NCBI GenBank assembly: GCA_020632075.1
Contig: JACKGH010000001.1
Location: 729,778 to 793,777, forward strand
Length of the DNA stretch: 64,000 bases
Reading direction: 5' to 3'
DNA from: Candidatus Nomurabacteria bacterium
GTDB lineage: Bacteria; Patescibacteriota; Minisyncoccia; Phycocordibacterales; UBA918
The notes under the pieces: model-generated
The model's database searches: none
Told to the model about the DNA's origin: nothing
What the model saw: the letters and a program-made list of their open reading frames with translations, nothing else
Position numbers and translations under genes: made by a program
In this document: piece by piece, positions 1 through 64,000 of the stretch
How the letters are laid out: the number at the start of each line of letters is the position of its first letter
Numbering within the stretch: position 1 is the stretch's first letter

Positions 1-189
1 TTTTGCCATATCGCCATCTGTGGCGAGCCAGAATGTGGGGTGGAATTCCACCTGACGGCCTTTGAAGAAAGATCTGGCAAACTCAGCATACATCTGCATG
101 GTGCCAGGTATCGACTCCAGCTGTTCGCTTCCGGCGATCTTCCGCCAATGGCCCGTCGACCGCACGATCGCAACTACTGTAATGTGCAT
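1..189 (-). CDS. hypothetical protein (N-terminal fragment; gene runs off left edge)
   Basis: ATG at 189..187 with AGGAG 5-8 nt upstream. Open frame to window edge (MHITVVAIVRSTGHWRK...). Not in ORF track because it has no stop in the window. Confidence 0.35.
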   Translation of the reverse strand, partial: MHITVVAIVRSTGHWRKIAGSEQLESIPGTMQMYAEFARSFFKGRQVEFHPTFWLATDGDMAK

Positions 190-340
190 ATCTATCTCCT
201 CAATGTACCTTTGTTCGCATTAGTTTATACACCATAAATATAGTTTTGTCAATAAACTAAGTGTCTCTACGCCCGACAAGAATAGTACCTTTCGTGTGCG
301 TCTTCCATTTCTGTTACATGAAACTGGTGTACTACGAAAA

Positions 341-368
341 TGAGCCCGTTTTACCGGGCTCGTTTTTT
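341..368. terminator. intrinsic terminator hairpin (gagcccg...cgggctc + T7)
   Basis: GC stem gagcccgttttaccgggctc followed by TTTTTTT on + and preceded by AAAAT. Lies just downstream of the minus gene 408..707. Confidence 0.5.
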
Positions 369-407
369 TGATACGTATGCAAAAGTGACAACTTTAGAAC
401 TGATTGA

Positions 408-707
408 CTACTCTTCTTCAATCACCTCGTAACAGCTTTGATCAAAGCGTAAGTACTGAGGAGGCCAAGGATTTCTCCAAAAACTCGCCGCCTCGAGCTT
501 GCCGGCTTCAAGCAGAGCTTGGCATGCGTCATGCCCAGTAACTAGATGGGCTCCGTTGTGGTCTTGCGAGGTCCACTCCTCATCATCCTGATGTGCTGTC
601 GCTTCTTCATCGCTGATCGTTGGAATTTCGATGCCAACCCACTGCTCCCGTATGGATTCAGGAGCAAAACCAGGTGGAACTTTGGTGATCCGTATTTTTC
701 TAGTCAT
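408..707 (-). CDS. hypothetical protein (100 aa)
   Basis: ORF 408..749. Start trimmed to ATG at 707, which has AAGGAG 8 nt upstream. No recognisable motif. Confidence 0.5.
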   Translation of the reverse strand: MTRKIRITKVPPGFAPESIREQWVGIEIPTISDEEATAHQDDEEWTSQDHNGAHLVTGHDACQALLEAGKLEAASFWRNPWPPQYLRFDQSCYEVIEEE

Positions 708-885
708 CAAAAGAACTCCTTCGGGAACAGTCGTGTTTACACCATACACTTGGAATTTACATTTGCAAATTCTTTGTGCAAAAACCCTTCTAACACACTC
801 CCCCCACCGTACGCCAGAAAAATCAGTAGACTACATTCAAACTTTGCAGTACTTTATCTGAAACTGTTCCTGGAGGTCTGTACCG

Positions 886-1170
886 ATGACACCTGAAAAA
901 ATATTCGCTGTCGTCTCACGCTACGAAACTGAACTCTCTCAGCTGGGAGTGGTCCCGACCAGAATTGACACTAGTCGCACGTTTGGAGACTGCACACACG
1001 TGGAACTGCTCGCACACGCCGCATACCTCTGCATCGGCGCGAAGGAGTTTGCATCTAGACCAGAGAAGTTCGGTAAGGCGAACCGCCACCTGACCGCCAT
1101 TCAGATGTGCCTTAGCTTTGTCGGCATGTATACACTGGACGATCTCATGTCACACAACCGCCCGACGTAG
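886..1170 (+). CDS. hypothetical protein (94 aa)
   Basis: GGAGG 9 nt upstream of ATG 886. Followed directly by a terminator hairpin. Confidence 0.5.
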   Translation: MTPEKIFAVVSRYETELSQLGVVPTRIDTSRTFGDCTHVELLAHAAYLCIGAKEFASRPEKFGKANRHLTAIQMCLSFVGMYTLDDLMSHNRPT

Positions 1171-1186
1171 TTCGGGCTTTTTCTTT
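1159..1186. terminator. bidirectional intrinsic terminator
   Basis: cgcccgacgtagttcgggc stem overlapping the stop of 886..1170, then TTTTTCTTT. Also sits 3' of nadR on minus. Confidence 0.5.
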
Positions 1187-1201
1187 GTGAAAACCTCGAT
1201 A

Positions 1202-2170
1202 TCACACCAAAAGCATATCGATCGCTTTGGTAGCTGTCTGCATTCTTTCATCGAGCGTGCCTTGCACCAGTAAGAACGGTCGCTTGGTCTCAGTGAGTTT
1301 TTCGATGAATCGTGTATGCATACCATGACGAATATGTTCTCCGTCGCGCGTACCATCTTGTTCAAACGGGATCTCGTCACCCGTCACAATGTACAAGTCA
1401 GGCTGCGAAGTGTTCGCGACCGCTTCTACCGCCGGTGCGCTGGTACCTAGGTATCGCTCGTGCCAAACGCTGGTTGCAAAGGCATCTGTGTCCGCGATCA
1501 GTACTTTATTCGCTGTCTCAGCGAGACTATTTTCGAACTGTTGTTGTGCTTTAGCGATCGATACAAATTCTTCTGTCCGCCAACGCAGCTTGTCACCAAG
1601 CGGCAGCTTCCCTTCCGAAAAGTACCGACCGTACTCAGGCACCCAAGCAGTTTGATAATGTTCAGCCAATGCCTTTGCGAGCGTGGTGGTGCCAGTGGAC
1701 TCTGCTCCGAGTACACACACTCGTTTCACGAAGTACGCTCGCACTACCGGCTCAAGAAAATCGAGATACGATTGCGCATTACTGCGCACAAGCGTACCGC
1801 TAACCGGCACAGTCGTACGCATCCTATCAACCAACACATGCACCGAACCCATAAAGGAAGCGTACGCGTCACCATAGTCTTCTGAGGTAAAGACCGCGTC
1901 TGGTGTGTAGCCAAGAATCTCCTTAGTGAAGGCCGCCCAGCCCTTTGAATCATCATCTGACAACTTATTGTCTTCAATGAGCATCACTCGTGCTTGCGGG
2001 TGGATCTGCTGTATCCATGCAGCTCGTAGATATCCAGGAATAGATTCCGTTTGCTTGTAACAAACGATCACCGTCACCTCTTCGGAGGCCGCCTGCGCAG
2101 TATCGATAAGATACTTATGCCCGCGGTGCGGCGGATAGAACTTACCGATCACTAATCCTTTCTTGAACAT
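1202..2170 (-). CDS. nadR: bifunctional NMN adenylyltransferase / ribosylnicotinamide kinase (NadR-like, no HTH domain)
   Basis: N-terminal GKFYPPHRGH (HxGH nucleotidyltransferase motif). C-terminal P-loop GAESTGTTTLAKALA typical of the RNK domain. Operon partner pnuC immediately upstream. Confidence 0.8.
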   Translation of the reverse strand: MFKKGLVIGKFYPPHRGHKYLIDTAQAASEEVTVIVCYKQTESIPGYLRAAWIQQIHPQARVMLIEDNKLSDDDSKGWAAFTKEILGYTPDAVFTSEDYGDAYASFMGSVHVLVDRMRTTVPVSGTLVRSNAQSYLDFLEPVVRAYFVKRVCVLGAESTGTTTLAKALAEHYQTAWVPEYGRYFSEGKLPLGDKLRWRTEEFVSIAKAQQQFENSLAETANKVLIADTDAFATSVWHERYLGTSAPAVEAVANTSQPDLYIVTGDEIPFEQDGTRDGEHIRHGMHTRFIEKLTETKRPFLLVQGTLDERMQTATKAIDMLLV

Positions 2171-2897
2171 ATGCAGGAATGATTATTGCTGATTCCCCCA
2201 CTTCACCATACCAACTACGAAGCGCAAAAACAGCATGAATAAAGAATGCGACATACAGTGCCATCACTACATACGCACCAGCCGTGTAGAACAGTATGAT
2301 CGAGATAAGGTTGACCGGACCAAGCCATAACCACCAACTCTCGATCTTCTTCCGACCGAGCAAGAACTGCGCGGTCACGCTTGCCACCACCACCAACGCA
2401 TCAAGTACCGGATAGAGCGAACCTGGTGCAAAGGTATCGATCACCTGATACACCAGATATGTACCGACCACAAGAACCGCTACTACCATCACCCAGCCCC
2501 GACGAGTCAACCTGGAGACCTTGAGTTCAGAGTGATCACGACCACCAAATACCCAGTATGGCCACGCCCAAACCTGAATCACTAGGAAGTACCCCCAGTT
2601 AAGCCACTGTTGGCCAGGTAAACCGATCTCAGCGAAAAGGAACCCAAACATCACCGAACTGAGTATGCCCCACGGCCAGCAGAGTACGTTTTGGGTACGA
2701 GTGAGCCATACGCAGACGAGGCCCGCCCACGTACCAATGAATTCATAGGTACTGAAGACGAAATCAGGAATTAATTTGGCAGCGATCAGTTCATACAAAA
2801 TCGTGACGAGCGCCATGGTAACCACGACATACAAATGTTCTTTGTGTGTAGTGCGGTTACCGAGCAACCGTGTGATCCAGGTGTTGTTTGTTTCCAT
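2142..2897 (-). CDS. pnuC: nicotinamide riboside transporter PnuC
   Basis: Trp-rich polytopic membrane protein (WPWG, WAWPYW). Classic pnuC-nadR arrangement. Start moved to ATG at 2897 (METNNTW...), which removes the overlap with the operator palindrome. Confidence 0.75.
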   Translation of the reverse strand: METNNTWITRLLGNRTTHKEHLYVVVTMALVTILYELIAAKLIPDFVFSTYEFIGTWAGLVCVWLTRTQNVLCWPWGILSSVMFGFLFAEIGLPGQQWLNWGYFLVIQVWAWPYWVFGGRDHSELKVSRLTRRGWVMVVAVLVVGTYLVYQVIDTFAPGSLYPVLDALVVVASVTAQFLLGRKKIESWWLWLGPVNLISIILFYTAGAYVVMALYVAFFIHAVFALRSWYGEVGESAIIIPAYVQERISDR

Positions 2898-2925
2898 ACA
2901 GAATATACTTACGTGATAATATAGA

Positions 2926-2955
2926 TAGTGTATATTATACACTATTAAATGTCAA
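2926..2955 (-). promoter_or_regulatory. pnuC promoter with 19-bp perfect palindrome operator (TAGTGTATA-T-TATACACTA)
   Basis: Perfect 9-1-9 palindrome at 2926..2944, 29 nt upstream of the pnuC ATG. Overlaps a -10-like TACACT/TATAAT, with a perfect TTGACA -35 (minus strand) at 2955..2950. Confidence 0.45.
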
Positions 2956-3034
2956 TCTTTTGTGCTGCTGCCTATTTGCCTTCAAAAGTGAACTGCGGCA
3001 TAGTACAGAGAGAAGCACTACCCTCGGAGGAGTT

Positions 3035-3856
3035 ATGTTCAATACCAGCAAACAGTACGAACTATCGTACCGACGAGCTAGGCGCAAACCAAAACATGGA
3101 CCAGCGATCGTTTTCACCGTAGATGATCGCCACTGGTCTGAACTGCTCGATCGCCTCTCCATGCTCAGGCAACGAGATGCAAACGAGATCGATGAGTACT
3201 GCTTAGGCGAGCAGTCCCTATTCGCCCTTCCCGAACCAGATCTGTTCAAAAGCACTACGTTTGGGTACGGTAACTGCGGCACCTTCTCTTCGGCAGGACT
3301 GTACATGCATCTACACATCTGGCTCGGCAGCGGCGTTCGTTTGCATCACTGCGCCGCAACCATTCATACCCTACTCGCTGCGCTCAACGTGCCGTTTACG
3401 ACCCAACACCCAAACCAAGGCAAGCAACAAGCTGAGCTGCGTACCCGGATCGCGCACGATGCATGCGGCTACGGCCATGCGGTCAGCGGCAGTGTGCACG
3501 AAAGTGTGATCGACTGGCTACGAGACTTCGCTGCACCAACGATTCGTGAAGACGGTAGAATTCCCTACCAAAACATGCATCCAACTGTAACCGCAGCAAT
3601 GCAAGAAGCGTGGTACTGGGTGTGCGAACCGAAGCGGCGACGCTGGGCCAGTGAAGTGTACGGCAGCATCAAGAAAAATGGGCACTTTTTGCTCAACTGC
3701 TCCGGTAACGCCTGCGACCTGAGTGTCTATCCAGACACAGAGCACGACGATACGACCAAGTCGGTCGATCTCGAGTGTCACAACCTTGATCAAGCAGAGC
3801 AACAGCTGACACTACTTGCAGGGTTTGCAATGATCTGCGAACTAGCGCGGCAGTAG
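3035..3856 (+). CDS. hypothetical Cys/His-rich protein (273 aa)
   Basis: ORF 2888..3856. Start set at ATG 3035, preceded by GGAGG (ccctcGGAGGagttATG). No known motif. Confidence 0.5.
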   Translation: MFNTSKQYELSYRRARRKPKHGPAIVFTVDDRHWSELLDRLSMLRQRDANEIDEYCLGEQSLFALPEPDLFKSTTFGYGNCGTFSSAGLYMHLHIWLGSGVRLHHCAATIHTLLAALNVPFTTQHPNQGKQQAELRTRIAHDACGYGHAVSGSVHESVIDWLRDFAAPTIREDGRIPYQNMHPTVTAAMQEAWYWVCEPKRRRWASEVYGSIKKNGHFLLNCSGNACDLSVYPDTEHDDTTKSVDLECHNLDQAEQQLTLLAGFAMICELARQ

Positions 3857-3866
3857 CCCAAGTAAA

Positions 3867-3895
3867 CGGCCTTCCCTTTGGGAAGGCCGTTTTTC
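3867..3895 (+). terminator. intrinsic terminator
   Basis: aaacggccttccctttgggaaggccgttttt directly after the stop of 3035..3856. Confidence 0.6.
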
Positions 3896-3976
3896 CAAAT
3901 CGGAAATTTCTGTTATTGTGTCTTCTGTGTAAAATACGCACTTGGTACAATACCTGTACCAAGCTTGTAACACACC

Positions 3977-4048
3977 GCCCCTGTAGTTTAATGGATAAAA
4001 CTGCGGACTTCTAAGCCGTTGATCGAGGTTCGATTCCTCGCGGGGGCA
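3977..4048 (+). tRNA. tRNA-Arg (anticodon TCT)
   Basis: Manual cloverleaf: acceptor gcccctg/cgggggc, D-arm gttt-aatggata-aaac, anticodon loop cTTCTaa, T-arm cgagg-ttcgatt-cctcg. One A-G mismatch at 31-39. No encoded CCA. Confidence 0.65.
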
Positions 4049-4092
4049 CCCAATAGTGAGACTGACTCCCCACTAATCTCGGTAAGTCTAGC

Positions 4093-4132
4093 AAAACAAT
4101 AAAACCACTCAGTTGAGTGGTTTTATTGTTTT
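4093..4132. terminator. 40-nt perfect palindrome, bidirectional terminator
   Basis: AAAACAATAAAACCACTCA-gt-TGAGTGGTTTTATTGTTTT. Separates tRNA-Arg from the AT-rich islet. Confidence 0.55.
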
Positions 4133-4142
4133 CATTCAACTC

Positions 4143-4529
4143 TTAGCGAGGAATTACCTTTATTGTAAGTTTAGAAAGTAAGATAATCACAGCTCCAAAC
4201 GATACTACTTCCAATGTTATTACCATCCATTCAACTAAACTTATACTAAGCAGTGAATATAGAAAATCTGCCAAGACATATACAATGACCGTTTTTAGAA
4301 TCTGTGAGCCAAAAAACACATACCACAACTCTCTTGTTGGAAATCCTAGAACAGGGTTCTTTAGTATTTGTTGATTGTTCCAAAAATATTTACCCACATA
4401 AATCACCAAAACAGCTGGAGCTAAATATACAGAAGCTGTCAGCAACCCAACTCCAGTAGTAAAACTCAATAGAAATGATCCTAAAATTAATGCCAGTATC
4501 AGTGCTATTGTTTCTCGATTTTTTCTCAT
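4143..4529 (-). CDS. small integral membrane protein (hypothetical)
   Basis: 3-4 predicted TM helices. Start chosen at ATG 4529 (MRKNRET...) so it does not overlap fic. Alternative starts at 4601 or 4610 (GTG). AT-rich. Confidence 0.45.
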   Translation of the reverse strand: MRKNRETIALILALILGSFLLSFTTGVGLLTASVYLAPAVLVIYVGKYFWNNQQILKNPVLGFPTRELWYVFFGSQILKTVIVYVLADFLYSLLSISLVEWMVITLEVVSFGAVIILLSKLTIKVIPR

Positions 4530-4545
4530 ATTAATTAGGTTTAGT

Positions 4546-5688
4546 TTACTGATGATTAGTAAATACCTCGAAGTACTTCCTGTATGAATAGGATTTTCCA
4601 TACTTTTCACTCTCGTCTCTCGGTTCCAAAATTTCCATTTCCACCAAGCGATCTATAACATTCTGAGCACCATTACGACTAAAGCTAGTCCAGTTCATAA
4701 TGGTTGTACTAGTTACGATTGGATGACCAAATAGTTTCAGCAGGACTTTCATACTACTTTCCGACTCACGCTTACCAAGTTGTTGAATCTTTTGTGTATC
4801 TCCTATATAGAGTTCATTGATGGAACGACAAGCCACAATAGCATCTTGAGCAGTCTTAATTACACCATCTATAAAGAACTCTAGCCATACTTCTGGGTCA
4901 CCATGATGATATTCATGCAAAGCTCGATAGTACTCTTTTTGGTTTTGCTTAAAGTAAGAAGACAGGAAAAGTACTGGTTTCTCGAGCAAACCAAATCGGT
5001 ACAGTTGTAGAGTTATAAGAAGACGACCCGTCCTTCCATTACCATCTAAAAATGGATGGATGGTTTCAAACTGTGAGTGCATGTAAGCAGTATGAATCAG
5101 AGGAAGCGTTATCGTTTCATTGTGTAGGTAGTTTTCAAAGTCATTAAGCGACCTCTCCATCTCTTCAACTGGCGGTGGAACATATAAAGCATTGCTTGGT
5201 GCAGTTCCTCCAATCCAATTTTGTGAACGTCGCCATTCCCCAGGATCTGCAAAATGAGTAGCACGGGCATTAGTCATTAGCTTTGAGTGCAGCTCTTTAA
5301 TGAAGCGCTTTGACATTGGTAAATCGCACAGTCTCTCAATACCAAAGTTTAGTGCTTCTATGTAATGAAGAATGTCATCAGCATCGGTATCTTCAACACT
5401 TACAAGGCCAGCTTCCATTTCAAGGGCATCAACCATAGTTGCCTTTGTTCCCTCAATCTGAGCTGAAGCTGTTGCATCTTTAAAAATGAACATCTTCAAA
5501 AAGAAGTCTACATCTGGAAGTTGGTGTGTGGTACCATCGAGTTTGCCGACGAGATGTCCAGCTTGTGCTATTTTTTGCAAAACATCTCCTGAAATATTCA
5601 TCAGTTCTGCAGGAGGAAAATCGTCAGGCACAAAAGCTTTGAATCCTTCTTTTTGATCTACATCTTCACCGATAATATTTGTTTCCAT
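4546..5688 (-). CDS. Fic family protein (AMPylator, class II with internal inhibitory helix)
   Basis: Fic active-site motif HPFLDGNGRTGRLL. Upstream inhibitory motif SAQIEG of the (S/T)xxxE(G/N) type. AT-rich relative to neighbours. Confidence 0.85.
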   Translation of the reverse strand: METNIIGEDVDQKEGFKAFVPDDFPPAELMNISGDVLQKIAQAGHLVGKLDGTTHQLPDVDFFLKMFIFKDATASAQIEGTKATMVDALEMEAGLVSVEDTDADDILHYIEALNFGIERLCDLPMSKRFIKELHSKLMTNARATHFADPGEWRRSQNWIGGTAPSNALYVPPPVEEMERSLNDFENYLHNETITLPLIHTAYMHSQFETIHPFLDGNGRTGRLLITLQLYRFGLLEKPVLFLSSYFKQNQKEYYRALHEYHHGDPEVWLEFFIDGVIKTAQDAIVACRSINELYIGDTQKIQQLGKRESESSMKVLLKLFGHPIVTSTTIMNWTSFSRNGAQNVIDRLVEMEILEPRDESEKYGKSYSYRKYFEVFTNHQ

Positions 5689-5720
5689 AGATAGTTCGCT
5701 TTTAATTTTGAATGTGCACT

Positions 5721-5749
5721 ATTATACACTTTAGTTCGCTTTTATGCAA
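5721..5749 (-). promoter_or_regulatory. sigma70-type promoter of fic (TTGCAT-N17-TATAAT)
   Basis: On the minus strand, -35 TTGCAT (5749..5744) and -10 TATAAT (5726..5721) with a 17-nt spacer. Shares the 11-mer TATTATACACT and ATAGATAGT with the pnuC promoter. Confidence 0.45.
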
Positions 5750-5793
5750 CCAAAGTGAACTATCTTTTTGGTGTCAGATTTGTAATATTCATG

Positions 5794-5826
5794 AAAAAGA
5801 CCCCTACCGAAAGGGGTCTATTTTAT
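5794..5826. terminator. bidirectional intrinsic terminator
   Basis: aaaaagacccct-accgaa-aggggtctatttt. Confidence 0.55.
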
Positions 5827-5955
5827 TGCTATATATTCTCTAAGAAACGCTTGTGGGGCTTGGAGGGTAATTTTCCGCAACGCCAAGGGCGTACTGAAAC
5901 AAAAAAACACCCCGTGCACAATGAGAGATATTCTCTCTACCGCGCGGTGGGGGTG

Positions 5956-6543
5956 TCACTTTTCCCATTCAGGCTTTTTAGTTGGGTCAAAGTTTTTAGA
6001 GATGATAGTGTCGTATTTTTCAACAACCGCCCTTACACCTTTGCCGCCGTAGTCAACCATTCTGATTTGATTGTCTCTGTAGCTAAAGTTAGCCGGATTA
6101 GAAAAATGATGTCCGTTCGACCAAGCTGCTTGCTCTGTATAATCGAGCATCTGCGACCAAAGCGCTACCGCAGACACATCGAGTTCTTTCCCATACTTCT
6201 GAATGTTACACACCCCAAGCAGCGAAAAGAAAGTTGGTTCCAAGAACACCGAACGGGTCTTTCGCCAGAGCATAAATTCTTGCCAATTCTGGTACAGACC
6301 GTTGAGTAATGTGTACCTAATGTTTCCAATAGTGTCATGTTCTTCATCGAGCCAAAACCGTGCTTTTAGAAAGCCGAATCCTCGCCCATGAATAATGCAC
6401 CAAACATCGCTTTTAAGAACCTTCACGAACCTCCAAGGATGGATAAGCGGTAATTTAATAACCAATCCCACAGCAGGAAGACAAAACACCAGCCGGGACG
6501 AACCACTTTTGATGTACATCGACACCCCCTCAGTTTGCTTCAA
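5956..6543 (-). CDS. hypothetical protein with protein-kinase-like motif order (possible atypical kinase or pseudokinase)
   Basis: GLVIKLP (beta3 Lys), HHFSNPANF (HxDxxxxN-like catalytic loop with Ser in the Asp position), VDYGGKG (DFG-like) in kinase-consistent spacing. AT-rich. Confidence 0.45.
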   Translation of the reverse strand: MKQTEGVSMYIKSGSSRLVFCLPAVGLVIKLPLIHPWRFVKVLKSDVWCIIHGRGFGFLKARFWLDEEHDTIGNIRYTLLNGLYQNWQEFMLWRKTRSVFLEPTFFSLLGVCNIQKYGKELDVSAVALWSQMLDYTEQAAWSNGHHFSNPANFSYRDNQIRMVDYGGKGVRAVVEKYDTIISKNFDPTKKPEWEK

Positions 6544-6618
6544 ACTAATAGGAACGATAACACAAAACGAATTCGTGTCTAGAATTTAGAAAAAGACTGC
6601 CGGGCTGTGAATCCTACT

Positions 6619-7104
6619 CTACTCGACAACAACCGTTTCTGGCAGATTTCCCGACCCAGCCGCTTCTGCTTCTGTATCGGTTGCTGGAACTACTTCCTCC
6701 TCGATAGATCCTGCACCCAGTTCGGTAGGTACTTCTACCTCAGTCGTTGAAGCTGTTTCAAGGATTGGTTCAGGTTCGGGCACAAGCACCTCCTGTGCCA
6801 TTTCTGCATATAATGTATTAAAGGCCTGTTCTCGTTCAGCGAAATACTCAAGCGCTGACTGCACCATTGCCTCTCGATACACCACCACCTCATCCGCTGG
6901 ATCAATAGAGACTTGGACCGTCTTGCTCTTATGTGCCAAATACATATGTGCGCTCCAAGCTGCGGCAAGACCAAATACCACTATGGCCACCAACAGACCA
7001 ACGATCCACTCTCGCTGCGGATGGATAAGTTGTGGACTGCGTAAACCAGTACGCTTACCAAGCAACCGTTTTGCGATCTCTGTAAATTCTCGCTTACTCT
7101 TCAT
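6619..7104 (-). CDS. membrane-anchored acidic protein at the PilP position of the pilMNO operon
   Basis: Single N-terminal TM helix and acidic C-terminus. Last gene of the pilM-pilN-pilO operon. Confidence 0.5.
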   Translation of the reverse strand: MKSKREFTEIAKRLLGKRTGLRSPQLIHPQREWIVGLLVAIVVFGLAAAWSAHMYLAHKSKTVQVSIDPADEVVVYREAMVQSALEYFAEREQAFNTLYAEMAQEVLVPEPEPILETASTTEVEVPTELGAGSIEEEVVPATDTEAEAAGSGNLPETVVVE

Positions 7105-7633
7105 ACGCCATTACTTTAACTTGCATAGTAACATTTGCATTCCATTGCTCACTAGAACGTATTTCGAGTGTTACATCAGTGACACGAGAAACGTATGGCA
7201 ACAACTCGAGCAGTCGGATAAATTGCTGCACCTGCATTCGAGTACCCGAAAGCGGGAATACGACCTGCACCCACTCCTCCGAAGCACCAGCTCGTGCCTT
7301 CAGCGTATCGATCTCAACTTTACCGATCACAACGCCAGCACCGGCTGCGATCTCATCTACATAGTTCAAAAAGTCGATACTATCACTTTGTAATTTATCT
7401 TGATCGAGAAAGAAAGACTGGAGTGCAGCACGGTCTTCTGTAGACGAATCAGCGATCTTCCGTAACCGCAAAAAGAGATCCTCTTGTGCCTGCTCTGCAG
7501 CAAGCACTTCGATCTGAGACTCAAGATGTTTTCCTTGCGCCATGGTCTGATATGACATCACCCCAAATCCACCGGCTGCAACGACCATAAGGATACTTGC
7601 TATGATGATGTTACGAATGGTTGACGGGCTCAT
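7094..7633 (-). CDS. pilO: type IV pilus assembly protein PilO-like
   Basis: N-terminal TM helix plus coiled coil. Position after pilN. Confidence 0.55.
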   Translation of the reverse strand: MSPSTIRNIIIASILMVVAAGGFGVMSYQTMAQGKHLESQIEVLAAEQAQEDLFLRLRKIADSSTEDRAALQSFFLDQDKLQSDSIDFLNYVDEIAAGAGVVIGKVEIDTLKARAGASEEWVQVVFPLSGTRMQVQQFIRLLELLPYVSRVTDVTLEIRSSEQWNANVTMQVKVMAYEE

Positions 7634-7635
7634 AC

Positions 7636-8178
7636 TTATACTTCTTTAAAGGTTACCGTGATCGTGAACCGAATATCTCTATCTTCCGCCAAATTGCTGA
7701 TCGGCAACTCCACATCGTCTACCTCTGGCACTGCCAACAGTCGATCGCGGAATGATGCGAGCGAGTGACGATCTGCTGCAATTCCGGTGAGTGTCACTGG
7801 CTCAAAGCCTTCTGCCGTTGCCGAACGCTCAAGAATAATGGTGGTGAGATTGATGTCGTTCCCCTGCATCTCTTCAAAGAGAGCCAGGAGATCAGACATT
7901 GGTTCGTACTTAGCTTCGTCTATGATCACACGCGCCTGCTGACTTGCCTGCACGAGTGCGACCGAGACAGACTCATAATTTTCTACCTTCCTTGATGCTT
8001 CAGCGGCCGACTCTTCATACACCGATACCTGAGAGCTAATGAGTACATATGCCGGCAACACGATCGCAGCTCCAAGCAAAAGAGTGAATGCCCAAGTGGT
8101 CATCCACACCGAAATCACTCGTACCCAGTACTCGACCAACAGTCCTTTCTTTGCACGTGGTGGAATGAGATTGATCAT
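7636..8178 (-). CDS. pilN: type IV pilus assembly protein PilN
   Basis: MINLIPP... N-terminus and single TM helix typical of PilN. Adjacent to pilM. Confidence 0.65.
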   Translation of the reverse strand: MINLIPPRAKKGLLVEYWVRVISVWMTTWAFTLLLGAAIVLPAYVLISSQVSVYEESAAEASRKVENYESVSVALVQASQQARVIIDEAKYEPMSDLLALFEEMQGNDINLTTIILERSATAEGFEPVTLTGIAADRHSLASFRDRLLAVPEVDDVELPISNLAEDRDIRFTITVTFKEV

Positions 8179-8180
8179 AA

Positions 8181-9272
8181 TTATGCTGAATCCTTAAGAG
8201 CAAGCCCGATCGCCGTTGCATACCCAAGTGAGTGTCTCCGATCGATCGGTGGAACAGTCTCATCAAGCGAGAAGCAGTTCTCCCAGACATTGCCCCGCAC
8301 GCACGGTACTTCGAGCGATTCAGTGAGATAGGTTGGGAATCCTTTAAGATTGGCGCTACCACCACACATAACGATCGAGGTGATACGACGATCCTGACTA
8401 TTTCCATTGCGTAAGTGCCAATATTCCATGCGCGTCGCAAGCTCGTCCTTTATCACCGATACAGTACTAATGAGTGCATCATGTACTTCTGAGGAATCAA
8501 CTCCACGCACCAATCCAACCGTGTTCTTCAAACGAGTGAGTTCTGCTTCAGCAGTATCAGCCCCAAGCACCTTGCGCATTGCTTGTGACAATTGGTCTCC
8601 TCCCAGATCGATGGTTGAAGTGTACAAGAGCGCGTCACGATACACGATACCGATCCCAGTACGTGTCTTTCCAAAGTCAACGAGCATAGTCGCACCGACT
8701 GCATCAGCTGGGATCACCGACCTAGCCATTGCTTGTGCCTCCACCTCAAACGACACTGGTCGCAGTCCAGCTTCAATACAGGCGTCATAGTACTTCTGGA
8801 TCGTCTCCCGCGCATACGCAGCGACTGATACCCGCAAGACCCGATCATCATCCTCGCCAGGCAACAGCGTGTAATCGAACAAGACATCTTTGGATGCGAT
8901 CGGTACATTTTCCTCAAGGCGAAACTCGAGCAGCCCGCGTACTTCCTTCAGTGGCACATTGCGCTTGATCTCCGTTTCAAACAGATACGCTCGTTCCTCT
9001 GGTAGTGAGACACGAATGAATTCTGCGCCGGTTTGCGCTTTGAACTCTTTCAAGACTGAGACTAGCTGCGCTGGCTCGTGCACTTGTCCACGCTGCACGA
9101 TGCCACTCGGGATTGGGATGTCTCCCCACAACCTTAACTCACGGTCTTTCCCCTGCCGCGCTGCTGGCTCAAACGCGACATACTTTAGAGAAGTATCAGA
9201 CACATCGACACCCACACAAGGCATAGTGAGATACGTTGGCGCAGGTAAAACTCGAGAAAGAGCTGAAAACAT
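8181..9272 (-). CDS. pilM: type IV pilus assembly protein PilM (actin-like ATPase fold)
   Basis: VGVDVSDTSLKYV and VDFGKTRTGIGIV actin/FtsA-like phosphate loops. Start ambiguous (9272 or 9224). Confidence 0.7.
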   Translation of the reverse strand: MFSALSRVLPAPTYLTMPCVGVDVSDTSLKYVAFEPAARQGKDRELRLWGDIPIPSGIVQRGQVHEPAQLVSVLKEFKAQTGAEFIRVSLPEERAYLFETEIKRNVPLKEVRGLLEFRLEENVPIASKDVLFDYTLLPGEDDDRVLRVSVAAYARETIQKYYDACIEAGLRPVSFEVEAQAMARSVIPADAVGATMLVDFGKTRTGIGIVYRDALLYTSTIDLGGDQLSQAMRKVLGADTAEAELTRLKNTVGLVRGVDSSEVHDALISTVSVIKDELATRMEYWHLRNGNSQDRRITSIVMCGGSANLKGFPTYLTESLEVPCVRGNVWENCFSLDETVPPIDRRHSLGYATAIGLALKDSA

Positions 9273-9321
9273 ATGTAGCTCTAGTATACGCTGTTCGTCG
9301 CCTGGTTTTAAGGCGCGAAAC

Positions 9322-9933
9322 TCACATCTTGTATAAAACAAACAATACCGCCAGCAGTGCCACTATGATCGAAACGATTCCCACATAGCGCTTGGCGTAC
9401 GAAACAGCCAAAGCGCCGAACTTGTACGTAGAGTACCCAACGATCGCGTAGCGCGCGCCACGTCCAAGCAACGACGCGGCAATGAAGACTCCGATACTTC
9501 CCTTCAAAACTGCTACCACCCAAGCAACGATCGTGTACGGCACTGGCGTAACCGCACCGATCACCGTCAAAACAAAGGTGCTCGAGTCATTACCACTCAC
9601 CATTTCATTGAACTGCTCAAGCATGCCTGGCGTCACCCACTGCATAATCGTTTCGAAGAAAAAAGCGGCAGCGAAGTAAGCACACAGACCACCGATAAGC
9701 GATGCGATCGTGGTTACTATTACCAAACGAACAGCCTTAGCTCGATCAGCCAAGATCGCAGCCACCAAAAATGGATCGGTGAGGATCGGGAGCGGAAGTG
9801 CTGATTCAACAAACGATATGACCGCGATCATGACCGTCCCCGAACGCGAACGCATAAAGCGACCTCCGGTACTCACTGCTTCTGACTGCAGCACCGCTTC
9901 CACCTTTTCTTGTAGCCGTTGCTCGAGCGACAT
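9322..9933 (-). CDS. DedA/YqaA (VTT-domain) family membrane protein
   Basis: LPLPILTDPFLVAAIL motif and polytopic profile. Confidence 0.65.
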   Translation of the reverse strand: MSLEQRLQEKVEAVLQSEAVSTGGRFMRSRSGTVMIAVISFVESALPLPILTDPFLVAAILADRAKAVRLVIVTTIASLIGGLCAYFAAAFFFETIMQWVTPGMLEQFNEMVSGNDSSTFVLTVIGAVTPVPYTIVAWVVAVLKGSIGVFIAASLLGRGARYAIVGYSTYKFGALAVSYAKRYVGIVSIIVALLAVLFVLYKM

Positions 9934-9936
9934 GTC

Positions 9937-10269
9937 TTAGTTGATCTTAGTACCAGCCGGCACTTCGTGACTTGGGTGAAGCAACGTGAATGTCTCTCCC
10001 GTACCACCAGCTAGGATCATGCCCTGACTCTCAAGACCACGGATCTCTCGAGTTGCGAGATTCACCAAAAACGGGCACTGCTTCCCTATCAATGTTTCGA
10101 TATCTTCAAAAAACTCTCGAATGCCGGATACGATCTGTCGTGGTGACTCTTCACCCACATCGACCGTCAGCCTAAGTAGTCGATCAGCTCCTTCTACAAC
10201 ATCTACCGTCTTGATCGTACCGATCCGAATTTCCAACTTTGCAAAATCATCGTATTGAATGGTTTCCAT
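9937..10269 (-). CDS. tRNA-binding protein (CsaA/Trbp111-like OB-fold)
   Basis: KLEIRIGTI...VEGADRLLRLTVDVGEE...QIVSGI matches the MetG C-terminal/CsaA family. Confidence 0.75.
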   Translation of the reverse strand: METIQYDDFAKLEIRIGTIKTVDVVEGADRLLRLTVDVGEESPRQIVSGIREFFEDIETLIGKQCPFLVNLATREIRGLESQGMILAGGTGETFTLLHPSHEVPAGTKIN

Positions 10270-10275
10270 AGATCG

Positions 10276-10653
10276 CTATTGTTTAGTGATAAAACTATCG
10301 AGAATGAGTGCAGCAGCAGACGCATCAACCATCGCATTTTTTCCCTGAACCCGTGCTGCCGCCTGGCTCGAATACTGCTCTGGCTCTAAGTGCACCGGTA
10401 TACCAATATGTAACGTGACATCAGTGATGAAGGTTTCGACCGCTTCGTGGATCGCGTTTGGCTCGCCATCGTTGTTGAGCGAGTGTCCGATGACGATCTC
10501 ACCTACTCCCCGCTCTGCCACTAACGCTTCAACATACTTTAGAAAATTCGCGTCGTTTGGTACCACCTCGTGCGGAAAAGCCATCGTTCCCCCATCATCA
10601 GTGAGTGCAATGCCGATCTTCTTTGATCCAAAATCAATTCCCATTCGTTTCAT
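10276..10653 (-). CDS. ruvX: Holliday-junction resolvase-like / pre-16S rRNA nuclease YqgF (RuvX)
   Basis: MGIDFGSKKIGIALTD N-terminal motif. Start at 10653 or 10644. Confidence 0.75.
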   Translation of the reverse strand: MKRMGIDFGSKKIGIALTDDGGTMAFPHEVVPNDANFLKYVEALVAERGVGEIVIGHSLNNDGEPNAIHEAVETFITDVTLHIGIPVHLEPEQYSSQAAARVQGKNAMVDASAAALILDSFITKQ

Positions 10654-10713
10654 GGGCTTTAGCATAGCATGATTACCTAATACATTGACCAGCATGACCA
10701 ATGTATTAGGTAG

Positions 10714-11472
10714 TCAATCAAACCTATATCCATTTTCATGCATGATGCGCCACATGCGGTGGTACCACAACCGATACCCATCAGAGCTTGGGTGGACACC
10801 GTCAAACGCAAATAGTTGGTTAGGGTTTTTGATAAACGGATTTCGTTCATCCTCGTTAAACAACTCTATGGTCGGCACATCATAGGCCAAAGCAGTTTCT
10901 GCAATCGCCTCCTGGACTCGAATACACCGACGCTTTAAAAAACCACGCATTATGCCAGGAAAGAGAGGAGCTGAACCAATGTTGTTATAGAGCAAAAACA
11001 ACACCCTGTGTTTACATAATTCATTAAGCTGTGGCAGCACCGTTTGCAGTACTTGTTGGATCTTACGAATACTTGTCAGATGCCACACATCATTACCGCC
11101 AACACTCACAATAATCAAATCAAACTGCTGCCCAAGCATCACCTCGATCTGTTTTGGAAGATCTCGCACCAAACCACCGTTTTGAGCAACATTTATAATC
11201 TCTGCGTCCGGATAATCTGTTGCTAGTCGTCCTGCAATAGTATCCTCCGGTCGACTCGCTCCTGTACCAACTGCTGTACTATCTCCCAAAATTAACACCC
11301 GCTTCCCACCTGAACCAGCACAAGCAAACGGCTTAGTGGTAAGTCCCAAGAACTTATTGCGTGATAATTTAATGATCATTCGTAAAGCTTGCAATACCAC
11401 CATTACAATAATAGTGTCACCAACATACACAAACCAATCGAGTGAGCTGAGCGAACTAAAGAAATCAATCAT
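10714..11472 (-). CDS. SGNH/GDSL hydrolase with N-terminal membrane anchor (paralog 1)
   Basis: VLILGDSTAVG (GDS block) and DGVHPSSDGY (DxxH block). N-terminal TM helix. Confidence 0.7.
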   Translation of the reverse strand: MIDFFSSLSSLDWFVYVGDTIIVMVVLQALRMIIKLSRNKFLGLTTKPFACAGSGGKRVLILGDSTAVGTGASRPEDTIAGRLATDYPDAEIINVAQNGGLVRDLPKQIEVMLGQQFDLIIVSVGGNDVWHLTSIRKIQQVLQTVLPQLNELCKHRVLFLLYNNIGSAPLFPGIMRGFLKRRCIRVQEAIAETALAYDVPTIELFNEDERNPFIKNPNQLFAFDGVHPSSDGYRLWYHRMWRIMHENGYRFD

Positions 11473-11482
11473 GTAAACACCA

Positions 11483-12232
11483 TTAACTGTACAAAGCTTG
11501 AACGTACGGCGCAATCTGCTGCCTTACCTCTGCATACCAAATCTCATACCCTCGGTCATTAGGATGAATGCCATCAGGTGCAAAATGTACCCCGCCCTGT
11601 CGCAGCGGATCACTACTTCGCTCATGAAAGAGAGGAACATGCACAACCCCAGTGGCCGCACACACCGCACCACAAGCACGAGATACTTTACGACTATGCC
11701 ATGAATACAAATATCGCACTGGCAAACGGAAAAACTGTGCCGCACCAACATTGTTTACTGACACCAGCACTGTTACGGGTGTGTTGAACTTTTGTGCAAT
11801 ACGTCTAAGAATCTGTTCCAAGCGAGCTGCAATCGTTTGGCAACGGGTCAACTTCAAAGTATCAATTCCTCCAATCTGCACGATCACCAGATCAAATGAT
11901 TCATCTGCCATTTCATCAAGCTTAGTAATAAGCTCCTTTAGACCCATTGCGTTCTGCGCAGCGTTGATAACTGTAAACTCAGGATGATCAGCAATCAATC
12001 TACCAGCAAGTGAAAAGGCGGGCGTGGTAGCGCCAGTGCCATAAGCCGTGCTGTCACCAACAATAAGTACTTTTGCTCGTGGATTCGACTGCACCTTTTC
12101 TGCCGGCCGCGCACGCTTCCCTTCCTGCACTGCACGATATCCCCGAACGCTAATTAATGACAATTCTACAAATACGAACACAATCACCACACCTAGCAAT
12201 GCAAACCCAATACTGGCACCTAGATCATACAT
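11483..12232 (-). CDS. SGNH/GDSL hydrolase with N-terminal membrane anchor (paralog 2, tandem duplicate)
   Basis: VLIVGDSTAYG and DGIHPNDRGY. Same architecture as 10714..11472. Confidence 0.7.
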   Translation of the reverse strand: MYDLGASIGFALLGVVIVFVFVELSLISVRGYRAVQEGKRARPAEKVQSNPRAKVLIVGDSTAYGTGATTPAFSLAGRLIADHPEFTVINAAQNAMGLKELITKLDEMADESFDLVIVQIGGIDTLKLTRCQTIAARLEQILRRIAQKFNTPVTVLVSVNNVGAAQFFRLPVRYLYSWHSRKVSRACGAVCAATGVVHVPLFHERSSDPLRQGGVHFAPDGIHPNDRGYEIWYAEVRQQIAPYVQALYS

Positions 12233-12383
12233 GTTGACATTATGGCATACGGATTGACAACGACAATGTACCTTTACACGCAGGTACACTTGCAGTTTGA
12301 CATCTTTTAAAGTACGACGTCTTCATCCTATATACCTAGACCAGTTAGTAACTCACTGGCAGAATAGGGAGAACGAAAACTCC

Positions 12384-13010
12384 ATGAAAAAACTACCTCG
12401 ATTACTCCTGGCGTTTGCTATGCAACTTCCAACTGCAGTATACAGCTTCTTAGTTACAACTTTTTTAATGCGGATTTGTGTGGTACGACCCTTAAAACTA
12501 GTTGTTCCTCGAGGTTCCCTTATTATTTCAAACCATCAAAGCTGGAGCGACCCGTTCCTCATAACGTACCATCTTGGATGGCGTAATGTGTTCCGTAATC
12601 TGCCCGTACATTTTCCAGTCACCTCTCATTTTATGACCATGCCATTGATCCGCTGGTATCTATGGTCACTGCAATGCTTTAACGTTGGAGACACCAATTT
12701 AGATCGTGCACGAGCACTTATTAGAATGCGCGACTTACTACAAAGCAAGCAAACGGTTATGCTGTTCCCGGAGGGTCGATGTATCAGAGACAGCAACAAC
12801 GTGGAAGAGTTTCATCGAGGTATTGATATGCTACTCATGGAAGATATTCCGCTCGTACTCGTTCGAGTAGAAAACTTTAACAACTGGTCAATTCTACCTG
12901 GATATCCAAAGCCAACTATGACACTTACTCGCCTTCCCGATCAACAAAATCTCGAAGAGAAACGAGAAGTGATTCGCTCATTTTACAAAGACACCCAATC
13001 AAAAAGATAG
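12384..13010 (+). CDS. lysophospholipid acyltransferase family protein (PlsC/OlsA-like O-acyltransferase)
   Basis: NHQSWSDP (HX4D acyltransferase motif) and FPEGR block. Start set at ATG 12384 (MKKLPRLL). First gene of a 4-gene overlapping operon. Confidence 0.7.
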   Translation: MKKLPRLLLAFAMQLPTAVYSFLVTTFLMRICVVRPLKLVVPRGSLIISNHQSWSDPFLITYHLGWRNVFRNLPVHFPVTSHFMTMPLIRWYLWSLQCFNVGDTNLDRARALIRMRDLLQSKQTVMLFPEGRCIRDSNNVEEFHRGIDMLLMEDIPLVLVRVENFNNWSILPGYPKPTMTLTRLPDQQNLEEKREVIRSFYKDTQSKR

Positions 13011-13014
13011 GCGT

Positions 13015-13689
13015 ATGTCTTACTCTCGTCCATCTCAACTTGTTGTTCAGACTGAAGCAGATTTACCTACTGATAACAAACTCCTCTTTCTCAGAGAACG
13101 TGAACAAAAGTGCTATTTACAAAAACCCGTCACCCAACAGCTCCCATGGCTACTTGGCCGTCTCGCAGCTAAAAAAGCGATCCAGGATTTCTTTGCAACA
13201 CACAATCAGACATTACAACTGACCGATATTGAGGTATACAACACAGAAACCGGTTCTCCCTCCTACATTCTCCATGACGAAATCGTATCACGCACATCAA
13301 TACTCCTCTCGATTTCTCACACATCATCTTGTGGAGTGGCTCTCGTTACACCAGAAAATAACCATGCTGGAATCGGGATTGATATTGAACAAATTAGAGC
13401 ATTCAACACAGAAACCATCTCTCATTTTTTGACTCCTGCAGAGTACAGGTTGTATCAGGGCATTGACGTAAAGAAGCAACCTCAGATGGCAACCATCTAC
13501 TGGACTTTAAAAGAAGCATATCTAAAAGCTATAGGAACCGGACTGCGAACCCATCCTCAGCGAATTATGATCACTTTTGACAACGGAGGTTGTCCATCGG
13601 CTTACGAAAGTAACACTGGTAAGCTTATTCAGGCTTCGTTATACTATGAAGCATACGAAGGTTACATTATTTCAACAGTTGTATTATGA
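13015..13689 (+). CDS. 4'-phosphopantetheinyl transferase (Sfp type)
   Basis: GIDIE and WTLKEAYLKAIGTG motifs. Confidence 0.75.
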   Translation: MSYSRPSQLVVQTEADLPTDNKLLFLREREQKCYLQKPVTQQLPWLLGRLAAKKAIQDFFATHNQTLQLTDIEVYNTETGSPSYILHDEIVSRTSILLSISHTSSCGVALVTPENNHAGIGIDIEQIRAFNTETISHFLTPAEYRLYQGIDVKKQPQMATIYWTLKEAYLKAIGTGLRTHPQRIMITFDNGGCPSAYESNTGKLIQASLYYEAYEGYIISTVVL

Positions 13690-13943
13690 ATTCATACGAG
13701 GAGGTTGTATGCGAAGTAAAACAATTAATAGCAACTAAGCTCGGCCATACTATCGAACACATCAAACCATCAAGTCTTATAACAGACCTAACCGTTGATT
13801 CAATACAACTGTTTGAACTCCTTATTGCTTTCGAGCAACATTACCAACTTCAAACAGCGTACGAGGATATTGCTCACATCAACACTGTAGGTGATATCGC
13901 TCAGTATATTGCACATAGCAAATACCAGTTTAGCTGCGTATGA
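13686..13943 (+). CDS. acyl carrier protein (dedicated ACP)
   Basis: DLTVDSIQLFELLIAFE, a DSL-type phosphopantetheine attachment site. 4-nt overlaps with both neighbours. Confidence 0.8.
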   Translation: MNSYEEVVCEVKQLIATKLGHTIEHIKPSSLITDLTVDSIQLFELLIAFEQHYQLQTAYEDIAHINTVGDIAQYIAHSKYQFSCV

Positions 13944-14572
13944 TCACTTATCGAGTCGCTCAATCGGCGACTGACTTTAAAAATGCAGCAACCCTTGTAC
14001 ACACCGCTTACATGCAAGAGGGATACATCTCAGAGCAAAAACCATCTGGTATTAGCTCTTTCCTGAATAGACCAGGAGCAGCAACCATTGTCGCAATCGA
14101 AGATAATACTGTGCGGGGTACAATTTCAATAGTAAAAGACTCTGATAGAGGACTACCTATGGACTGCACGTACAAAGAACAAGTTGATGGGTTACGAACC
14201 GACGGCCGACACTTAGCAGAAATCTGTCAATTTGCCACCGACCAAAACCAGCAATCTGACCTTCCAGCAAGAAATACATCGCTGGTAACCCTCGGCCTAT
14301 TTGCACATATCGTGCAAATAGGCCTTGCTGACAGTACTATCTCGGATCTATGTTTTACAGTCAACAAAAAACATGAGGGATTCTACCGTGCGATTGGTTG
14401 CACAACTATCGGACCGCAGACCAACTATGCTCGAGCTAACGGGGCTGTATCACAAGGGTTTTTCTTACATCTCGCATCGCTACAGAAACAAAAAGAGACG
14501 AATCCATTTATTGGGAAAATACTGACCTATCCCGTTAACAAGGAAATAACTGACCCTACACTACTCAACTAG
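13940..14572 (+). CDS. N-acyl amino acid synthase / OlsB-FeeM-like N-acyltransferase (GNAT/autoinducer-synthase fold)
   Basis: Block-wise similarity remembered for the FeeM/OlsB family, ending in the IGPQTNY block characteristic of that family. Confidence 0.55.
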   Translation: MITYRVAQSATDFKNAATLVHTAYMQEGYISEQKPSGISSFLNRPGAATIVAIEDNTVRGTISIVKDSDRGLPMDCTYKEQVDGLRTDGRHLAEICQFATDQNQQSDLPARNTSLVTLGLFAHIVQIGLADSTISDLCFTVNKKHEGFYRAIGCTTIGPQTNYARANGAVSQGFFLHLASLQKQKETNPFIGKILTYPVNKEITDPTLLN

Positions 14573-15276
14573 AGTTGTGCAACTGAACCGTTCTGAAACG
14601 GAGCAGTTATTTTGATCACCATCCCATCCTCTAAGGTCACTACTCGATCGCAGTATTTTGTGTACTCTGCTTCATGCGTTACCATCACAATAGTCTGCCC
14701 AGCATGATGCAGCGCTCGTAACTGCTCTATCACCTGTTGCCCAGACCGACTATCGAGATTTGCCGTTGGCTCGTCTGCAAACAAAATCTTTGGATTTCCT
14801 GCAATCGCTCGCGCAATTGAAACACGCTGTTGCTCTCCTCCCGACAATTCAGCTGGACGGTTGTCTTCTTTTCCTGCTAAACCAACATGTCGCAACGCTT
14901 CACGCGCAGACTCTGCTGCCGTATCCCAATCCTGACCACGCATAAGTAGTGGTGTCAGAATATTTTCTAATGCACTAAGATCAGGGATAAGCGCATAATC
15001 TTGAAACACATATCCCATGGTTTTCAAACGAAACTCATTGAGTGCTGTCGCTGATAGAGCTTGCAAATCTTGACCATCAAGCACTACCTTACCTGCTGAT
15101 GGAGTATCGAGAGCTGACAGCTGATACAAAAGTGTTGACTTCCCTGCTCCTGAACGTCCCATTATTGCCACAAACTCACCAGGCGCCACTGATAAATCGA
15201 TACCTTTCAGTACTTCATTTTGTACTTGACCATCGTTGTACACCCTCCATAACTTTCTAGCTTCAATCATTGCCAT
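14569..15276 (-). CDS. ABC transporter ATP-binding protein (MacB/YknY/LolD type)
   Basis: Walker A GRSGAGKST, signature LSGGEQQRVSIARA, Walker B ILFADEP. Confidence 0.85.
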   Translation of the reverse strand: MAMIEARKLWRVYNDGQVQNEVLKGIDLSVAPGEFVAIMGRSGAGKSTLLYQLSALDTPSAGKVVLDGQDLQALSATALNEFRLKTMGYVFQDYALIPDLSALENILTPLLMRGQDWDTAAESAREALRHVGLAGKEDNRPAELSGGEQQRVSIARAIAGNPKILFADEPTANLDSRSGQQVIEQLRALHHAGQTIVMVTHEAEYTKYCDRVVTLEDGMVIKITAPFQNGSVAQL

Positions 15277-15277
15277 A

Positions 15278-16525
15278 CTACTTTCTACCTAAAATTGCAT
15301 TAAGTGTATTCCCTTTTGCCACAAGCCACGCCGGAACAAAACCAGCGATAACTGCTACCAGCGCAAATGTCACTGCCTGAACCAACATTCCTCCCATCGT
15401 AATACTCAACGACGCATTCGCATATGGGAAATCAAGTGGATGCTCAATGAAATATGGGATCAGTAAAAACTGCGTAACCACAATTGCAAGCGTAACACCA
15501 ACCAGCACGTACACCAATGCTTGTGTTACGTACGCAAACTCGATTGCTTGTGGAGTGATACCAATGGCTTTCAGAATACCTATTTGCCTCCTCCGAGAAA
15601 GTGCATTGATGAAAATAACAATAAAAATTGTAATTGATGCTACTGTGACACCAATACTACCAACGATAAGCGATAGCGATTGGAACGTATCACGCACGTC
15701 AACCACAAATTTTGGGATATCTTCAGTGAAGGAGTTGATCTCCCCATACTCCGCAAGCTCACTATCACGAAGTCGATCACGTATCACGCCACTTGAATAC
15801 CCCGAACTCAGCCGCACCACAATCTGATTTGCATTGTAGTCGATCCGATTAAACATTCGGCGGAAATCTCGCTCTGTAATATACGCAGCAATTGAAATAA
15901 AGTCTGACTTTGAATCTAAAATTCCTTTTACAATGAACTCACGACTTTGATCGCCAGCGGTCACCATAACCTTATCTCCTGGATACACTCCTTGCAGAGA
16001 ATCAAATACATTTCCGTATTCATCAGCATAGCGATCAACATTGTATTTCCCAAGCACAATGTACCCACTCTCTTCGGGATCTAAAAATGCCCCTTCGCCT
16101 ATCAGTTGGTCGAGGCTAGTTGTCTGCTTCTCATCGAGCGGATTAATACCTGTTACATTGAGCGCAATGATGTCAGGATCAGAATTTAAACTTCGTCGCT
16201 CTTCATAATTTGCTTCAATAGTGACAATGTCGCTATATCGAGCCGAATACGATGCTATCTCGTGATACGTATCGAGTCGTTCAAGAAAATGTTGGGTTTC
16301 ACTAATTCTCGTCTCGCCCTCAAGCGGGCTTATGTTTATATCACCAAGCACATTGACACGTACCTGTTCGGTTGCCGCGTCAACAATCCCGATAAGAATA
16401 CCACTCAGTGTAACCAGGTTTAAAAAAGTGAACATGATAATCGTCACAATTAAACCAGTAGCCCAACCATTTGCGCTTTGTATTTGCCGCAACCCTAAGA
16501 ATAAACCAACGCGCAAGTTACGCAT
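15278..16525 (-). CDS. ABC transporter permease, FtsX/MacB-type
   Basis: N-terminal TM helix, large extracytoplasmic loop and C-terminal 3-TM FtsX-like bundle. Confidence 0.8.
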   Translation of the reverse strand: MRNLRVGLFLGLRQIQSANGWATGLIVTIIMFTFLNLVTLSGILIGIVDAATEQVRVNVLGDINISPLEGETRISETQHFLERLDTYHEIASYSARYSDIVTIEANYEERRSLNSDPDIIALNVTGINPLDEKQTTSLDQLIGEGAFLDPEESGYIVLGKYNVDRYADEYGNVFDSLQGVYPGDKVMVTAGDQSREFIVKGILDSKSDFISIAAYITERDFRRMFNRIDYNANQIVVRLSSGYSSGVIRDRLRDSELAEYGEINSFTEDIPKFVVDVRDTFQSLSLIVGSIGVTVASITIFIVIFINALSRRRQIGILKAIGITPQAIEFAYVTQALVYVLVGVTLAIVVTQFLLIPYFIEHPLDFPYANASLSITMGGMLVQAVTFALVAVIAGFVPAWLVAKGNTLNAILGRK

Positions 16526-16528
16526 ATG

Positions 16529-18022
16529 CTATGGAAGTACTATACGAGCACCAACTGGCACTCCCTCAATTTCAACCAAACCATCACTTCCTTTAACACC
16601 AAGCGAGACTACTTGTTGTTGCACAGACACCCCATCATCGACCCAAACCAGGCTGGTAGTGCCTGTCTTTACAACATATCGATCTGGTAACACCAGCACA
16701 TCTTCGATACGCTCAACTTCAATGCGAACATCTGCGTTTAATCCTTCACGCAACCACACTGGTTCAGTGTCTAACATGACCGTCGTTTCGTAATACGATA
16801 CACCAGTTACATCCGTGGACACCGGGGAGACAAAAGAGACAGTTGCTAGATACTCCACTGTTGGTTCGGCGTCAAATATTACCGATGCACGATCACCGAC
16901 CATAACTTTAGTAATATCAATTTCTGGCACCTGCACCAACAACTCATACTCTCCTTCTTGCACAATTGTTACAGTTTGACCCAATCCAGCAGGCTCTCCC
17001 ACACGCATCGCAACTTCTGACACTACTCCAGCAAATGGTGCTCGGATTGTATAATCAGCTATTCGTGCTGCTTGTTGTGCTAACGATGACTCAGCTTCAG
17101 CAACCCAAGCAGTTGCTTGCGCCAACACTTCAGTTACCGGTCCAGCATTGACCAGTCGTTCATTCTCTTCTGCTAACGCGAGTTCTTCTTGAGCCGACTG
17201 TAGTGCAGCATCCCGCTGTGCCACAAGCAAATCATACGCGCTTTGTAACATGACATACGACGGACTACGCTTATTTGGAACAGGAACTTGCCAATCAGTG
17301 CTTCTATACGCCTCGGCAGCATCAAACTGAATATATAGACCACAATCTCCCAGTGGTTCAGGCGTTGTTTTGTTACCAGGGTACTTACCCGAACCCAACC
17401 CAGAGAGCACATACGACACGTTCGCATCTGCTCGGGAGCCAAACAACGACAGTAAGTACAATCCTTCTTCCTCACACAAGTAGCTACCACTAATCGAAGG
17501 TGGAGTATCGTCATTGGTCACATCCACCGGATACGCTCGCAAATCATTTGAAAGAAGTTGCTGTCGTGCATTGCGAATTGCTTGCTCATACTCAAGCGAA
17601 ATACTTGCTAATGCCGCTACAGCAACTTCAGTACTCTTCTCAGCTACCGCCCGCTCCTCCATGGGAGCTCCACGCAGCAATTCCGCACGCTGTTCTTTAG
17701 CTGCTCGCACTCGTTCTAGCACTGCATCGTACTCAGCAACCAGCGCGTCGCTAGTCAGTGATGCAATTACATCACCCGCGGCCACCTGATCTCCAACAGA
17801 AAAATATACCTGTTGAATTGTGCCTGGCACCGCAAAACCTAGACGAGTAAGTTGATCAACATCAATCTTACCTGACGCAATAACCGTCTGAACTATCGTA
17901 CCGAGAGAGACTGTCGTACTCTCTACAACCCTATCTGAAGGCAGCATATGTTGCATGTATCCCAGCCCCGCACCAGCAAGAATTATACTGAGCGCAAACA
18001 CAAACAACCAGAATTTTTTCAT
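16529..18022 (-). CDS. periplasmic adaptor (HlyD/MacA/YknX-like membrane fusion protein)
   Basis: N-terminal TM helix, coiled-coil hairpin and lipoyl/beta-barrel regions. Start at 18037 or 18022 (GGTGG 6 nt upstream). Confidence 0.7.
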   Translation of the reverse strand: MKKFWLFVFALSIILAGAGLGYMQHMLPSDRVVESTTVSLGTIVQTVIASGKIDVDQLTRLGFAVPGTIQQVYFSVGDQVAAGDVIASLTSDALVAEYDAVLERVRAAKEQRAELLRGAPMEERAVAEKSTEVAVAALASISLEYEQAIRNARQQLLSNDLRAYPVDVTNDDTPPSISGSYLCEEEGLYLLSLFGSRADANVSYVLSGLGSGKYPGNKTTPEPLGDCGLYIQFDAAEAYRSTDWQVPVPNKRSPSYVMLQSAYDLLVAQRDAALQSAQEELALAEENERLVNAGPVTEVLAQATAWVAEAESSLAQQAARIADYTIRAPFAGVVSEVAMRVGEPAGLGQTVTIVQEGEYELLVQVPEIDITKVMVGDRASVIFDAEPTVEYLATVSFVSPVSTDVTGVSYYETTVMLDTEPVWLREGLNADVRIEVERIEDVLVLPDRYVVKTGTTSLVWVDDGVSVQQQVVSLGVKGSDGLVEIEGVPVGARIVLP

Positions 18023-18271
18023 AAAAAGCCACCGCATATTGGTCAGACTATCGCTCCAGTATACATCACACGAACTCTATCTGACACTAAGTTAAACATA
18101 GCTGCAATTTGAACGCCTGTGACACCAACAGTCGATACATACTGTGCACTTACACCCAAAAGTTCAGTTACCAACCATTACCTTTACATAAAAATTCAGC
18201 TCTGGTAGTCCTTTGCCTAAAATCATACGTGCTACAATTCGGTAACTACATGACCTAAAAGCAACACCCGT

Positions 18272-19132
18272 ATGACAACCAACTTTGACTATAGCGAAGC
18301 CTTCTCGAGGAACATTGGACTAGTTTCATTAGAAGAGCAGGAGAAGATTAAGTCCTACACTATCGCAATTCCTGGCATGGGTGGTGTTGGCGGCGCACAT
18401 TTCATCTCACTTGTACGGCAAGGTTTTGAACGTTTCAAAATTGCTGACCTTGATCACTATGAACTCAAAAACTTCAACCGTCAGTACGGCGCCCAATTAG
18501 AAACTGTTGGTCGTCCAAAGGTAGATGTGATGCGGGAAGAAGCATTGAAAATTAATCCTAACTGCAAGATTGAGATTTTCCCAGAAGGCATCTCTCATGA
18601 CAACATTAACGCCTTTCTGACAGGAGTTGATCTAGGAATAGATGCAATTGATGCATTCACTGTCGACATACGACGACTATTTATCAATAGTTGTCACCGT
18701 CAAAACATCCCCGTCATTTCTGCCGGCCCAATTGGGTTTGGGACTGCCTTTTTGATCTTCAAGCCAGATGGACCAAACTATGATACCTACTTCAATATCA
18801 AAGATTCTATGTCGTATGAAAAGCAACTTCTCTCTTTCTTGGTTGGATTAGTACCAAAACTTCTTCAGCGCTCCTACATGAAGGGGATCAATCTCTCAGA
18901 AAAACGCGGACCATCATCAATCGGTTCAATTAATCTCTGCGCCGGAGTCGTCACAATACACGCTGTCAAAATCCTTCTGAAAAAAGGTCATGTGAAAGCT
19001 GTGCCATACTACCATCAGTTTGATCTCATGCGTGAAAGATATGTTACAAAAAGACTTTGGTTTGGAAACAAAAACCCTATCCAAAAACTAAAACTTTACC
19101 TCGCTAAATTCTTAGTAAAAGACCAACCATAA
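18272..19132 (+). CDS. tcdA: ThiF-family enzyme, TcdA/CsdL-like tRNA threonylcarbamoyladenosine dehydratase
   Basis: IAIPGMGGVGGAHF Rossmann loop, DxDxxxxxNxNRQ, INPNCKIEIF, IDAIDA, IPVISAGPIGFG. Collinear with E. coli TcdA as remembered. Confidence 0.6.
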   Translation: MTTNFDYSEAFSRNIGLVSLEEQEKIKSYTIAIPGMGGVGGAHFISLVRQGFERFKIADLDHYELKNFNRQYGAQLETVGRPKVDVMREEALKINPNCKIEIFPEGISHDNINAFLTGVDLGIDAIDAFTVDIRRLFINSCHRQNIPVISAGPIGFGTAFLIFKPDGPNYDTYFNIKDSMSYEKQLLSFLVGLVPKLLQRSYMKGINLSEKRGPSSIGSINLCAGVVTIHAVKILLKKGHVKAVPYYHQFDLMRERYVTKRLWFGNKNPIQKLKLYLAKFLVKDQP

Positions 19133-19138
19133 ACTTGT

Positions 19139-19765
19139 ATGAGTGAACTATATTCGTACCTCACCTCCTTTGAATCTGCAACCAACTTGTTTTTTACCGC
19201 AATTCAAAATCACGGTTTACTTGCGGTTTTGATGGGCGTTTTTCTTTTAGGGGAAACTGTCATCATTACCTCGCTTATCCTAACCCAGCAAGGAGTTCTC
19301 GACTTATCTGAAGTGATCGTCGCGTCAACAATCGGATCTCTCCTTGCAGATTTATTTTGGTTTGTCATTGGCCGTTACCACCCACAAAATCTCATACCAA
19401 AATCGATTAGAGAAAACGTCTTCGGACCAACCAGTAATGTTCTAACCTCTCTTATTCGTGGCCGTTACTTTTTGGCGCTACTATTCTTACAATTTTTCAT
19501 AGGTACGCGACTAATGATTATCCTGTATCTCTCTCGCCAAAAAATTAGCCCCCTTCGCTTTGCAATATATGACTGTACAGGAACCTTTATATACCTAATT
19601 GTTTTTTCAATTCTCGGGCTCTATCTAGGTCAAACCATCAACGAGGTCTTACCAACATATAAGCTCACAACTAGTATAATCACTGGCATCCTTGTCATTA
19701 CGCTCATTACCATTGTTTCTAGAAACATGATGCGTAAACTGAAGCTCGAGCAAACGTCACGATAA
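19139..19765 (+). CDS. DedA family (VTT domain) membrane protein
   Basis: LLGETVIITSLIL...ASTIGSLLADLFWFVIGR. Confidence 0.65.
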   Translation: MSELYSYLTSFESATNLFFTAIQNHGLLAVLMGVFLLGETVIITSLILTQQGVLDLSEVIVASTIGSLLADLFWFVIGRYHPQNLIPKSIRENVFGPTSNVLTSLIRGRYFLALLFLQFFIGTRLMIILYLSRQKISPLRFAIYDCTGTFIYLIVFSILGLYLGQTINEVLPTYKLTTSIITGILVITLITIVSRNMMRKLKLEQTSR

Positions 19766-19804
19766 TCATTGGAGGCGGCAAGACTCCGCGTCAGATCCGA
19801 GCAC

Positions 19805-19836
19805 AAAAAGAAAAGCCGGCAGCCGCCGACTTTTCT
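19805..19836. terminator. bidirectional terminator
   Basis: A-run, GC hairpin (cggc/gccg) and T-run between the DedA gene and the 3' end of tRNA-Arg. Confidence 0.45.
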
Positions 19837-19840
19837 TAGT

Positions 19841-19912
19841 GTGCTCTCGCCAGGAATCGAACCTGGAGCGCTGGTACCGCAAACCAGCATTTTATCCATT
19901 AAACTACGAGAG
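19841..19912 (-). tRNA. tRNA-Arg (anticodon read as GCG; isotype needs software confirmation)
   Basis: Manual fold on minus: acceptor gctctcg/cgagagc, D-arm identical to the TCT tRNA-Arg, anticodon stem ctggt/accag with loop ttGCGgt, T-arm ccagg-ttcgatt-cctgg. Confidence 0.6.
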
Positions 19913-20070
19913 CAAACGAGTGACTAAATAAAAGTTCACTCTTATTTAGGTCGCGAGTGCAGCTCTCGAAATAAATTTCGGAGAAATTTATTTTCAGTAG
20001 AGCGAGCACCATGCTTTTTACGTGTGACAGTAGAGCAAGTGATTGTCACCCACGTGGCCAACACTATACC

Positions 20071-20541
20071 CTAAAATCCAAATAATTCCAGTACTTTAAT
20101 GAAGAGCGGTTCTTCAAGGTCCTCCTCGGGCAGTTTCTCTTTGAGAATACTTTCGATATCGTCGATGTGGTTGGTCGGGATCGGCAACACAATAAGTGGC
20201 ATGAGCTTGCGCTCAGACTTGAGGAGGAGCTGTGGCCCTTTGATATCCTCTTCATTGATCGCGTAACTTTCAAGGGTTGAAAATGGGTAGAGACGATCAT
20301 CGATCTTCACCCCGCGTACAGTGACCGCATACGGAATGATCGATGGACGCTTGGCTGCCGATACCGCGAGCGCACCACCGGCCAGGCCGATCACGAGTGC
20401 GAAGAGAGGATCTTCAAACAAGACCGCCACGATCACGAGTGCAGCCACAATGATCATAACGGCAAAATACCAGTCATTCCCTTTCTCGACGTGATGGTGC
20501 TCCGGAGCTTCCCAGGTGACACTTCGTGCTGTTGGTTCCAT
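20071..20541 (-). CDS. hypothetical membrane protein (156 aa)
   Basis: ORF 20071..20724, but its first 61 codons are the antisense of tRNA-Ser (RERDSNPR artefact). Real start taken as ATG 20541. Two TM helices. Confidence 0.45.
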   Translation of the reverse strand: MEPTARSVTWEAPEHHHVEKGNDWYFAVMIIVAALVIVAVLFEDPLFALVIGLAGGALAVSAAKRPSIIPYAVTVRGVKIDDRLYPFSTLESYAINEEDIKGPQLLLKSERKLMPLIVLPIPTNHIDDIESILKEKLPEEDLEEPLFIKVLELFGF

Positions 20542-20628
20542 TCCAAAAATTGTACCATAGGCTTCCGGTGAACCAGGTGTACAATTCACGCATCTTTTGG
20601 TACTATCGTGGCCACAATTACATAAATT

Positions 20629-20718
20629 GGAGAGATGGCTGAGTGGTTGAAGGCAGCGGTCTTGAAAACCGCCAGGGGTGAAAGCTCCTCGAGGGTTCGA
20701 ATCCCTCTCTCTCCGCCA
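20629..20718 (+). tRNA. tRNA-Ser (anticodon TGA), CCA encoded
   Basis: ggagaga acceptor, long variable arm, anticodon loop cTTGAaa, T-arm gaggg-ttcgaat-ccctc, tctctcc-g-CCA. Confidence 0.8.
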
Positions 20719-20728
20719 AGACATAATA

Positions 20729-20754
20729 GCGCCCGCAAGGGCGCATATTTTGTT
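20729..20754 (+). terminator. intrinsic terminator after tRNA-Ser
   Basis: gcgccc-gcaa-gggcgc + atattttgtt. Confidence 0.5.
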
Positions 20755-20810
20755 GGCGGAGAGAGAGTAACCTGCCCTGCGGCAGGTTACGTAGGGATTC
20801 GAAGGCCGGA
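20753..20810 (-). other. inverted degenerate copy of the tRNA-Ser 3' half (T-loop-like TTCGAATCCC + CTCTCTCTCCGCCAA) interrupted by a perfect 10-bp hairpin
   Basis: Minus strand reads ccggccTTCGAATCCCtac[GTAACCTGCC-gcag-GGCAGGTTAC]CTCTCTCTCCGCCAA. The last 15 nt are an exact inverted repeat of tRNA-Ser 20705..20719. Confidence 0.5.
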
Positions 20811-20815
20811 ACGAT

Positions 20816-21004
20816 GTGAGGAAGTATGACGAACGAGTGAACGGCGCGTGTTGCGAAGGATTCCCTTCCGAATGGATCTTCGGTCCCTACAACAAGAACC
20901 AGCAGGAGTTTACGATCGAGCTGTACTCGGAATACGACGTCTGGATGTTCTTCTATTTGCTCGTCAGGCATCTGGCTGCGCAGCAGAAAGCTACTGCTGC
21001 CTGA
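20816..21004 (+). CDS. small hypothetical protein (62 aa, GTG start), low confidence
   Basis: ORF followed by a good terminator at 21033..21056. No RBS. Could instead be part of a non-coding transcript. Confidence 0.25.
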   Translation: MRKYDERVNGACCEGFPSEWIFGPYNKNQQEFTIELYSEYDVWMFFYLLVRHLAAQQKATAA

Positions 21005-21032
21005 AGCATACCGCTCCTCATGGAACCGCCAT

Positions 21033-21056
21033 GGAGGGCGGTTTTTGAATACCCAA
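21033..21056 (+). terminator. intrinsic terminator
   Basis: accgcc-atggag-ggcggt + TTTTT. Confidence 0.55.
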
Positions 21057-21142
21057 ACACCAAAATGAGGAGTAAGTTATTAGAGGGTCGCAAGAAATTT
21101 TCGCTGAAAATTTACTTATACTTTTATCAAACCTTAATGTTA

Positions 21143-22270
21143 CTACTGGTTCCTAATGCCCATCAAATCATTAAATATCTGAAGGACAGGATTACTGTTA
21201 TCTTTTTCGATCTTTGAAACATAACCAATAGAAATATTTTTAAACATAGCGTCTGTTGCGTTCTGTAAGACCTTGGCGGTATTTGATCCCTCTTGCTGTT
21301 GTTCATAGGCAATAAAATCATCAAGCGTTCTCGCTATTGCGGCACGATGTCTATTTATTGAAGATAAGTGCGAACTGACATTGTAGTTTTTGATTATGAA
21401 AGAAAGCCCAAACCATAATGCAGCTATAATTACCAACTTAGAAATTAGAGCCGTCCACATTACTGTTGAACTAACTGCATGAACCTCGTCAATATTACTT
21501 AAATTATCAGCAACAGCGTCAGCACTGGTCGCACTGAGAGAAAAACCTATTCGAGCTTGATTGGAGACAATAGTTTCCTGTTGTTGAATAAATTCATTTA
21601 CTGAAGTATACGCCTCATACCCTGTCCAAATTAAACCTCCAATGACTAGAATATAGCCGACCACAACAGTGACCAGCCAGCGATTTGATTGAATGCTGTA
21701 CTTAGCAGCCTCAGCCTGAAAATGGCTTGCCATACTCACAGCTGCTCGCTTTCCCATCTCCTCACCAACCTCTTTATTCCCAGACCTTATCTTACTTGTC
21801 TCTTCTTTAATCAACGACAATCCGCTTTCCAACTCTTTTCTAATCTCGACCACCTTTTGAATTTCCTCATCCAACTTTTTCTCATCAGGGTTTGTTCTTC
21901 TGATTTCTTCTCTTAAATAAGGAAGGATTCTCATCGCAATCTCCTTGTGAGCATCATTATAGAAATCATCGACACGTTGATTAAATAAATCACTTTCCTG
22001 TCTAGCATTACTTACATCCTCAAGCCTGAATTGAACCAACCACTGTAAATGCTCAGCTAATCTCTTGAGGGTGATTTTTAAGTAATTCAAGTCTTCTTGA
22101 ATAAGAGTATCTGCTGTCGCGAGCGCCTGAGCTTCCTTCAACCAACTTTGCACTCTTGAGAGCTTTTTGTCAGCGTTATCAAAAACCAAACTTCCAAACC
22201 TAGTGTCCAAAGCTATTTCTGAGACATTAACATCGAGTGCATTGCGCCTGGTAACTTCTTCAATCATTCT
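21143..22270 (-). CDS. hypothetical coiled-coil membrane protein (about 375 aa; N-terminal cytoplasmic coiled coil, 2 TM helices, C-terminal domain)
   Basis: AT-rich. Start at 22321 or 22270. No recognisable catalytic motif. Confidence 0.5.
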   Translation of the reverse strand, partial: RMIEEVTRRNALDVNVSEIALDTRFGSLVFDNADKKLSRVQSWLKEAQALATADTLIQEDLNYLKITLKRLAEHLQWLVQFRLEDVSNARQESDLFNQRVDDFYNDAHKEIAMRILPYLREEIRRTNPDEKKLDEEIQKVVEIRKELESGLSLIKEETSKIRSGNKEVGEEMGKRAAVSMASHFQAEAAKYSIQSNRWLVTVVVGYILVIGGLIWTGYEAYTSVNEFIQQQETIVSNQARIGFSLSATSADAVADNLSNIDEVHAVSSTVMWTALISKLVIIAALWFGLSFIIKNYNVSSHLSSINRHRAAIARTLDDFIAYEQQQEGSNTAKVLQNATDAMFKNISIGYVSKIEKDNSNPVLQIFNDLMGIRNQ

Positions 22271-22340
22271 TGAACTATACACCCCTTGTTTAAACCAGCA
22301 ACTTCTCAAAAACCCCGGCATCAGCCGGGGTTCCTCCTAC

Positions 22341-22925
22341 TCAAAGATCCTTCTTATACTCTTCCCAGAGCGGCAGCCACTCATCGCGGACAACCGACAG
22401 AACGATCTCGTCGTGCCGCTGACCGAAGCGATAGAAGCGGCTCCGCAAGCGCGCTTCTTCCTTGTAGCCACACTTGCGACTGTACGCCGCCGAGCGATCA
22501 TTGAAGCCAATGACGCGCGACTCGACCACCTCCAAGCCAAGAAAGTTGAAGGCGTAATCGAGGAGGACCATCTTGGCGTCGGTGCCGTAGCCCTGGCCGC
22601 GATGCTTCTCTTCAAAGATCACCGAGCCAGTGATCGCTGTACGATTGAGATAGTCGATCAGATGGAGCCCCATCGTACCGATCAGCTCACCTTCGAGTGT
22701 GCAGACAGCCACCACTACTTCCTTCTCACTTGGCGCCTGCACTTTCTTGATCCACTCTTCTTCGAAGACAGGCCCTTTTGGTAGCGTATGTGCCAAGTAC
22801 TGGTACGAATCAGGATCGTTGATCCCGCGATAGATGACCGGCAGGTCGGATAGCTCAAGCGGACAGAGGAGCGTCCGCTTCCCTTTCCGCCAGTAGACGC
22901 GCGAATTGCTTACTTCTTTAGTCAT
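22341..22925 (-). CDS. GNAT family N-acetyltransferase (RimJ/RimL-like)
   Basis: HRGQGYGTDA acetyl-CoA-binding motif. Start at ATG 22925 with AGAGGT 7 nt upstream. Confidence 0.75.
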   Translation of the reverse strand: MTKEVSNSRVYWRKGKRTLLCPLELSDLPVIYRGINDPDSYQYLAHTLPKGPVFEEEWIKKVQAPSEKEVVVAVCTLEGELIGTMGLHLIDYLNRTAITGSVIFEEKHRGQGYGTDAKMVLLDYAFNFLGLEVVESRVIGFNDRSAAYSRKCGYKEEARLRSRFYRFGQRHDEIVLSVVRDEWLPLWEEYKKDL

Positions 22926-23087
22926 GAGAATTACCTCTTTGGTTGCATGAAAGAACAAACACAGCTTGCCGGGAGGCAAGCTGTTTTGATCTCACAAAGA
23001 GGATGTTGTTTTACAAAGTCATAACATATTGCCTACACAAATACCGAACACAGGAAGAAGCCCAGAGACTGGGTTGTTCTTGGCGAA

Positions 23088-23111
23088 ATCGCAGAAATGC
23101 ATTTCTGCGAT
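23088..23111. promoter_or_regulatory. 24-bp perfect palindrome ATCGCAGAAATG|CATTTCTGCGAT (candidate operator)
   Basis: Seen in sequence, in the 325-bp region upstream of the GNAT gene. Confidence 0.35.
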
Positions 23112-23216
23112 CCGCGCCTGTGATTCGGTTGTGTATGCAATATGTCGCATACTTAAATAGTACAAGTGAATGTATTTCTGTCAATCTGTAGCGGACGCTT
23201 GATCAAGTGACACAAA

Positions 23217-23245
23217 AAGACCCCCCTCCGGGGTCTTGCTAGATC
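23217..23245 (-). terminator. intrinsic terminator of 23251..23715
   Basis: agacccc-ggaggggg-gtct then T-run on the minus strand. Confidence 0.55.
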
Positions 23246-23250
23246 ATGTC

Positions 23251-23715
23251 TCATTTCTTGAACGGAAGCACCGTTGCTTTTGATGGCTCATCGCAGTGCT
23301 GGCCGCAGAAGGCGGCGACCAAGCGATCGGACTGCACCTTCAACTCCGGAGCCTTTGCGTGCATCATGCGACTGATCGCTATGCATGCACCAAGCGCCGA
23401 CCGATGCCGCGCTCGTTCTTGGTCGATCCGCCACTGCAGTTGCTTGGCACGCGCTGGATCAGCGGCGTTTGCAATAGTTTCCTCAATGAGGGCACGACGG
23501 AAGTGTGAAAAGGTGTCTGGATACTCCGCTGCTAGCCGAGCCACCTCAGTAAATGAGAGTGCTTGATACAGTACCAGGACCGGCAACGATTCCATTGCAC
23601 CGCCAACACATTCTCGACAGAATTCAGCCAGTGCACTTTGGTCATGAAGAGCCAGCATGCCGACATTGCCGCGCTGGACCGACTCCCAAAACAGTTCATG
23701 CTGCATGGTACTCAC
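23251..23715 (-). CDS. hypothetical protein (154 aa)
   Basis: ORF with no recognisable motif. Confidence 0.45.
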   Translation of the reverse strand: MSTMQHELFWESVQRGNVGMLALHDQSALAEFCRECVGGAMESLPVLVLYQALSFTEVARLAAEYPDTFSHFRRALIEETIANAADPARAKQLQWRIDQERARHRSALGACIAISRMMHAKAPELKVQSDRLVAAFCGQHCDEPSKATVLPFKK

Positions 23716-23780
23716 CCCTTGCTTAGATACCTGTTCACATTAGATACCTGCTGTGGATTTTTGTAAAGCATAGCTACAAA

Positions 23781-23808
23781 AAACAGCCCACTTGGGCTGT
23801 TTTTTAAT
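23781..23808. terminator. bidirectional terminator
   Basis: aaaaaacagccc-actt-gggctgtttttt. Confidence 0.6.
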
Positions 23809-23823
23809 GATAGACGCGTGTGC

Positions 23824-24255
23824 TTACGCACGCTTACTGATCATTCGATACTTCCCTGTGCCGAGTCCCATGATCGCTATCGCACCAAAGAGGTACATGA
23901 GCTGCAATTCGATCGCCCATCCACCAGTTGAACCAAGCGCAACTATGTCACCAATATGCGCGAGCAAGATCGCCACCACCAGCGTGATAGCAATAAGTGC
24001 TGCGGCGAGCTTGGTGCGATACCCGATGATCAACATGATCGGCGCTACGATCTCTCCAATGTATATCAAGTATGCCAAGAAAGCTGGTAGATGTGCGCCA
24101 TTGAATAAGCCACCGATCCATTCGACCGCTCCAGGATTCTGCACCTTGTAGATGCCGTGAAGGAGGATCAAGACACCAAGTACCACTCGCAGCATAAGCT
24201 TGGCAGCGTCTTCGGAGACGCAATTATGTACTACGTCACAAACTTTTTTCATCAT
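23824..24255 (-). CDS. DoxX family membrane protein
   Basis: 4-TM DoxX profile (LRVVLGVLILLHG...). Divergent from the HxlR regulator. Confidence 0.75.
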   Translation of the reverse strand: MMKKVCDVVHNCVSEDAAKLMLRVVLGVLILLHGIYKVQNPGAVEWIGGLFNGAHLPAFLAYLIYIGEIVAPIMLIIGYRTKLAAALIAITLVVAILLAHIGDIVALGSTGGWAIELQLMYLFGAIAIMGLGTGKYRMISKRA

Positions 24256-24311
24256 ACGTTCAAACCGTTATCTATAAAAACTTTAAAATGTAAAGTTACT
24301 TTAGTGTAGCA

Positions 24312-24336
24312 AGTAGCTTTATAATGTAAAGCTACT
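24312..24336 (+). promoter_or_regulatory. hxlR promoter -10 (TATAAT 24320..24325) embedded in inverted repeat AGTAGCTTTA-taatg-TAAAGCTACT
   Basis: Perfect 10-bp arms. Additional AATGTAAAGyTACTT direct repeat at 24282 and 24323. Confidence 0.4.
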
Positions 24337-24366
24337 TATCCGCAGGTATGCTATACTACCAGCACC

Positions 24367-24654
24367 ATGAAAAAGACCCCCGTCTGCCCTGCCACCAAGA
24401 TCCTCAACCTCCTCAGCAAGCGCCATATGCTCGTGATCTTACACGGGCTTGCCAACAAGCCCCGCGGCTTTTCTGACTTACAAGATACCCTTGAAATAAA
24501 CACCGCAACGCTTGCCAGCCGACTCCGCGAACTTGAAGAGGAGCAGATCATTGAGAAGATCGCCTGTCCCAAAGACTCTCGTGCACACTACTACGGACTC
24601 ACCACTCGAGGCAAAAAGATGAGTAAACTCATTGAGCAATTTGCAAAATTGTGA
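24367..24654 (+). CDS. HxlR-family winged-helix transcriptional regulator
   Basis: CP...IL..L..G..RF..L......I....L...L..LE..GLV motif run (CPATKILNLLSKRHMLVILHGL...RFSDL). Classic divergent hxlR-doxX pair. Confidence 0.8.
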   Translation: MKKTPVCPATKILNLLSKRHMLVILHGLANKPRGFSDLQDTLEINTATLASRLRELEEEQIIEKIACPKDSRAHYYGLTTRGKKMSKLIEQFAKL

Positions 24655-24674
24655 TCAGGATCAACATGACTAAC

Positions 24675-24703
24675 AAAAAACCCGGGCTTTACGCCCGGGT
24701 TGT
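24675..24703. terminator. bidirectional terminator
   Basis: aaaaaacccgggc-ttta-gcccggg. Confidence 0.5.
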
Positions 24704-24719
24704 GTCATTCCTTGAAACA

Positions 24720-26678
24720 TCATGCAGCGCGTGAGCAGCCGGCCGGCGGTGTGATCTCTTTGAGAGAACCGTGGACGTCCGAGAGTGTCGGATCGTCTGG
24801 ATTACGATCAACCGAAAACTTCCACAACCGAAACAGACTGATCATACGTGGATTAGCTACTGAGAGCACATCCGCGCGAAACGTCTGCACACCACACTTA
24901 CGTGCCCAATCATACAAGACGCACATGAGATGCGACCCGATCCCCTGTCCAGCCAGATCACTACGACGAGAAAACGAAAGCTCATACAAACCATCACTGG
25001 TACGGTAGGCATGTGCCACCCCAAGCACTTCATCTTCCTTTTCAACCACAAACGCAGCGTGGTCGATAAAATCGAGCGTAGTGTCATACAACCGCTTGAG
25101 GCGCTCAGGGTCAGTGAGGGACTCTATGGTGATGCCAGTACTCAGGTACCTTGTCTCTCGATCTTGCGCACTAAGCTGCGGAATGTACGACTTGATCATA
25201 CTGACGTCTTCATGTGTCGCTGGCCGCAGAATGACCCGATCACCATTTCGCAACGAAACCAACCGCGGCGAAATAGTGTCGACCCCCTGAATGGCCGGCA
25301 GTGCCCGGGACATTTTACCCAGATACTGACGCCAGTCAGGATGTGCAATGGTAAGCATACGCAACACCCGATCGCGATCATCCACCATACGCAGGTCTGC
25401 TACCCCATACTCCGTCACCACAACCACCGGCAAATCTGCACTGATGGTGTTGTGCGTCCCTTCTGGATGCGTTGCGACGATCTTGCTCACCAGCGAACCA
25501 TTCTTGAGAGTAGCAGTGCTGAGGAAGGCAATGATAGCCACTCCCCCTTCAGACCAAGACGCACCAAGCGCAAAGTCATTCTGCCCACCAACATCGGAGT
25601 GATACCGCCGATGCATGGTCGCCGCAGCGATCTCACCCGTAACACTCGCCGAAATGGTTGAGTTTATACTCACCATGTACGGATTGTGTTTAATAAGAGC
25701 AGGATCGTTTACGTACTCCTGAGGCAATACCGCAAAATCAGGATTCTGATGCATCTCCCAGTAGAGATCTTTATCGCCAAGCACAAACCCGACCACGATA
25801 TGGTCGCGCAGAAACGTTCCTCCGAGACGTTTTATCAGACCATTTCGATACAGATCAAGCACACCGTTTGAGAACATCTCAGACCAGATACTAGACACTG
25901 ATACGTTGGCAGCCGCCAACGTCCCCGCCACTGCATTCGGGATAGACCCGATACCTAATTGCAACGTATGAGGCAAATCTCCACTCTCGTCAGCGTATTC
26001 TGCCAACATGGTGAAAATGTGTTCAGCAACAGCAGCTGCCTGCTCTTGCTGATCTGCCTTTGGAGACATCTTGTGCTCATGCAATGGCTCATTGATATGC
26101 ACCACTATGTCGAACTCCGACAATGACATGGCGCACCCAGTCTCAAAGTGACGGTTGGTCGGTGGGTCATAGTACATCCCTATATGCCACCGCGGCATTT
26201 GCTCGTTCACTACCGCTACTTTGAAGTCCGCCGAACGAACAGCAGTGTAGTCCAACCCAGCATTGAGTCCGAGTGTGACACGACCGTATTGATCTGGTGG
26301 CGACACATGTGCGATCGCAACCTGCGGCTTCCAGTGTTCACGCACGAGTCGTGGCACTTGAGAAAGATTGCAGCGAATATTCTTCGCCAGTCCTTCATTC
26401 ACCAATTCCCGAACACCCGGTCCGATAAACGGCGTCACTGGGATCACTCCTTGCGCGACCGCGTCTGACCAACCATGAGCCGGCCCAAGCGCAAGTGTCT
26501 GAAACACATGCACTCCGCGCAACTGATGCGCATTATTGAAGATCCAAGATTCAACCAGTGGTATCAATCCAGTGTTACCCGGCAGATACAGTATCTTCAG
26601 GTCAGATTCGATTCGTGCAAGATGACCTGCAACGTACTTCATCGCACCTGCGACAGAATCAACCCTTTGCTCTTTCAC
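24720..26678 (-). CDS. acetyl-CoA hydrolase/transferase-family domain fused to a C-terminal GNAT acetyltransferase domain
   Basis: GGQNDF motif of the CoA-transferase family at about residue 365. C-terminal ~150 aa carry the GNAT Q/R-x-x-G-x-G/A motif (LAGQGIGSHLM). Confidence 0.65.
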   Translation of the reverse strand: MKEQRVDSVAGAMKYVAGHLARIESDLKILYLPGNTGLIPLVESWIFNNAHQLRGVHVFQTLALGPAHGWSDAVAQGVIPVTPFIGPGVRELVNEGLAKNIRCNLSQVPRLVREHWKPQVAIAHVSPPDQYGRVTLGLNAGLDYTAVRSADFKVAVVNEQMPRWHIGMYYDPPTNRHFETGCAMSLSEFDIVVHINEPLHEHKMSPKADQQEQAAAVAEHIFTMLAEYADESGDLPHTLQLGIGSIPNAVAGTLAAANVSVSSIWSEMFSNGVLDLYRNGLIKRLGGTFLRDHIVVGFVLGDKDLYWEMHQNPDFAVLPQEYVNDPALIKHNPYMVSINSTISASVTGEIAAATMHRRYHSDVGGQNDFALGASWSEGGVAIIAFLSTATLKNGSLVSKIVATHPEGTHNTISADLPVVVVTEYGVADLRMVDDRDRVLRMLTIAHPDWRQYLGKMSRALPAIQGVDTISPRLVSLRNGDRVILRPATHEDVSMIKSYIPQLSAQDRETRYLSTGITIESLTDPERLKRLYDTTLDFIDHAAFVVEKEDEVLGVAHAYRTSDGLYELSFSRRSDLAGQGIGSHLMCVLYDWARKCGVQTFRADVLSVANPRMISLFRLWKFSVDRNPDDPTLSDVHGSLKEITPPAGCSRAA

Positions 26679-26860
26679 GTCTTTTTCCTTACTGCAAAAA
26701 CAGTTTCAAAACAACAAGTCCGCAAGAAGTCTACTCTTCGCCCCACCTCTGTCAACTGACCAAGTGACAGAAAACCCAATAAATCTTGTATTAAATGGTG
26801 GCGGGTGTACTATTTCGACACTCGGACGAAGCTTTTACCATAACCATACCCCGCCTTTCC

Positions 26861-28573
26861 ATGAAATCTGTTACATTCATTCGTAATCACAAATGGCACC
26901 TTGTTGCCATTTTACTCTTTAGTATTGGAGTATATTATTTTACCAACTCCTCATCAGACACAACGAGCACCAGTTCCTTCTATGTGGTCCAAGCGGTCGA
27001 TCGAGGTGAAGTGACCTCTGGCATAGAGACCACGGGCGACATTATCGCCGCTCAAAAACTCGACATTGATGTCTACAAGCAACTCAGTCGGATCGATGTG
27101 GTCAACGTTCAGAACGGTAGTCATGTCGAAGCTGGCGATGTGTTGATCTCATTTGATAAGAGTGACGCCTATGTCGATACACAGTCTGCACAAGTAGCGG
27201 TCGCCGAAGCCGCGCTCGAGCTCGAAACTGAGCGAGCCAACGCCACTGACCCAAACACACAGATACGATCGCTCCAAAATCAGATCGTCGGCTACCAAAA
27301 AACCATCACAGACGCCACCCAAGATATTGATGATGCCTATCGCGATTTTCTCAACGAAGACTTAGAGGTAGATGCACACCCAGATAAAGAGACAGTCTTG
27401 GCAGACCGAACTGAACCAGCACTGAGTGGCAGATACGTACACGACAAGCAAGGCACCTACATAATAGAAGTCTACGCTTCAGGGGCAGACTCCGGATACT
27501 CCTATCGTGTATCGGGTCTTGAAAGTACGACCGAGCAAGTGATCTTCGGGAAAGCGGTTGCACTCGGCACTCGCGGTCTTTTCATTACGTTCCCAAATAG
27601 CACGAAAAGTGGTGACAAATGGATCGTGAGGATCCCGAACACATCGATCGCGACCTACAGCGAAACTCTAGAGGCATACGATAGCCAAGTGGCCACTCTC
27701 AAAAAGACAATCAGTGACGCAGAAGTGAACATTGCCAACGCAAAGCAGGAGCTGAGCGATCTTGAAGAAACTGACTCCAGTAGCTACCGAGATCTAGCAG
27801 TTGAAAAGGCTGAAACATCACTTGCCGAAGCACGACAGCGTCTTTCACAAAACTATGACGTGGTGCAAGAGCGAGATATCGTCGCACCGTTCTCAGGCAC
27901 CGTTGAAGGTATGGAAAACGTCGTTGTCGGCGCTACCCCAACTGGTGGCAGCGAAGACAGTATTAGTCTTGGCACCCTGATCTCTGATGAGTTCCTCACC
28001 ACCTTCTCACTTAGCGCGACCGATGTCTCTAAGGTACATGTCGGCCAAAAAGTAAAAGTAACAGTCACTTCATTTTCAGAGCAACCAACATTCGACGCAC
28101 ACATCACCCAGATCAGTTCCCTACCAGAATCAAGCGGAGTCGCGCAGTATGAAGTGCAAGCACTCCTCGAGTACGATCGTCCAACAGCAGAGATCATTCT
28201 TCGTGAGGGCATGCTCGCTGATATCGAGATCGTTGAGGAGGAAAAGACCGACACCCTTCGCATCCCGACCTCAGCTATCACCTACGAACAAGGCACTCCA
28301 AAGGTAACGATCGTCGACGAACTCACGGAACAACAGCAGCAACAGGTAGCGCGTATGGGTATTGTGCGCACTGACGGAACCACACTCCCAACCTACACCA
28401 CTGAGGTCGAGCTCGGCATTATCGGTCAGTATTATGTGGAAGTGGTAAGTGGCGTTAGTGAAGGTAACCTTCTGGTCTCAACCTCTCTCGATCAAAGTAG
28501 CAGCGAATCGGTCGTATCTGAAACACGGATCGGACCAGGCAGCGGCGGCGGACAGCGACCACCAGAAGAATAA
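26861..28573 (+). CDS. periplasmic adaptor (HlyD/MacA/YknX-like) of a second ABC exporter
   Basis: Start at ATG 26861 (MKSVTFIRNHKWHLVAILLF, TM helix). Coiled-coil and barrel regions. Gly-rich C-terminus. Confidence 0.7.
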   Translation: MKSVTFIRNHKWHLVAILLFSIGVYYFTNSSSDTTSTSSFYVVQAVDRGEVTSGIETTGDIIAAQKLDIDVYKQLSRIDVVNVQNGSHVEAGDVLISFDKSDAYVDTQSAQVAVAEAALELETERANATDPNTQIRSLQNQIVGYQKTITDATQDIDDAYRDFLNEDLEVDAHPDKETVLADRTEPALSGRYVHDKQGTYIIEVYASGADSGYSYRVSGLESTTEQVIFGKAVALGTRGLFITFPNSTKSGDKWIVRIPNTSIATYSETLEAYDSQVATLKKTISDAEVNIANAKQELSDLEETDSSSYRDLAVEKAETSLAEARQRLSQNYDVVQERDIVAPFSGTVEGMENVVVGATPTGGSEDSISLGTLISDEFLTTFSLSATDVSKVHVGQKVKVTVTSFSEQPTFDAHITQISSLPESSGVAQYEVQALLEYDRPTAEIILREGMLADIEIVEEEKTDTLRIPTSAITYEQGTPKVTIVDELTEQQQQQVARMGIVRTDGTTLPTYTTEVELGIIGQYYVEVVSGVSEGNLLVSTSLDQSSSESVVSETRIGPGSGGGQRPPEE

Positions 28574-28582
28574 TCTTCGCGT

Positions 28583-29290
28583 ATGAACAGCAAACAACCA
28601 CTCGTATCGCTGCGCGACATCTCAAAGAGTTTCTATCTCCAAGGTGGACAGGAGGTGCCGATCTTGCATCACATCGATCTCGACATCTTCGACGGTGATA
28701 TGGTCGCCATCCTTGGACCCTCTGGCTCGGGAAAATCCACGCTCATGAATATCATTGGCGGTCTTGATATTGCTACGAACGGTACGTATCACTTCACCGG
28801 CCGCAATGTTGAGGAGATGAGTTCAGATGAGTTGGCAGAGCTCCGTTCGACTGATATCAGTTTTATCTTTCAGTCGTTTCACCTCTTACCTGGAAAGACG
28901 GTATACCAAAACGTCATGCTACCCCTCATTTACCAACGTTCCTTTACTGGCGATTTCAAGGAGTATGTTGAACATGCCCTCAAGCGAGCTGATCTTGAAG
29001 AAACACATTGGCACAAGAAACCAAACCAGCTCTCGGGTGGCCAACGACAGCGCGTTGCGATCGCTCGTGCACTAGTGGCTCGCCCGAAGCTGCTCCTGGC
29101 TGACGAACCAACCGGAAACCTCGACTCAAAGACTGGAGAGAATATCATTGATGCACTCACCTACCTCAACGAACACTACGGCACTACGATCGTGATCGTG
29201 ACCCATGATCAGTCTTTGACTGAAGTGGTACATCGAGTGATCAATATCATGGACGGTCGCGTCACTGAAACTAATGGTAACAAAGTATGA
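28583..29290 (+). CDS. ABC transporter ATP-binding protein (MacB/YknY type)
   Basis: Walker [10 protein letters not shown], signature [14 protein letters not shown], Walker B LLLADEP. Confidence 0.85.
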
Positions 29291-30468
29291 AAACACGATT
29301 TCTCATAACTGAATCTATCCAGGCTTTGCGGAGCAACCTGCTGCGCTCACTACTTACCGTGATCGGTATCGTGGTTGGTATCTTTTCCGTAACCGCCATG
29401 CTCGCCCTTGGTGCTGGACTGTCTGCCAATGTGATGGATCGTTTTAGTTCCTTCGCGAGTGGTGATGTGACCGTATCAGGAGAGATCAGTTCCAACGACT
29501 ACGCCTGGATCACCGAGCAGCCGTACGTACAAAACAGCCTTGCGTCACTTTCTGTCAGCGGTGCAGAGGTAGTCTTTGGCGGATCGGATTTCTCCCCTAC
29601 CATTCAGTCGGTCCTTGGTGATTACGATAGTTTGCAGCAATATGACCTAGTCGAAGGCACGGTGTATGATTGGACCGATCCAAACTTTACCGAAGCTGTT
29701 GTCGTGGTGTCAGACGGATTTGCTGATTCTGTCCTAGAAGATACAGGTCGCACTGTACTTGGTAGTGATATTACGGTAAATGGACAAAAATTCACCGTGA
29801 TCGGCGTGATCGAATCAAGTTCAATGCTCTTCACGCGCGGCGACGGCGTTATCCTTCTCCCCTACGAGCGAACCGTTGGAAATCTCACCAACAAACGCAC
29901 TTTCTCTTCGGTGGCAATTCTGTTACAAGATTCATCGTACTTTGACATCGCTGGCCAAGGACTCCTCAAGGGACTCAATGCCTCGAGGCAACTTGCTGCC
30001 GATAGCGAAGACATCTTCAGTGTCGAAACCTCACAAGCTTTTATTGAAAGTGCCGAAGAGACCACCGCCATGATCACCCTATTCCTCGGAATAGTCGGCG
30101 GGATCGCGCTCTTTGTTGGTGGCATTGGCACCATGAACATGATGCTCACTACGGTCACAGAACGAACTAAAGAGATCGGACTCCGTAAGGCAGTCGGTGC
30201 ACGTGATCGTGACATCATGCTCCAGATATTGGTCGAGTCTGTTGTCCTCACGAGCTTTGGTGGTCTTTTTGGCATCCTACTTAGCCTCGGAGCTGGTAAG
30301 GTCGCAAATCAGATCTTTGCTGACAGCGATATGATCTCGGTACTTGTGAACACGCAAGTGATCGCTCTGGCTGCGGGAGTAGCACTCGCGGTCGGAGTGA
30401 TCTTCGGTCTCTACCCAGCACGAAGTGCTTCAAAGCTACAGCCAGTAGATGCGCTTCGTAGTGAATAG
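29287..30468 (+). CDS. ABC transporter permease, FtsX type
   Basis: FtsX/MacB topology. 4-nt overlap with the ATPase gene. Confidence 0.8.
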   Translation: MKTRFLITESIQALRSNLLRSLLTVIGIVVGIFSVTAMLALGAGLSANVMDRFSSFASGDVTVSGEISSNDYAWITEQPYVQNSLASLSVSGAEVVFGGSDFSPTIQSVLGDYDSLQQYDLVEGTVYDWTDPNFTEAVVVVSDGFADSVLEDTGRTVLGSDITVNGQKFTVIGVIESSSMLFTRGDGVILLPYERTVGNLTNKRTFSSVAILLQDSSYFDIAGQGLLKGLNASRQLAADSEDIFSVETSQAFIESAEETTAMITLFLGIVGGIALFVGGIGTMNMMLTTVTERTKEIGLRKAVGARDRDIMLQILVESVVLTSFGGLFGILLSLGAGKVANQIFADSDMISVLVNTQVIALAAGVALAVGVIFGLYPARSASKLQPVDALRSE

Positions 30469-30474
30469 AAAGAG

Positions 30475-30500
30475 AAAAGCCCGGCCTTCGGCCGGGCTTT
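30475..30500. terminator. bidirectional terminator
   Basis: aaagcccggcc-ttcg-gccgggctttt. Confidence 0.6.
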
Positions 30501-30502
30501 TC

Positions 30503-30751
30503 TTATTCACTTTTTTTGTTCCACGGCAGCTTCTGCAAGAAGTACACCATCGGACAAAAACCGACCGTACCAGAAAACATGAGTCCACCAGCCACAAGAA
30601 GTGGGAGCCAGTGAAATGCTGGGTGCACAAAATATTCGAGCACGTAGCCAAGAACAATAATGCTCGACGCAACCACAAATGCCTGACGGAGGGTTGGCAG
30701 ATTGCAAAGTTTTACCTTCTCGTTAATTCCTTTGGTGTGTAAGTGAGTCAT
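30503..30751 (-). CDS. DUF2892 (YgaP-like) small membrane protein
   Basis: TLRQAFVVASSIIVLG...GFCPMVYFL matches the DUF2892 GxCP motif. Start trimmed to ATG 30751. Confidence 0.55.
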   Translation of the reverse strand: MTHLHTKGINEKVKLCNLPTLRQAFVVASSIIVLGYVLEYFVHPAFHWLPLLVAGGLMFSGTVGFCPMVYFLQKLPWNKKSE

Positions 30752-30765
30752 ATAAATATTTTGGG

Positions 30766-30858
30766 AGTGACCAGGGGATGTTTTGAGCGTCCGCGGGGAC
30801 TGAGTGCTCAAGCTGACCTATGGACATCGGAGCGTGTGAAAAACATCCCCTGGTCACT
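30766..30858. repeat. MITE-like element, 93 bp, with perfect 19-bp terminal inverted repeats (copy A)
   Basis: AGTGACCAGGGGATGTTTT ... AAAACATCCCCTGGTCACT. About 55-nt core nearly identical to 52588..52649. Confidence 0.5.
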
Positions 30859-30869
30859 GTTTAAAGTTG

Positions 30870-33800
30870 TTAATCATCTGAAACAAACCGCACAAGGAGT
30901 GTCGGATAGATCACCAGCGTCAGCACCGTCGAGAGCGATAGTCCAAACACGATCGCCCACGCGAGACCCGACCATACGGGATCGCTCGCAATGGTGAGCG
31001 AGCCGAGTACGGTCGTGAGTGAGGTGAGGAAGATCGGCCGCAGGCGCGCCTCCCCGGCTTGTATGAGTGCCTCGCGATAACTCGCGCCTGCGGCCTTGGC
31101 TTGCTCGACATACTCCAAGTAAATAATGGCGTTGTTCACCACAATACCAATCAGTGCAATAAAGCCAATGAGCGCGGTCGCCGTAAGATAGATGTTGAAT
31201 CCACTATCGAGCACGAAGAAGCCCCAGAGTATACCTACAAGCCCGAGTGGCACCGTCACCAGAATATACGCCGGTGTACTAAATTTGTTGTACTGTGCCA
31301 CGAGAAGCGCATACACCATTAAAAGTGCTACCCCCATCGCGATACCTAAGTCACGGAAGTTCTCGAGCGTCATTTCCCACTCACCGCCCCACGTGAGCGA
31401 GATGACCTGATCGTCTGGAGTGATAAGTTTCATTCCCCAGAGATCCCAGTCGGTCACCTCATACCCTGCGAGTTCTCCAGCGATAATGCGTCGCACGGTT
31501 TCGATAGTCACATACACGATCGACCGATCTTCTACTTCTGCGGTCACGTATGAAAGTGTCTGTCCATCTTCAAGATACACCGCACTCGGCCGCACTTCGT
31601 GTGAGAGTGCCAGCACTGAGCGAAGTGGCACTAGCTCACCACTCGCAGTTGCCACCTGTACCATATCAATAAAGTTTGGTGTGGCATGCACACTGCTTGG
31701 CAGTGTCAGCGTGATCGGTGTGTACTCCGAAGCATCTACACCAAGCAGTTCCCCCACCTCGTAATGACCACCAAGCATCCCGAGTACCGCCGCTACTTGT
31801 GCCGGAGAAATACCAAGTTCATTTGCTGCCGCATAGTCAAAGTCGTACCGTACTCGGCCAATTGATGCGTCATCACTCTGATAGGTATCAACGACACCTG
31901 TTACCTCACCAATAAATTCTTTGAGGTCTGTTGCTGCTTGTCGCTGGAGCGCAGCGTCGTCTGCTGACAACTTCGCCACAAAGGTCGCGCGCACCGGCGG
32001 TCCTGGTGGTTCTTCCATAAAGCGGACCGCAGTAGCGACTTCCGGCACGGCTTCAACAATGGCAACCCGTGCTGCAGTAGCGATATCAGTCGAGCTTTCA
32101 CGTCTCTCCCCAGCCGGTGTGAGATTTACCCTAAGCGTCGCCTGGTGGGCGCCACTTCGCAGTTCTGCCCCCTTGAACATACCGTTGAAATCAACAATCG
32201 GCGGCGTTGCCACAAACCGTTGCACACTTACTACATTCACATCTGCAAGTAATACATCGGTCACCGCTGCCGCGACATCTTTGGTCGCTTCAATGTCAGT
32301 ACCAACCGGCAGATCTATGTACGTATAAAACTGATCACGGTCAGCTCGCGGCAACATTTGGAAGTGCACCAGACCAGTTGCCGGCAAAATGAGCGACACT
32401 AAAAACACTAGCAATGCGCCGCGCAAGATCGTGCGCTGCACACCTTCGCGATACAAGATCTTTCGGAGCAAGCTCGTATACGCAGCTGTCACCCTATCCA
32501 TGATGCGCGAGAAGACTTTAGTAAGCCGATTCTGCTTGTCGTCAACATGCAAGATATGACTCGCAATAAATGGTGTCACTACAATCGCCACTAAGAAAGA
32601 GACCACGAGCGCCGCTGGCACAAAGAATGCGATCGGTCCCATGTATGGCCCCATCATGCCAGTAATGAAATTCATCGGGAGGAATACGATCACTGATGTG
32701 ACTGTCGAGAGCAGCAGTCCAACACCGATCTCGTCGATCGCTGTTGCGATCACACGCTCCTTGGTTTTCTCACTTGGTTCGTAGTGCCAACGTTTGAGGT
32801 GCGAATATATATTCTCAGTTGCCACGATCGCTGAGTCGACCAACAGTCCTAGCGAAAGGATGAGTGCGAACAGCGTGATGCGGTTGATCGTCTGATCAAA
32901 CAACAACCCAAGCCCAAACACCACCAAGAGTGTGACCGGGATCGCTACTAGTACGACCAGCGCCGCGCGAGTCGATAGAAACAGAAGCAGTACCACTGCC
33001 ACGATCGCGATCGAGGTGAGTAGGTTTTGGGTCAACCCAAATATCTCCGCTTCGGCAGTCGCACCATCATTGCCAACCACTACATACGAGAGTGACTGGT
33101 AGGATGGCTGCTCAACTTTCTCAGCCAGCGCAGCCAAAAGGGCCTTGCTCACGACAGGTGCACTCGAACCTTCTACTTTTGCCACCGAAAGCAATACTAC
33201 TTCCCCGCTACCCGTATCGCTGGAATGAAATACATATGAACGCTTACCAGACACTCCTTCGTACACTCGTGCAACATCTCGCATCTGCACACCAGGCGCC
33301 ACAAAAAGCTCACCTACTTCAGCGGGTGAGATTGCCAAACCATCAAACACCACGTCGATCTGGTACGGCTCTGTGCGAACACCACCAGTCACTACTCGTT
33401 TCTGACTTGCAGTAAGTGCGCTCGTTACTTGTGCAAGTGAAACACCTTCTGCTGCTAACTGGGTCGGATCGATTTCTACTACTAGACCATTTTGATAGCC
33501 GCCATAGACTGAAAGCTCGCTCACCCCATCGACCACCCCAAGCTCATGCGAAAGTGTAACCACTCGCGTGCGCAACTCTGGCATCGAAAGCTCATCTGAT
33601 CCAAAGACGATCTGTAGGATCGGAATGGTTTCCGGATTGATCTCAATGATATGCGGCAGCTTGATGTTGCCGCGCGCTAGGTAGCTATGTTGTTCAAGCT
33701 GCGACAACAGATCAAGTTTGGCTTTGGTTTTGTCGTAGCCCACTTCAAAGATGACCGTGGTCTGAATAGTTGCCCCGTCTTGGACTTGGGTATAGATATC

Positions 33801-34058
33801 ATCAACTCCTGGTACCGTGTCGATCTTCTCAACAAGTTCGTACACGACTCGCTCCAGAGCCGCGTCTGTAGTTGCTCCCGCGTACTCCACCGTGACCGCA
33901 AAGGCAGGACGAGTGATCTCTGGGTTGTATTGTTTGGGGGTAAGGAAAAATGACACCAGACCAAACACGAGGGATACCAACAAAAGCAGCATCGACAACG
34001 GTCGATTGACTGCAAAGAAATGACTGATGCGTCCAGCGATGTTTACATCATTTGCCAT
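30870..34058 (-). CDS. RND superfamily efflux pump (AcrB/CusA-like, 12 TM helices)
   Basis: 1062 aa, two large periplasmic loops. TM4 motif GLLVDSAIVATEN. Preceded by an adaptor gene and a CsoR-regulated promoter. Confidence 0.9.
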   Translation of the reverse strand: MANDVNIAGRISHFFAVNRPLSMLLLLVSLVFGLVSFFLTPKQYNPEITRPAFAVTVEYAGATTDAALERVVYELVEKIDTVPGVDDIYTQVQDGATIQTTVIFEVGYDKTKAKLDLLSQLEQHSYLARGNIKLPHIIEINPETIPILQIVFGSDELSMPELRTRVVTLSHELGVVDGVSELSVYGGYQNGLVVEIDPTQLAAEGVSLAQVTSALTASQKRVVTGGVRTEPYQIDVVFDGLAISPAEVGELFVAPGVQMRDVARVYEGVSGKRSYVFHSSDTGSGEVVLLSVAKVEGSSAPVVSKALLAALAEKVEQPSYQSLSYVVVGNDGATAEAEIFGLTQNLLTSIAIVAVVLLLFLSTRAALVVLVAIPVTLLVVFGLGLLFDQTINRITLFALILSLGLLVDSAIVATENIYSHLKRWHYEPSEKTKERVIATAIDEIGVGLLLSTVTSVIVFLPMNFITGMMGPYMGPIAFFVPAALVVSFLVAIVVTPFIASHILHVDDKQNRLTKVFSRIMDRVTAAYTSLLRKILYREGVQRTILRGALLVFLVSLILPATGLVHFQMLPRADRDQFYTYIDLPVGTDIEATKDVAAAVTDVLLADVNVVSVQRFVATPPIVDFNGMFKGAELRSGAHQATLRVNLTPAGERRESSTDIATAARVAIVEAVPEVATAVRFMEEPPGPPVRATFVAKLSADDAALQRQAATDLKEFIGEVTGVVDTYQSDDASIGRVRYDFDYAAANELGISPAQVAAVLGMLGGHYEVGELLGVDASEYTPITLTLPSSVHATPNFIDMVQVATASGELVPLRSVLALSHEVRPSAVYLEDGQTLSYVTAEVEDRSIVYVTIETVRRIIAGELAGYEVTDWDLWGMKLITPDDQVISLTWGGEWEMTLENFRDLGIAMGVALLMVYALLVAQYNKFSTPAYILVTVPLGLVGILWGFFVLDSGFNIYLTATALIGFIALIGIVVNNAIIYLEYVEQAKAAGASYREALIQAGEARLRPIFLTSLTTVLGSLTIASDPVWSGLAWAIVFGLSLSTVLTLVIYPTLLVRFVSDD

Positions 34059-34060
34059 AA

Positions 34061-35647
34061 CTAAAGCGAAATACTTACTGCTGGTACAAGCGGCGTCTCA
34101 CTGACTCTATCGAGCTCTACATACAACACATCGCCGGCATCGTAGACAATCTCAGCTCGAGCTGTAGCGCCAGTTTCATACTGCACAAACGCACCATCAG
34201 TATCAAAATGCATGTATGATCGAGGCACTGTCCGCACCGCATCATCGGCTGCAATAGCAATATCTCCTGAAAGACTGCTACCGACCTGGAGCACCGCAGT
34301 CTGATCAAGCGCGATCACTACTACTCCGCTGCCACCATTTGCTACTGCACTAAATCGATCAACATGCCCAACCAATGTATCGTCTACAACAAATGATTGT
34401 CCTACCGCCACATACGGTAACAAGTATGATGGGACTGATACTTCTAATTCACGAGCGCCGTTTCCAACGAGCGTTAGGAGTGGCGTACCGGCAGTAACAT
34501 ACTGACCCTCATCCACAAGCACTTCTGAAACCACACCAGAAAAGGGTGCTGTTGGGCGGCCGAGCGATAGCTCGGCCGCCACAACAGCCTCACCGGCCGC
34601 TGCCACGGCGTCGCTCTGAGTAGCGATCGCAGCTGCGTATGAAGCTTGAGTTGCCGCCAGTTCTTCATCGAGAGCGGAGACTGCCACGGCAGTATCCTGC
34701 CCTACCGCATCCTCAAGTACTCCATCCACTACTTGCGAGAATACTGCCTGTGCACTTGAAAGTGACTGCGCTGCACTAAGTGCACCACTTCGTTTTGAGA
34801 GATATGCTGCCCGTACCTCATCGGTCACATAGACTGCCTGCCGATCAAATACATCGGACTCTGCTGTTGCATACAAATTAGTTACAGCCGCCAGCTGTTC
34901 ACCAAGGAGAGAGGCTGTCAGTTCTAATTCTGCAGGATTTGATCCATCTAGTTCAGCAACAAGAGACTGTAGATCAACCCCGCTTGCTCCTACGGTCGCA
35001 ATCCCGCCACGAAAATAACTTGGCACCGATCCGTAGAGATCAGTCACCACCGCATCGTAGAGTCGTAATCCCTTTGCCGAAAACAGATGTCGATTATTGT
35101 TCACATAATCAATCGCAGCAGTCAACTCAAGTACACCTTGCTCTATTGTATTTGAAAATGTGGTCGATACCTCTGTCACTCGAGAGTCATTTCCGACAGT
35201 GCGCAAAGCTGCGATCTCGGCCGCCGAGCGGGCCTGGTACCCAGCTTGTGTCGCCTGCACTGCCCGAAGCTCAGTATTCAAAGACTGGTTCAACTGCCCC
35301 AACTCCCGCTCGGCGGCAGCCAATGCCAACCGTGCATCAGCTACTGGCGTCGACTGCACTGCCAATACCTGACCGACAGATACCGCTGCACCCTCATACA
35401 CTCGGAGGTCACGCACCACTCCGGCCGTCTCTGCATACACGATCGTACTGTCCGCAGCCTCCACCACTCCAGACACACAAAGCGGTAACACACCCGTAGT
35501 CAGATATACCGCTTCTTGTAGAGCTCGTTCCTCTACCGGAGACACCACCTCCTCACCACGCACCACTCCATATCCTACAAAGACAATTAAAATACCTGCA
35601 GCAGTGGCCGCCAGTTCTTTCATTCTCACACTTGTACTAAATTTCAT
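34061..35647 (-). CDS. RND efflux periplasmic adaptor (membrane fusion protein)
   Basis: N-terminal anchor, Ala-rich coiled coil and barrel/MP domains. 3-nt gap to the RND gene. Confidence 0.7.
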   Translation of the reverse strand: MKFSTSVRMKELAATAAGILIVFVGYGVVRGEEVVSPVEERALQEAVYLTTGVLPLCVSGVVEAADSTIVYAETAGVVRDLRVYEGAAVSVGQVLAVQSTPVADARLALAAAERELGQLNQSLNTELRAVQATQAGYQARSAAEIAALRTVGNDSRVTEVSTTFSNTIEQGVLELTAAIDYVNNNRHLFSAKGLRLYDAVVTDLYGSVPSYFRGGIATVGASGVDLQSLVAELDGSNPAELELTASLLGEQLAAVTNLYATAESDVFDRQAVYVTDEVRAAYLSKRSGALSAAQSLSSAQAVFSQVVDGVLEDAVGQDTAVAVSALDEELAATQASYAAAIATQSDAVAAAGEAVVAAELSLGRPTAPFSGVVSEVLVDEGQYVTAGTPLLTLVGNGARELEVSVPSYLLPYVAVGQSFVVDDTLVGHVDRFSAVANGGSGVVVIALDQTAVLQVGSSLSGDIAIAADDAVRTVPRSYMHFDTDGAFVQYETGATARAEIVYDAGDVLYVELDRVSETPLVPAVSISL

Positions 35648-35653
35648 GTGTGG

Positions 35654-35677
35654 TAATATACCCCATGGGGTATATTA
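35654..35677. promoter_or_regulatory. CsoR-type operator: 24-bp perfect palindrome TAATATACCCC|ATGGGGTATATTA
   Basis: GC tract flanked by AT-rich inverted arms, as described for CsoR operators (ATACCC...GGGTAT). Sits between the divergent adaptor-RND operon and csoR. Confidence 0.6.
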
Positions 35678-35714
35678 CTGTCAAATCACTTCTCTACCCT
35701 GATACAATTATTCT

Positions 35715-35972
35715 ATGGACACAGATACCAAACAATTACTCAATCGCTTGAGCCGGGCCGAAGGACAAGTACGCGCACTGCGCGTCGCTCTGGAACGTGG
35801 TGAAGTGACTGATTGCAAGGCGTTTATGTCACAGATCAAAGCTGCCCGCTCTGCCCTCAAGCACACGAGTGAACAGTTCGTGCTACAGCACATTCACAAG
35901 TGCCAGGCACTTCCAAGTGCAAAACGAGATGAACAGATCGCCGAAGCTTTGAAAGTTCTCGCCAGTGACTAA
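35715..35972 (+). CDS. csoR: CsoR/RcnR family metal-sensing transcriptional repressor
   Basis: LLNRLSRAEGQVRAL helix and conserved Cys/His ligands (C44, H70, C74 equivalents: TDCKAF...HIHKC). Confidence 0.8.
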   Translation: MDTDTKQLLNRLSRAEGQVRALRVALERGEVTDCKAFMSQIKAARSALKHTSEQFVLQHIHKCQALPSAKRDEQIAEALKVLASD

Positions 35973-36023
35973 CGTAGTACTGAGCAGAGAGCACCTTTTA
36001 CGAAACCAATTGAAATTTGAACT

Positions 36024-36836
36024 ATGAACACAACAGCAATTATCGCTGCCATTATTGCCCTCTTGGGAGGATTTGTGGCCGGAAACGCTATCCAAGATGA
36101 ATCGACTGACATCACCCAAGTTACCAACCAAGCTCGTGAGCGCTTTATGAGTGAAAATCCACCAGCCCAAGACTTCGTCTCAATGCGCCCAGGAATTGAA
36201 GAATTACCAGTTCAGACACTCTCACAAGAAGAACTTGACGGACTACTCCTCATGCGTGAAGAAGAGAAACTTGCTCGAGACGTATACCAGACACTCTACG
36301 AACAGTGGGGGCTGAACATCTTTTCCAACATCGCACAAAGCGAACAGACCCACACCGAAGCAGTTCGCGAACTGCTTGAGAAGTACGACATCACTGACCC
36401 AGTGACTAACGACACGATCGGCGTCTTCCAGAACGAAACCATGCAACAGCTCTACAACGATCTCGTTGCGCAAGGAAGTGAATCAGAAGTTGCTGCTCTT
36501 AAGGTAGGCGCAACGATCGAAGATCTTGATATCAAAGACCTGATGGACCTGACTGCTGAGACAGACAATGAAGACATCAAACTCGTGTACGAAAACCTCA
36601 CTCGCGGCTCACGCAATCACCTGCGCTCATTTACCCGCCAGCTCACCATGCGCGGTGAAAGCTATGAAGCGCAGTACATTAGCGCTGAAGACTACCAAGC
36701 AATTCTCGCGAGCGACCAAGAAACCGGTAATGGAGATCATGACCACGGCGGCAACATGCAAAACGGTGGTGGCCAAGGTCAAGGAACCGGCAGCGGTAAT
36801 CGCGGCTGGGGTGGTGGCCAGGGACGCAATCGATAA
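36024..36836 (+). CDS. DUF2202-like ferritin-like secreted protein with Gly-rich tail
   Basis: N-terminal TM/signal segment. EEEKLARDVYQTLYEQWG...SEQTHTEAVRELL ferritin-like helices. C-terminal GNGDHDHGGN...GGGQGQGTG tail. Confidence 0.6.
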   Translation: MNTTAIIAAIIALLGGFVAGNAIQDESTDITQVTNQARERFMSENPPAQDFVSMRPGIEELPVQTLSQEELDGLLLMREEEKLARDVYQTLYEQWGLNIFSNIAQSEQTHTEAVRELLEKYDITDPVTNDTIGVFQNETMQQLYNDLVAQGSESEVAALKVGATIEDLDIKDLMDLTAETDNEDIKLVYENLTRGSRNHLRSFTRQLTMRGESYEAQYISAEDYQAILASDQETGNGDHDHGGNMQNGGGQGQGTGSGNRGWGGGQGRNR

Positions 36837-36840
36837 ACAA

Positions 36841-36872
36841 ACTACAAAATAACAAAAACCGCCCGTGGGCGG
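36841..36872. terminator. bidirectional terminator
   Basis: aaaaccgccc-gtg-ggcggtttttttt. Confidence 0.65.
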
Positions 36873-36878
36873 TTTTTT

Positions 36879-37145
36879 TTATTTCTTTGTGTTCTTCACG
36901 CGAGCGGTGATGCGTGACTTCTTGCGCGCTGCGGTGTTGTCCTTGATGACACCACGCTTGGCTGCTTTGTCAATCGCCTTGTAAGCAGTCGGGAGAAGTT
37001 CTTTTGCTTTCTTCTCATCACCGGCTGCTACCGCCTTTGCGATGGCCTTTTCAGCATCCTTCATCGCACTCTTACGGCGTACATTGAACACCTTTTTGCG
37101 CTCTGAAGCTCGATGGGCCTTTGCTGCTCCTTTAGTAATTGGCAT
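36879..37145 (-). CDS. rpsT: 30S ribosomal protein S20
   Basis: 88 aa, Lys/Ala-rich, with KAHRASERKK...NTAARKKSR. Confidence 0.85.
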   Translation of the reverse strand: MPITKGAAKAHRASERKKVFNVRRKSAMKDAEKAIAKAVAAGDEKKAKELLPTAYKAIDKAAKRGVIKDNTAARKKSRITARVKNTKK

Positions 37146-37239
37146 ATCTAATTTAATTGAGTGCGCCTACTCTACCGTAGGAAGACCAAAAAGGCAAGGG
37201 TTTGGGACCGCAGACTTCTCGGGTACAATACATACACAT

Positions 37240-37815
37240 ATGATACGAAGTCTGACTGGAGAAATTGATGATATTGGCGAAAATTGGCTCGTGGTGAACG
37301 TGCATGGTGTTGGTTACTTGGTAGGCACTCCAACACTACAGAATCATTTCACTGAAAATAGCACCATAACGCTCCATACGTACCTCGCAGTGCGCGAAAC
37401 CGCACTTGACCTCTACGGCTTCCCTCACAAAACCGAACTTGAAATGTTTGAGTTACTGCTCGGTATACCTAAGATCGGACCGAAATCTGCCCTACAGATC
37501 CTCTGCCAAGCAACTCCCTCCCTACTGGCGGAAGCAGCACAAAAAAATGACGGCGTGTACTTACACAAACTCTCTGGCATTGGTAAAAAGACCGCCGAAA
37601 ACATCACACAATATCTTCATTCAAAACTGGCACAATTACCGACCACGATCATTACGACACAAGATGACCTCACTGCCGTACAAACTGACGCGATCGATGC
37701 GCTGATCGCACTAGGATACGACACGACCACTGCCCGAGAGACCGTTCTCGAATTGAGTAATACCGACGCAACGGTGAATTCTCTGGTTACAAAAGCACTT
37801 AAACAGATCCAGTGA
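37240..37815 (+). CDS. ruvA: Holliday junction DNA helicase RuvA
   Basis: MIRSLTGEI...VVNVHGVGYLV N-terminus, HhH motifs LLGIPKIGPKSA and LSGIGKKTAENI. ORF 37042.. trimmed to ATG 37240 to clear rpsT. Confidence 0.85.
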   Translation: MIRSLTGEIDDIGENWLVVNVHGVGYLVGTPTLQNHFTENSTITLHTYLAVRETALDLYGFPHKTELEMFELLLGIPKIGPKSALQILCQATPSLLAEAAQKNDGVYLHKLSGIGKKTAENITQYLHSKLAQLPTTIITTQDDLTAVQTDAIDALIALGYDTTTARETVLELSNTDATVNSLVTKALKQIQ

Positions 37816-37818
37816 TAC

Positions 37819-39219
37819 TTACTGTAGCTCATTCTCTCTCACCCGAGTATCAGGATCATAGGAAGTAGGCTCGAGTCGACGGATGAATAGGTACGCAAAC
37901 AGCGATGTGGCGATCACGATCGCTGCATAGAACCAAGGTGACTTACCTGGCACACTCGGCGCTACTGTGTGAAGCAGTGTTACCGGCCCAAAAAACGAAC
38001 TGCATGTTCGCTCTTTTTCGCAGCCAAATGATTGCTCGACGACCGCCACCTTCTGCAGCTCTTGATCATCAATGGCCTCACCAAGAAGAGGACCACTATA
38101 TAGTTCTGTTGTGAGAGTAAAGTCTGCCAGCTCCCATTCTGGAGAGAAGGAGTAATACTTCTTGTCCCATAGATCCTTGCTAGCAATCATCTCCCGTGAC
38201 AATTCTTTCTCAGCACGAGACAAGACGAATGCTACTTGGACCGGTTTGGCAAACTGTTTTTTGGTCGCACCCAGCACCGTCTGATCAACACAAGCCACGA
38301 CTTCGCTTGTTTTGGTCAACGGGTACTCACTTAAGCCAACCGCTGAGATGTACGGCAAGAGCACACTTTCCTCAACTGCCCCCACCCTCAGCACAGCAAC
38401 AGTAACGGGCGTAAAGTGATCAGCTGCCACCATCCCCGCATAGACGGTATACACCCCGTCTCCCTGCAAGGCAGCGTCAAGCTCTAACTGCTGCTTTGAT
38501 TGCGCGGCCAACACAGCTGGTTCACGAAGCTCAGTCAAGACCGCTGCCCCTTTTGGAACTATACCCTGCACCACACTCGCAAGAACCGTTTGCACAACTT
38601 CATTTGCAAGGTCATTATTTGCGCTACGCATTGATAGCGATAACGCATCTTCAGATCTAAGAATAATGCTTTGTCCGATACTCTTAAGACCGTTCACAAA
38701 CAGTTCAAAACTGACATCCTGTTCTCGTGGAGTTCGTTTCACAAGCGTGGCCATTGATTGCGTATCTGCTGTGAACTGACTGAACAAAGCCGTTTCATCA
38801 CCTTGTGCAATGAGCGCCTTTACAAAGTATGTACCAGCAGGAACCATTGCTAGGTCTGACTGCACCGATATTTGCCTCACCGTTCCAGGTTCAAGCTCAT
38901 AGGTGTCTGACAGTACGGTCCAGTACACTGGTGCTGCTGCGTACTGACTAGTATACAATCCAAGCCCAACCCTTACACCACCAAAATGGTACTTCGGATC
39001 AGTATTTTCGACCTCAACGACACCAACAAAACTGTCAGATACCTCAATCGGATCTTGTGCTGTATCAATATACACCTGCAATCCTCCGACAATTGGACAT
39101 TCTTTTGTAGGAATTTCAGTTACCTGAGCGCTGACGACCTGACCAATAGATACTACTCCCAAAGAAATAAGCACTATGGTAACACTAGCAAACTTTCTCA
39201 GTGATACTTTGAAAATCAT
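37819..39219 (-). CDS. secreted/anchored hypothetical protein, paralog A (signal peptide + C-terminal TM anchor)
   Basis: Shares blocks with 42248..43687: ECPIVGG/SCPIESA, YHFGGVRVGLGLY/YAVGGIRVGVFLF, VKALIAQGDETAL/LRLVAVQGDETDL, YISAVGLSEYPLT/YLSQVGLTEYPMT. Confidence 0.6.
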   Translation of the reverse strand: MIFKVSLRKFASVTIVLISLGVVSIGQVVSAQVTEIPTKECPIVGGLQVYIDTAQDPIEVSDSFVGVVEVENTDPKYHFGGVRVGLGLYTSQYAAAPVYWTVLSDTYELEPGTVRQISVQSDLAMVPAGTYFVKALIAQGDETALFSQFTADTQSMATLVKRTPREQDVSFELFVNGLKSIGQSIILRSEDALSLSMRSANNDLANEVVQTVLASVVQGIVPKGAAVLTELREPAVLAAQSKQQLELDAALQGDGVYTVYAGMVAADHFTPVTVAVLRVGAVEESVLLPYISAVGLSEYPLTKTSEVVACVDQTVLGATKKQFAKPVQVAFVLSRAEKELSREMIASKDLWDKKYYSFSPEWELADFTLTTELYSGPLLGEAIDDQELQKVAVVEQSFGCEKERTCSSFFGPVTLLHTVAPSVPGKSPWFYAAIVIATSLFAYLFIRRLEPTSYDPDTRVRENELQ

Positions 39220-39258
39220 ACTGCATTTGGTCGTAGTCGAAAACGATCGACCGCTTCC

Positions 39259-42255
39259 CTAGACTTCTGTTACTTCAGGTACCATTTCTACACGCACCTG
39301 TTCCACAAATGACGTGTTTGTGAGTGGCTCTATACAACGAAGTTCGAACACACTGGTGCTAGTGAGTATTCCTGTGGTAAACGAATCCGTATAACTAGGT
39401 CCGACATCCAATGTATTAAAGCTCTCGTTAAGGCCGCCAGCACCACTGACCGTACAATTTAGTGAGTAGGTTGCGTCCACGTCCCAATCGATCGTGACAG
39501 ATTGTGAACGACGGATCAATAACTTATCAACTGAAATATCCATCATTGGGTGCGGTACCGGAATGTTCACCGTTGTACAGCTTGTGTTGTTGGCAGTATC
39601 CGGGTTTGATTCTGGGAACGTATCACCATCCAAATTCACTTGACTACAGACCGTATGTGAACCAAATGGCACTTCATCAACAGTCTGAGCCAATGTTGGT
39701 GATTGTACTGGAGCACCAGGGGTTACGGGCGCAGTAAGTGAACCGTTGAAGTAGTCAACTTCTGTCTCAATATCTGACAACCCTAAACTTGGCATCAAAG
39801 TCAAGATAGCTTTATATGAGACGTGGCTATCTGTAGGCAATTCACCACCAAACCAAATACCTCCAATTTGGTGCATTGCATTTTCGATCACCATAAGGAT
39901 ATCAACATCGTTGTAGACTCCATTGACCGGGTCTTCAGTAGCAGCTGCCAAACTGACCGCTGGACTCGCAGACACCAGATCAACCGCCTCGATACAATAT
40001 CCAGTATCTGGATCAGCAATGAATCCATCAGGAGCATCGACGACCAGGTCAGTCTCAGGATCGATACATTCACCAACTGATACTACCGTCTCTGCCACAA
40101 GTGCATCTGGTGGTGGCAACTTGACCAGTACAGTACTTTCATCTGAAACCGAATCTGCAGTTCTTCCACACATCATTCCAAAAGCGGTGCTAGTTGACAC
40201 ATCCGCGTCTAGTAGACCCATAGCACTTGAACCACTGTACCAGGAGTACGAAGAACCATCTTCACGTACCGCAGGTATCTCGGCACAGTATGTTGTCTCT
40301 TCACTGATCCACATTAGCGGTACCGTCACGAAACCAATCGCTTTGTTGAATGGAACATCTACACTTGCTCCATCGCCCGCACCAAAGTAAATGTTTGAGA
40401 AACGACAGAACTCACTCCCTTCTCTTTCACAAGCGATCGTAACTATTTCACCATCATCAAGTGGCACATCACTGGCAACGAGTGCGGTCTTTAGTGTGCC
40501 TGAGTTACACTCAGCACTTGGACTATCAGGACTATCAGCTACCAATGTACCTATCAACCCACTCTTTTCGGTACTGAACTCAAAAGTCGAGGCTCCGTCG
40601 TTCTCATCACAGTACGTAAAGTGGATGTTGTATCGATCTGATCCATCAAATGGGTGCGAGAATGGAAACAAGATCTCACCCATACTTGTAACCGCAAGGT
40701 AAGTACCGTCGTCATAGAAACCTCCACCACCAACCTGCACCGCTTGTAACTCATCGACATCATACGAAACTGCATTCGCGTACATATACGTCTGCGGTTG
40801 ATCAGCCACTACAGCTGAATCAAGGACTTCAATAACTACACTTTCACTATCCATTCCATTATCCCGTTCCTCAGCGGTTCCATATAGAAAGTCATATTCA
40901 CGCATACATTCGACATCTAACACAGTATCTGAGGAGAGGAAGAAGCCAAACGTATCATTTCCTTCACCTGAGATGGGCGGATCTAGATGCTCCCAACCTG
41001 GTAAAACATAGTATGTAGCATGACCCATTTCTGCTAATGTGCTTCCATAAAACGCCCTTAACCAACAGTAACTGGCATTGTCTCTGTCCACCTGCACTTC
41101 TACCCACGCCTCCCCTGTAATTGGGTCACGTTCAACCTGAGCTGGTGCAGAAATATCCACAGTCACCGGAGGCAAAGAGGCTCGGTCCCACTCAGTCACA
41201 GAATTAACCCCAGGCGGCAATGCCACTCCAATGGTAATTGAGGTAGTGGTTGATACATATGGGTACGTAACTCCATTGAATACAATTTCTTCACGAAAAC
41301 AAGAGATCTCAAACGTTGTTGTTGCAATGATCTCAATATCTTCCATATATCCACTCTTGTACCAGCTTGGCACACCCCAACCAGTTGGGGTTTTTATTTT
41401 GACACCATCTTCATCATACGCAGCATAATTACATCGATACACGCTTTCTGCCTCAAAACCGATATCTACGTACGCATATCCGTACAAATAGTCCTGATAT
41501 ACAGTCGGATAATCTGGAGACCAGATATCAATTGTCGGGTCAGCCGGGGGCGTACCGTAGGTAATGTTCAAGGTGATCGACTGAGTGCTCTCTGTGCCGT
41601 TCGCGTCGTTGTAGCAGGTGATGTAGAACGTGGTCGTTTCAGTTATGCGGTCAAATGGTGTGCCATCAAAAACAACAATACCAGTAGTTCCTAAAGGTCC
41701 TGTATACCCGCTACTTACATTGGCCACAACCGGAACACCCGGGTTAGACTCCGTCTCATACCACACGTAAGAGCAACGTGTTGCATACTGTGTATCCCAC
41801 TGCACTATCACACTTGAGAGAGTCCCCGTTATCCCCCAGATCGTTCGGTCGGTACCCTCAGGAAGCTCCATGGTGATTTCAGGTTCGATCAGCACCTCAA
41901 CTGAGTCGGTGCCTTGCGTACAAGTCAACACATAACTCGTATCGGTGTCTGCCGGAGGTACCACAGTAATAGAACCACTGACAGGCAATACAGACGTATC
42001 AATATCGCCCACACCATTATTGATATAGCAACCTTGCGCATCATCGATATACCACTCAAGTGTGATCGGTGTTCCGTTTACGATCTCAGCCGTATTACCG
42101 CCATTAACAGTGAGAATGAGTACCGGTGTTAGCGCATGAGCAACCTGTGCAGACACTACCCAAAGAAAGAGTGTCACTACCCCAAAAACTGCAGTCAACA
42201 GTTTGGTTACTTGGAATGAAAATAGTTTTGATTTCATAGGCACAATATTATTCAC
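39259..42255 (-). CDS. giant secreted surface protein (998 aa) with repeated Ig-like/beta-sandwich-looking segments
   Basis: Signal peptide. Cys-paired repeats (VLTCTQGTDSVEV... / LRCIEPLTNTSFVEQV). Thr/Ser/Asp-rich. No enzymatic motif. Confidence 0.7.
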   Translation of the reverse strand: MNNIVPMKSKLFSFQVTKLLTAVFGVVTLFLWVVSAQVAHALTPVLILTVNGGNTAEIVNGTPITLEWYIDDAQGCYINNGVGDIDTSVLPVSGSITVVPPADTDTSYVLTCTQGTDSVEVLIEPEITMELPEGTDRTIWGITGTLSSVIVQWDTQYATRCSYVWYETESNPGVPVVANVSSGYTGPLGTTGIVVFDGTPFDRITETTTFYITCYNDANGTESTQSITLNITYGTPPADPTIDIWSPDYPTVYQDYLYGYAYVDIGFEAESVYRCNYAAYDEDGVKIKTPTGWGVPSWYKSGYMEDIEIIATTTFEISCFREEIVFNGVTYPYVSTTTSITIGVALPPGVNSVTEWDRASLPPVTVDISAPAQVERDPITGEAWVEVQVDRDNASYCWLRAFYGSTLAEMGHATYYVLPGWEHLDPPISGEGNDTFGFFLSSDTVLDVECMREYDFLYGTAEERDNGMDSESVVIEVLDSAVVADQPQTYMYANAVSYDVDELQAVQVGGGGFYDDGTYLAVTSMGEILFPFSHPFDGSDRYNIHFTYCDENDGASTFEFSTEKSGLIGTLVADSPDSPSAECNSGTLKTALVASDVPLDDGEIVTIACEREGSEFCRFSNIYFGAGDGASVDVPFNKAIGFVTVPLMWISEETTYCAEIPAVREDGSSYSWYSGSSAMGLLDADVSTSTAFGMMCGRTADSVSDESTVLVKLPPPDALVAETVVSVGECIDPETDLVVDAPDGFIADPDTGYCIEAVDLVSASPAVSLAAATEDPVNGVYNDVDILMVIENAMHQIGGIWFGGELPTDSHVSYKAILTLMPSLGLSDIETEVDYFNGSLTAPVTPGAPVQSPTLAQTVDEVPFGSHTVCSQVNLDGDTFPESNPDTANNTSCTTVNIPVPHPMMDISVDKLLIRRSQSVTIDWDVDATYSLNCTVSGAGGLNESFNTLDVGPSYTDSFTTGILTSTSVFELRCIEPLTNTSFVEQVRVEMVPEVTEV

Positions 42256-43687
42256 GCTTATCTGATCCGTTTACCTCGCCCTCTTCCTGATCATTTTCAT
42301 CTGCACTTTCCTCTTCCTCCTCTTCTTCCTCTGTCTTTTCTCGGGGAGGGATTGTGCGTAAGATCACATACACAAACAGTAGGATAACCACCACGACACT
42401 GCCGTACAAAATTATCGGCTGTACTTTGATCTCTGCTTCCTGCGCTACTGTACCTGCAACCACTTCGGTACCCTGGCCGATACACACATCAAACCCAGCA
42501 CAATTGAAAGTGTATTCGTATGAATCCACTACTGAAAGCAATTCTACGAGTGATTCTGTTGGCAAATCCTGCAGCGAAGCCGCTGAGTTGAACTGTTGAT
42601 GTAACAGATCAACAGTCAATGTGAAGTTCTTGTACTCCTTTTGAGGATGAACTTGGAAGAAGTTCTTCGCAGACACTTCACTACTGAGCACCTCTGCATT
42701 GAAGATGCCGCCTTCACCGATCGCAGACACCTTCACACCAATAGCCCCGGTGAAATGATCAACTCGATCCTCGGCTCCGGTATACCGTACACACATCACG
42801 ATCTCCCCCTTTTCGGTCATTGGATATTCAGTCAGACCAACTTGCGACAAATACGGCCATGAGATCACTTCATCAGTCTCAGGTCCTGCAACAACATGAG
42901 TAAGGATCGGTTGGAAGACACCTGGAGTCAGAACACCTGCAAACAATGCTGATTCCTTGGTGAGTACATAGTGCTGAGAAACCTCAACTGTTCGAGCGGA
43001 ACCAGGGACGAGTTTCACAGAGTCTACAGACTCATCTTTCACCGCAGCACCAAGTGGCACCCGACCCATCGTAACAACGGTCAGCACAGAGCTATCGGTC
43101 AGCGGCGTATCAGAATCATTCGTAACTACAATATCACCAGCGATCACACCCTCCGTCGCATCAGTTGAGGTGAACGAAAGAGCTGCTGATGATCGTTGTT
43201 CTCCAGTCTTAGTAAGACGCACACCTGAAACATCTGACGGCAACAACACTGCACCGAGTAAGTCAGTTTCATCTCCTTGCACAGCCACTAGCCGAAGCTC
43301 ATACGCCCCACCCTCAAGTGTGGAGGTGTCGACAGTCACAGGAATGGACTTTCTCTCCCCTGCCATCAATTGATACCTATCAGGTAACACGCTCCAGTAC
43401 GATGGACTGTCTGCCCCCTCAGCAAAGAGAAATACACCGACCCGAATTCCACCAACTGCATACGATGAAAGATTCTGGATCGTCACTTCTTCGCTAAAAG
43501 CACTCGTGACCTCATACGCTTCAGGAGAGTTAAGGAAAAGCGCGGTTACGGCTGACTCGATCGGACAGCTTCTCGAAGGCGCAACCCCCTGCTCAGCAAG
43601 ACCGACCACTGGCATTAGGGCTATTGATAAATTAATGAGTAATGCAAAAAATACACTGAGTGGTTTATTGGCTGTTTTATAGTACAT
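42248..43687 (-). CDS. secreted/anchored hypothetical protein, paralog B, with poly-Glu tail after the C-terminal TM
   Basis: Start trimmed to ATG 43687 (MYYKTANKPLSVFFALL... signal). C-terminal TM then EEEEEEEESADENDQEEGE tail. Paralog of 37819..39219. Confidence 0.6.
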   Translation of the reverse strand: MYYKTANKPLSVFFALLINLSIALMPVVGLAEQGVAPSRSCPIESAVTALFLNSPEAYEVTSAFSEEVTIQNLSSYAVGGIRVGVFLFAEGADSPSYWSVLPDRYQLMAGERKSIPVTVDTSTLEGGAYELRLVAVQGDETDLLGAVLLPSDVSGVRLTKTGEQRSSAALSFTSTDATEGVIAGDIVVTNDSDTPLTDSSVLTVVTMGRVPLGAAVKDESVDSVKLVPGSARTVEVSQHYVLTKESALFAGVLTPGVFQPILTHVVAGPETDEVISWPYLSQVGLTEYPMTEKGEIVMCVRYTGAEDRVDHFTGAIGVKVSAIGEGGIFNAEVLSSEVSAKNFFQVHPQKEYKNFTLTVDLLHQQFNSAASLQDLPTESLVELLSVVDSYEYTFNCAGFDVCIGQGTEVVAGTVAQEAEIKVQPIILYGSVVVVILLFVYVILRTIPPREKTEEEEEEEESADENDQEEGEVNGSDKRE

Positions 43688-43815
43688 ATGGTTCCCCGCG
43701 ACTCGTACCCTAAGCATACGAGATAAACCAAATTCCGACGGCTTACTTATACACATTTGCCTATCTTCGACACCAACGTGCACCGAACGCAAAACCAGCA
43801 TATACTTAAGAACAT

Positions 43816-45102
43816 ATGGATACCGCACGACAGCTTCTGAAACGAATCATCCCGAAGCGAATTTTTACTTTTTTACAGCCGTATTATCACTACCTACTCT
43901 CATATATAGGTGCAACACGCTACCACCACCCTTCTCGTGAGATCGTGGTTATCGGGGTAACCGGCACCAAGGGTAAATCATCAGTCACTGAAATCCTTAC
44001 CCACATCCTCCGCACTGATGGCAAGAAAGTTGCCTCCCTTTCAACGATCCAGTTTTCGATTGGCGATACCACCGAACGAAACTTATACAAGATGACCATG
44101 CCAGGTCGTTTCTTTGTGCAAAAATTCCTGCGCGAGGCGGTTGATGCTGGCTGCACCCACGCCGTGGTTGAGATGACCTCAGAAGGTGCCAAGCAGTACC
44201 GACACAAGTTCGTCGACATCGATGCGCTTATTTTTACCAATCTCGCCCCGGAACACATTGAATCACACGGCTCATTTGAGAATTACAAAAACGCGAAACT
44301 CTCGATCGCAGCGGCCGTAGCAGATTCACCGAAGCGACCGCGATACATCGTTGCTAATATAGACAATGAACACGGGGCAGATTTTTTGAACTTCGATATT
44401 GAACACAATCTCCCCTACTCTCTTAAGGACCTCTCGCTCTACACTCTTCATAAAGATAGTGTGAGCATGGTCTTTGGGGACACTACTGTGCGAGTGCCAC
44501 TTGTTGGACTATTTAATGTCTATAACAGTCTTGCTGCAATCACCCTCGCACGTGCGTTTGGTGTTTCGCTCGATACGATCCAAAAAGCCTTTCGTACCCT
44601 ACCGCCACTACGTGGTCGAGTAGAACATTTCGCGAGTCCGAAGGATGCCGCCAAGCAGGTCACAGCTGTTGTCGACTACGCCCACACGCCAGATTCGCTC
44701 ACTCAATTCTACGAAGCATTCCCCGATAAATATAAAGTTTGTGTCCTTGGCAACACTGGTGGTGGCCGTGACACCTGGAAGCGGCCAGAAATGGGTGCGA
44801 TCGCAGAAAAATACTGTAATCAAGTTATCCTCACTAACGAGGACCCATACGACGAAGATCCGGAAAAGATCATTACTGAAATGCAAAAAGGCATGCAGGA
44901 TGATGCACATGTCGAAGTGATTATGGATCGTCGCGAGGCCATTGCACGCGCACTAGAACTCACTCCACAAGACGGCTATACACTTATTTCTGGCAAGGGT
45001 ACTGATCCGTACATTATGGGACCAAATGACACCAAGACCCCATGGAGTGATGCAGAGGTAGTTCAAGAACTCCTTGCTGAACTTCCAAAAGCTACTCAAT
45101 AG
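43816..45102 (+). CDS. murE: Mur ligase family protein (MurE-like UDP-MurNAc-tripeptide synthetase, short N-terminus)
   Basis: P-loop GVTGTKGKSS, DYAHTPDSL and GGGRDTWKRPEMGAIAEK blocks matching MurE. Lacks the usual N-terminal domain 1. Confidence 0.65.
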   Translation: MDTARQLLKRIIPKRIFTFLQPYYHYLLSYIGATRYHHPSREIVVIGVTGTKGKSSVTEILTHILRTDGKKVASLSTIQFSIGDTTERNLYKMTMPGRFFVQKFLREAVDAGCTHAVVEMTSEGAKQYRHKFVDIDALIFTNLAPEHIESHGSFENYKNAKLSIAAAVADSPKRPRYIVANIDNEHGADFLNFDIEHNLPYSLKDLSLYTLHKDSVSMVFGDTTVRVPLVGLFNVYNSLAAITLARAFGVSLDTIQKAFRTLPPLRGRVEHFASPKDAAKQVTAVVDYAHTPDSLTQFYEAFPDKYKVCVLGNTGGGRDTWKRPEMGAIAEKYCNQVILTNEDPYDEDPEKIITEMQKGMQDDAHVEVIMDRREAIARALELTPQDGYTLISGKGTDPYIMGPNDTKTPWSDAEVVQELLAELPKATQ

Positions 45103-46588
45103 CAATTGTTGTCTCACGCACCAACCACCCATCACCCGCTGTCACTACGGTGGGTGTTTTGATTGTGCCAGCCGGCGTATAGACTTTGCTACTCACAAAA
45201 TTCCCTGCGCTCACAATATATGTATCGTTCCATACCGCCTGCACGCGGAGCATCTGATCAAGCTGGTACCACAGACTTTCTGGCTCATTAAACCACGCAT
45301 GAGAGATTGGATGCGCCACAAACGGCTGATCTGGCCGCTCTGTCGTGAGACGTCGCACACTGAGTGGATTCACACTCTCAAAACAAAACAGCACGCTCGG
45401 AAACTCACTCGGCAATTCAGCTTGTGAAATAAGATTTCCCGGCACCAATCCCATATCCCCTTTCACCGCATCAATGACCGCACTATACCCAAACCATTTG
45501 GCAAGCAACACAAACAACGACGCAAGATATTCTCCTTGTGGCACCAAGTAGCCTTTGTGCACCTTCTCGATCTGGTCAGTGGTTGAATCATACAAGTACG
45601 CCTGCAACACCCTACCCACCGGCAAAGTAATCACTTCGGTGTCTATCACGATCGTCTGTGGGTTGTTATACCGAAGTTGAAACTGAAACTTCTCCGAGCC
45701 AAGTGATTCTTTCTGATTAAAGAAGCCAGACCCTTCTGGAAGCACTACATACGCCGGATCCAACTCAAGTGCTACCACCATCGCCTCCCCCAGATTTTCT
45801 CGCACGCGGTGCAAACCAGCTTGGTCACGCAAGGTTGCAGTATCAGTCTTGGTTTCAATGATTGAAATTCGTGTCTCATATGTAGCCTGAATTACTGGCG
45901 AAGCTACCGACACAAAACTGGTCAGATACACCACCACCAACATTGCAATACCGTACCCAGCCATTTGTTTTGTTTTTGAAAGATGAAGCAGCACTAGCGC
46001 AAACAACACTCCTGCTGCACTAAGGATGTATACCCCTCCCCACTTCGCAAGGAGTAGCAGTAATGGGTGTTCAGCCAATACATAGCCAAGATATCCAAAA
46101 CTAAATGAAATATTTAAGTATCCGCCAGGACCGATAGCGAGTACTGAATATGCAAATGAACCAAAGATTTCAGCCAACACCCAAATTAGCGGTGTAAGTA
46201 AAAACATTGCACTAGCCTTATGATCCGCAAAGAGCTTTCTAAAAAGCCGCACCCCAGACACAACCACAGGACCACAGAGACCAATAGTGATCGCAGCTGC
46301 TACCCACGTGATACCAATCGCCAGTATCTGAGACTTGGCCGCCTCAAGTGGCAGCCAACTGATCGGATACGTCGACCAAAACCAAAACACTACAATACTC
46401 ACCTTAATAGTCCACGCCAACCACGAACCGATATAGAGAGACTTACGACCCATTTCAGAGATTGCTAAATGCAAAAAATACGCTGCACCAAGAATGGTCA
46501 CGATCCATAAAAACGGTGATAGGAAACCGATCCCCATTAAGACCCCTGAAGTGACCCACTGCAACCAACGATTATGTAACCAATCCAT
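45092..46588 (-). CDS. lnt: apolipoprotein N-acyltransferase (Lnt)
   Basis: N-terminal polytopic domain plus C-terminal CN-hydrolase domain (VVLPEGSGFF with catalytic E). Confidence 0.75.
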   Translation of the reverse strand: MDWLHNRWLQWVTSGVLMGIGFLSPFLWIVTILGAAYFLHLAISEMGRKSLYIGSWLAWTIKVSIVVFWFWSTYPISWLPLEAAKSQILAIGITWVAAAITIGLCGPVVVSGVRLFRKLFADHKASAMFLLTPLIWVLAEIFGSFAYSVLAIGPGGYLNISFSFGYLGYVLAEHPLLLLLAKWGGVYILSAAGVLFALVLLHLSKTKQMAGYGIAMLVVVYLTSFVSVASPVIQATYETRISIIETKTDTATLRDQAGLHRVRENLGEAMVVALELDPAYVVLPEGSGFFNQKESLGSEKFQFQLRYNNPQTIVIDTEVITLPVGRVLQAYLYDSTTDQIEKVHKGYLVPQGEYLASLFVLLAKWFGYSAVIDAVKGDMGLVPGNLISQAELPSEFPSVLFCFESVNPLSVRRLTTERPDQPFVAHPISHAWFNEPESLWYQLDQMLRVQAVWNDTYIVSAGNFVSSKVYTPAGTIKTPTVVTAGDGWLVRETTIAIE

Positions 46589-47036
46589 GATACAAAACTA
46601 TTCCCGTCGCGACCGACACATTAAGTGACTCTTTCATACCCAACATCGGGATATCGACCACCTGATCAACCATATCCAAAACTTCTTTGGAGACACCCTC
46701 TACTTCATTCCCCATCACGTACGCAACATGTTTAGGCACCGAGAACGTCGGGAGAGACACTGACTCACTTGTTTGCTCAATCGCCACCACTGACACACCT
46801 TCTTCCTGCAGATCTGCGACCACCGGGAGGGCTGACTTGTGATGTTCCCAAGAAATAGTTTGACTCGCACCAAGCGAGGTCTTTTCAATTTCTGACTGGA
46901 CGCGACCAAAACGATCGATCGGGGCCGGCGTGTACCCGATCAAAAATATTTTGGACACGCCGGCCGCGTCCGCCGTCCGGAAAATTGCTCCTACATTGTA
47001 CGCGCTTCGAATGTTTTCGAGGATGAGATATTTCAC
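46572..47036 (-). CDS. SpoU/TrmH family RNA 2'-O-methyltransferase
   Basis: NVGAIFRTADAAGV (motif I) and SLNVSVATGIVLY (SPOUT knot motif). Confidence 0.8.
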   Translation of the reverse strand: MKYLILENIRSAYNVGAIFRTADAAGVSKIFLIGYTPAPIDRFGRVQSEIEKTSLGASQTISWEHHKSALPVVADLQEEGVSVVAIEQTSESVSLPTFSVPKHVAYVMGNEVEGVSKEVLDMVDQVVDIPMLGMKESLNVSVATGIVLYHGLVT

Positions 47037-47228
47037 CTGATTAGACTACCAAAAATATGGCTATGCGCCAGTCGTGCAGTACTCTTCAGACACGAATCAA
47101 GTTCTCTGCTCAGCAATTTAGAAGATTGCTTCCGTAAGGTCTTCAAATTGCTGCGCGACGGGCACTGCGCCTCGGTTGATTTCAACCTTAATCATGTTAT
47201 AGTTTCCCCACTTTGCAATTTGCAAACC

Positions 47229-47301
47229 CCGCCCATAGCTCAGTCGGTAGAGCAGCAGCCTTTTAAGCTGAGGGTCCCAGGTTCGAGCCCTGGTGGGCGG
47301 A
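47229..47301 (+). tRNA. tRNA-Lys (anticodon TTT)
   Basis: D-arm gctc-agtcggta-gagc, anticodon loop cTTTTaa, T-arm ccagg-ttcgagc-cctgg, acceptor ccgccca/tgggcgg (C1-G72 by my fold, unusual). No CCA encoded. Confidence 0.75.
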
Positions 47302-47344
47302 CAAATAAAAACTCCCCTTAAGGGGAGTTTTTATTTGTCCGCCC
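47295..47344. terminator. 50-bp perfect palindrome (25-bp arms) acting as bidirectional terminator and incorporating the tRNA-Lys acceptor 3' strand
   Basis: GGGCGGACAAATAAAAACTCCCCTT|AAGGGGAGTTTTTATTTGTCCGCCC. Confidence 0.6.
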
Positions 47345-47697
47345 ACAGCACAGTCCGGGGGACTGTGCGTCAGGGCTCGAAGCCCGATTGAGATATTTTA
47401 TGAGTGGAGCGAAATAAAATATCCAATTGGGGTACTGGTCCTGTAAGGACCGAGCCCGTCGTTCTTTTGTAATTCGTGAGGACAAATACATTAAAATACT
47501 TGGAGCAAAATACGTTGGTGACCGTCAGGACGAGCCTTTTAGAAAACAGTCGAGCCGGGGTCGCAAGCACTTACTAGAATTAGAGCGTAGTGAATAATTA
47601 TAGTTAGTGACTTGTGACGACAAATGCAGCTGCGGGACGCAGCCTAGAATATACTTATCAATTCACAAGACAAAATTTACCAAAATCATCGAATCGC

Positions 47698-47937
47698 TCA
47701 CCTTCTCTGCGGAAAGAAGAACAAAAAACAGAAAACTGCGATTGACACCGTAATCACTCTGAACAACCACGGAATCCACACTTTATCGTAATGCCTGTAT
47801 TTTTTTACCCAAAGTGGAGTCAGTAGACTAAATACTACAGCAGCAAGTAAAGGTAGTGTTAGGACGCCGTGCACCCCCAAATTCCAGTCTCTCTCTTCTA
47901 TTACTTCCGCCATCAAACCATAAAGAAATAATCCCAC
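47698..47937 (-). CDS. small hypothetical membrane protein (79 aa), low confidence
   Basis: Two hydrophobic segments. No RBS and no homolog recognised. Confidence 0.3.
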   Translation of the reverse strand: MGLFLYGLMAEVIEERDWNLGVHGVLTLPLLAAVVFSLLTPLWVKKYRHYDKVWIPWLFRVITVSIAVFCFLFFFPQRR

Positions 47938-47993
47938 AATAAACCCACCAACGACCCAACATATATAACGATTCTTTTTGTCATAAACTTATT

Positions 47994-48692
47994 CTACCTC
48001 CTCCCCAACATCACACTCCGAAACACATTCCCTACCACACCCACCAACAAACCAAAGAGGAGTAATCCCACAAACCGCGTGATCACAAAAAACACCCAGC
48101 CAATATCAGTCTGCGGCTCCGCCACGGGAATACCCGCCATAAAAACCTTCAGTGACCACCACATCCCTGCTGGAATACTCGCAAACGCGGAGAGATTGGG
48201 CTCAGCCAGATACATCGCCGTACCGGTGATCAAGAGTGCCGTCACCAAAGTTGCGAAGTAGATCAAAATATTCAAAGACAACACCCCTGCGCCTTCGTCG
48301 GTCACCAAACCAGAGCGAGTGACTTTTGCGAGACGCAGCATTCGTAGCAGCCGAATGATCCGAAACGCTCGCGCAGACTTAAGGAACGTGAAGTTACCAA
48401 GCCCAAGAAATGTCGGCAGTATAGAAACCAGGTCAATGATTCCAAAGAAACTCACTACGTACTTCCACTTTGGTTTTGCAACCACCAGTCGACCAATGTA
48501 CTCGCCAGAAAATAAGATCACTGCCACCCACTCAACCACTAGAAAAAATTGGTCATACTTCACAAAGCTTGGCACTGTCTCCAATACCAAACTCACGATC
48601 GAAATGATCGTCAGGAACGCAAAGAAATTATTCACCGCTGCATATGTGCGCGACTGCGGTCGCAAAAACGCCTCCCGAAGCAACGTATTCAT
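47994..48692 (-). CDS. ion transport protein (voltage-sensor-containing cation channel family)
   Basis: S4-like helix with Arg every third residue (RAFRIIRLLRMLRLAKVTR) followed by pore-like helices. Only 232 aa. Confidence 0.65.
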   Translation of the reverse strand: MNTLLREAFLRPQSRTYAAVNNFFAFLTIISIVSLVLETVPSFVKYDQFFLVVEWVAVILFSGEYIGRLVVAKPKWKYVVSFFGIIDLVSILPTFLGLGNFTFLKSARAFRIIRLLRMLRLAKVTRSGLVTDEGAGVLSLNILIYFATLVTALLITGTAMYLAEPNLSAFASIPAGMWWSLKVFMAGIPVAEPQTDIGWVFFVITRFVGLLLFGLLVGVVGNVFRSVMLGRR

Positions 48693-48707
48693 ATGTATAT
48701 GATAGCA

Positions 48708-49409
48708 CTAGAGTCGAAGCGACCAAGCCTCCAAAGCCACATCCATCTCCCGCACCCCCGCATGTCCATCGTGATATAGCTCCAAGAGTGATTGTGAGAG
48801 TTTCTCAACCTCCCCTGGCGCAAATTTACTCAGTGCACGCTTAGCTTTGTTGTATGGAAAATCTTTCATACCGGCTTCAGCGGCACTTGTAGTATTTTGC
48901 GCAAGGCGCAGTGCCTTCAGCTGCCACCAAAGCATACCGACGATCTCCTCTTCACGCAGCCCTTCAAACTTCGCCTCTTGCAAAAGAACCCAGAGCTTAC
49001 GCTTATCTTTCCCGGCGAGCGCTTCCGCGAGCGCGAAGGAATTGAAGCGGTCTGATTTTTCAGCTGCACATTCCTCCATGTCTGCCGCATACTTGGTATA
49101 CGCTTTTTTAGGAGCTGCCAAGAGCGCGCCCTCAAGCACCACAAAGGTGTTTGGTGACTCAGCCATTTCAGCTAATGCCGATTTTACCTCTTCATCACAC
49201 TCAGTATTATTGGACGGAGTATCGATCACAAACCACTCCGCACCTCCAAAGAGCGACGCCGCACCAAGCGCATCTGCGAGCTGCCCTGACTGATACTCGG
49301 CAGCATCGAGTGTGGTGAGCGTTGCGTCGGCTGGCTTGTTTTTTTCGATATAGGAAGTGGCAGCATCGCGCACGCCATTTCGATCTGTTCCGTAGAAGAG
49401 TGTGAACAT
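48708..49409 (-). CDS. holA: DNA polymerase III delta subunit (HolA), short form
   Basis: MFTLFYGTD N-terminus. Length and position (downstream of polA) consistent with compact holA. Confidence 0.6.
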   Translation of the reverse strand: MFTLFYGTDRNGVRDAATSYIEKNKPADATLTTLDAAEYQSGQLADALGAASLFGGAEWFVIDTPSNNTECDEEVKSALAEMAESPNTFVVLEGALLAAPKKAYTKYAADMEECAAEKSDRFNSFALAEALAGKDKRKLWVLLQEAKFEGLREEEIVGMLWWQLKALRLAQNTTSAAEAGMKDFPYNKAKRALSKFAPGEVEKLSQSLLELYHDGHAGVREMDVALEAWSLRL

Positions 49410-49413
49410 AAAA

Positions 49414-50142
49414 CTACTGATTCAATACTGAAAGGTCGTCTGGTTTTTTAAGATAATCTTCCACCAAAACAGAAATCTGTCGTAACTGCAACTTTGACGC
49501 ATCAAAGTATTTACCACCTCTGATATCGAGTACAAATTGGCTCATTCCAGAATCAACGTACGTTGGATACAAAATCAGATTGTAGAGAGTATTATCCCAA
49601 TAAATTCCTCCAAGGAGCGTCGGCAGCTCGTCAATGATGTAACCAGCCAATTTATGCTTATCTTCATCTGAGACGTCAACGTCTCTTAACTCAATATATT
49701 TATCGACAAAATGTAAGACTGCGTTTTGAAATTCAGAATTTTCCCAATACTCTTTCTCGAGAATACCCCGAAGCATGTCATACCCCCAATTATAGATATC
49801 TTCCCAGAAGATTACGTGCACATTAGAAATGTAGCCCATATCACCCGTTTCTCGCGCCAACGTACGTCGCGCCTTATCAAACATACCCGCCACACCGTAG
49901 CCTTTCTGCGCCGCTTTTTCTAGCGCCTCAGCTTCAGACAATCCTCGAAACACCTGCCAGTTAACTGCATCAATTTTATCGGCGATCAAAATGACTGCGT
50001 TCTTATTTGTATATTTATGCGCCCACTCAACATAATGTCGAGCCAGCTCTGGAGTAAGCAGCTTATTTCCTAAACTGATCCCCACAAAAATGTTAAACAT
50101 CTTTTGTTCGACTTCTTTTTCTGATACGTTGAAATATTGCAT
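49414..50142 (-). CDS. tRNA-dependent cyclodipeptide synthase (CDPS) family protein
   Basis: N-terminal IFVGISLGNKLL...W...AVILIADKIDAV matches the CDPS block LIGISAGNSYFS...W...VVYVDTHIDEM (AlbC/YvmC), including the catalytic GIS Ser. YIIDELPTL matches YVLAEAPLF/YVIAELPFF (catalytic Tyr/Glu). 242 aa, typical CDPS size. Confidence 0.6.
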   Translation of the reverse strand: MQYFNVSEKEVEQKMFNIFVGISLGNKLLTPELARHYVEWAHKYTNKNAVILIADKIDAVNWQVFRGLSEAEALEKAAQKGYGVAGMFDKARRTLARETGDMGYISNVHVIFWEDIYNWGYDMLRGILEKEYWENSEFQNAVLHFVDKYIELRDVDVSDEDKHKLAGYIIDELPTLLGGIYWDNTLYNLILYPTYVDSGMSQFVLDIRGGKYFDASKLQLRQISVLVEDYLKKPDDLSVLNQ

Positions 50143-50149
50143 GCAAAAA

Positions 50150-52534
50150 TTATTTTAACGCACTCATACTATTCCAGCTCTCCCCCACCTTCGCTTCAGC
50201 AATCAGTGGCACACCATGACTTTCTTTTTTAGTGAGGACGCCTTCCATAATTTCAATGATTTTATGGGCTGATTCTTCGAGTACTTCAGTTTTAATTTCA
50301 AACACGAGTTCGTCGTGGACCTGGAGCAGCATACGGACGTCGTCAGAGTTTTTGAGGCCCTCAATGTATTCGTGGACACGCAGCATCGCGAGGCGCATGC
50401 AGTCGGCGGCAGTTCCCTGGATCGGCGCATTGATCGCCATGCGCTCGGCCTGGGCACGGATAAACGGTACGCTTGAAGTGATCCCCGGGAACTGCCGCCG
50501 TCGCCCGATCAAAGTCTCTGTATAGCCGTGTTGCCGCGCGAAGGTCTTAGTGTCTTCAAGGTACTCTGCGAGTCGAGTAAAGGTATTGAAATACGCATTG
50601 AGGAACTCTTGCGCTTCTTCGCGCGGCGTGCCTTCACCGAGATTCTGCTGGAGTGCATTCACACCCATCCCGTAGAGAATCCCAAAGTTGATCACCTTGG
50701 CCTTGCGGCGCATGTCGGCCGTCACTTCATCTTGCTTCACTCCAAACACGCGAGACGCTACTCCCGCATGCACGTCTTCACCGCGCTTGAAGATGTCGAT
50801 CATCTGTGAATCTTCGGAGAGGATGGCCGCGATACGCAGCTCGATCTGCGAGTAGTCGATCGCCGCGAGGGTGTAGCCAGGTGCTGCGATAAAGGCGCCG
50901 CGAACGAGCCGCCCCTCCTCGGTGCGGATCGGAATATTCTGCAAGTTTGGATCCTTACTCGCCATGCGGCCGGTCGCGGCGCCGGTCTGCAGCAAGGTCG
51001 AATGCACCCGTCCATCTTCCCCAACGGTCGTCGGCAGTGCATCGACATAGGTCGATACCAGCTTCTGGAGTTCACGATAGCGCAAGATCTCAGCAATGAT
51101 CGGATGTTCATCACGCAGCTTCTCAAGCTCAGACTCCTTCGTACTGCGCTGTCCACCAGCAGTCTTCTTGGCATTTTTTGGTTTCAGGCCGAGTGTATCA
51201 AAGAGCACTTCCCCAAGCTGCTTTGGAGAATTGATATTAAATTCTGTCCCCGCATGCTTATAGATTTTCTTCTCCAAAGCAGCCAATTCTTTATGAAACT
51301 CTTTCGAAATTTTTTCGAGATACTTGGTATCAAGCAAAATACCGATCTGCTTCATCTTCGCCAAGACTGGAATGAGTGGTTTTTCAATATCAGCAAAGAT
51401 CTTCTCGAGCTCCTCCTCTTTTACCTTCTTTCTAAGCAACTTCACCGTCTCACCCCAGTCAGTCGCTTGGAGGAATGACTTGCCGTAGTCGAGAATATCA
51501 TCGAAGGACGCGTTGGTGCGTTCACTCTCAAGGAGCCACAAAAGGATCCTCGCCTCTTCAAGCTCTACATCACTGACCGCAGCAGCGATCGCCGCCGTAT
51601 CGACCAGCTCCATATCAAACAGTTTTTTGATCCGATCCGTCACCGCCCGGAACCCGAGCTCACTAAAGAGCTTGATGATCTCATCAGTATCAGCGTTTTC
51701 CTTCCACTCGGTTTCACTTACTTCAAATTTCTCAAGCGCATCGACACGAATAGTCGCCAACATCTTTGAAAACTCCGCGTCTTCTTTTCCTTCCTTGAGG
51801 AGATTAATAATACGCGGCTTGATACCTGCTTCCAAAAACGCTTCTTCACCCCCTTTCGATTCGAGTTTTTTGTAGATCTTCTCCAGCGAACCAAACGCAG
51901 CGATAAGCGTCGTAGCAGTCTTCTCACCAATCCCTGCGATACCCGGGATGTTGTCGGACGTATCACCACGGAGACCTTTGTAGTCTGGGACCAACTTCGG
52001 CCCGAAGCCAAACCGCTCCTTCACCGCCGCTTCATCGTAGAGCACGGTGTCTTTGATTCCCTTCTTGAGGGTAAAGACCTGCACGCGTTTTTTATCGACG
52101 CACTGCATCGTATCCATATCGCCAGACGCAATGATCACCCGCAGGTCTTTGTCGCTCGCCGTGAGATGCGCGATGGTGCCGAGCATATCGTCGGCCTCAA
52201 AACCTGCCTTCTCAAAAATCGGAATCCCAAACACTTTAAAAATATCGCGTGAGCGATCAATCTGCTGCACCAGCGCATCGTCGGTTTTTTTACGTCCTGC
52301 CTTATAGCCATCAAATGCTTCGTGACGATAAGTTGCTTCGGGCAAGTCATAACACGCTGCAATGTACTGGGGTTTAAATTCTTCGATGATCCGCAAGAGC
52401 ATTGTGGTCACGCCATAGAGTGCACCGGTTGGTTCGCCTGTCGGAGACGAAAAATCCGGCAACGCGTGGTACGCACGGTGCAAGATCGCATGTGCATCAA
52501 GGAGCACTAGAGTAGGAGTGTCTTTTTTGGCCAT
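50150..52534 (-). CDS. polA: DNA polymerase I
   Basis: 5'-3' exonuclease N-terminus (LVLLDAHAILHRAYHA), polymerase motifs A (DYSQIELR), B (RRKAKVINFGILYG) and C (VHDE). Start ambiguous: 52570 GTG, 52561 or 52534. Confidence 0.9.
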   Translation of the reverse strand: MAKKDTPTLVLLDAHAILHRAYHALPDFSSPTGEPTGALYGVTTMLLRIIEEFKPQYIAACYDLPEATYRHEAFDGYKAGRKKTDDALVQQIDRSRDIFKVFGIPIFEKAGFEADDMLGTIAHLTASDKDLRVIIASGDMDTMQCVDKKRVQVFTLKKGIKDTVLYDEAAVKERFGFGPKLVPDYKGLRGDTSDNIPGIAGIGEKTATTLIAAFGSLEKIYKKLESKGGEEAFLEAGIKPRIINLLKEGKEDAEFSKMLATIRVDALEKFEVSETEWKENADTDEIIKLFSELGFRAVTDRIKKLFDMELVDTAAIAAAVSDVELEEARILLWLLESERTNASFDDILDYGKSFLQATDWGETVKLLRKKVKEEELEKIFADIEKPLIPVLAKMKQIGILLDTKYLEKISKEFHKELAALEKKIYKHAGTEFNINSPKQLGEVLFDTLGLKPKNAKKTAGGQRSTKESELEKLRDEHPIIAEILRYRELQKLVSTYVDALPTTVGEDGRVHSTLLQTGAATGRMASKDPNLQNIPIRTEEGRLVRGAFIAAPGYTLAAIDYSQIELRIAAILSEDSQMIDIFKRGEDVHAGVASRVFGVKQDEVTADMRRKAKVINFGILYGMGVNALQQNLGEGTPREEAQEFLNAYFNTFTRLAEYLEDTKTFARQHGYTETLIGRRRQFPGITSSVPFIRAQAERMAINAPIQGTAADCMRLAMLRVHEYIEGLKNSDDVRMLLQVHDELVFEIKTEVLEESAHKIIEIMEGVLTKKESHGVPLIAEAKVGESWNSMSALK

Positions 52535-52587
52535 ATCTGACAGTATACGAGTTTTCTGCATTTTCACCACTTAACGACCCAGGCACT

Positions 52588-52649
52588 GGTTTTGAGCGCC
52601 CGCGGGGACTAAATGCTTAAGCTGCTCGGTAAACATCGGAGCGTGTGAA
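52588..52649. repeat. degenerate second copy of the MITE-like core element (copy B)
   Basis: TTTTGAGCGcCCGCGGGGACTaAaTGCTtAAGCTG...ACATCGGAGCGTGTGAAg, about 85% identical to 30781..30840. Flanking TIRs decayed. Confidence 0.45.
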
Positions 52650-52675
52650 GAATCATTAATTCGCGCCCCATACAC

Positions 52676-53107
52676 CTACGCTACAGTCACCACTCGCACC
52701 TCACCCTCTGTAATTGAAATATCCACCCGTACTGCACTCTCTGGAATATATGAAGCGATCTGCTCTGGCCATTCTACACACACAATCGTGCGCGGCTGGG
52801 TAAATACTTCTTTTAGTCGAAGCGGCTCCGCTTCGCTTTCATCTTCGAACCGATAGGCATCAATATGCACCAACGTATCGAATCTATCATGTGAAAGTTC
52901 GTACTGCTTCATGATAGTAAACGTCGGACTTGTGATCGGCTCGGTCACCCCCAGATTCTTGGCCAATTCCTGTGTAAAGGTAGTCTTCCCTGCCCCCAGA
53001 TCACCTGACAGCGCAATAACCAAGACCTCTCCAGTCATTCCACTCAACAGATCGTTTGCCACTAAATTAAAATCAGACGGTACTGACACTTGGTACGTTT
53101 TTCCCAT
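52676..53107 (-). CDS. tsaE: tRNA threonylcarbamoyladenosine biosynthesis protein TsaE
   Basis: P-loop SGDLGAGKTTF and 143 aa size. Confidence 0.8.
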   Translation of the reverse strand: MGKTYQVSVPSDFNLVANDLLSGMTGEVLVIALSGDLGAGKTTFTQELAKNLGVTEPITSPTFTIMKQYELSHDRFDTLVHIDAYRFEDESEAEPLRLKEVFTQPRTIVCVEWPEQIASYIPESAVRVDISITEGEVRVVTVA

Positions 53108-53177
53108 ACCTTAAGACTATAGCAGCGCTTCTCATCAACGCAAACTCTGTACCCATCGTGCTATCATTACAACATCT

Positions 53178-54932
53178 ATGAACCAGTTTGACGACAGCCT
53201 CACAAATACCCGGATCGCCGATCTGCACGCCCAAGAAGAGGAGCGGTTGGTACAAGCGACGGCACCCCGACTTGGATTTGAGTACATTAACTTACACGGG
53301 TATACCATCAACCCGGAAGCACTCGTGATCATTCCCGAAGAAAAGGCTCGCGCTGCAAACTTAACTGGTTTTGAACTCAAGCAAGGTGTACTTTCAGTCG
53401 CCACTAAAACACCCACCCACCCAAAAACACAGGAGTTACTACAAGAACTACAATCACGACGGTATTCACTTGCGGTATATATGTGTTCAACCGCAAGTCT
53501 TGAACACGCCTGGGAACGATACAAAGACTTGGTCGATTCCGAAGCTTCAAAGCGAGGTATTTTTGAGATCAACCCCGAAGATATTGAAAGACTGATCGGA
53601 AAGATCACAAAGGTTGAAGATGTTAAAGCTATTCAGAAAGAAGTTAGCACCATCAACAACACCCGACGTATTACCGAGACCATGGAAATGATCTTTGCCG
53701 GCGCGCTCGCACTTGGCGCCTCTGACATTCACATAGAGCCAGAAGAAAATGGCATTCGCTTACGATATCGTTTTGATGGTGTACTCCACGATGTCACTGA
53801 CCTCGATTCATACATTTATCAACGACTGATGTCTCGACTAAAGTTGTTGGCTGGCATGATCCTCAATGCCCGTAATGAAGCACAAGACGGTCGTTTTACG
53901 TTCACCTTTAGTGAGCGAGAGATCGAGATCCGCGCCTCAGTGATCCCAGGTGCATTTGGTGAATCCATGGTAATGCGTCTCCTTGATCCAACTGCAGCCA
54001 GCTTCACTATGGACCGCATCGATCTCAATCCATATATTGAGGCGGTAATGCGGCAGCAACTAAAGAGACCGAACGGTCTCATCATAACGACTGGTCCAAC
54101 CGGATCTGGTAAAACCACTGCACTCTACGCCTATCTCCAAGAAGTCCATAATGAAGGCATTAAGATCATCACGATCGAAAATCCAGTTGAGTACAAACTT
54201 GATGGTATCGTGCACACACAGACGGGAGATGACTACACCTTTGCATCCGGACTCCGCGCCATCCTCCGCCAAGACCCAGATGTGATCATGGTCGGCGAGA
54301 TCCGCGATCACGAAGTAGCTGAGACTGCGATCCATGCTGCTCAGACTGGCCACCTCGTATTCTCCACTTTACACACCAACAGTGCAGTGGCTGGTTTCCC
54401 TCGTCTCATCGATTTGGGGGTTGATCCACGCATCATGGGCAGTTCGATCAACATAATCATGGGACAACGACTGATACGTAAGTTATGTACTGAATGTAAG
54501 GTGGCATACGAAGCAACTCCAGCTGAGAGACAGCTGATCGAACACGTGATGGCTACCCATCCTCACCCAATAGCAATACCTACTCCACTCACCCTTTATC
54601 GACCAAGCGGTTGTGCGGCATGTGGCAACACTGGATTTAAGGGTCGTATGGGTATTTTTGAAGGTATCGTTATGGATGAAGCAGTCGAGGAAGCGGTGAT
54701 CCGCGACCCGCGTGAGCACGTTATTTTGGATGCAGCTCGACCGCAAGGGATTCCGACAATGGTCGAAGATGGGATTGAAAAAGTGATCAACGGACTCACC
54801 TCACTTAAAGAACTTGAGCGTATGATCGAACTTCCGTACGATATTGCAAGCGCAATAAAAACTACTTCAGAGGTTACACCACTACCTTCAAGTGAGATCA
54901 GTGATGATGATTTTTTGAAACACATAGTTTAA
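53178..54932 (+). CDS. pilB: type II secretion / type IV pilus assembly ATPase (GspE/PilB family)
   Basis: Walker A GPTGSGKTT, Asp box, His box. C-terminal Cys4 cluster (CTEC...CAAC). Confidence 0.85.
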   Translation: MNQFDDSLTNTRIADLHAQEEERLVQATAPRLGFEYINLHGYTINPEALVIIPEEKARAANLTGFELKQGVLSVATKTPTHPKTQELLQELQSRRYSLAVYMCSTASLEHAWERYKDLVDSEASKRGIFEINPEDIERLIGKITKVEDVKAIQKEVSTINNTRRITETMEMIFAGALALGASDIHIEPEENGIRLRYRFDGVLHDVTDLDSYIYQRLMSRLKLLAGMILNARNEAQDGRFTFTFSEREIEIRASVIPGAFGESMVMRLLDPTAASFTMDRIDLNPYIEAVMRQQLKRPNGLIITTGPTGSGKTTALYAYLQEVHNEGIKIITIENPVEYKLDGIVHTQTGDDYTFASGLRAILRQDPDVIMVGEIRDHEVAETAIHAAQTGHLVFSTLHTNSAVAGFPRLIDLGVDPRIMGSSINIIMGQRLIRKLCTECKVAYEATPAERQLIEHVMATHPHPIAIPTPLTLYRPSGCAACGNTGFKGRMGIFEGIVMDEAVEEAVIRDPREHVILDAARPQGIPTMVEDGIEKVINGLTSLKELERMIELPYDIASAIKTTSEVTPLPSSEISDDDFLKHIV

Positions 54933-54935
54933 GAA

Positions 54936-54966
54936 AAAGGGCGACCCTTCGGGTCGCCCTTTTTCT
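54936..54966 (+). terminator. intrinsic terminator
   Basis: aaaaagggcgaccc-ttcg-ggtcgccctttttc. Confidence 0.65.
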
Positions 54967-55055
54967 TAAAACTTGAGGAGTGAAACACTCACTGGTCAAT
55001 ACTGCAATTTCAGAAATTATGATACTGTCAGTTTGCCAACGTTCGTTCCAGAATA

Positions 55056-55179
55056 TAACTCTCTAAGCAAAGCTTCCGCATTGAAAGTGAATGCCGCGCT
55101 AAGAAAGTTCGCAGCACTCTCACTCTAGGGTGAGCGCCAAGAAACCCCTCGCAACGCATCCAAGTTGCTTAGAGAGTTA
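55056..55179. other. 124-bp structured element closed by a perfect 16-bp inverted repeat (ATAACTCTCTAAGCAA ... TTGCTTAGAGAGTTAT)
   Basis: Lies between two convergent terminators (54936..54966 and a minus-strand tacccc.../...ggggta + T-run at about 55268..55310). Possible -35/-10 (TTGCCA-N15-TATAAC) just upstream on +. Confidence 0.35.
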
Positions 55180-55348
55180 TCGTCTGGAATTGTGGTAAAA
55201 CAAAAAAAGTGACACGCTCAAATGAGCTGTGTACTAGAGAACTTCTCAATTGCTCACTATATTAGCATACTTTAAATATTTGTCAACCCAAAAAGATACC
55301 CCTTTCTATGTTTTCATAGTCTGGGGTAAATAGCCTTTGTTTTACTTG

Positions 55349-55846
55349 TTATATTGTAAAAACAATCACTGTTTCAGGGCCGAGTGAGTTATGGTTCACT
55401 TGATTAAAGTTTCCTCCGATCCATAATTGACCATCTTTGTTTTGCAACACATAGTACAGCCAATATGGGTCTTCAGACACTCTATTCATTGTCAAACAAG
55501 ATGCCCCGCGCATTGCGATCACCATTTCTTCACCTTTTGGCTGATCCTTATAATCAACCCTTAAGATGGGACCGAGCGACTCAGGACATAGCGCAAATCC
55601 CGCTTTGATAACTTCTCTACAAGCGACCGCGTACTCGACACCTTCCGCAAAACCAAGTTGAGCGATCGTACATTTGTACAAAATTACATCTTTTGGTTCT
55701 CGGATGGGTTCAACCATTTCCTCCACCCACATTCCCTTTTCCACACCAGGCATAGCCAGCAACTCGTAGTACAAGGTCGGCATAAGGTGAAGCTGTTTCC
55801 ATGGTTGTACATGATGGATATGATCGATCGGATCTTTAGTGATCAT
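55349..55846 (-). CDS. hypothetical protein (about 166 aa)
   Basis: ORF 55349..55909. Start at 55846 (MITKDPIDHIHH) or 55909. AT-rich. No motif recognised. Confidence 0.4.
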   Translation of the reverse strand: MITKDPIDHIHHVQPWKQLHLMPTLYYELLAMPGVEKGMWVEEMVEPIREPKDVILYKCTIAQLGFAEGVEYAVACREVIKAGFALCPESLGPILRVDYKDQPKGEEMVIAMRGASCLTMNRVSEDPYWLYYVLQNKDGQLWIGGNFNQVNHNSLGPETVIVFTI

Positions 55847-55954
55847 GTGAAGTTCTCCTCTTTTGTAATGAACGGGCAGCAAGAGTAACACAACACGTTT
55901 GAATGTCAACGTATATCACCTACTCAGGGTGTTTTTGTTATAATCTAGAGACCT

Positions 55955-56938
55955 ATGGCAAATAACATCACTCGCGACGACGCCACTAATCTAGACCGCA
56001 CCCTTCGTCCGCAGACGTGGGATGAATACGTTGGTCAAGAAAAAACCAAAGAAAACCTGCGTATTTTACTGACTGCCGCCAAGGAGCGCGGACATGCTGC
56101 AGAGCATATTCTCCTCTATGGCCCACCAGGGCTCGGCAAGACCACTCTCGCCAACTTGGTCTCCAAGACCCTCGGCACCAATATGAAGATCACTTCTGGC
56201 CCAGCGATCGAGCGAGTAGGCGACCTGGCCGCCATCCTTACCAATCTCTCGCCAGGCGATGTGCTTTTTATTGATGAGATCCATCGCCTTTCAAAGAGTA
56301 TCGAAGAAGTGCTCTACCCTGCTATGGAGTCGGGTGTGCTCGATATCATCATTGGCAAGGGCCCATCCGCACGCACCGTACAGCTTGAGCTGCCCCCATT
56401 TACCATGGTTGCCGCTACCACCCGCATCTCACTTCTTTCTTCCCCACTTCGTTCACGCTTCTCTGGCGGCACGTTCCGCCTAGAGTTTTACAGCGACAGT
56501 GAGATAGCCACCATTCTTACCCGCTCAGCCGAACTACTCGGCATGTCTCCCACAAAAGAGATCGTAGACAAGATCGCAAAGCGTTGTCGCGCTACGCCAC
56601 GCACCGCCAACTATCTCTTAAAGCGCTGTCGAGACCTCGCGCAACTTGAAGGCGGCGAGCTAACTGATGAGATCGTTGGAAAAACCTTTGATCTCCTAGA
56701 GATCGATTCGCTCGGACTCGGAAAGCCCGACCGAGCCGTCCTTGAGGTAATTATTCACAAATTTAACGGTGGCCCGGTCGGGCTTAACACCATCGCCGCC
56801 GCAACCGGCGAAGAACCTTCAACTATAGAAGATGTGATCGAGCCATATCTTATTCGGCACGGCCTCCTTGAACGCACCCCGCGCGGCCGCGTAGCTAGCG
56901 GAGAGGCATATGGTCACATTCAAATTACCAACGATTAA
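55955..56938 (+). CDS. ruvB: Holliday junction DNA helicase RuvB
   Basis: AAA+ Walker [10 protein letters not shown], Walker B FIDEIH, sensor and winged-helix C-terminus. Confidence 0.9.
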
Positions 56939-57687
56939 TCCTCAGACTGCCGCCAACGTTTTGGCTCTGGTAGCTGTTTCCACAACAACTTGAACAATTT
57001 CCTTTGGAAGTTGGCGATTTTTTTAGACCGCACAATGAATACACTTTCATTGTCATGATCAATCATCACTGTGCGATCGGAGTAGATCATCTGCGATACG
57101 TTATCATCAAACAAATCTACTGACTCCGGAATCACTTTGACCAATCGGTCTAGTCGCTTGGTTTTTTGCGCGGCGCGAGATTCACTTGTGATAACCTGTC
57201 GGTCAAAATGACCCTTACTTCGCCTGTCACGATACTTCTTAGATGTGTGAAAGTGCTTCTCGTTTAAATTTCGCGCACTATATCGATAGATCACTTCCCC
57301 TTTAGGGAGAATGTCTGCGATATCATCAAACAACGCATTATAGGCCTGCTTACCAAGCAAGAAGGTCACATCAGGCTTTTGTTGCTGACCTTCATATACT
57401 CCCTGCAACTCATCAACATCTTCAGAAAATGCCCCGATGTACTCCTGAAGACGATCGTGGAGAAGGCGCGGCTCAATTGGCATGTAGTACATTCGTTTGC
57501 CAATTACCTGCTCTACCACGACTCCTTTTTTAACCACTACCGGCAACAGTTTGTACAACCGTGGACGATGTAGGGCAGAATGCTTAGCTACACCAGCCAA
57601 CGTGAGTCTGCCGTACTTACACAATGTGGTGTAGACCGTTACCTCATCAGGTTCTAAACCTAGTGTTTGCAGTGTCTTATACTTCAT
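56935..57687 (-). CDS. TrmB-family transcriptional regulator-like protein
   Basis: N-terminal wHTH ([30 protein letters not shown]) followed by a TrmB-like C-terminal domain. Confidence 0.6.
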
Positions 57688-57843
57688 ATGTACTTAAATA
57701 GTACACTTTTTTTATTTAAAAATACAATAGTATATTTAAAATAAAGCTATTTATATGCTAAATAAAATTAAATTCAAACAAATATAGTACAAATCTATAT
57801 ATATTTATTGCAGATGCACCTTACTAGAGGGAGATATACGATC

Positions 57844-58566
57844 ATGAAACTACCTACCGAACTTGTGCTACTGCGCCACGGTCAATCTGAAGGCAACATT
57901 GCCTCCCGTGCTTCACGTGACGGAGACCACAGTCACTACACCCCTGAGTTTCGCAGTCAATCTTCAATGTTTTGGCGCCTTACTCCAACTGGTAGAAAAC
58001 AAGCAGAACATGCTCGCGACTGGATGAAGCGTAATCAGTTGACTGATTTTGATCTCAACGTCCACTCGGATATGACACGTGCAATCGAGACGGCTCATAT
58101 TGCAGCACCTGGGATCAACTTCTGTGGAACCTCCTTGGTTCGAGAAAGGTCATGGGGTGTACTAGACACTCTTCCCCATAACGAAAAACATCTGTATCCA
58201 GGCAGCAACTTGTTGCTACGAGACAAAGATCCGCTTAGTTGGCATCCACCTGGCGGTGAAACGATGTGGCAAGTCATGGAACGAGTGCGAAGGTTTCTGA
58301 ACAACCTATCCTTGTTCTCAAGCGAATATCGCACAGTGAGAGTAGTGTGTCACGGTGAAGTAATGTGGGCATTCAGGTACATACTGGAGCACATGAGCCC
58401 ACAGGAGTACCGGCTGATGTATAATTCTGAAAAATCAGAGCATATTATGTACAACTGCCACCTACTTCATTATAAAGACAACCATCAAGGATCATATCGC
58501 TCAATGTATTCGGTCTGTACCTACAAACCAGAACGATATGAATCAGGCTGGCTCTCGATCAACTAA
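57844..58566 (+). CDS. histidine phosphatase superfamily protein (phosphoglycerate-mutase-like)
   Basis: LVLLRHGQSEGN (RHG catalytic motif). Start at ATG 57844 with GGAGA 9 nt upstream. Confidence 0.7.
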   Translation: MKLPTELVLLRHGQSEGNIASRASRDGDHSHYTPEFRSQSSMFWRLTPTGRKQAEHARDWMKRNQLTDFDLNVHSDMTRAIETAHIAAPGINFCGTSLVRERSWGVLDTLPHNEKHLYPGSNLLLRDKDPLSWHPPGGETMWQVMERVRRFLNNLSLFSSEYRTVRVVCHGEVMWAFRYILEHMSPQEYRLMYNSEKSEHIMYNCHLLHYKDNHQGSYRSMYSVCTYKPERYESGWLSIN

Positions 58567-58641
58567 CTTGTTGGCGCTTTGGCGCCAACTTTTTTTATGG
58601 ATAGTTTTCTAGTACACTCAGTATCGTAAATCAAAGATAGT

Positions 58642-59184
58642 ATGTCTGGACACAACAAATGGTCAAAGATCAAACATAAAAAAGCAGCAACTGATGCAGT
58701 GAAGAGTAAGATCTTTTCAAAACACTCAGCGCTCATTACTATGGAAGTTAAGAAAGCAGGTGGTGATGTAAATTCAGCCAATGTACTCGCCGCAGTAGAC
58801 CGAGCCAAGAAAGACTCCATGCCGAAGGATAATATTGAGAAAGCACTTGCAAAAGGAAGTGGCGCAGGGGGCGCTGCTCTGGAGGAAGTGCTATTTGAAG
58901 GATATGGACCTGGCGGTGTTGCGATGCTGATCCAGGCAGTAACCGACAACAACAATCGCACAGCACCTGAGATCCGTCACACCTTCTCCAAAGCCGGTCT
59001 TGAGCTTGGCACCCCTGGTTCGGCTGCTTGGGCGTTTACCAAAACTACTGAGGGCTACGTTCCTAATACCCCTATGGAACTCGATGATACCACTGGTGAA
59101 AAGCTCGCTGAATTCATTGAAGCCCTGGAAGACAATGATGATGTAACCAATGTGTATACTGCTGCGGATTCTCCAGAAGAGTAA
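58642..59184 (+). CDS. YebC/PmpR family DNA-binding regulator (short form)
   Basis: MSGHNKWSKIKHKKA N-terminus and EGYGPGGVAMLIQAVTDNNNRTAPEIRH block. Confidence 0.75.
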   Translation: MSGHNKWSKIKHKKAATDAVKSKIFSKHSALITMEVKKAGGDVNSANVLAAVDRAKKDSMPKDNIEKALAKGSGAGGAALEEVLFEGYGPGGVAMLIQAVTDNNNRTAPEIRHTFSKAGLELGTPGSAAWAFTKTTEGYVPNTPMELDDTTGEKLAEFIEALEDNDDVTNVYTAADSPEE

Positions 59185-59307
59185 TTAGGTAAACCACCCA
59201 CAAACAATCAGACTCAACGGCTTCGCTCCAGGCATTGTCGCTGCAGATGTTTCGCTAGATTGTTTGCGGGTGGTTTCTTTTTTGTCACTTAGTTATACTC
59301 TTGTTGT

Positions 59308-59787
59308 ATGAAAGTGATATCAGTCGACCCTGGTTATGATCGTCTTGGTGTGGCCATCATGGAACTAGAAAATGGATCAGAAAAGCTGATTCACTCAGAG
59401 TGTATTGAGACTGATAAGAAGTTGTCACTCACCGAGCGCCTCAAAACGATCGGAGATCGTTTTGAGGCGCTCCTCTTAGCCCATTCCCCCACCGCACTTG
59501 GGATTGAAACACTCTTCTTCAACAAAAACCAAAAGACTGCTATGGGAGTGGCACAGGCACGAGGCATTCTCATTTATCTCGCTCAGACACACAATTGCAC
59601 CGTGTATGAATTTAGCCCGCAAGAGATAAAGGTTGCTACTACCGGCTATGGAAAGAGCGACAAGGCCGCTGTGATCGATATGGTTCGTCGACTCATTACA
59701 GACGCACCTGTGAGTGCTCTTGACGACGAGTACGATGCAATTGCTGTTGGCATAACCTGTCTTGCGCATCACGGGCGAACCAAGTAA
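59308..59787 (+). CDS. ruvC: crossover junction endodeoxyribonuclease RuvC
   Basis: VISVDPGYDRLGVAI (catalytic Asp), E...D...H/D pattern, 159 aa. Confidence 0.85.
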   Translation: MKVISVDPGYDRLGVAIMELENGSEKLIHSECIETDKKLSLTERLKTIGDRFEALLLAHSPTALGIETLFFNKNQKTAMGVAQARGILIYLAQTHNCTVYEFSPQEIKVATTGYGKSDKAAVIDMVRRLITDAPVSALDDEYDAIAVGITCLAHHGRTK

Positions 59788-59900
59788 ACTACCCGGCAGC
59801 AAGTTTCCAAGAAAGATCATTTCTTACTTGCGGTGAGCGATAACAAGAGTTTATAACTCACAAAAATGCACCCCAAAACAATTGTCATCGGCGTGCTACT

Positions 59901-60194
59901 TTGATACAAAAAATACGTAATCGCATTGTTATGATTTACTTTCGAACAGACGACGAGGAAGAGGAAATGGAAACACCTGAAGAAGAGGATGAGGATGCGT
60001 CTCTCGACGATGACCTACTTGATGAAGTAGGTGGTGACGATGACGACTCAGAAGATGACACTGAGGGATTTGGTCATATTGATGAATCTGATGATGAAGA
60101 AGAGGAGGAAGAGGAAGAAGATAATGAGGAAGAACTTGAAGATGACGCAGAAGATGTTGACTACGACACCTTCGATGATGTTGATGAGATGTAG
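59901..60194 (+). CDS. highly acidic Asp/Glu-rich small protein (97 aa, about 70% D/E after residue 17)
   Basis: ORF with terminator 60296..60328 downstream. Start uncertain (59901, 59931 or 59967). Confidence 0.4.
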   Translation: MIQKIRNRIVMIYFRTDDEEEEMETPEEEDEDASLDDDLLDEVGGDDDDSEDDTEGFGHIDESDDEEEEEEEEDNEEELEDDAEDVDYDTFDDVDEM

Positions 60195-60295
60195 CCAAAA
60201 TTCACGAGCGTAGCGACTATAATTTTGGTTCTCCGAAAGCGTGCGCAATACCTAGCGCACAGCGTCGGAGGCTCACTACTTTGATACTACTTCAT

Positions 60296-60328
60296 AAAAA
60301 GCCGGCCCCTTTGGGGCCGGCTTTTTAT
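60296..60328. terminator. bidirectional terminator
   Basis: aaaaagccggcccc-tttg-gggccggctttttat. Confidence 0.65.
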
Positions 60329-60336
60329 GAACTTCT

Positions 60337-61581
60337 TTACCGTACCAGTACCACACTCAACTGCTTCTTACCACGTTTTAAAAGCAACACACCTTCAATA
60401 GTGTCGGCTGCAGATATCTCAACCTCGACCGAAGTCACTTTTTCACCATTTACCGAAACCGCGCCATCTTCTACAAACGTACGTGCTTCACGCTTACTTG
60501 CTGCCAGCTGTGTGGCCACTAACACATCAACAACGTTACTACCAGACTCAATCTCTGTACTCGGCGCATTTGCAAGCAACATTTCTCGTTCCACCGCTGA
60601 AAGTTCAGCTAATGACACACCACCAAACAAAATACCTGAGACACTCTCAGCCGCCCGTGCCGCCTCTTCCCCATGCACGAGCGTCGTCACCGCAAGCGCT
60701 AATGCCTTTTGTGCAGCACGTGCTCCTGGATCAGCTTGCTGCTCTTCTGCAATCTTCTCGATCTCATCCAAAGACAAAAATGTAAACCGCTTCAAATGCT
60801 CCACCACACTATCATCACTCACATTGAGCCAAAATTGGTAAAACTGATATGGTGAAGTTTTTTCAGGATCAAGCCACACTGCATTACCCTCACTCTTCCC
60901 AAACTTCTTTCCAGTCGCTTTATCAATAATAAGTGGCACAGTAACTGCATACACTTCAGTCTGCTTCTTGCGTCGCACCAACTCTACTCCTGAGACAATA
61001 TTTCCCCACTGATCAGAACCACCGATCTGAACGGTACACCCCTTGGTCTCAAACAGCTGTAGGTAGTCGTAGCCTTGCAAGATCGGGTAGGCAAACTCGG
61101 TGTATGAAAGTCCTGTATCACTTGATAGTCGTGTAGCGATCGCGTCTTTCTTGATGAGCTCATTGACCGTGTAATGCTTTCCAATATCTCGCAAAAAATC
61201 GATCAATTTGAGTTCACCAAGCCATTCTAGATTGTTTACAAATTCGATCTCAAAACCAGTAAAAAACTTCTCAGCTTGTACCTTAAGCTTAGCCACATTT
61301 TCTGCCACCGCAGCAGCGTCTTTCAGCTCACGTTCAGCATCTGGCTTCGGGTCGCCGATCATGCCAGTTCCACCCCCCACCAAGAAAACGATCTTATGCC
61401 CACCTTGAGCTAGATAGCGAAGCAACATCCAAATTACAAAGTTCCCAGCATGCGCTGAATCTGCACTTGGGTCAATACCATGGTATATGGTACGCTGCTC
61501 ACCATCGATAATGGTAGCGAGTGAAGGGCCGGCGATCTGGTGAATAAACCCGCGGGCTTCAAGTTCTTGTGAAAGGCTCAT
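60337..61581 (-). CDS. tyrS: tyrosyl-tRNA synthetase
   Basis: KMSKS motif KFGKSEGNAVWL, class I Rossmann N-terminus, C-terminal S4 domain. Confidence 0.9.
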   Translation of the reverse strand: MSLSQELEARGFIHQIAGPSLATIIDGEQRTIYHGIDPSADSAHAGNFVIWMLLRYLAQGGHKIVFLVGGGTGMIGDPKPDAERELKDAAAVAENVAKLKVQAEKFFTGFEIEFVNNLEWLGELKLIDFLRDIGKHYTVNELIKKDAIATRLSSDTGLSYTEFAYPILQGYDYLQLFETKGCTVQIGGSDQWGNIVSGVELVRRKKQTEVYAVTVPLIIDKATGKKFGKSEGNAVWLDPEKTSPYQFYQFWLNVSDDSVVEHLKRFTFLSLDEIEKIAEEQQADPGARAAQKALALAVTTLVHGEEAARAAESVSGILFGGVSLAELSAVEREMLLANAPSTEIESGSNVVDVLVATQLAASKREARTFVEDGAVSVNGEKVTSVEVEISAADTIEGVLLLKRGKKQLSVVLVR

Positions 61582-61657
61582 AGTGAAACAATGCTATCAC
61601 ACAATCGTACTAAATTGTCTAGACAACTCATGCTAACATGGCTATATAGCTAATTAT

Positions 61658-63916
61658 ATGAAACGAATCCGCTCTTGGTTTGGAAAGAACTGGAAAGAAA
61701 TGATCATTGATCTTTTTATTTTTGGTTTCGCAGCACTTATCATCGTTGCTGCTGGTGTTTTAGTGTGGATCTCCACTTTAGAGATCCCAGACCTTTCTGC
61801 CTTTGAAGAACGCCGCGTACTCCAATCAACCAAGATATACGACCGTACTGGTGAAGTCCTCCTCTATGACCTTCATCAAGATGTCCGTCGCACCATCATC
61901 CCTTTTGAGGAGATGTCACGTCACATCAAGAATGCTACCGTTGCTATTGAAGACGACCAGTTCTACAACCACATCGGAATCGATTTCCGAGCGATCATTC
62001 GCGCAGCTGTATCCAACTTCACTGCTGGTGATCTCCTTGGCGGACAAGGTGGTTCGACCATCACCCAACAAGTCATCAAAAACTCCGTACTTGATCGTGA
62101 TAAAAAACTAAGTCGAAAGGTTAAGGAAGCGATCCTCTCGATCAAACTTGAACAAGTAATGGAAAAGGAGGATATTTTGGAGATCTACCTAAATGAATCA
62201 CCATATGGAGGAACCATTTACGGTATTGAGGAAGCTTCACGAGCATTCTTTGGAAAAGGTGCAAGTGAACTTACGTTAGCTGAAGCGTCTTATCTCGCAG
62301 CGATTCCACAAGCTCCTACTTTCTATTCACCGTACGGAAATAACCGCGATGCGCTTGATGCTCGGCATTTACTTGTACTTGATCGCATGCGACTCAATGG
62401 ATTCATCACTATTGAAGAATATGACGAAGCTAAGACGGAAGTGGTTGAATTCCAACCACAAGCCGTGACCGGCATCCGCGCCCCACACTTTGTTATGTAC
62501 ATCGTCGAACAACTTGCTGAGAAGTATGGTGAAGAAGCGATGGCTGAACAGGGTTTCCGAGTTATTACCACTCTTGATTGGGAACTACAAAAAGAAGCGG
62601 AACGGATCGTGGCACAAAAAGCTGCCTCAAATACTGAGCGTTTTAATGCTAGCAACGCCGGTTTGGTAGCAACCGATCCAAAAACCGGGGACCTATTGGT
62701 AATGGTCGGATCACGAGATTACTTCAGCGAAGACATTGAAGGAAACTTCAATGTCACACTAGCACCCCGTCAACCAGGTTCATCAATCAAACCATTCGTA
62801 TACGCCAACGCTTTCCGCAAAGGCTACTTACCTTCAACCATCTTATTTGATGTTGCAACACAATTCTCACCACTTTGCGAGCCATGGGACACCAGCTCAG
62901 AATCGCCATGTTACGCACCACAAAACTACAACCACAAGTTTGTCGGCCCGATCAGCATGCGAAATGCTCTCGCTCAATCGCTAAACATTCCTGCCGTTAA
63001 GACCCTTTACCTGGCCGGATTACAGGACACACTTAAATTTGCGGCTGACATGGGACTCACCACGCTCAATGATCCAGACCGGTATGGCCTCACACTCGTG
63101 CTTGGTGGTGGTGAAGTGCGACTTATGGATATGACCTACGCCTACGGCGTATTTGCCAACGGTGGCCTTCGAGCAGAACCGCGTACAATTCTCCGAATCG
63201 AAGATAGTCGAGGAACGGTCCTGGAAGAACCTGAAGTGGTCACTAATCGTGTATTAGACGAAAATGTTGCCTATATGATGAGTGATGTGCTCTCCGACAA
63301 CGTGGCGCGTACTCCACTCTGGGGCTCAAACTCAATGATCAACTTCCCTAACCGCGATGTGGCTGCAAAATCAGGAAGCACCAACAATCTCCGTGACGCG
63401 TGGATCATGGGCTATGCACCTAATATTGCGGTTGGTGCCTGGTGTGGAAACAACGATAATGCAGCTATGGGCGGTGGTCTTTCAGGACTCATCACCACCC
63501 CAATGTGGCGTGCTTTTATGGATATTGCGCTAGAAAAACTACCTGAAGAAACATTTCCTCAGCCACAGATCAATACTGCAGGTGTAAAACCGATCCTACG
63601 CGGCGAATACATCGATACCGCCCTGCTCCTTGAAGCAATGCAAACCCAAAACGCCACTGACGATGAAGGGCCAAAAATTGACATCGCAACTGTGTACGGA
63701 AATATTCATTCTATCTTGCACTTTGTTGATAAAGACAACCCACAAGGCGGATACCCTGCTAATCCAAACAATGATCCACAATATGACAACTGGGAGTACG
63801 GGGTCCAAAAATGGAACGAGGAGACATTTGGCCTGCTTCTTGAAGCACAAAACGTTGATGCGACTGAAGATGAAGAACCAGCATCCGAAGATACTACTCG
63901 CCGCAGGCGTAATTAG
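61658..63916 (+). CDS. class A penicillin-binding protein (PBP1A: glycosyltransferase GT51 + transpeptidase)
   Basis: GT51 motifs EDDQFYNHIGID and RKVKEA. Transpeptidase SxxK (GSSIKPF), SxN and KSG(S/T) (KSGSTNN). Confidence 0.85.
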   Translation: MKRIRSWFGKNWKEMIIDLFIFGFAALIIVAAGVLVWISTLEIPDLSAFEERRVLQSTKIYDRTGEVLLYDLHQDVRRTIIPFEEMSRHIKNATVAIEDDQFYNHIGIDFRAIIRAAVSNFTAGDLLGGQGGSTITQQVIKNSVLDRDKKLSRKVKEAILSIKLEQVMEKEDILEIYLNESPYGGTIYGIEEASRAFFGKGASELTLAEASYLAAIPQAPTFYSPYGNNRDALDARHLLVLDRMRLNGFITIEEYDEAKTEVVEFQPQAVTGIRAPHFVMYIVEQLAEKYGEEAMAEQGFRVITTLDWELQKEAERIVAQKAASNTERFNASNAGLVATDPKTGDLLVMVGSRDYFSEDIEGNFNVTLAPRQPGSSIKPFVYANAFRKGYLPSTILFDVATQFSPLCEPWDTSSESPCYAPQNYNHKFVGPISMRNALAQSLNIPAVKTLYLAGLQDTLKFAADMGLTTLNDPDRYGLTLVLGGGEVRLMDMTYAYGVFANGGLRAEPRTILRIEDSRGTVLEEPEVVTNRVLDENVAYMMSDVLSDNVARTPLWGSNSMINFPNRDVAAKSGSTNNLRDAWIMGYAPNIAVGAWCGNNDNAAMGGGLSGLITTPMWRAFMDIALEKLPEETFPQPQINTAGVKPILRGEYIDTALLLEAMQTQNATDDEGPKIDIATVYGNIHSILHFVDKDNPQGGYPANPNNDPQYDNWEYGVQKWNEETFGLLLEAQNVDATEDEEPASEDTTRRRRN

Positions 63917-64000
63917 AGGATTGCTACGGGAGCGTTATTTTTCCCTAGCGAGCGTTGCAAGTACTCCAAGATATCTTTTTGCCGCATCCGCAATTCCGTC

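Follow-up and report, generated by a model that had tools for sequence, protein, structure and literature searches.

We describe two adjacent genes, here termed stalk and string, whose products define two uncatalogued protein families, the string being marked by a Cys-pair Ig-like repeat and the stalk comprising ~90 representative clusters. Fast-evolving and without annotation, the pair is a candidate for the outer coat or the contact surface of ultra-small Kaiserbacteria-type cells; the DNA itself belongs to a Candidatus Kaiserbacteria (CPR) organism. In the window, the whole 64,000-nucleotide stretch of DNA analysed, the stalk gene B is followed by the string gene G and by an additional stalk paralogue, gene A (Table 1). 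Our best reading, a tentative one with a little less than an even chance, is that the pair encodes a clade-specific two-component anchor-and-display surface complex that would be analogous to the WxLIP/WxL clusters of Firmicutes or to archaeal SlaB/SlaA.

Table 1. Features of the stalk-string locus (positions within the window)
Feature	Position	Strand	Basis and remarks
Gene B, stalk/anchor	42248..43687	minus	ORF, 479 aa; positional orthologue of the family
Gene G, string	39259..42255	minus	ORF, 998 aa from GTG
Gene A, extra stalk paralogue	37819..39219	minus	ORF, 466 aa
Extended -10-like motif TGTGTATAA	43747..43755	minus	Conserved across loci; intergenic, between B and the divergent Mur-ligase gene
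Gene B TM helix	42353..42415	minus	Residues ~425-445; Kyte-Doolittle and AF2 helix 426-445
Gene B poly-Glu tail	42251..42334	minus	After the RTIPPREK that succeeds the TM helix
Gene A TM helix	37882..37938	minus	Kyte-Doolittle
Gene G domains D2-D4	40810..41892	minus	Residues 122-482; three tandem homologous Cys-pair repeats
Gene G domain D5	40372..40809	minus	Residues 483-628; distinct, CDENDGxS motif and a further Cys pair
Gene G domain D6	40114..40371	minus	Fourth repeat copy, hhalign
Gene G C-terminal module	39262..39726	minus	Residues ~844-998, last two domains, ending VEMVPEVTEV

The ORF listing agrees with an earlier sequence-only reading of this DNA in placing B, G and A consecutively on the minus strand. 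The stop of gene B and the start of gene G overlap or abut, and 39 nt separate gene G from gene A. NCBI places the start of gene G at an ATG at 42237, giving a product of 992 aa. The sequence TGTG(T/C)ATAA is present at the same place in eight of nine aligned orthologous intergenic regions, and locus L006 has TAGGTATGA where the others carry the -10-like motif. A single occurrence of TGTGTATAA is not above chance in the window, the evidence being conservation across loci, and the motif is likely the promoter of the stalk-string operon. Because the GTG at 43828 is upstream of this motif, we argue that gene B starts at the ATG at 43687; the 526-aa version of B beginning at that GTG is without support. 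The publicly annotated stalk start codon removes the signal peptide, a start call that is corrected by the present analysis. Promoter and terminator consensus scans returned fewer sites than in shuffled sequence and were uninformative, and no further paralogue was detected in the window by tblastn with A, B and G as queries.

The stalk gene is located directly upstream of the string gene in 14/14 loci, the window and 13 other Patescibacteria loci, which span the full sequence diversity of the stalk family. The two genes overlap or are separated by 2-31 nt; wherever the flanks can be seen, a divergent Mur-ligase gene stands on one side of the pair and a convergent ruvA on the other. One pair per locus is present in 12 of the 14 loci, and a scan of the genome collection recovered one locus. 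The arrangement originally perceived in the window, a giant protein bracketed by duplicated partners, is not conserved, as the 13 related loci contain a stalk-then-string unit and gene A occurs only here. In the ten single-pair loci reaching the downstream flank, the next gene after the string is ruvA or, in L018, a partial reverse-strand gene, with no stalk-like gene between. L013 carries two tandem copies of the pair (B1-G1-B2-G2), the outcome to be expected if stalk and string are cognate. The earlier view that these are secreted or membrane-anchored surface proteins which belong together is supported. Adjacency of stalk and string can also reflect co-regulation only.

A and B are paralogues, as had been claimed, aligning over their full length with 26% identity (BLASTP, E 1e-34), and the shared blocks CPI, GG(V/I)RVG, QGDET(A/D)L and GL(S/T)EYP(L/M)T and the C-x5-C pair were all found in both proteins. 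Kyte-Doolittle scans likewise bear out the proposed topology of an N-terminal signal, a C-terminal TM segment and a charged tail, each protein having an N-terminal hydrophobic segment and a single C-terminal TM segment (residues 428-446 in A and 425-443 in B, with a maximum of 3.02 in B) succeeded by a tail which is R/K-rich and then acidic, poly-Glu in B. The stalk signal peptides are probably cleaved, judging from their n-, h- and c-region features and a conserved A-Q closing the h-region. In gene B the signal peptide (~residues 1-31) is followed by beta-sandwich domains at ~45-160, ~165-270 and ~275-395, a C-x5-C loop, the TM helix and the poly-Glu cytoplasmic tail. The AF2 model of B, built from 4 sequences and of moderate confidence only (pLDDT 63.5, pTM 0.57), shows three beta domains and, at residues 426-445, a terminal helix. 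Gene A has the same architecture, retains 25/25 invariant family positions of the stalk alignment and keeps the family-consensus tail, PWFY-TM-RRLEP...ENELQ-COOH. We propose that gene A is a later-acquired second stalk which kept the ancestral cytoplasmic ...ELQ tail, that of B having been exchanged for poly-Glu; this difference in tails suggests that the two anchors have subfunctionalised. The NJ stalk tree is star-like, with A not sister to B, and does not resolve the age or origin of the A/B duplication.

These features extend across the stalk family. A HMMER scan of 1.84 billion representatives yielded 90 stalk matches, nearly all of 430-505 aa and full-length. Among 65 stalk representatives, an N-terminal hydrophobic segment is present in 58 and a C-terminal TM segment in all 65, with R/K after the TM segment in most. 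The tail is 11-33 residues long without a signalling domain, the cytoplasmic C-terminus being (D/E)ELQ-COOH in 31/65 and MH(E/I)P(E/Q) in a second class. Sequence divergence is rapid relative to the surrounding genes: between genomes, stalks are 28-34% and strings 32-40% identical, in contrast to 54-87% for the neighbours (70-87% for Mur ligase, S20 and RND; 54-79% for RuvA). Very few stalk homologues came up in word-indexed homology searches, a consequence of the rapid divergence of the family, and the stalk alignment contains no stretch conserved enough for a pattern scan.

The string protein G is rich in T (10.3%), S (8.6%) and D (7.9%), contains 144 D+E as against 32 K+R, and has 20 Cys, which is unusual for bacterial S-layer proteins. 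N-glycosylation sequons number 12 versus 6.5 ± 2.3 expected, a mild enrichment which we do not take as evidence. Its only hydrophobic segment by Kyte-Doolittle is N-terminal, and no TM segment beyond the signal peptide, LPXTG, thioester or Pfam wall-binding domain was found. A sortase-anchored LPXTG adhesin was considered and rejected, as the only similar sequence is LPVSG at residue 90 and gene G lacks a C-terminal hydrophobic segment. The AF2 model is all-beta (mean pLDDT 76) with 9-10 beta-sandwich domains. The description of the middle protein as a Cys-stapled multi-beta-sandwich string is supported, whereas the term giant is not apt, 998 aa being large but a relative having 585 aa. Gene G has 9 homologues of 36-40% identity; string length in related loci ranges from 585 to 1041 aa and the number of N-terminal repeats is variable.

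Comparison of domain sub-alignments with hhalign indicated that D2, D3, D4 and D6 are homologous repeats (probability 80-98%, E 4e-14 to 1e-5), the pairs D3/D4 (98%, E 4e-14), D3/D6 (98%), D2/D3 (95%) and D4/D6 (94%) being detected. The repeats follow the pattern W-x-S-x-N-A-T-x-C ... T-T-T-x-F-x-V-x-C, and the Cys pairs of D2-D4 are invariant in the string alignment. Self-BLAST of gene G did not find the repeats, profile-profile comparison being needed to reveal them. No homology of D5 to other gene G domains was found by hhalign; its invariant columns are D550, E551, D553, G554, S556, C609 and C617, and it lies within the part of gene G to which the 585-aa L012 string has no BLAST match. The match between the window gene G and the L012 string is restricted to residues 844-997 (BLASTP, 40% identity, E 3e-25), and the L018 and L012 strings similarly have only their C-terminal part in common. 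The C-terminal ~150 aa are the best conserved region of the string alignment (blocks 0.60/0.52/0.52) and terminate in a conserved VE(M/V)VP(D/E)xxE(I/V). We propose that this C-terminal module of gene G is a docking or assembly module.

None of the three proteins was assigned to a catalogued family, in keeping with the sequence-only reading, which recognised none. Pfam detected no families for A and G and only noise on the TM/tail region of B (MAP17, TMEM154), and NCBIfam, PHROGs and PADLOC gave no match for A, B or G. Membership in a wall-binding or housekeeping family such as SLH, CWB2 or LytR-CpsA-Psr, which would have overturned that reading, was likewise not indicated by any Pfam or NCBIfam match. 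PDB sequence and profile searches covering all PDB chain sequences were empty or returned noise, and literature searches found no paper on stalk or string proteins. Multi-beta-sandwich folds were predicted for B and G, and their Foldseek similarity is confined to generic Ig/MG/FN3 strings, matches against PDB and BFVD being beta-sandwich or multi-Ig strings with TM-scores of ~0.1-0.2. Identities as alpha-2-macroglobulin, complement, transglutaminase, mastigoneme, GhpA or phage fibre were rejected, the Foldseek TM-scores of 0.1-0.2 being generic; a phage-derived or defence-system origin was also rejected, as PHROGs and PADLOC gave no match and the BFVD fold matches are generic Ig strings.

In an anchor-and-display complex, B, and the extra paralogue A, would be type-I membrane proteins: after cleavage of the signal peptide, three Ig-like beta-sandwich domains would form a stalk outside the cell, joined through a single C-terminal TM helix to a short tail in the cytoplasm. 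Gene G, co-transcribed with the stalk from the same promoter, would be exported by Sec without an anchor of its own and held on the cell by the stalk via its conserved C-terminal two-domain module, such that its variable, acidic, disulfide-stapled N-terminal repeats could project outward as the outermost protein layer. Exposure of such a layer to hosts, phages and the surroundings would account for how fast the sequences diverge. Gene structure, paralogy, topology features, folds, repeat homology, the conserved pairing, the co-duplication and the contrast in rate are results of the analysis, whereas we infer the cleavage of the signal peptides, the physical contact between B and G, the end of G which docks, and whether the complex serves as a coat or as a host adhesin. 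The fixed core-gene neighbourhood across the whole family fits a constitutive envelope component at least as well as host attachment, and for this reason we prefer a constitutive coat, S-layer-like or fibrillar, to an accessory adhesin.

A dedicated host-attachment adhesin, with G binding the host cell of an episymbiotic Kaiserbacterium from A or B as alternative membrane anchors, is possible but rather unlikely. It would fit the long multi-Ig string with its variable number of N-terminal repeats (585-1041 aa), the extreme divergence relative to neighbouring genes, the weak resemblance of stalk domain 1 to the WxLIP 'host binding domain' and the generally epibiotic habit of CPR bacteria (PMC13293708). 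However, the pair occupies a fixed core-gene position and is single in 12/14 loci, whereas accessory adhesins tend to occur in several copies, with a patchy distribution and in variable regions; furthermore, Pfam scans detected no lectin or known adhesin domain, and host attachment in studied Patescibacteria is credited to type IV pili (PMC13293708).

We consider it unlikely that the proteins are co-regulated but physically independent, A and B being membrane receptors or sensors that signal inward and G a separately acting secreted or wall-associated protein. The two conserved classes of cytoplasmic C-terminus, (D/E)ELQ-COOH in 31/65 and MH(E/I)P(E/Q), imply a cytoplasmic partner, and neither a known interaction motif nor homology between stalk and string was detected (hhalign probability 1%), as this alternative would allow. 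Nevertheless, the adjacency is invariant, the pair is co-duplicated as a unit, gene G has no retention device of its own, and the tail is no longer than 11-33 residues and has no signalling domain.

That A and B act in assembly or as chaperones, folding or polymerising G in the manner of pilus chaperones instead of anchoring it, is very improbable. Ig-like domains also build chaperone-usher chaperones, a CFA/I chaperone-adhesin entry is found at Foldseek rank 50, and the conserved strand-like C-terminal peptide of G could in principle join a strand exchange; the fold matches are, however, generic (TM-scores ~0.2), membrane anchoring of the stalk is permanent and its cytoplasmic tail is conserved, and the chaperone-like role raised in the sequence-only reading gained no support, no usher, sortase or pilin-like gene being found in the locus. 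An alpha-2-macroglobulin-like protease trap or envelope-defence system has a negligible chance and is already largely refuted: MG-domain arrays of bacterial and eukaryotic alpha-2-macroglobulin/TEP/C3 are the top Foldseek PDB matches for both models, but at TM-scores of 0.09-0.22, a generic beta-sandwich-string similarity, while the CxEQ thioester motif (C[GL]EQ) is absent from gene G, its all-beta model has no helical thioester domain, and no member passes the A2M Pfam families, 1/59 matching PF00207 at E 0.079.

The anchor-and-display complex finds its nearest bacterial analogy in the WxL (Csc) clusters of Firmicutes, in which WxLIP (DUF916 and DUF3324 with a TM helix) is encoded with small and large WxL proteins (PMC10599100, PMC1534035). 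WxLIP_HBD is an Ig-like domain of a TM-anchored protein holding large secreted WxL proteins in Firmicutes (PMC10599100). Like the WxL clusters, stalk and string would be a surface complex of several components, encoded by an operon in a monoderm cell; in both systems a protein with tandem IgG-like domains between a signal peptide and a C-terminal TM helix is the proposed anchor for a large secreted partner, of which the conserved C-terminal domain would dock, leaving the N-terminal domains outward. In Pfam scans covering 9 strings (gene G and 8 homologues) and 59 stalk homologues, the only recurrent signal was PF11797 (WxLIP_HBD, DUF3324), matched by 14/59 stalk members, always in domain 1 and at profile positions 44-119 of 138. 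The scores of 16-21 bits (best E 2-3e-4) are below the Pfam cutoff of 28.9, so that the likeness is weak and sub-threshold, and the window A and B gave no PF11797 match. The stalk differs from WxLIP in having three domains instead of two and no DUF916 (WxLIP_PGBD), which was not matched in the 59 stalk members at E <= 0.1, and in the placement of its HBD-like domain, which is membrane-distal but adjoins the TM helix in WxLIP. The string, in turn, has no WxL domain (Pfam, E <= 10, gene G and 8 homologues), the locus has no small WxL or LPXTG partner gene, and the phylum is Patescibacteria.

The two-component S-layer SlaA/SlaB of Sulfolobales also resembles the pair in architecture: adjacent genes encode a large soluble beta-rich outer protein and an anchor of ~475 aa, and SlaA, like the string, is more variable than expected of a housekeeping protein. 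SlaB has 475 aa, with a signal peptide, three beta-sandwich domains, a TM segment at 448-470 and a 132-aa coiled-coil helix (PMC10903991). Gene B shares the signal peptide, the three consecutive beta-sandwich domains and the C-terminal TM helix (479 aa, TM 425-445) but has a low-confidence ~30-residue linker (396-425, AF2) in place of the 132-aa coiled coil. Sequence similarity was not detected by PDB profile searches, and SlaA/SlaB are absent from the top 50 Foldseek matches. In addition, the gene order is reversed, the domain of life is different and a peptidoglycan wall is present here.

The cell-envelope composition of CPR/Patescibacteria is still described as unclear (PMC5220378), and reports of S-layers on some species do not identify the proteins (PMC13293708). 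The fixed core position of the pair throughout the clade, its predicted export and its several-fold faster evolution than its neighbours make it a concrete candidate, open to testing, for the contact surface or outermost layer of these cells and, therefore, also a candidate for host or phage specificity. A bolder proposal, to which we assign a low probability, is that the pair is the structural S-layer of the Kaiserbacteria clade, a two-component lattice on a dedicated transmembrane stalk which would be convergent with archaeal SlaB/SlaA and would use none of the known bacterial S-layer anchoring devices. If true, it would give the first molecular identity for the surface layer seen on CPR cells, and the duplicated stalk with its different cytoplasmic tail would link the lattice to distinct intracellular partners.

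At the level of fold, stalk and string resemble the Ig-like/E-set surface strings (CARDB/NEW3, Big, FN3, MG) in their tandem all-beta sandwiches, such proteins being the only ones listed by Foldseek, whereas none of those Pfam families is significant on the window proteins. Weak NPCBM_assoc/NEW3 matches are observed in distant stalk relatives of ~500 aa.

The conserved unit in this region is a pair, a stalk gene followed by a string gene, and not a triplet. The 13 further loci compared range from close relatives to the stalk subfamilies that are most distant. In each of them the stalk gene lies directly upstream of the string gene; the two overlap or are 2-31 nt apart, and wherever flanks are visible the pair has a divergent Mur-ligase gene on one side and convergent ruvA-rpsT on the other. 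The window's arrangement, with a stalk gene also downstream of the string gene, recurs in none of these 13 loci; the downstream paralogue, A, is therefore a lineage-specific extra copy. The sequence-only reading had described a surface module in which the large string protein, G, is bracketed by A and the upstream stalk protein, B; the surface module is retained here, the bracketing is not. Tandem duplication of the entire pair (B1-G1-B2-G2) is observed at one of the 13 loci, L013. On this Kaiserbacteria-type contig (3491..12528) products of 447 and 1029 aa are followed by products of 486 and 1031 aa, the copies being 29% (stalk) and 40% (string) identical, like orthologues between genomes.

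An ORF check confirmed that the three proposed reading frames are real and run in the same direction on the minus strand. The NCBI call for G (KC877_00980) starts 6 codons downstream of the GTG. A 526-aa version of B beginning at GTG 43828 is unsupported, as it would enter the divergent Mur-ligase gene and would start upstream of a promoter-like motif kept across orthologous loci, while orthologues share a MYxYK-type N-terminus with the ATG at 43687. The public annotation of B (P0013, 455 aa) begins at Met25, thus cutting off the signal peptide. Upstream of B, two motifs are largely kept among nine orthologous Mur-ligase/stalk intergenic regions, TTGCACG (8/9, the exception being L012) and an extended -10-like TGTG(T/C)ATAA (8/9, the exception being L006); they lie 0 to about 30 nt apart, depending on the locus, and so do not constitute a simple -35/-10 pair.

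Features of the stalk-string region and its neighbours (window positions; identity of each window protein to its counterparts at related loci)
Feature	Position	Strand	Size	Identity	Remark
Metal-efflux-like cluster	30870..36836
RND pump			1062 aa	70-76%	AcrB-type
ruvA, mechanical ORF	37042..37815		257 aa		overlaps rpsT
RuvA	37240..37815			54-79%	Pfam RuvA_N starts at residue 1; true start therefore near 37240
Ribosomal protein S20				72-87%
A (extra stalk paralogue)	37819..39219	-	466 aa
A tail	37822..37881				family-consensus PWFY-TM-RRLxP...ELQ-COOH
G (string)	39259..42255	-	998 aa, from GTG	32-40%
G C-terminus	39262..39291				VE(M/V)VP(D/E)xxE(I/V/L)-COOH
G domain D5	40372..40809		residues 483-628		invariant CDENDGxS motif and Cys pair
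B (stalk)	42248..43687	-	479 aa	28-34%
B tail	42251..42334				poly-Glu
Intergenic motifs	43743..43785	-
Polytopic protein	45092..46588	-	498 aa	33-43%
Mur ligase				73-76%

A and B are paralogous end to end (BLASTP E 1e-34, 26% identity), and all of the sequence blocks quoted in the initial reading were recovered in their comparison. By hydropathy, each carries a signal-like N-terminal segment and one C-terminal TM segment with basic residues after it. A star-like NJ tree does not place A and B as sisters; A keeps all 25 invariant positions of an 8-sequence family alignment and, on this basis, looks functional. The cytoplasmic tail of the stalk proteins ends in (D/E)ELQ-COOH in 31 of 65 representatives, with MH(E/I/M)P(E/Q)-COOH forming a second class. 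B, the positional orthologue, has poly-Glu in place of the consensus ELQ ending, and at L013 one stalk copy ends in ELQ and the other in a divergent tail. Both genomes that carry a second stalk gene have one ELQ-tailed and one divergent copy. Conservation of these endings implies a putative cytoplasmic partner for the tail.

The sole hydrophobic segment of G is N-terminal. The protein is extremely acidic (D+E 144 vs K+R 32), has a high content of Thr, Ser and Asp, and contains 20 Cys. In its AlphaFold2 model (9 sequences, pLDDT 76), nine to ten sandwich domains make up an all-beta structure. Profile-profile comparison identified D2, D3, D4 and D6 as homologous repeats (probability 80-98%), each with an invariant Cys pair; D5, D7 and D8 are distinct, and D1 and D9 show at best weak kinship to each other (probability 34%). 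D5, unrelated to the remaining domains, lies within a stretch lacking a match in the short 585-aa L012 string and may bind Ca or glycans. Conservation in G is highest over the C-terminal ~150 residues, and nothing else of G is shared with the 585-aa string of this distant relative. The C-terminal motif, which is extracellular, ends all full-length string homologues.

A, B and G have no match in Pfam, NCBIfam, PHROGs, PADLOC or PDB sequences, and stalk and string each represent a new family absent from the catalogues. A hypothetical protein encoded on a 1.0-Mb contig of a Candidatus Kaiserbacteria MAG is identical to G, and named relatives are from Kaiserbacteria, one MAG labelled Nomurabacteria and Ca. 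Elulimicrobium, all Patescibacteria. When 1.84 billion representative proteins were scanned in full with a HMMER profile, only 90 stalk hits were returned (73 below 1e-30), nearly all of 430-505 aa and aligned end to end; the family is small, uniform in architecture and clade-restricted. The gap in identity between stalk or string and the neighbouring proteins is typical for exposed surface proteins.

The AlphaFold2 model of B, built from a 4-sequence alignment (pLDDT 63.5, pTM 0.57), comprises a signal helix, three beta-sandwich domains (about 45-160, 165-270 and 275-395), a linker of poor model quality that bears the C-x5-C pair, and a TM helix at 426-445. Foldseek searches of PDB and BFVD returned only generic multi-sandwich proteins with TM-scores of 0.1-0.2, among them alpha-2-macroglobulin MG arrays, complement, transglutaminase barrels, FN3/Ig strings, a haloarchaeal S-layer protein and phage fibres, which confirms the fold class and nothing more specific.

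Anchor-and-display is the best-supported mechanism, in which TM-anchored B (plus A here) would retain the otherwise anchorless G on the cell surface, probably via the conserved C-terminal module of G, and the variable acidic repeats would then point outward. This fits the invariant pairing, the co-duplication, the absence of an anchor in G and its pattern of one conserved and one variable end. The stalk-G contact itself is one that we infer; comparison of the two proteins revealed no recognisable interaction motif. The core-genome position of the pair favours a constitutive, S-layer-like coat, and if the pair were the S-layer of a CPR (Patescibacteria) lineage its importance would be considerably greater. 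A host adhesin is a live alternative, consistent with the Ig-string architecture of G and with episymbiotic biology.

Anchor-and-display has two close analogues. The only recurrent sequence signal is a sub-threshold match of stalk domain 1 to PF11797 (WxLIP_HBD/DUF3324), in the same region in each of 14 of 59 members. WxLIP proteins of Firmicutes combine two IgG-like domains with a signal peptide and a TM helix, and their proposed task is to retain large secreted WxL proteins encoded in their own cluster (PMC10599100). The stalk-string pair follows the same logic. Membership of the WxLIP/WxL system fails, however, as the stalk lacks DUF916, the string lacks a WxL domain, domain order differs and PF11797 is below threshold. 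The second, in outline, is the archaeal S-layer pair SlaB/SlaA. SlaB (475 aa) carries three beta-sandwich domains as well as a signal peptide and a C-terminal TM helix, and the large outer protein, SlaA, is beta-rich (PMC10903991); there is, however, no sequence similarity, and the long coiled coil of SlaB is missing in the stalk. An alpha-2-macroglobulin reading is rejected because the thioester motif, helical domain and A2M Pfam match are all absent.

Two neighbouring features were also observed. The polytopic protein, whose gene keeps its synteny with the surface pair in 7 related loci, is fast-evolving relative to the Mur ligase. Its only match, a weak one (E 9e-5, below cutoff), is to the N-terminal membrane domain of apolipoprotein N-acyltransferase; the hydrolase domain gave no hit. 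The metal-efflux-like cluster, in a presumably single-membrane CPR genome, contains, besides the RND pump, a 528-aa adaptor resembling HlyD/CusB, a metal-sensing repressor of the CsoR type and a DUF2202 protein whose tail is rich in Gly and His; pump, adaptor and repressor adjoin ruvA/rpsT in four related loci, two of which also carry the DUF2202 gene.

Follow-up and report, generated by a model that had tools for sequence, protein, structure and literature searches.

The gene lying between polA and a holA-like gene in the window (the whole 64,000-nucleotide stretch of DNA analysed here) encodes a member of the tRNA-dependent cyclodipeptide synthase (CDPS) family in a Candidatus Kaiserbacteria genome (Patescibacteria). 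Taking the sequence comparisons and the structural model together, we consider it probable that the protein is an active, stand-alone CDPS of the XYP subfamily, with a tentatively predicted Phe-type product, and that its gene is accessory and was inserted where the polA-holA junction offers a variable slot. The protein is an ordinary addition to a known family and is already correctly annotated, an identical sequence being recorded in NCBI under MCA9354080.1 and MCB9816484.1 as 'tRNA-dependent cyclodipeptide synthase [Candidatus Kaiserbacteria bacterium]'. CDPSs of the candidate phyla radiation (CPR) have been catalogued since 2018 and one of them has been solved and engineered; there is little new in kind here.

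All features of the locus lie on the minus strand. The CDPS gene (49414..50142, with an ATG start; identified by PF16715, TIGR04539 and its fold) encodes 242 residues and is separated by a 7-nt spacer (50143..50149) from the polA stop codon and by a 4-nt spacer (49410..49413), following its own stop codon, from the holA-like start codon. This open reading frame, its strand and both gaps had been described in an earlier sequence-only reading of the same DNA, and the coordinates were confirmed. The upstream frame of the slot is polA (50150..52570), encoding an 806-residue DNA polymerase I (PF00476 with an E-value of 9e-143, PF02739 and PF01367) that carries both 5'-3' exonuclease domains according to Pfam. 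The downstream frame is the holA-like gene (48708..49409), encoding a 233-residue short form of DNA polymerase III delta, which matches TIGR01128 with an E-value of 7e-16 and a score of 58.4 bits, below the model cutoff of 80. The syntenic frame further comprises tsaE (52676..53107; PF02367, E-value of 2e-34) and, at its downstream end, an ion-transport protein gene (47994..48692; PF00520, E-value of 8.9e-19). Six assemblies, independent of one another and made from different sequencing runs, share the order tsaE-polA-CDPS-holA-ion channel, with the same spacings and an identical protein, and the arrangement is therefore not an assembly artefact or a chimera. The identical locus is carried by runs SRR14234112-14.

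A promoter and terminator scan around the CDPS gene returned signal counts at chance level, with none above chance, and nothing resembling a Shine-Dalgarno sequence stands out in the spacer of 7 nt between polA and the CDPS gene. Given the 7- and 4-nt gaps and this lack of signals above chance, it is plausible that the CDPS gene is co-transcribed with polA and holA by read-through from the polA transcript. The GC content of the CDPS gene is 40.7%, compared with 51.1% for polA and 52.1% for holA, and its GC3 is 42%, compared with 59% and 52%, respectively. The low GC content fits a foreign origin, and amino-acid composition accounts for part of it (GC2 of 28%).

The surroundings of the gene are not those of a classical CDPS gene cluster. 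As the sequence-only reading had stated, there is no neighbouring tailoring enzyme: Pfam analysis of the flanking genes detected no P450, cyclodipeptide oxidase, 2OG oxygenase, prenyltransferase or small-molecule methyltransferase within ~13 kb of the CDPS gene, and the adjacent tailoring enzyme that defines a CDPS-dependent biosynthetic gene cluster is thus missing. The neighbourhood comprises DUF2202, RuvA, three large proteins without a Pfam match, a Mur ligase and a 498-residue membrane protein, a SpoU RNA methylase and tRNA-Lys, and the ion channel, holA, CDPS, polA and TsaE. It further includes a PilB-type ATPase, RuvB, a TrmB-type regulator, a histidine phosphatase, YebC, RuvC, TyrRS and a class A PBP.

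The protein matches PF16715 (CDPS), the profile that the sequence-only reading had proposed as a check, with a score of 32.6 bits (cutoff of 27), and TIGR04539 ('tRNA-dependent cyclodipeptide synthase') with 50.2 bits (cutoff of 45); the margins over both cutoffs are modest for a single sequence. PF16715 is the sole Pfam family match at E-values up to 1. When the single sequence was compared with the PDB, all significant matches were CDPSs, the best being the ParcuCDPS 7qa* series (E-value of 3.6e-16, residues 8-217). A profile of 34 relatives matched ParcuCDPS with an E-value of 5.5e-36, and all 21 of its PDB sequence matches were CDPSs; it also reached FoCDPS, BtCDPS, YvmC and AlbC, with no match outside the family. 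Structures of the NYH subfamily were found by the family profile as well (3oqh, E-value of 8.6e-6; 3oqv, E-value of 1e-3). An AlphaFold2 (AF2) model built on an alignment of relatives (pLDDT of 92.8 and pTM of 0.89) was compared with the PDB using Foldseek, and its best 50 matches were all CDPSs (TMq of 0.56-0.76), headed by ParcuCDPS, the enzyme of Parcubacteria bacterium RAAC4_OD1_1 (TMq of 0.68-0.76 and TMt of 0.75-0.83). The superposition on AlbC and YvmC that had been suggested earlier was borne out, the model superposing on AlbC, YvmC and Rv2275 with TMq of 0.59-0.69. The profile scores above curated cutoffs, the predicted fold and the presence of all catalytic residues fully support the assignment of the gene product to the tRNA-dependent CDPS family, with a single-domain Rossmann-type fold.

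Across 34 aligned relatives, which are 36-84% identical to the window protein, residues S23, D55, Y168, E172, Y192 and P193 are invariant, and they align to S26, D58, Y167, E171, Y191 and P192 of ParcuCDPS, the sequence of which was taken from supplementary file 4 of Gondry 2018. Ser23, the predicted acyl-enzyme nucleophile (S26 in ParcuCDPS and S37 in AlbC), is encoded by 50074..50076, and Asp55 by 49978..49980. The block Y168-I-I-D-E172 (49627..49641) holds the predicted catalytic Tyr and Glu (Y167 and E171 in ParcuCDPS; Y178 and E182 in AlbC); the codons of its Tyr and Glu and of Ser23 were checked. The second Tyr, Y192, is the counterpart of AlbC Y202 and forms, with P193, the pair at 49564..49569 that corresponds to AlbC positions 202-203. 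AlbC numbering is carried over through ParcuCDPS and the census table rather than by direct alignment to AlbC. In ParcuCDPS, the S26A, D58A/N, Y167A and E171A/Q variants are inactive, and D58 hydrogen-bonds the catalytic Ser (PMC7613923). Enzymes of the XYP subfamily are defined by Tyr-Pro at AlbC positions 202-203, and those of the NYH subfamily by Tyr-His (Gondry 2018; PMC7613923); the invariant Y192-P193 pair accordingly places the window CDPS, by its aligned sequence, in the XYP subfamily. At position 40, the window protein has N26 and distant members have V or I. Among the motif blocks named in the sequence-only reading, GISLGN (residues 21-26, with S23 inside) and YIIDELP (residues 168-174) are found as described; the block given as 'VVxVDxxID' is real and had been written inexactly, its sequence being VILIADKID (residues 50-58).

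The substrate pockets were inspected as had been suggested, using the positions of the 2018 census, namely AlbC 33, 35, 65, 67, 119, 185, 186 and 200 for P1, and 152, 155, 156, 159, 204, 206 and 207 for P2. These were transferred via ParcuCDPS and CDPS 91, and the mapping reproduced the census motifs of ParcuCDPS (by script) and of CDPS 91 (by reading the published sequence against the table). The resulting P1 motif of the window CDPS is FGLAWTLI (F19, G21, L52, A54, W113, T175, L176 and I190). The P2 motif is FKYL + TVD (F145, K148, Y149, L152, T194, V196 and D197), in which the last three residues depend on the placement of a two-residue indel after Y-P, MAFFT placement giving VSG instead. 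Both pockets are conserved across the alignment of the CDPS clade.

The P1 residue is predicted, weakly, to be of the Phe type (aromatic or hydrophobic), which would make the product a Phe-type cyclodipeptide. The prediction follows from the hydrophobic character of P1 and from its FGLAW core, which matches two Phe-accepting XYP enzymes: CDPS 91 (P1 FGLAWSLL) makes cFF, cFY, cFL and cFM (Gondry 2018), and CDPS 17/ParaCDPS (P1 FGLAWVIC) makes cHF, with Phe trapped on its catalytic Ser, in P1 (census; PMC7613923). The P1 motif of the XYP Leu/Ile group begins with FGLGC... rather than FGLAW (Gondry 2018). The weakness of the prediction stems from its basis in eight pocket positions, from the low identity to CDPS 91 (29%) and ParcuCDPS (27%) and from the caution of the census authors that pocket positions may transfer poorly within XYP enzymes (Gondry 2018).

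Among characterized enzymes, the closest in structure is ParcuCDPS (CDPS 90, Parcubacteria bacterium RAAC4_OD1_1, ETB63777.1; PDB entry 7QB8 and mutants). It shares with the window CDPS the XYP subfamily, the catalytic residues, among them a Ser/Asp dyad (S26/D58 versus S23/D55), and a CPR host. The two differ in sequence (25-27% identity), by the two-residue indel after Y-P, and in both pockets (P1 GAYAWELY versus FGLAWTLI; P2 FEWKYTR versus FKYLTVD), and their products are expected to differ. CDPS 91 (Methylovulum miyakonense WP_019864150.1), also an XYP enzyme with the FGLAW core, has an identity to the window CDPS slightly above that of ParcuCDPS (29% over 196 residues, E-value of 3e-22), and CDPS 17/ParaCDPS (Parabacteroides sp. 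20_3) likewise shares the subfamily and the core. These two have Proteobacterial and Bacteroidetes hosts and different P2 motifs (LNYSTYA and QERRIPL, respectively), and specificity cannot be carried over from them with confidence at so low an identity to the window CDPS, the closest assayed enzymes being 27-29% identical to it. Closer in its pockets is the uncharacterised OHB23997.1 (Parcubacteria; supplementary file 7 of the 2018 census), which was compared by pocket motifs only. Its P1 is an identical FGLAWTLI, its P2 is FKYLTID versus FKYLTVD, and the phylum-level group is shared; judged by these motifs, the two proteins evidently belong to the same specificity group. AlbC, YvmC and Rv2275 resemble the window CDPS in fold and in the Ser/Tyr/Glu/Tyr catalytic residues, but they belong to the NYH subfamily (Y-H instead of Y-P at 202-203) and show 15-19% identity in structural alignment. 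The genes also differ in their setting. The cluster of AlbC includes the cyclodipeptide oxidase AlbA/B, and that of YvmC the P450 CypX. The AlbC and YvmC genes thus sit among tailoring enzymes, whereas the window CDPS gene does not.

By analogy with these enzymes, the reaction would follow a ping-pong scheme, in which the first aminoacyl-tRNA acylates Ser23, positioned by Asp55, with its side chain held in P1. A second aminoacyl-tRNA would then supply the P2 residue to give a dipeptidyl-enzyme, and Tyr168, Glu172 and Tyr192 would assist cyclisation to a 2,5-diketopiperazine. The likeliest product would be an untailored cyclo(L-Phe-L-Xaa) or a related hydrophobic cyclodipeptide, rather than a His product of the ParcuCDPS type.

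The gene is maintained by selection. Against the closest relatives, pN is 0.10-0.14 and pS is 0.83-0.94; synonymous sites are saturated, and pN and pS are therefore given separately instead of a dN/dS ratio. Low pN alongside saturated pS means that purifying selection on the CDPS is strong and that the gene is no insertion in decay. Over 100 protein clusters show 59-87% identity to it, nearly all of them on Patescibacteria-type or unassigned metagenome contigs. In a library clustered at 50% identity, with 1.84 billion representatives, E-values up to 1e-3 were obtained for 248 clusters and up to 1e-30 for 15. The 2018 census lists XYP CDPSs of unpredicted activity from Parcubacteria, Kaiserbacteria, Moranbacteria, Azambacteria, Zambryskibacteria and an uncultured archaeon (Gondry 2018). 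In the accessible literature, a search for CDPSs in Patescibacteria or the candidate phyla radiation yielded, besides the papers cited here, only legends listing BGC types; no account of what CPR CDPSs do biologically and no assay of the window subclade came up.

The genomic context of CDPS relatives was examined at 38 loci (~33 distinct; 28-86% identity), 35 of which, a few of them redundant, were analysed by tblastn and three through their gene tables. The context differs in every genome examined. The gene follows argS-rsgA in the relative with 86% identity (P0005) and prkA-DUF444 in that with 84% (P0004); it lies between NADAR and DUF2914 genes at 81% (P0013), between DUF2726 and an HTH-SocA gene at 76% (P0014), after an IS110 transposase at 67% (P0069), and between nusA and rplL at 61% (P0098). 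At none of the 38 loci were polA, holA, tsaE or the ion channel found near the CDPS gene, by tblastn of the window proteins or in gene tables. An all-versus-all BLAST of 312 open reading frames from 30 loci revealed no recurrent neighbour family within 5 kb, save for one syntenic pair of close relatives. Pooled Pfam annotation of 106 flanking proteins gave housekeeping genes and no enriched tailoring family, with sporadic matches to GNAT (three), SET (three) and radical SAM (two). We infer a horizontal origin of the CDPS gene. When CDPS identity was to be set against housekeeping identity between genomes, as a check on horizontal transfer, hardly any housekeeping genes proved common to the fetched loci and the 64-kb window, and the saturation of synonymous sites, even against the nearest relatives, puts the date and the direction of transfer out of reach.

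The converse comparison used 80 metagenome loci encoding relatives of the holA-like protein (46-71% identity). The polA gene lies directly upstream of holA in 68 of them, and the remaining 12 end at contig edges. The gap between the two genes is at most 30 nt in 36 loci, 31-170 nt in nine and 280-1440 nt in 23. In many of the 80 loci, tsaE precedes polA and the ion channel follows holA; a CDPS was found in none of them, and the order polA-CDPS-holA occurs only in the window genome's own population. The contents of the slot were read from open reading frames sampled in the long gaps. A MazE-type antitoxin with a ParE-type toxin occupies at least three of these (L057, L069 and L083), the same antitoxin gene is present in the slots of L060 and L067, and a second ParE-type module lies at the polA-holA junction of three loci. 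A weakly matching receiver-domain-like protein is encoded on the opposite strand in the slot of at least six loci, and a Bax1-I membrane protein in one; several further slot open reading frames have no Pfam match. A conserved frame, tsaE-polA-[slot]-holA-ion channel, thus surrounds a variable slot, which the CDPS gene occupies in the window genome.

Judged from these gene orders, the arrangement polA-CDPS-holA appears to be a lineage-specific insertion at a landing site for accessory genes and, as such, says nothing about replication; this reading rests on the location of CDPS relatives elsewhere, the holA loci without a CDPS, and the other accessory genes at the same junction. The CDPS gene would have landed between polA and holA, where transcription starting ahead of polA probably runs on into it. 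The sequence-only reading had put weight on the placement in a replication operon, and a CDPS product or protein tied through that operon to DNA replication or growth rate would be compatible with the 7- and 4-nt gaps on one strand, the lack of internal promoter or terminator signals above chance, and the stability of the arrangement in six independent assemblies. The comparisons take that weight away: none of the 38 CDPS-relative loci lies near polA, holA, tsaE or the ion channel, none of the 80 holA loci carries a CDPS even though polA is directly upstream in 68 and the gap is at most 30 nt in about half, and other relatives have unrelated genes, toxin-antitoxin genes among them, at the junction. 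Such a coupling to replication is highly improbable.

Another alternative would be a different chemistry, in which the CDPS fold acylates another acceptor or deacylates tRNAs, for example in a toxin-like manner, and a diketopiperazine is not the physiological product. The window subclade is only 27-29% identical to assayed enzymes, its CDPS is always stand-alone, the same slot holds toxin-antitoxin modules in relatives, and several census CDPSs were inactive when expressed in E. coli (Gondry 2018). We nevertheless regard this as unlikely: S23, D55, Y168, E172 and Y192, which are all the residues for both half-reactions and cyclisation, are invariant, both pockets are conserved across the clade, neither an antitoxin-like partner nor a recurrent neighbour was found (30 loci), and both family profiles exceed their curated thresholds. 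The kinship to ParcuCDPS, which is the best structural match and the best PDB sequence match and likewise comes from Parcubacteria, would suggest a His-incorporating enzyme making cyclo(His-Pro) or cyclo(His-Glu). In ParcuCDPS, histidine is recognized by Y55, E174 and Y189, as determined by mutagenesis, and engineered Y55V/E174L/Y189L variants lost His and gained Leu/Phe specificity (PMC7613923). This triad aligns to L52, T175 and I190 in the window protein, a set that lacks the residues for imidazole recognition and resembles the engineered variants, and the identity is only 25-27%, making a His-type product very unlikely. A further confusion has a structural basis, as CDPSs are related in structure to the catalytic domains of class-Ic aminoacyl-tRNA synthetases (aaRSs). 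That kinship (compare the title of PDB entry 2x9q), and the genuine TyrRS gene in the window (60337-61581), could suggest that a TyrRS/TrpRS fragment or paralogue, or some different protein with a Rossmann fold, has been mistaken for a CDPS. The probability of such a misreading is negligible. The 242-residue protein has neither HIGH nor KMSKS motifs and matches neither tRNA-synt_1b nor any other Pfam family besides its own at E-values up to 1, whereas the window TyrRS matches PF00579 at 3e-76; all significant PDB sequence matches and the 50 best fold matches are CDPSs. The aaRS or other Rossmann candidate was thus rejected by the profile, motif, PDB and fold searches. The outcomes named in the sequence-only reading as arguing against a CDPS, a better match of this kind or loss of the catalytic Ser, Tyr and Glu on proper alignment, did not materialize, as all three residues are present.

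As CPR and DPANN CDPSs come without tailoring genes, a plain cyclodipeptide is probably the end product, which bears on how genome-reduced symbionts signal to, or act on, their hosts. That an untailored hydrophobic cyclodipeptide might diffuse as a signal, or manipulate the host, in an episymbiotic lifestyle, made from the charged tRNAs of cells unable to synthesise most amino acids, is conceivable, if rather doubtful. The uncharacterised specificity group with P1 FGLAWTLI and P2 FKYLT[V/I]D is large enough that the product of one member would extend to more than 100 clusters. The polA-holA junction appears to be a recurrent landing site for accessory genes in the Kaiserbacteria lineage, and it advises caution against inferring function from operon position in such genomes. 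The CDPS clade is common to ultra-small CPR bacteria and DPANN archaea at 30-40% identity; throughout this clade the gene is always stand-alone, is under strong purifying selection and moves between genomic contexts.

The junction between polA and holA is a variable slot in relatives of this lineage. Its equivalent in the window (positions 49410–50149) holds the gene of the cyclodipeptide synthase (CDPS). Among the 80 metagenome loci carrying relatives of the holA-like protein of the window (L039–L118), polA and holA directly abut in 36, and an interval of 280–1440 nt lies between them in 23. Junctions of this length contain MazE/ParE toxin–antitoxin pairs in some of these loci, and a second ParE module is another filling in some. 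An opposite-strand ORF, weakly receiver-domain-like, is present in some intervals, with further ones filled by a Bax1-I protein or by unknown ORFs.

The holA-like gene of the window (48708–49409, minus strand) encodes 233 amino acids, compared with approximately 320–340 in typical delta subunits. The protein scores 58.4 bits against TIGR01128, under the cutoff of 80, and matches no Pfam family above threshold; it appears to be a reduced version of the clamp-loader delta subunit belonging to the candidate phyla radiation (CPR). The polA gene (50150–52570, minus strand) is an 806-residue ORF with a GTG start in the window and is called as 803 or 794 residues in other assemblies. Gene callers pick different start codons across assemblies, and the position of the true start is uncertain.

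Relatives of the window CDPS with 30–40% identity are found on contigs assigned to DPANN archaea (L017, L018, L020–L025 and L033–L035), from Woesearchaeota and Nanoarchaeota/Nanobdellota. These proteins keep the catalytic set, and the motif of their P1 pocket for the first aminoacyl residue, FGLAWTLL, is near-identical to that of the window enzyme. In L025, the gene directly after the CDPS encodes an ATP-dependent DNA ligase of archaeal type. These observations suggest that the CDPS has been transferred between CPR bacteria and archaea of the DPANN group.

At two patescibacterial loci (L027:7989–9117 and L032:2518–3682), the CDPS stop codon is overlapped by 20 nt by a SET-domain gene (PF00856, E-values of 1e-10 and 1.6e-13), an arrangement that suggests translational coupling. 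The two genes possibly represent a candidate pairing, seemingly undescribed. In L031 (7974–9217), the CDPS gene is likewise overlapped by a downstream ORF, which is without a Pfam match. The CDPSs at these distant patescibacterial loci share 28–32% identity with the window enzyme. Homologous class-I SAM methyltransferases are encoded at a patescibacterial locus (L014:7293–8015, minus strand), divergent from the CDPS gene and overlapping its start, and at a Woesearchaeota locus (L018:11562–12383, plus strand), approximately 2.9 kb from it. Since just two of the 30 loci have the methyltransferase near the CDPS, its proximity may be coincidence, or it may be an occasional tailoring partner. The CDPS genes of L028 and L033 have flanking GNAT genes.

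Eight distant CDPS representatives (P0131, P0142, P0209, P0227, P0240, P0245, P0247 and P0266) comprise 374–716 residues, far exceeding the CDPS domain of approximately 240 residues, which indicates putative fusions with other domains.

CDPSs are structurally related to the class of aminoacyl-tRNA synthetases containing TyrRS. In the window, a TyrRS gene (60337–61581, minus strand) and a tRNA-Lys(UUU) gene (47229–47302, plus strand) lie approximately 10 kb and 2 kb from the CDPS gene, respectively, with no sign of a functional tie to it.

Three successive large minus-strand ORFs of 466, 998 and 526 residues (37819–43828) have no Pfam match at E-values up to 1e-5. They may be large unknown surface or secreted proteins, which CPR genomes commonly encode. 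The 498-residue product of 45092–46588 (minus strand), also without a Pfam match at E-values up to 1e-5, is apparently a multi-pass membrane protein; its gene shares 11 nt at the start with the end of a convergent Mur-ligase gene and at the stop overlaps a SpoU methylase gene.
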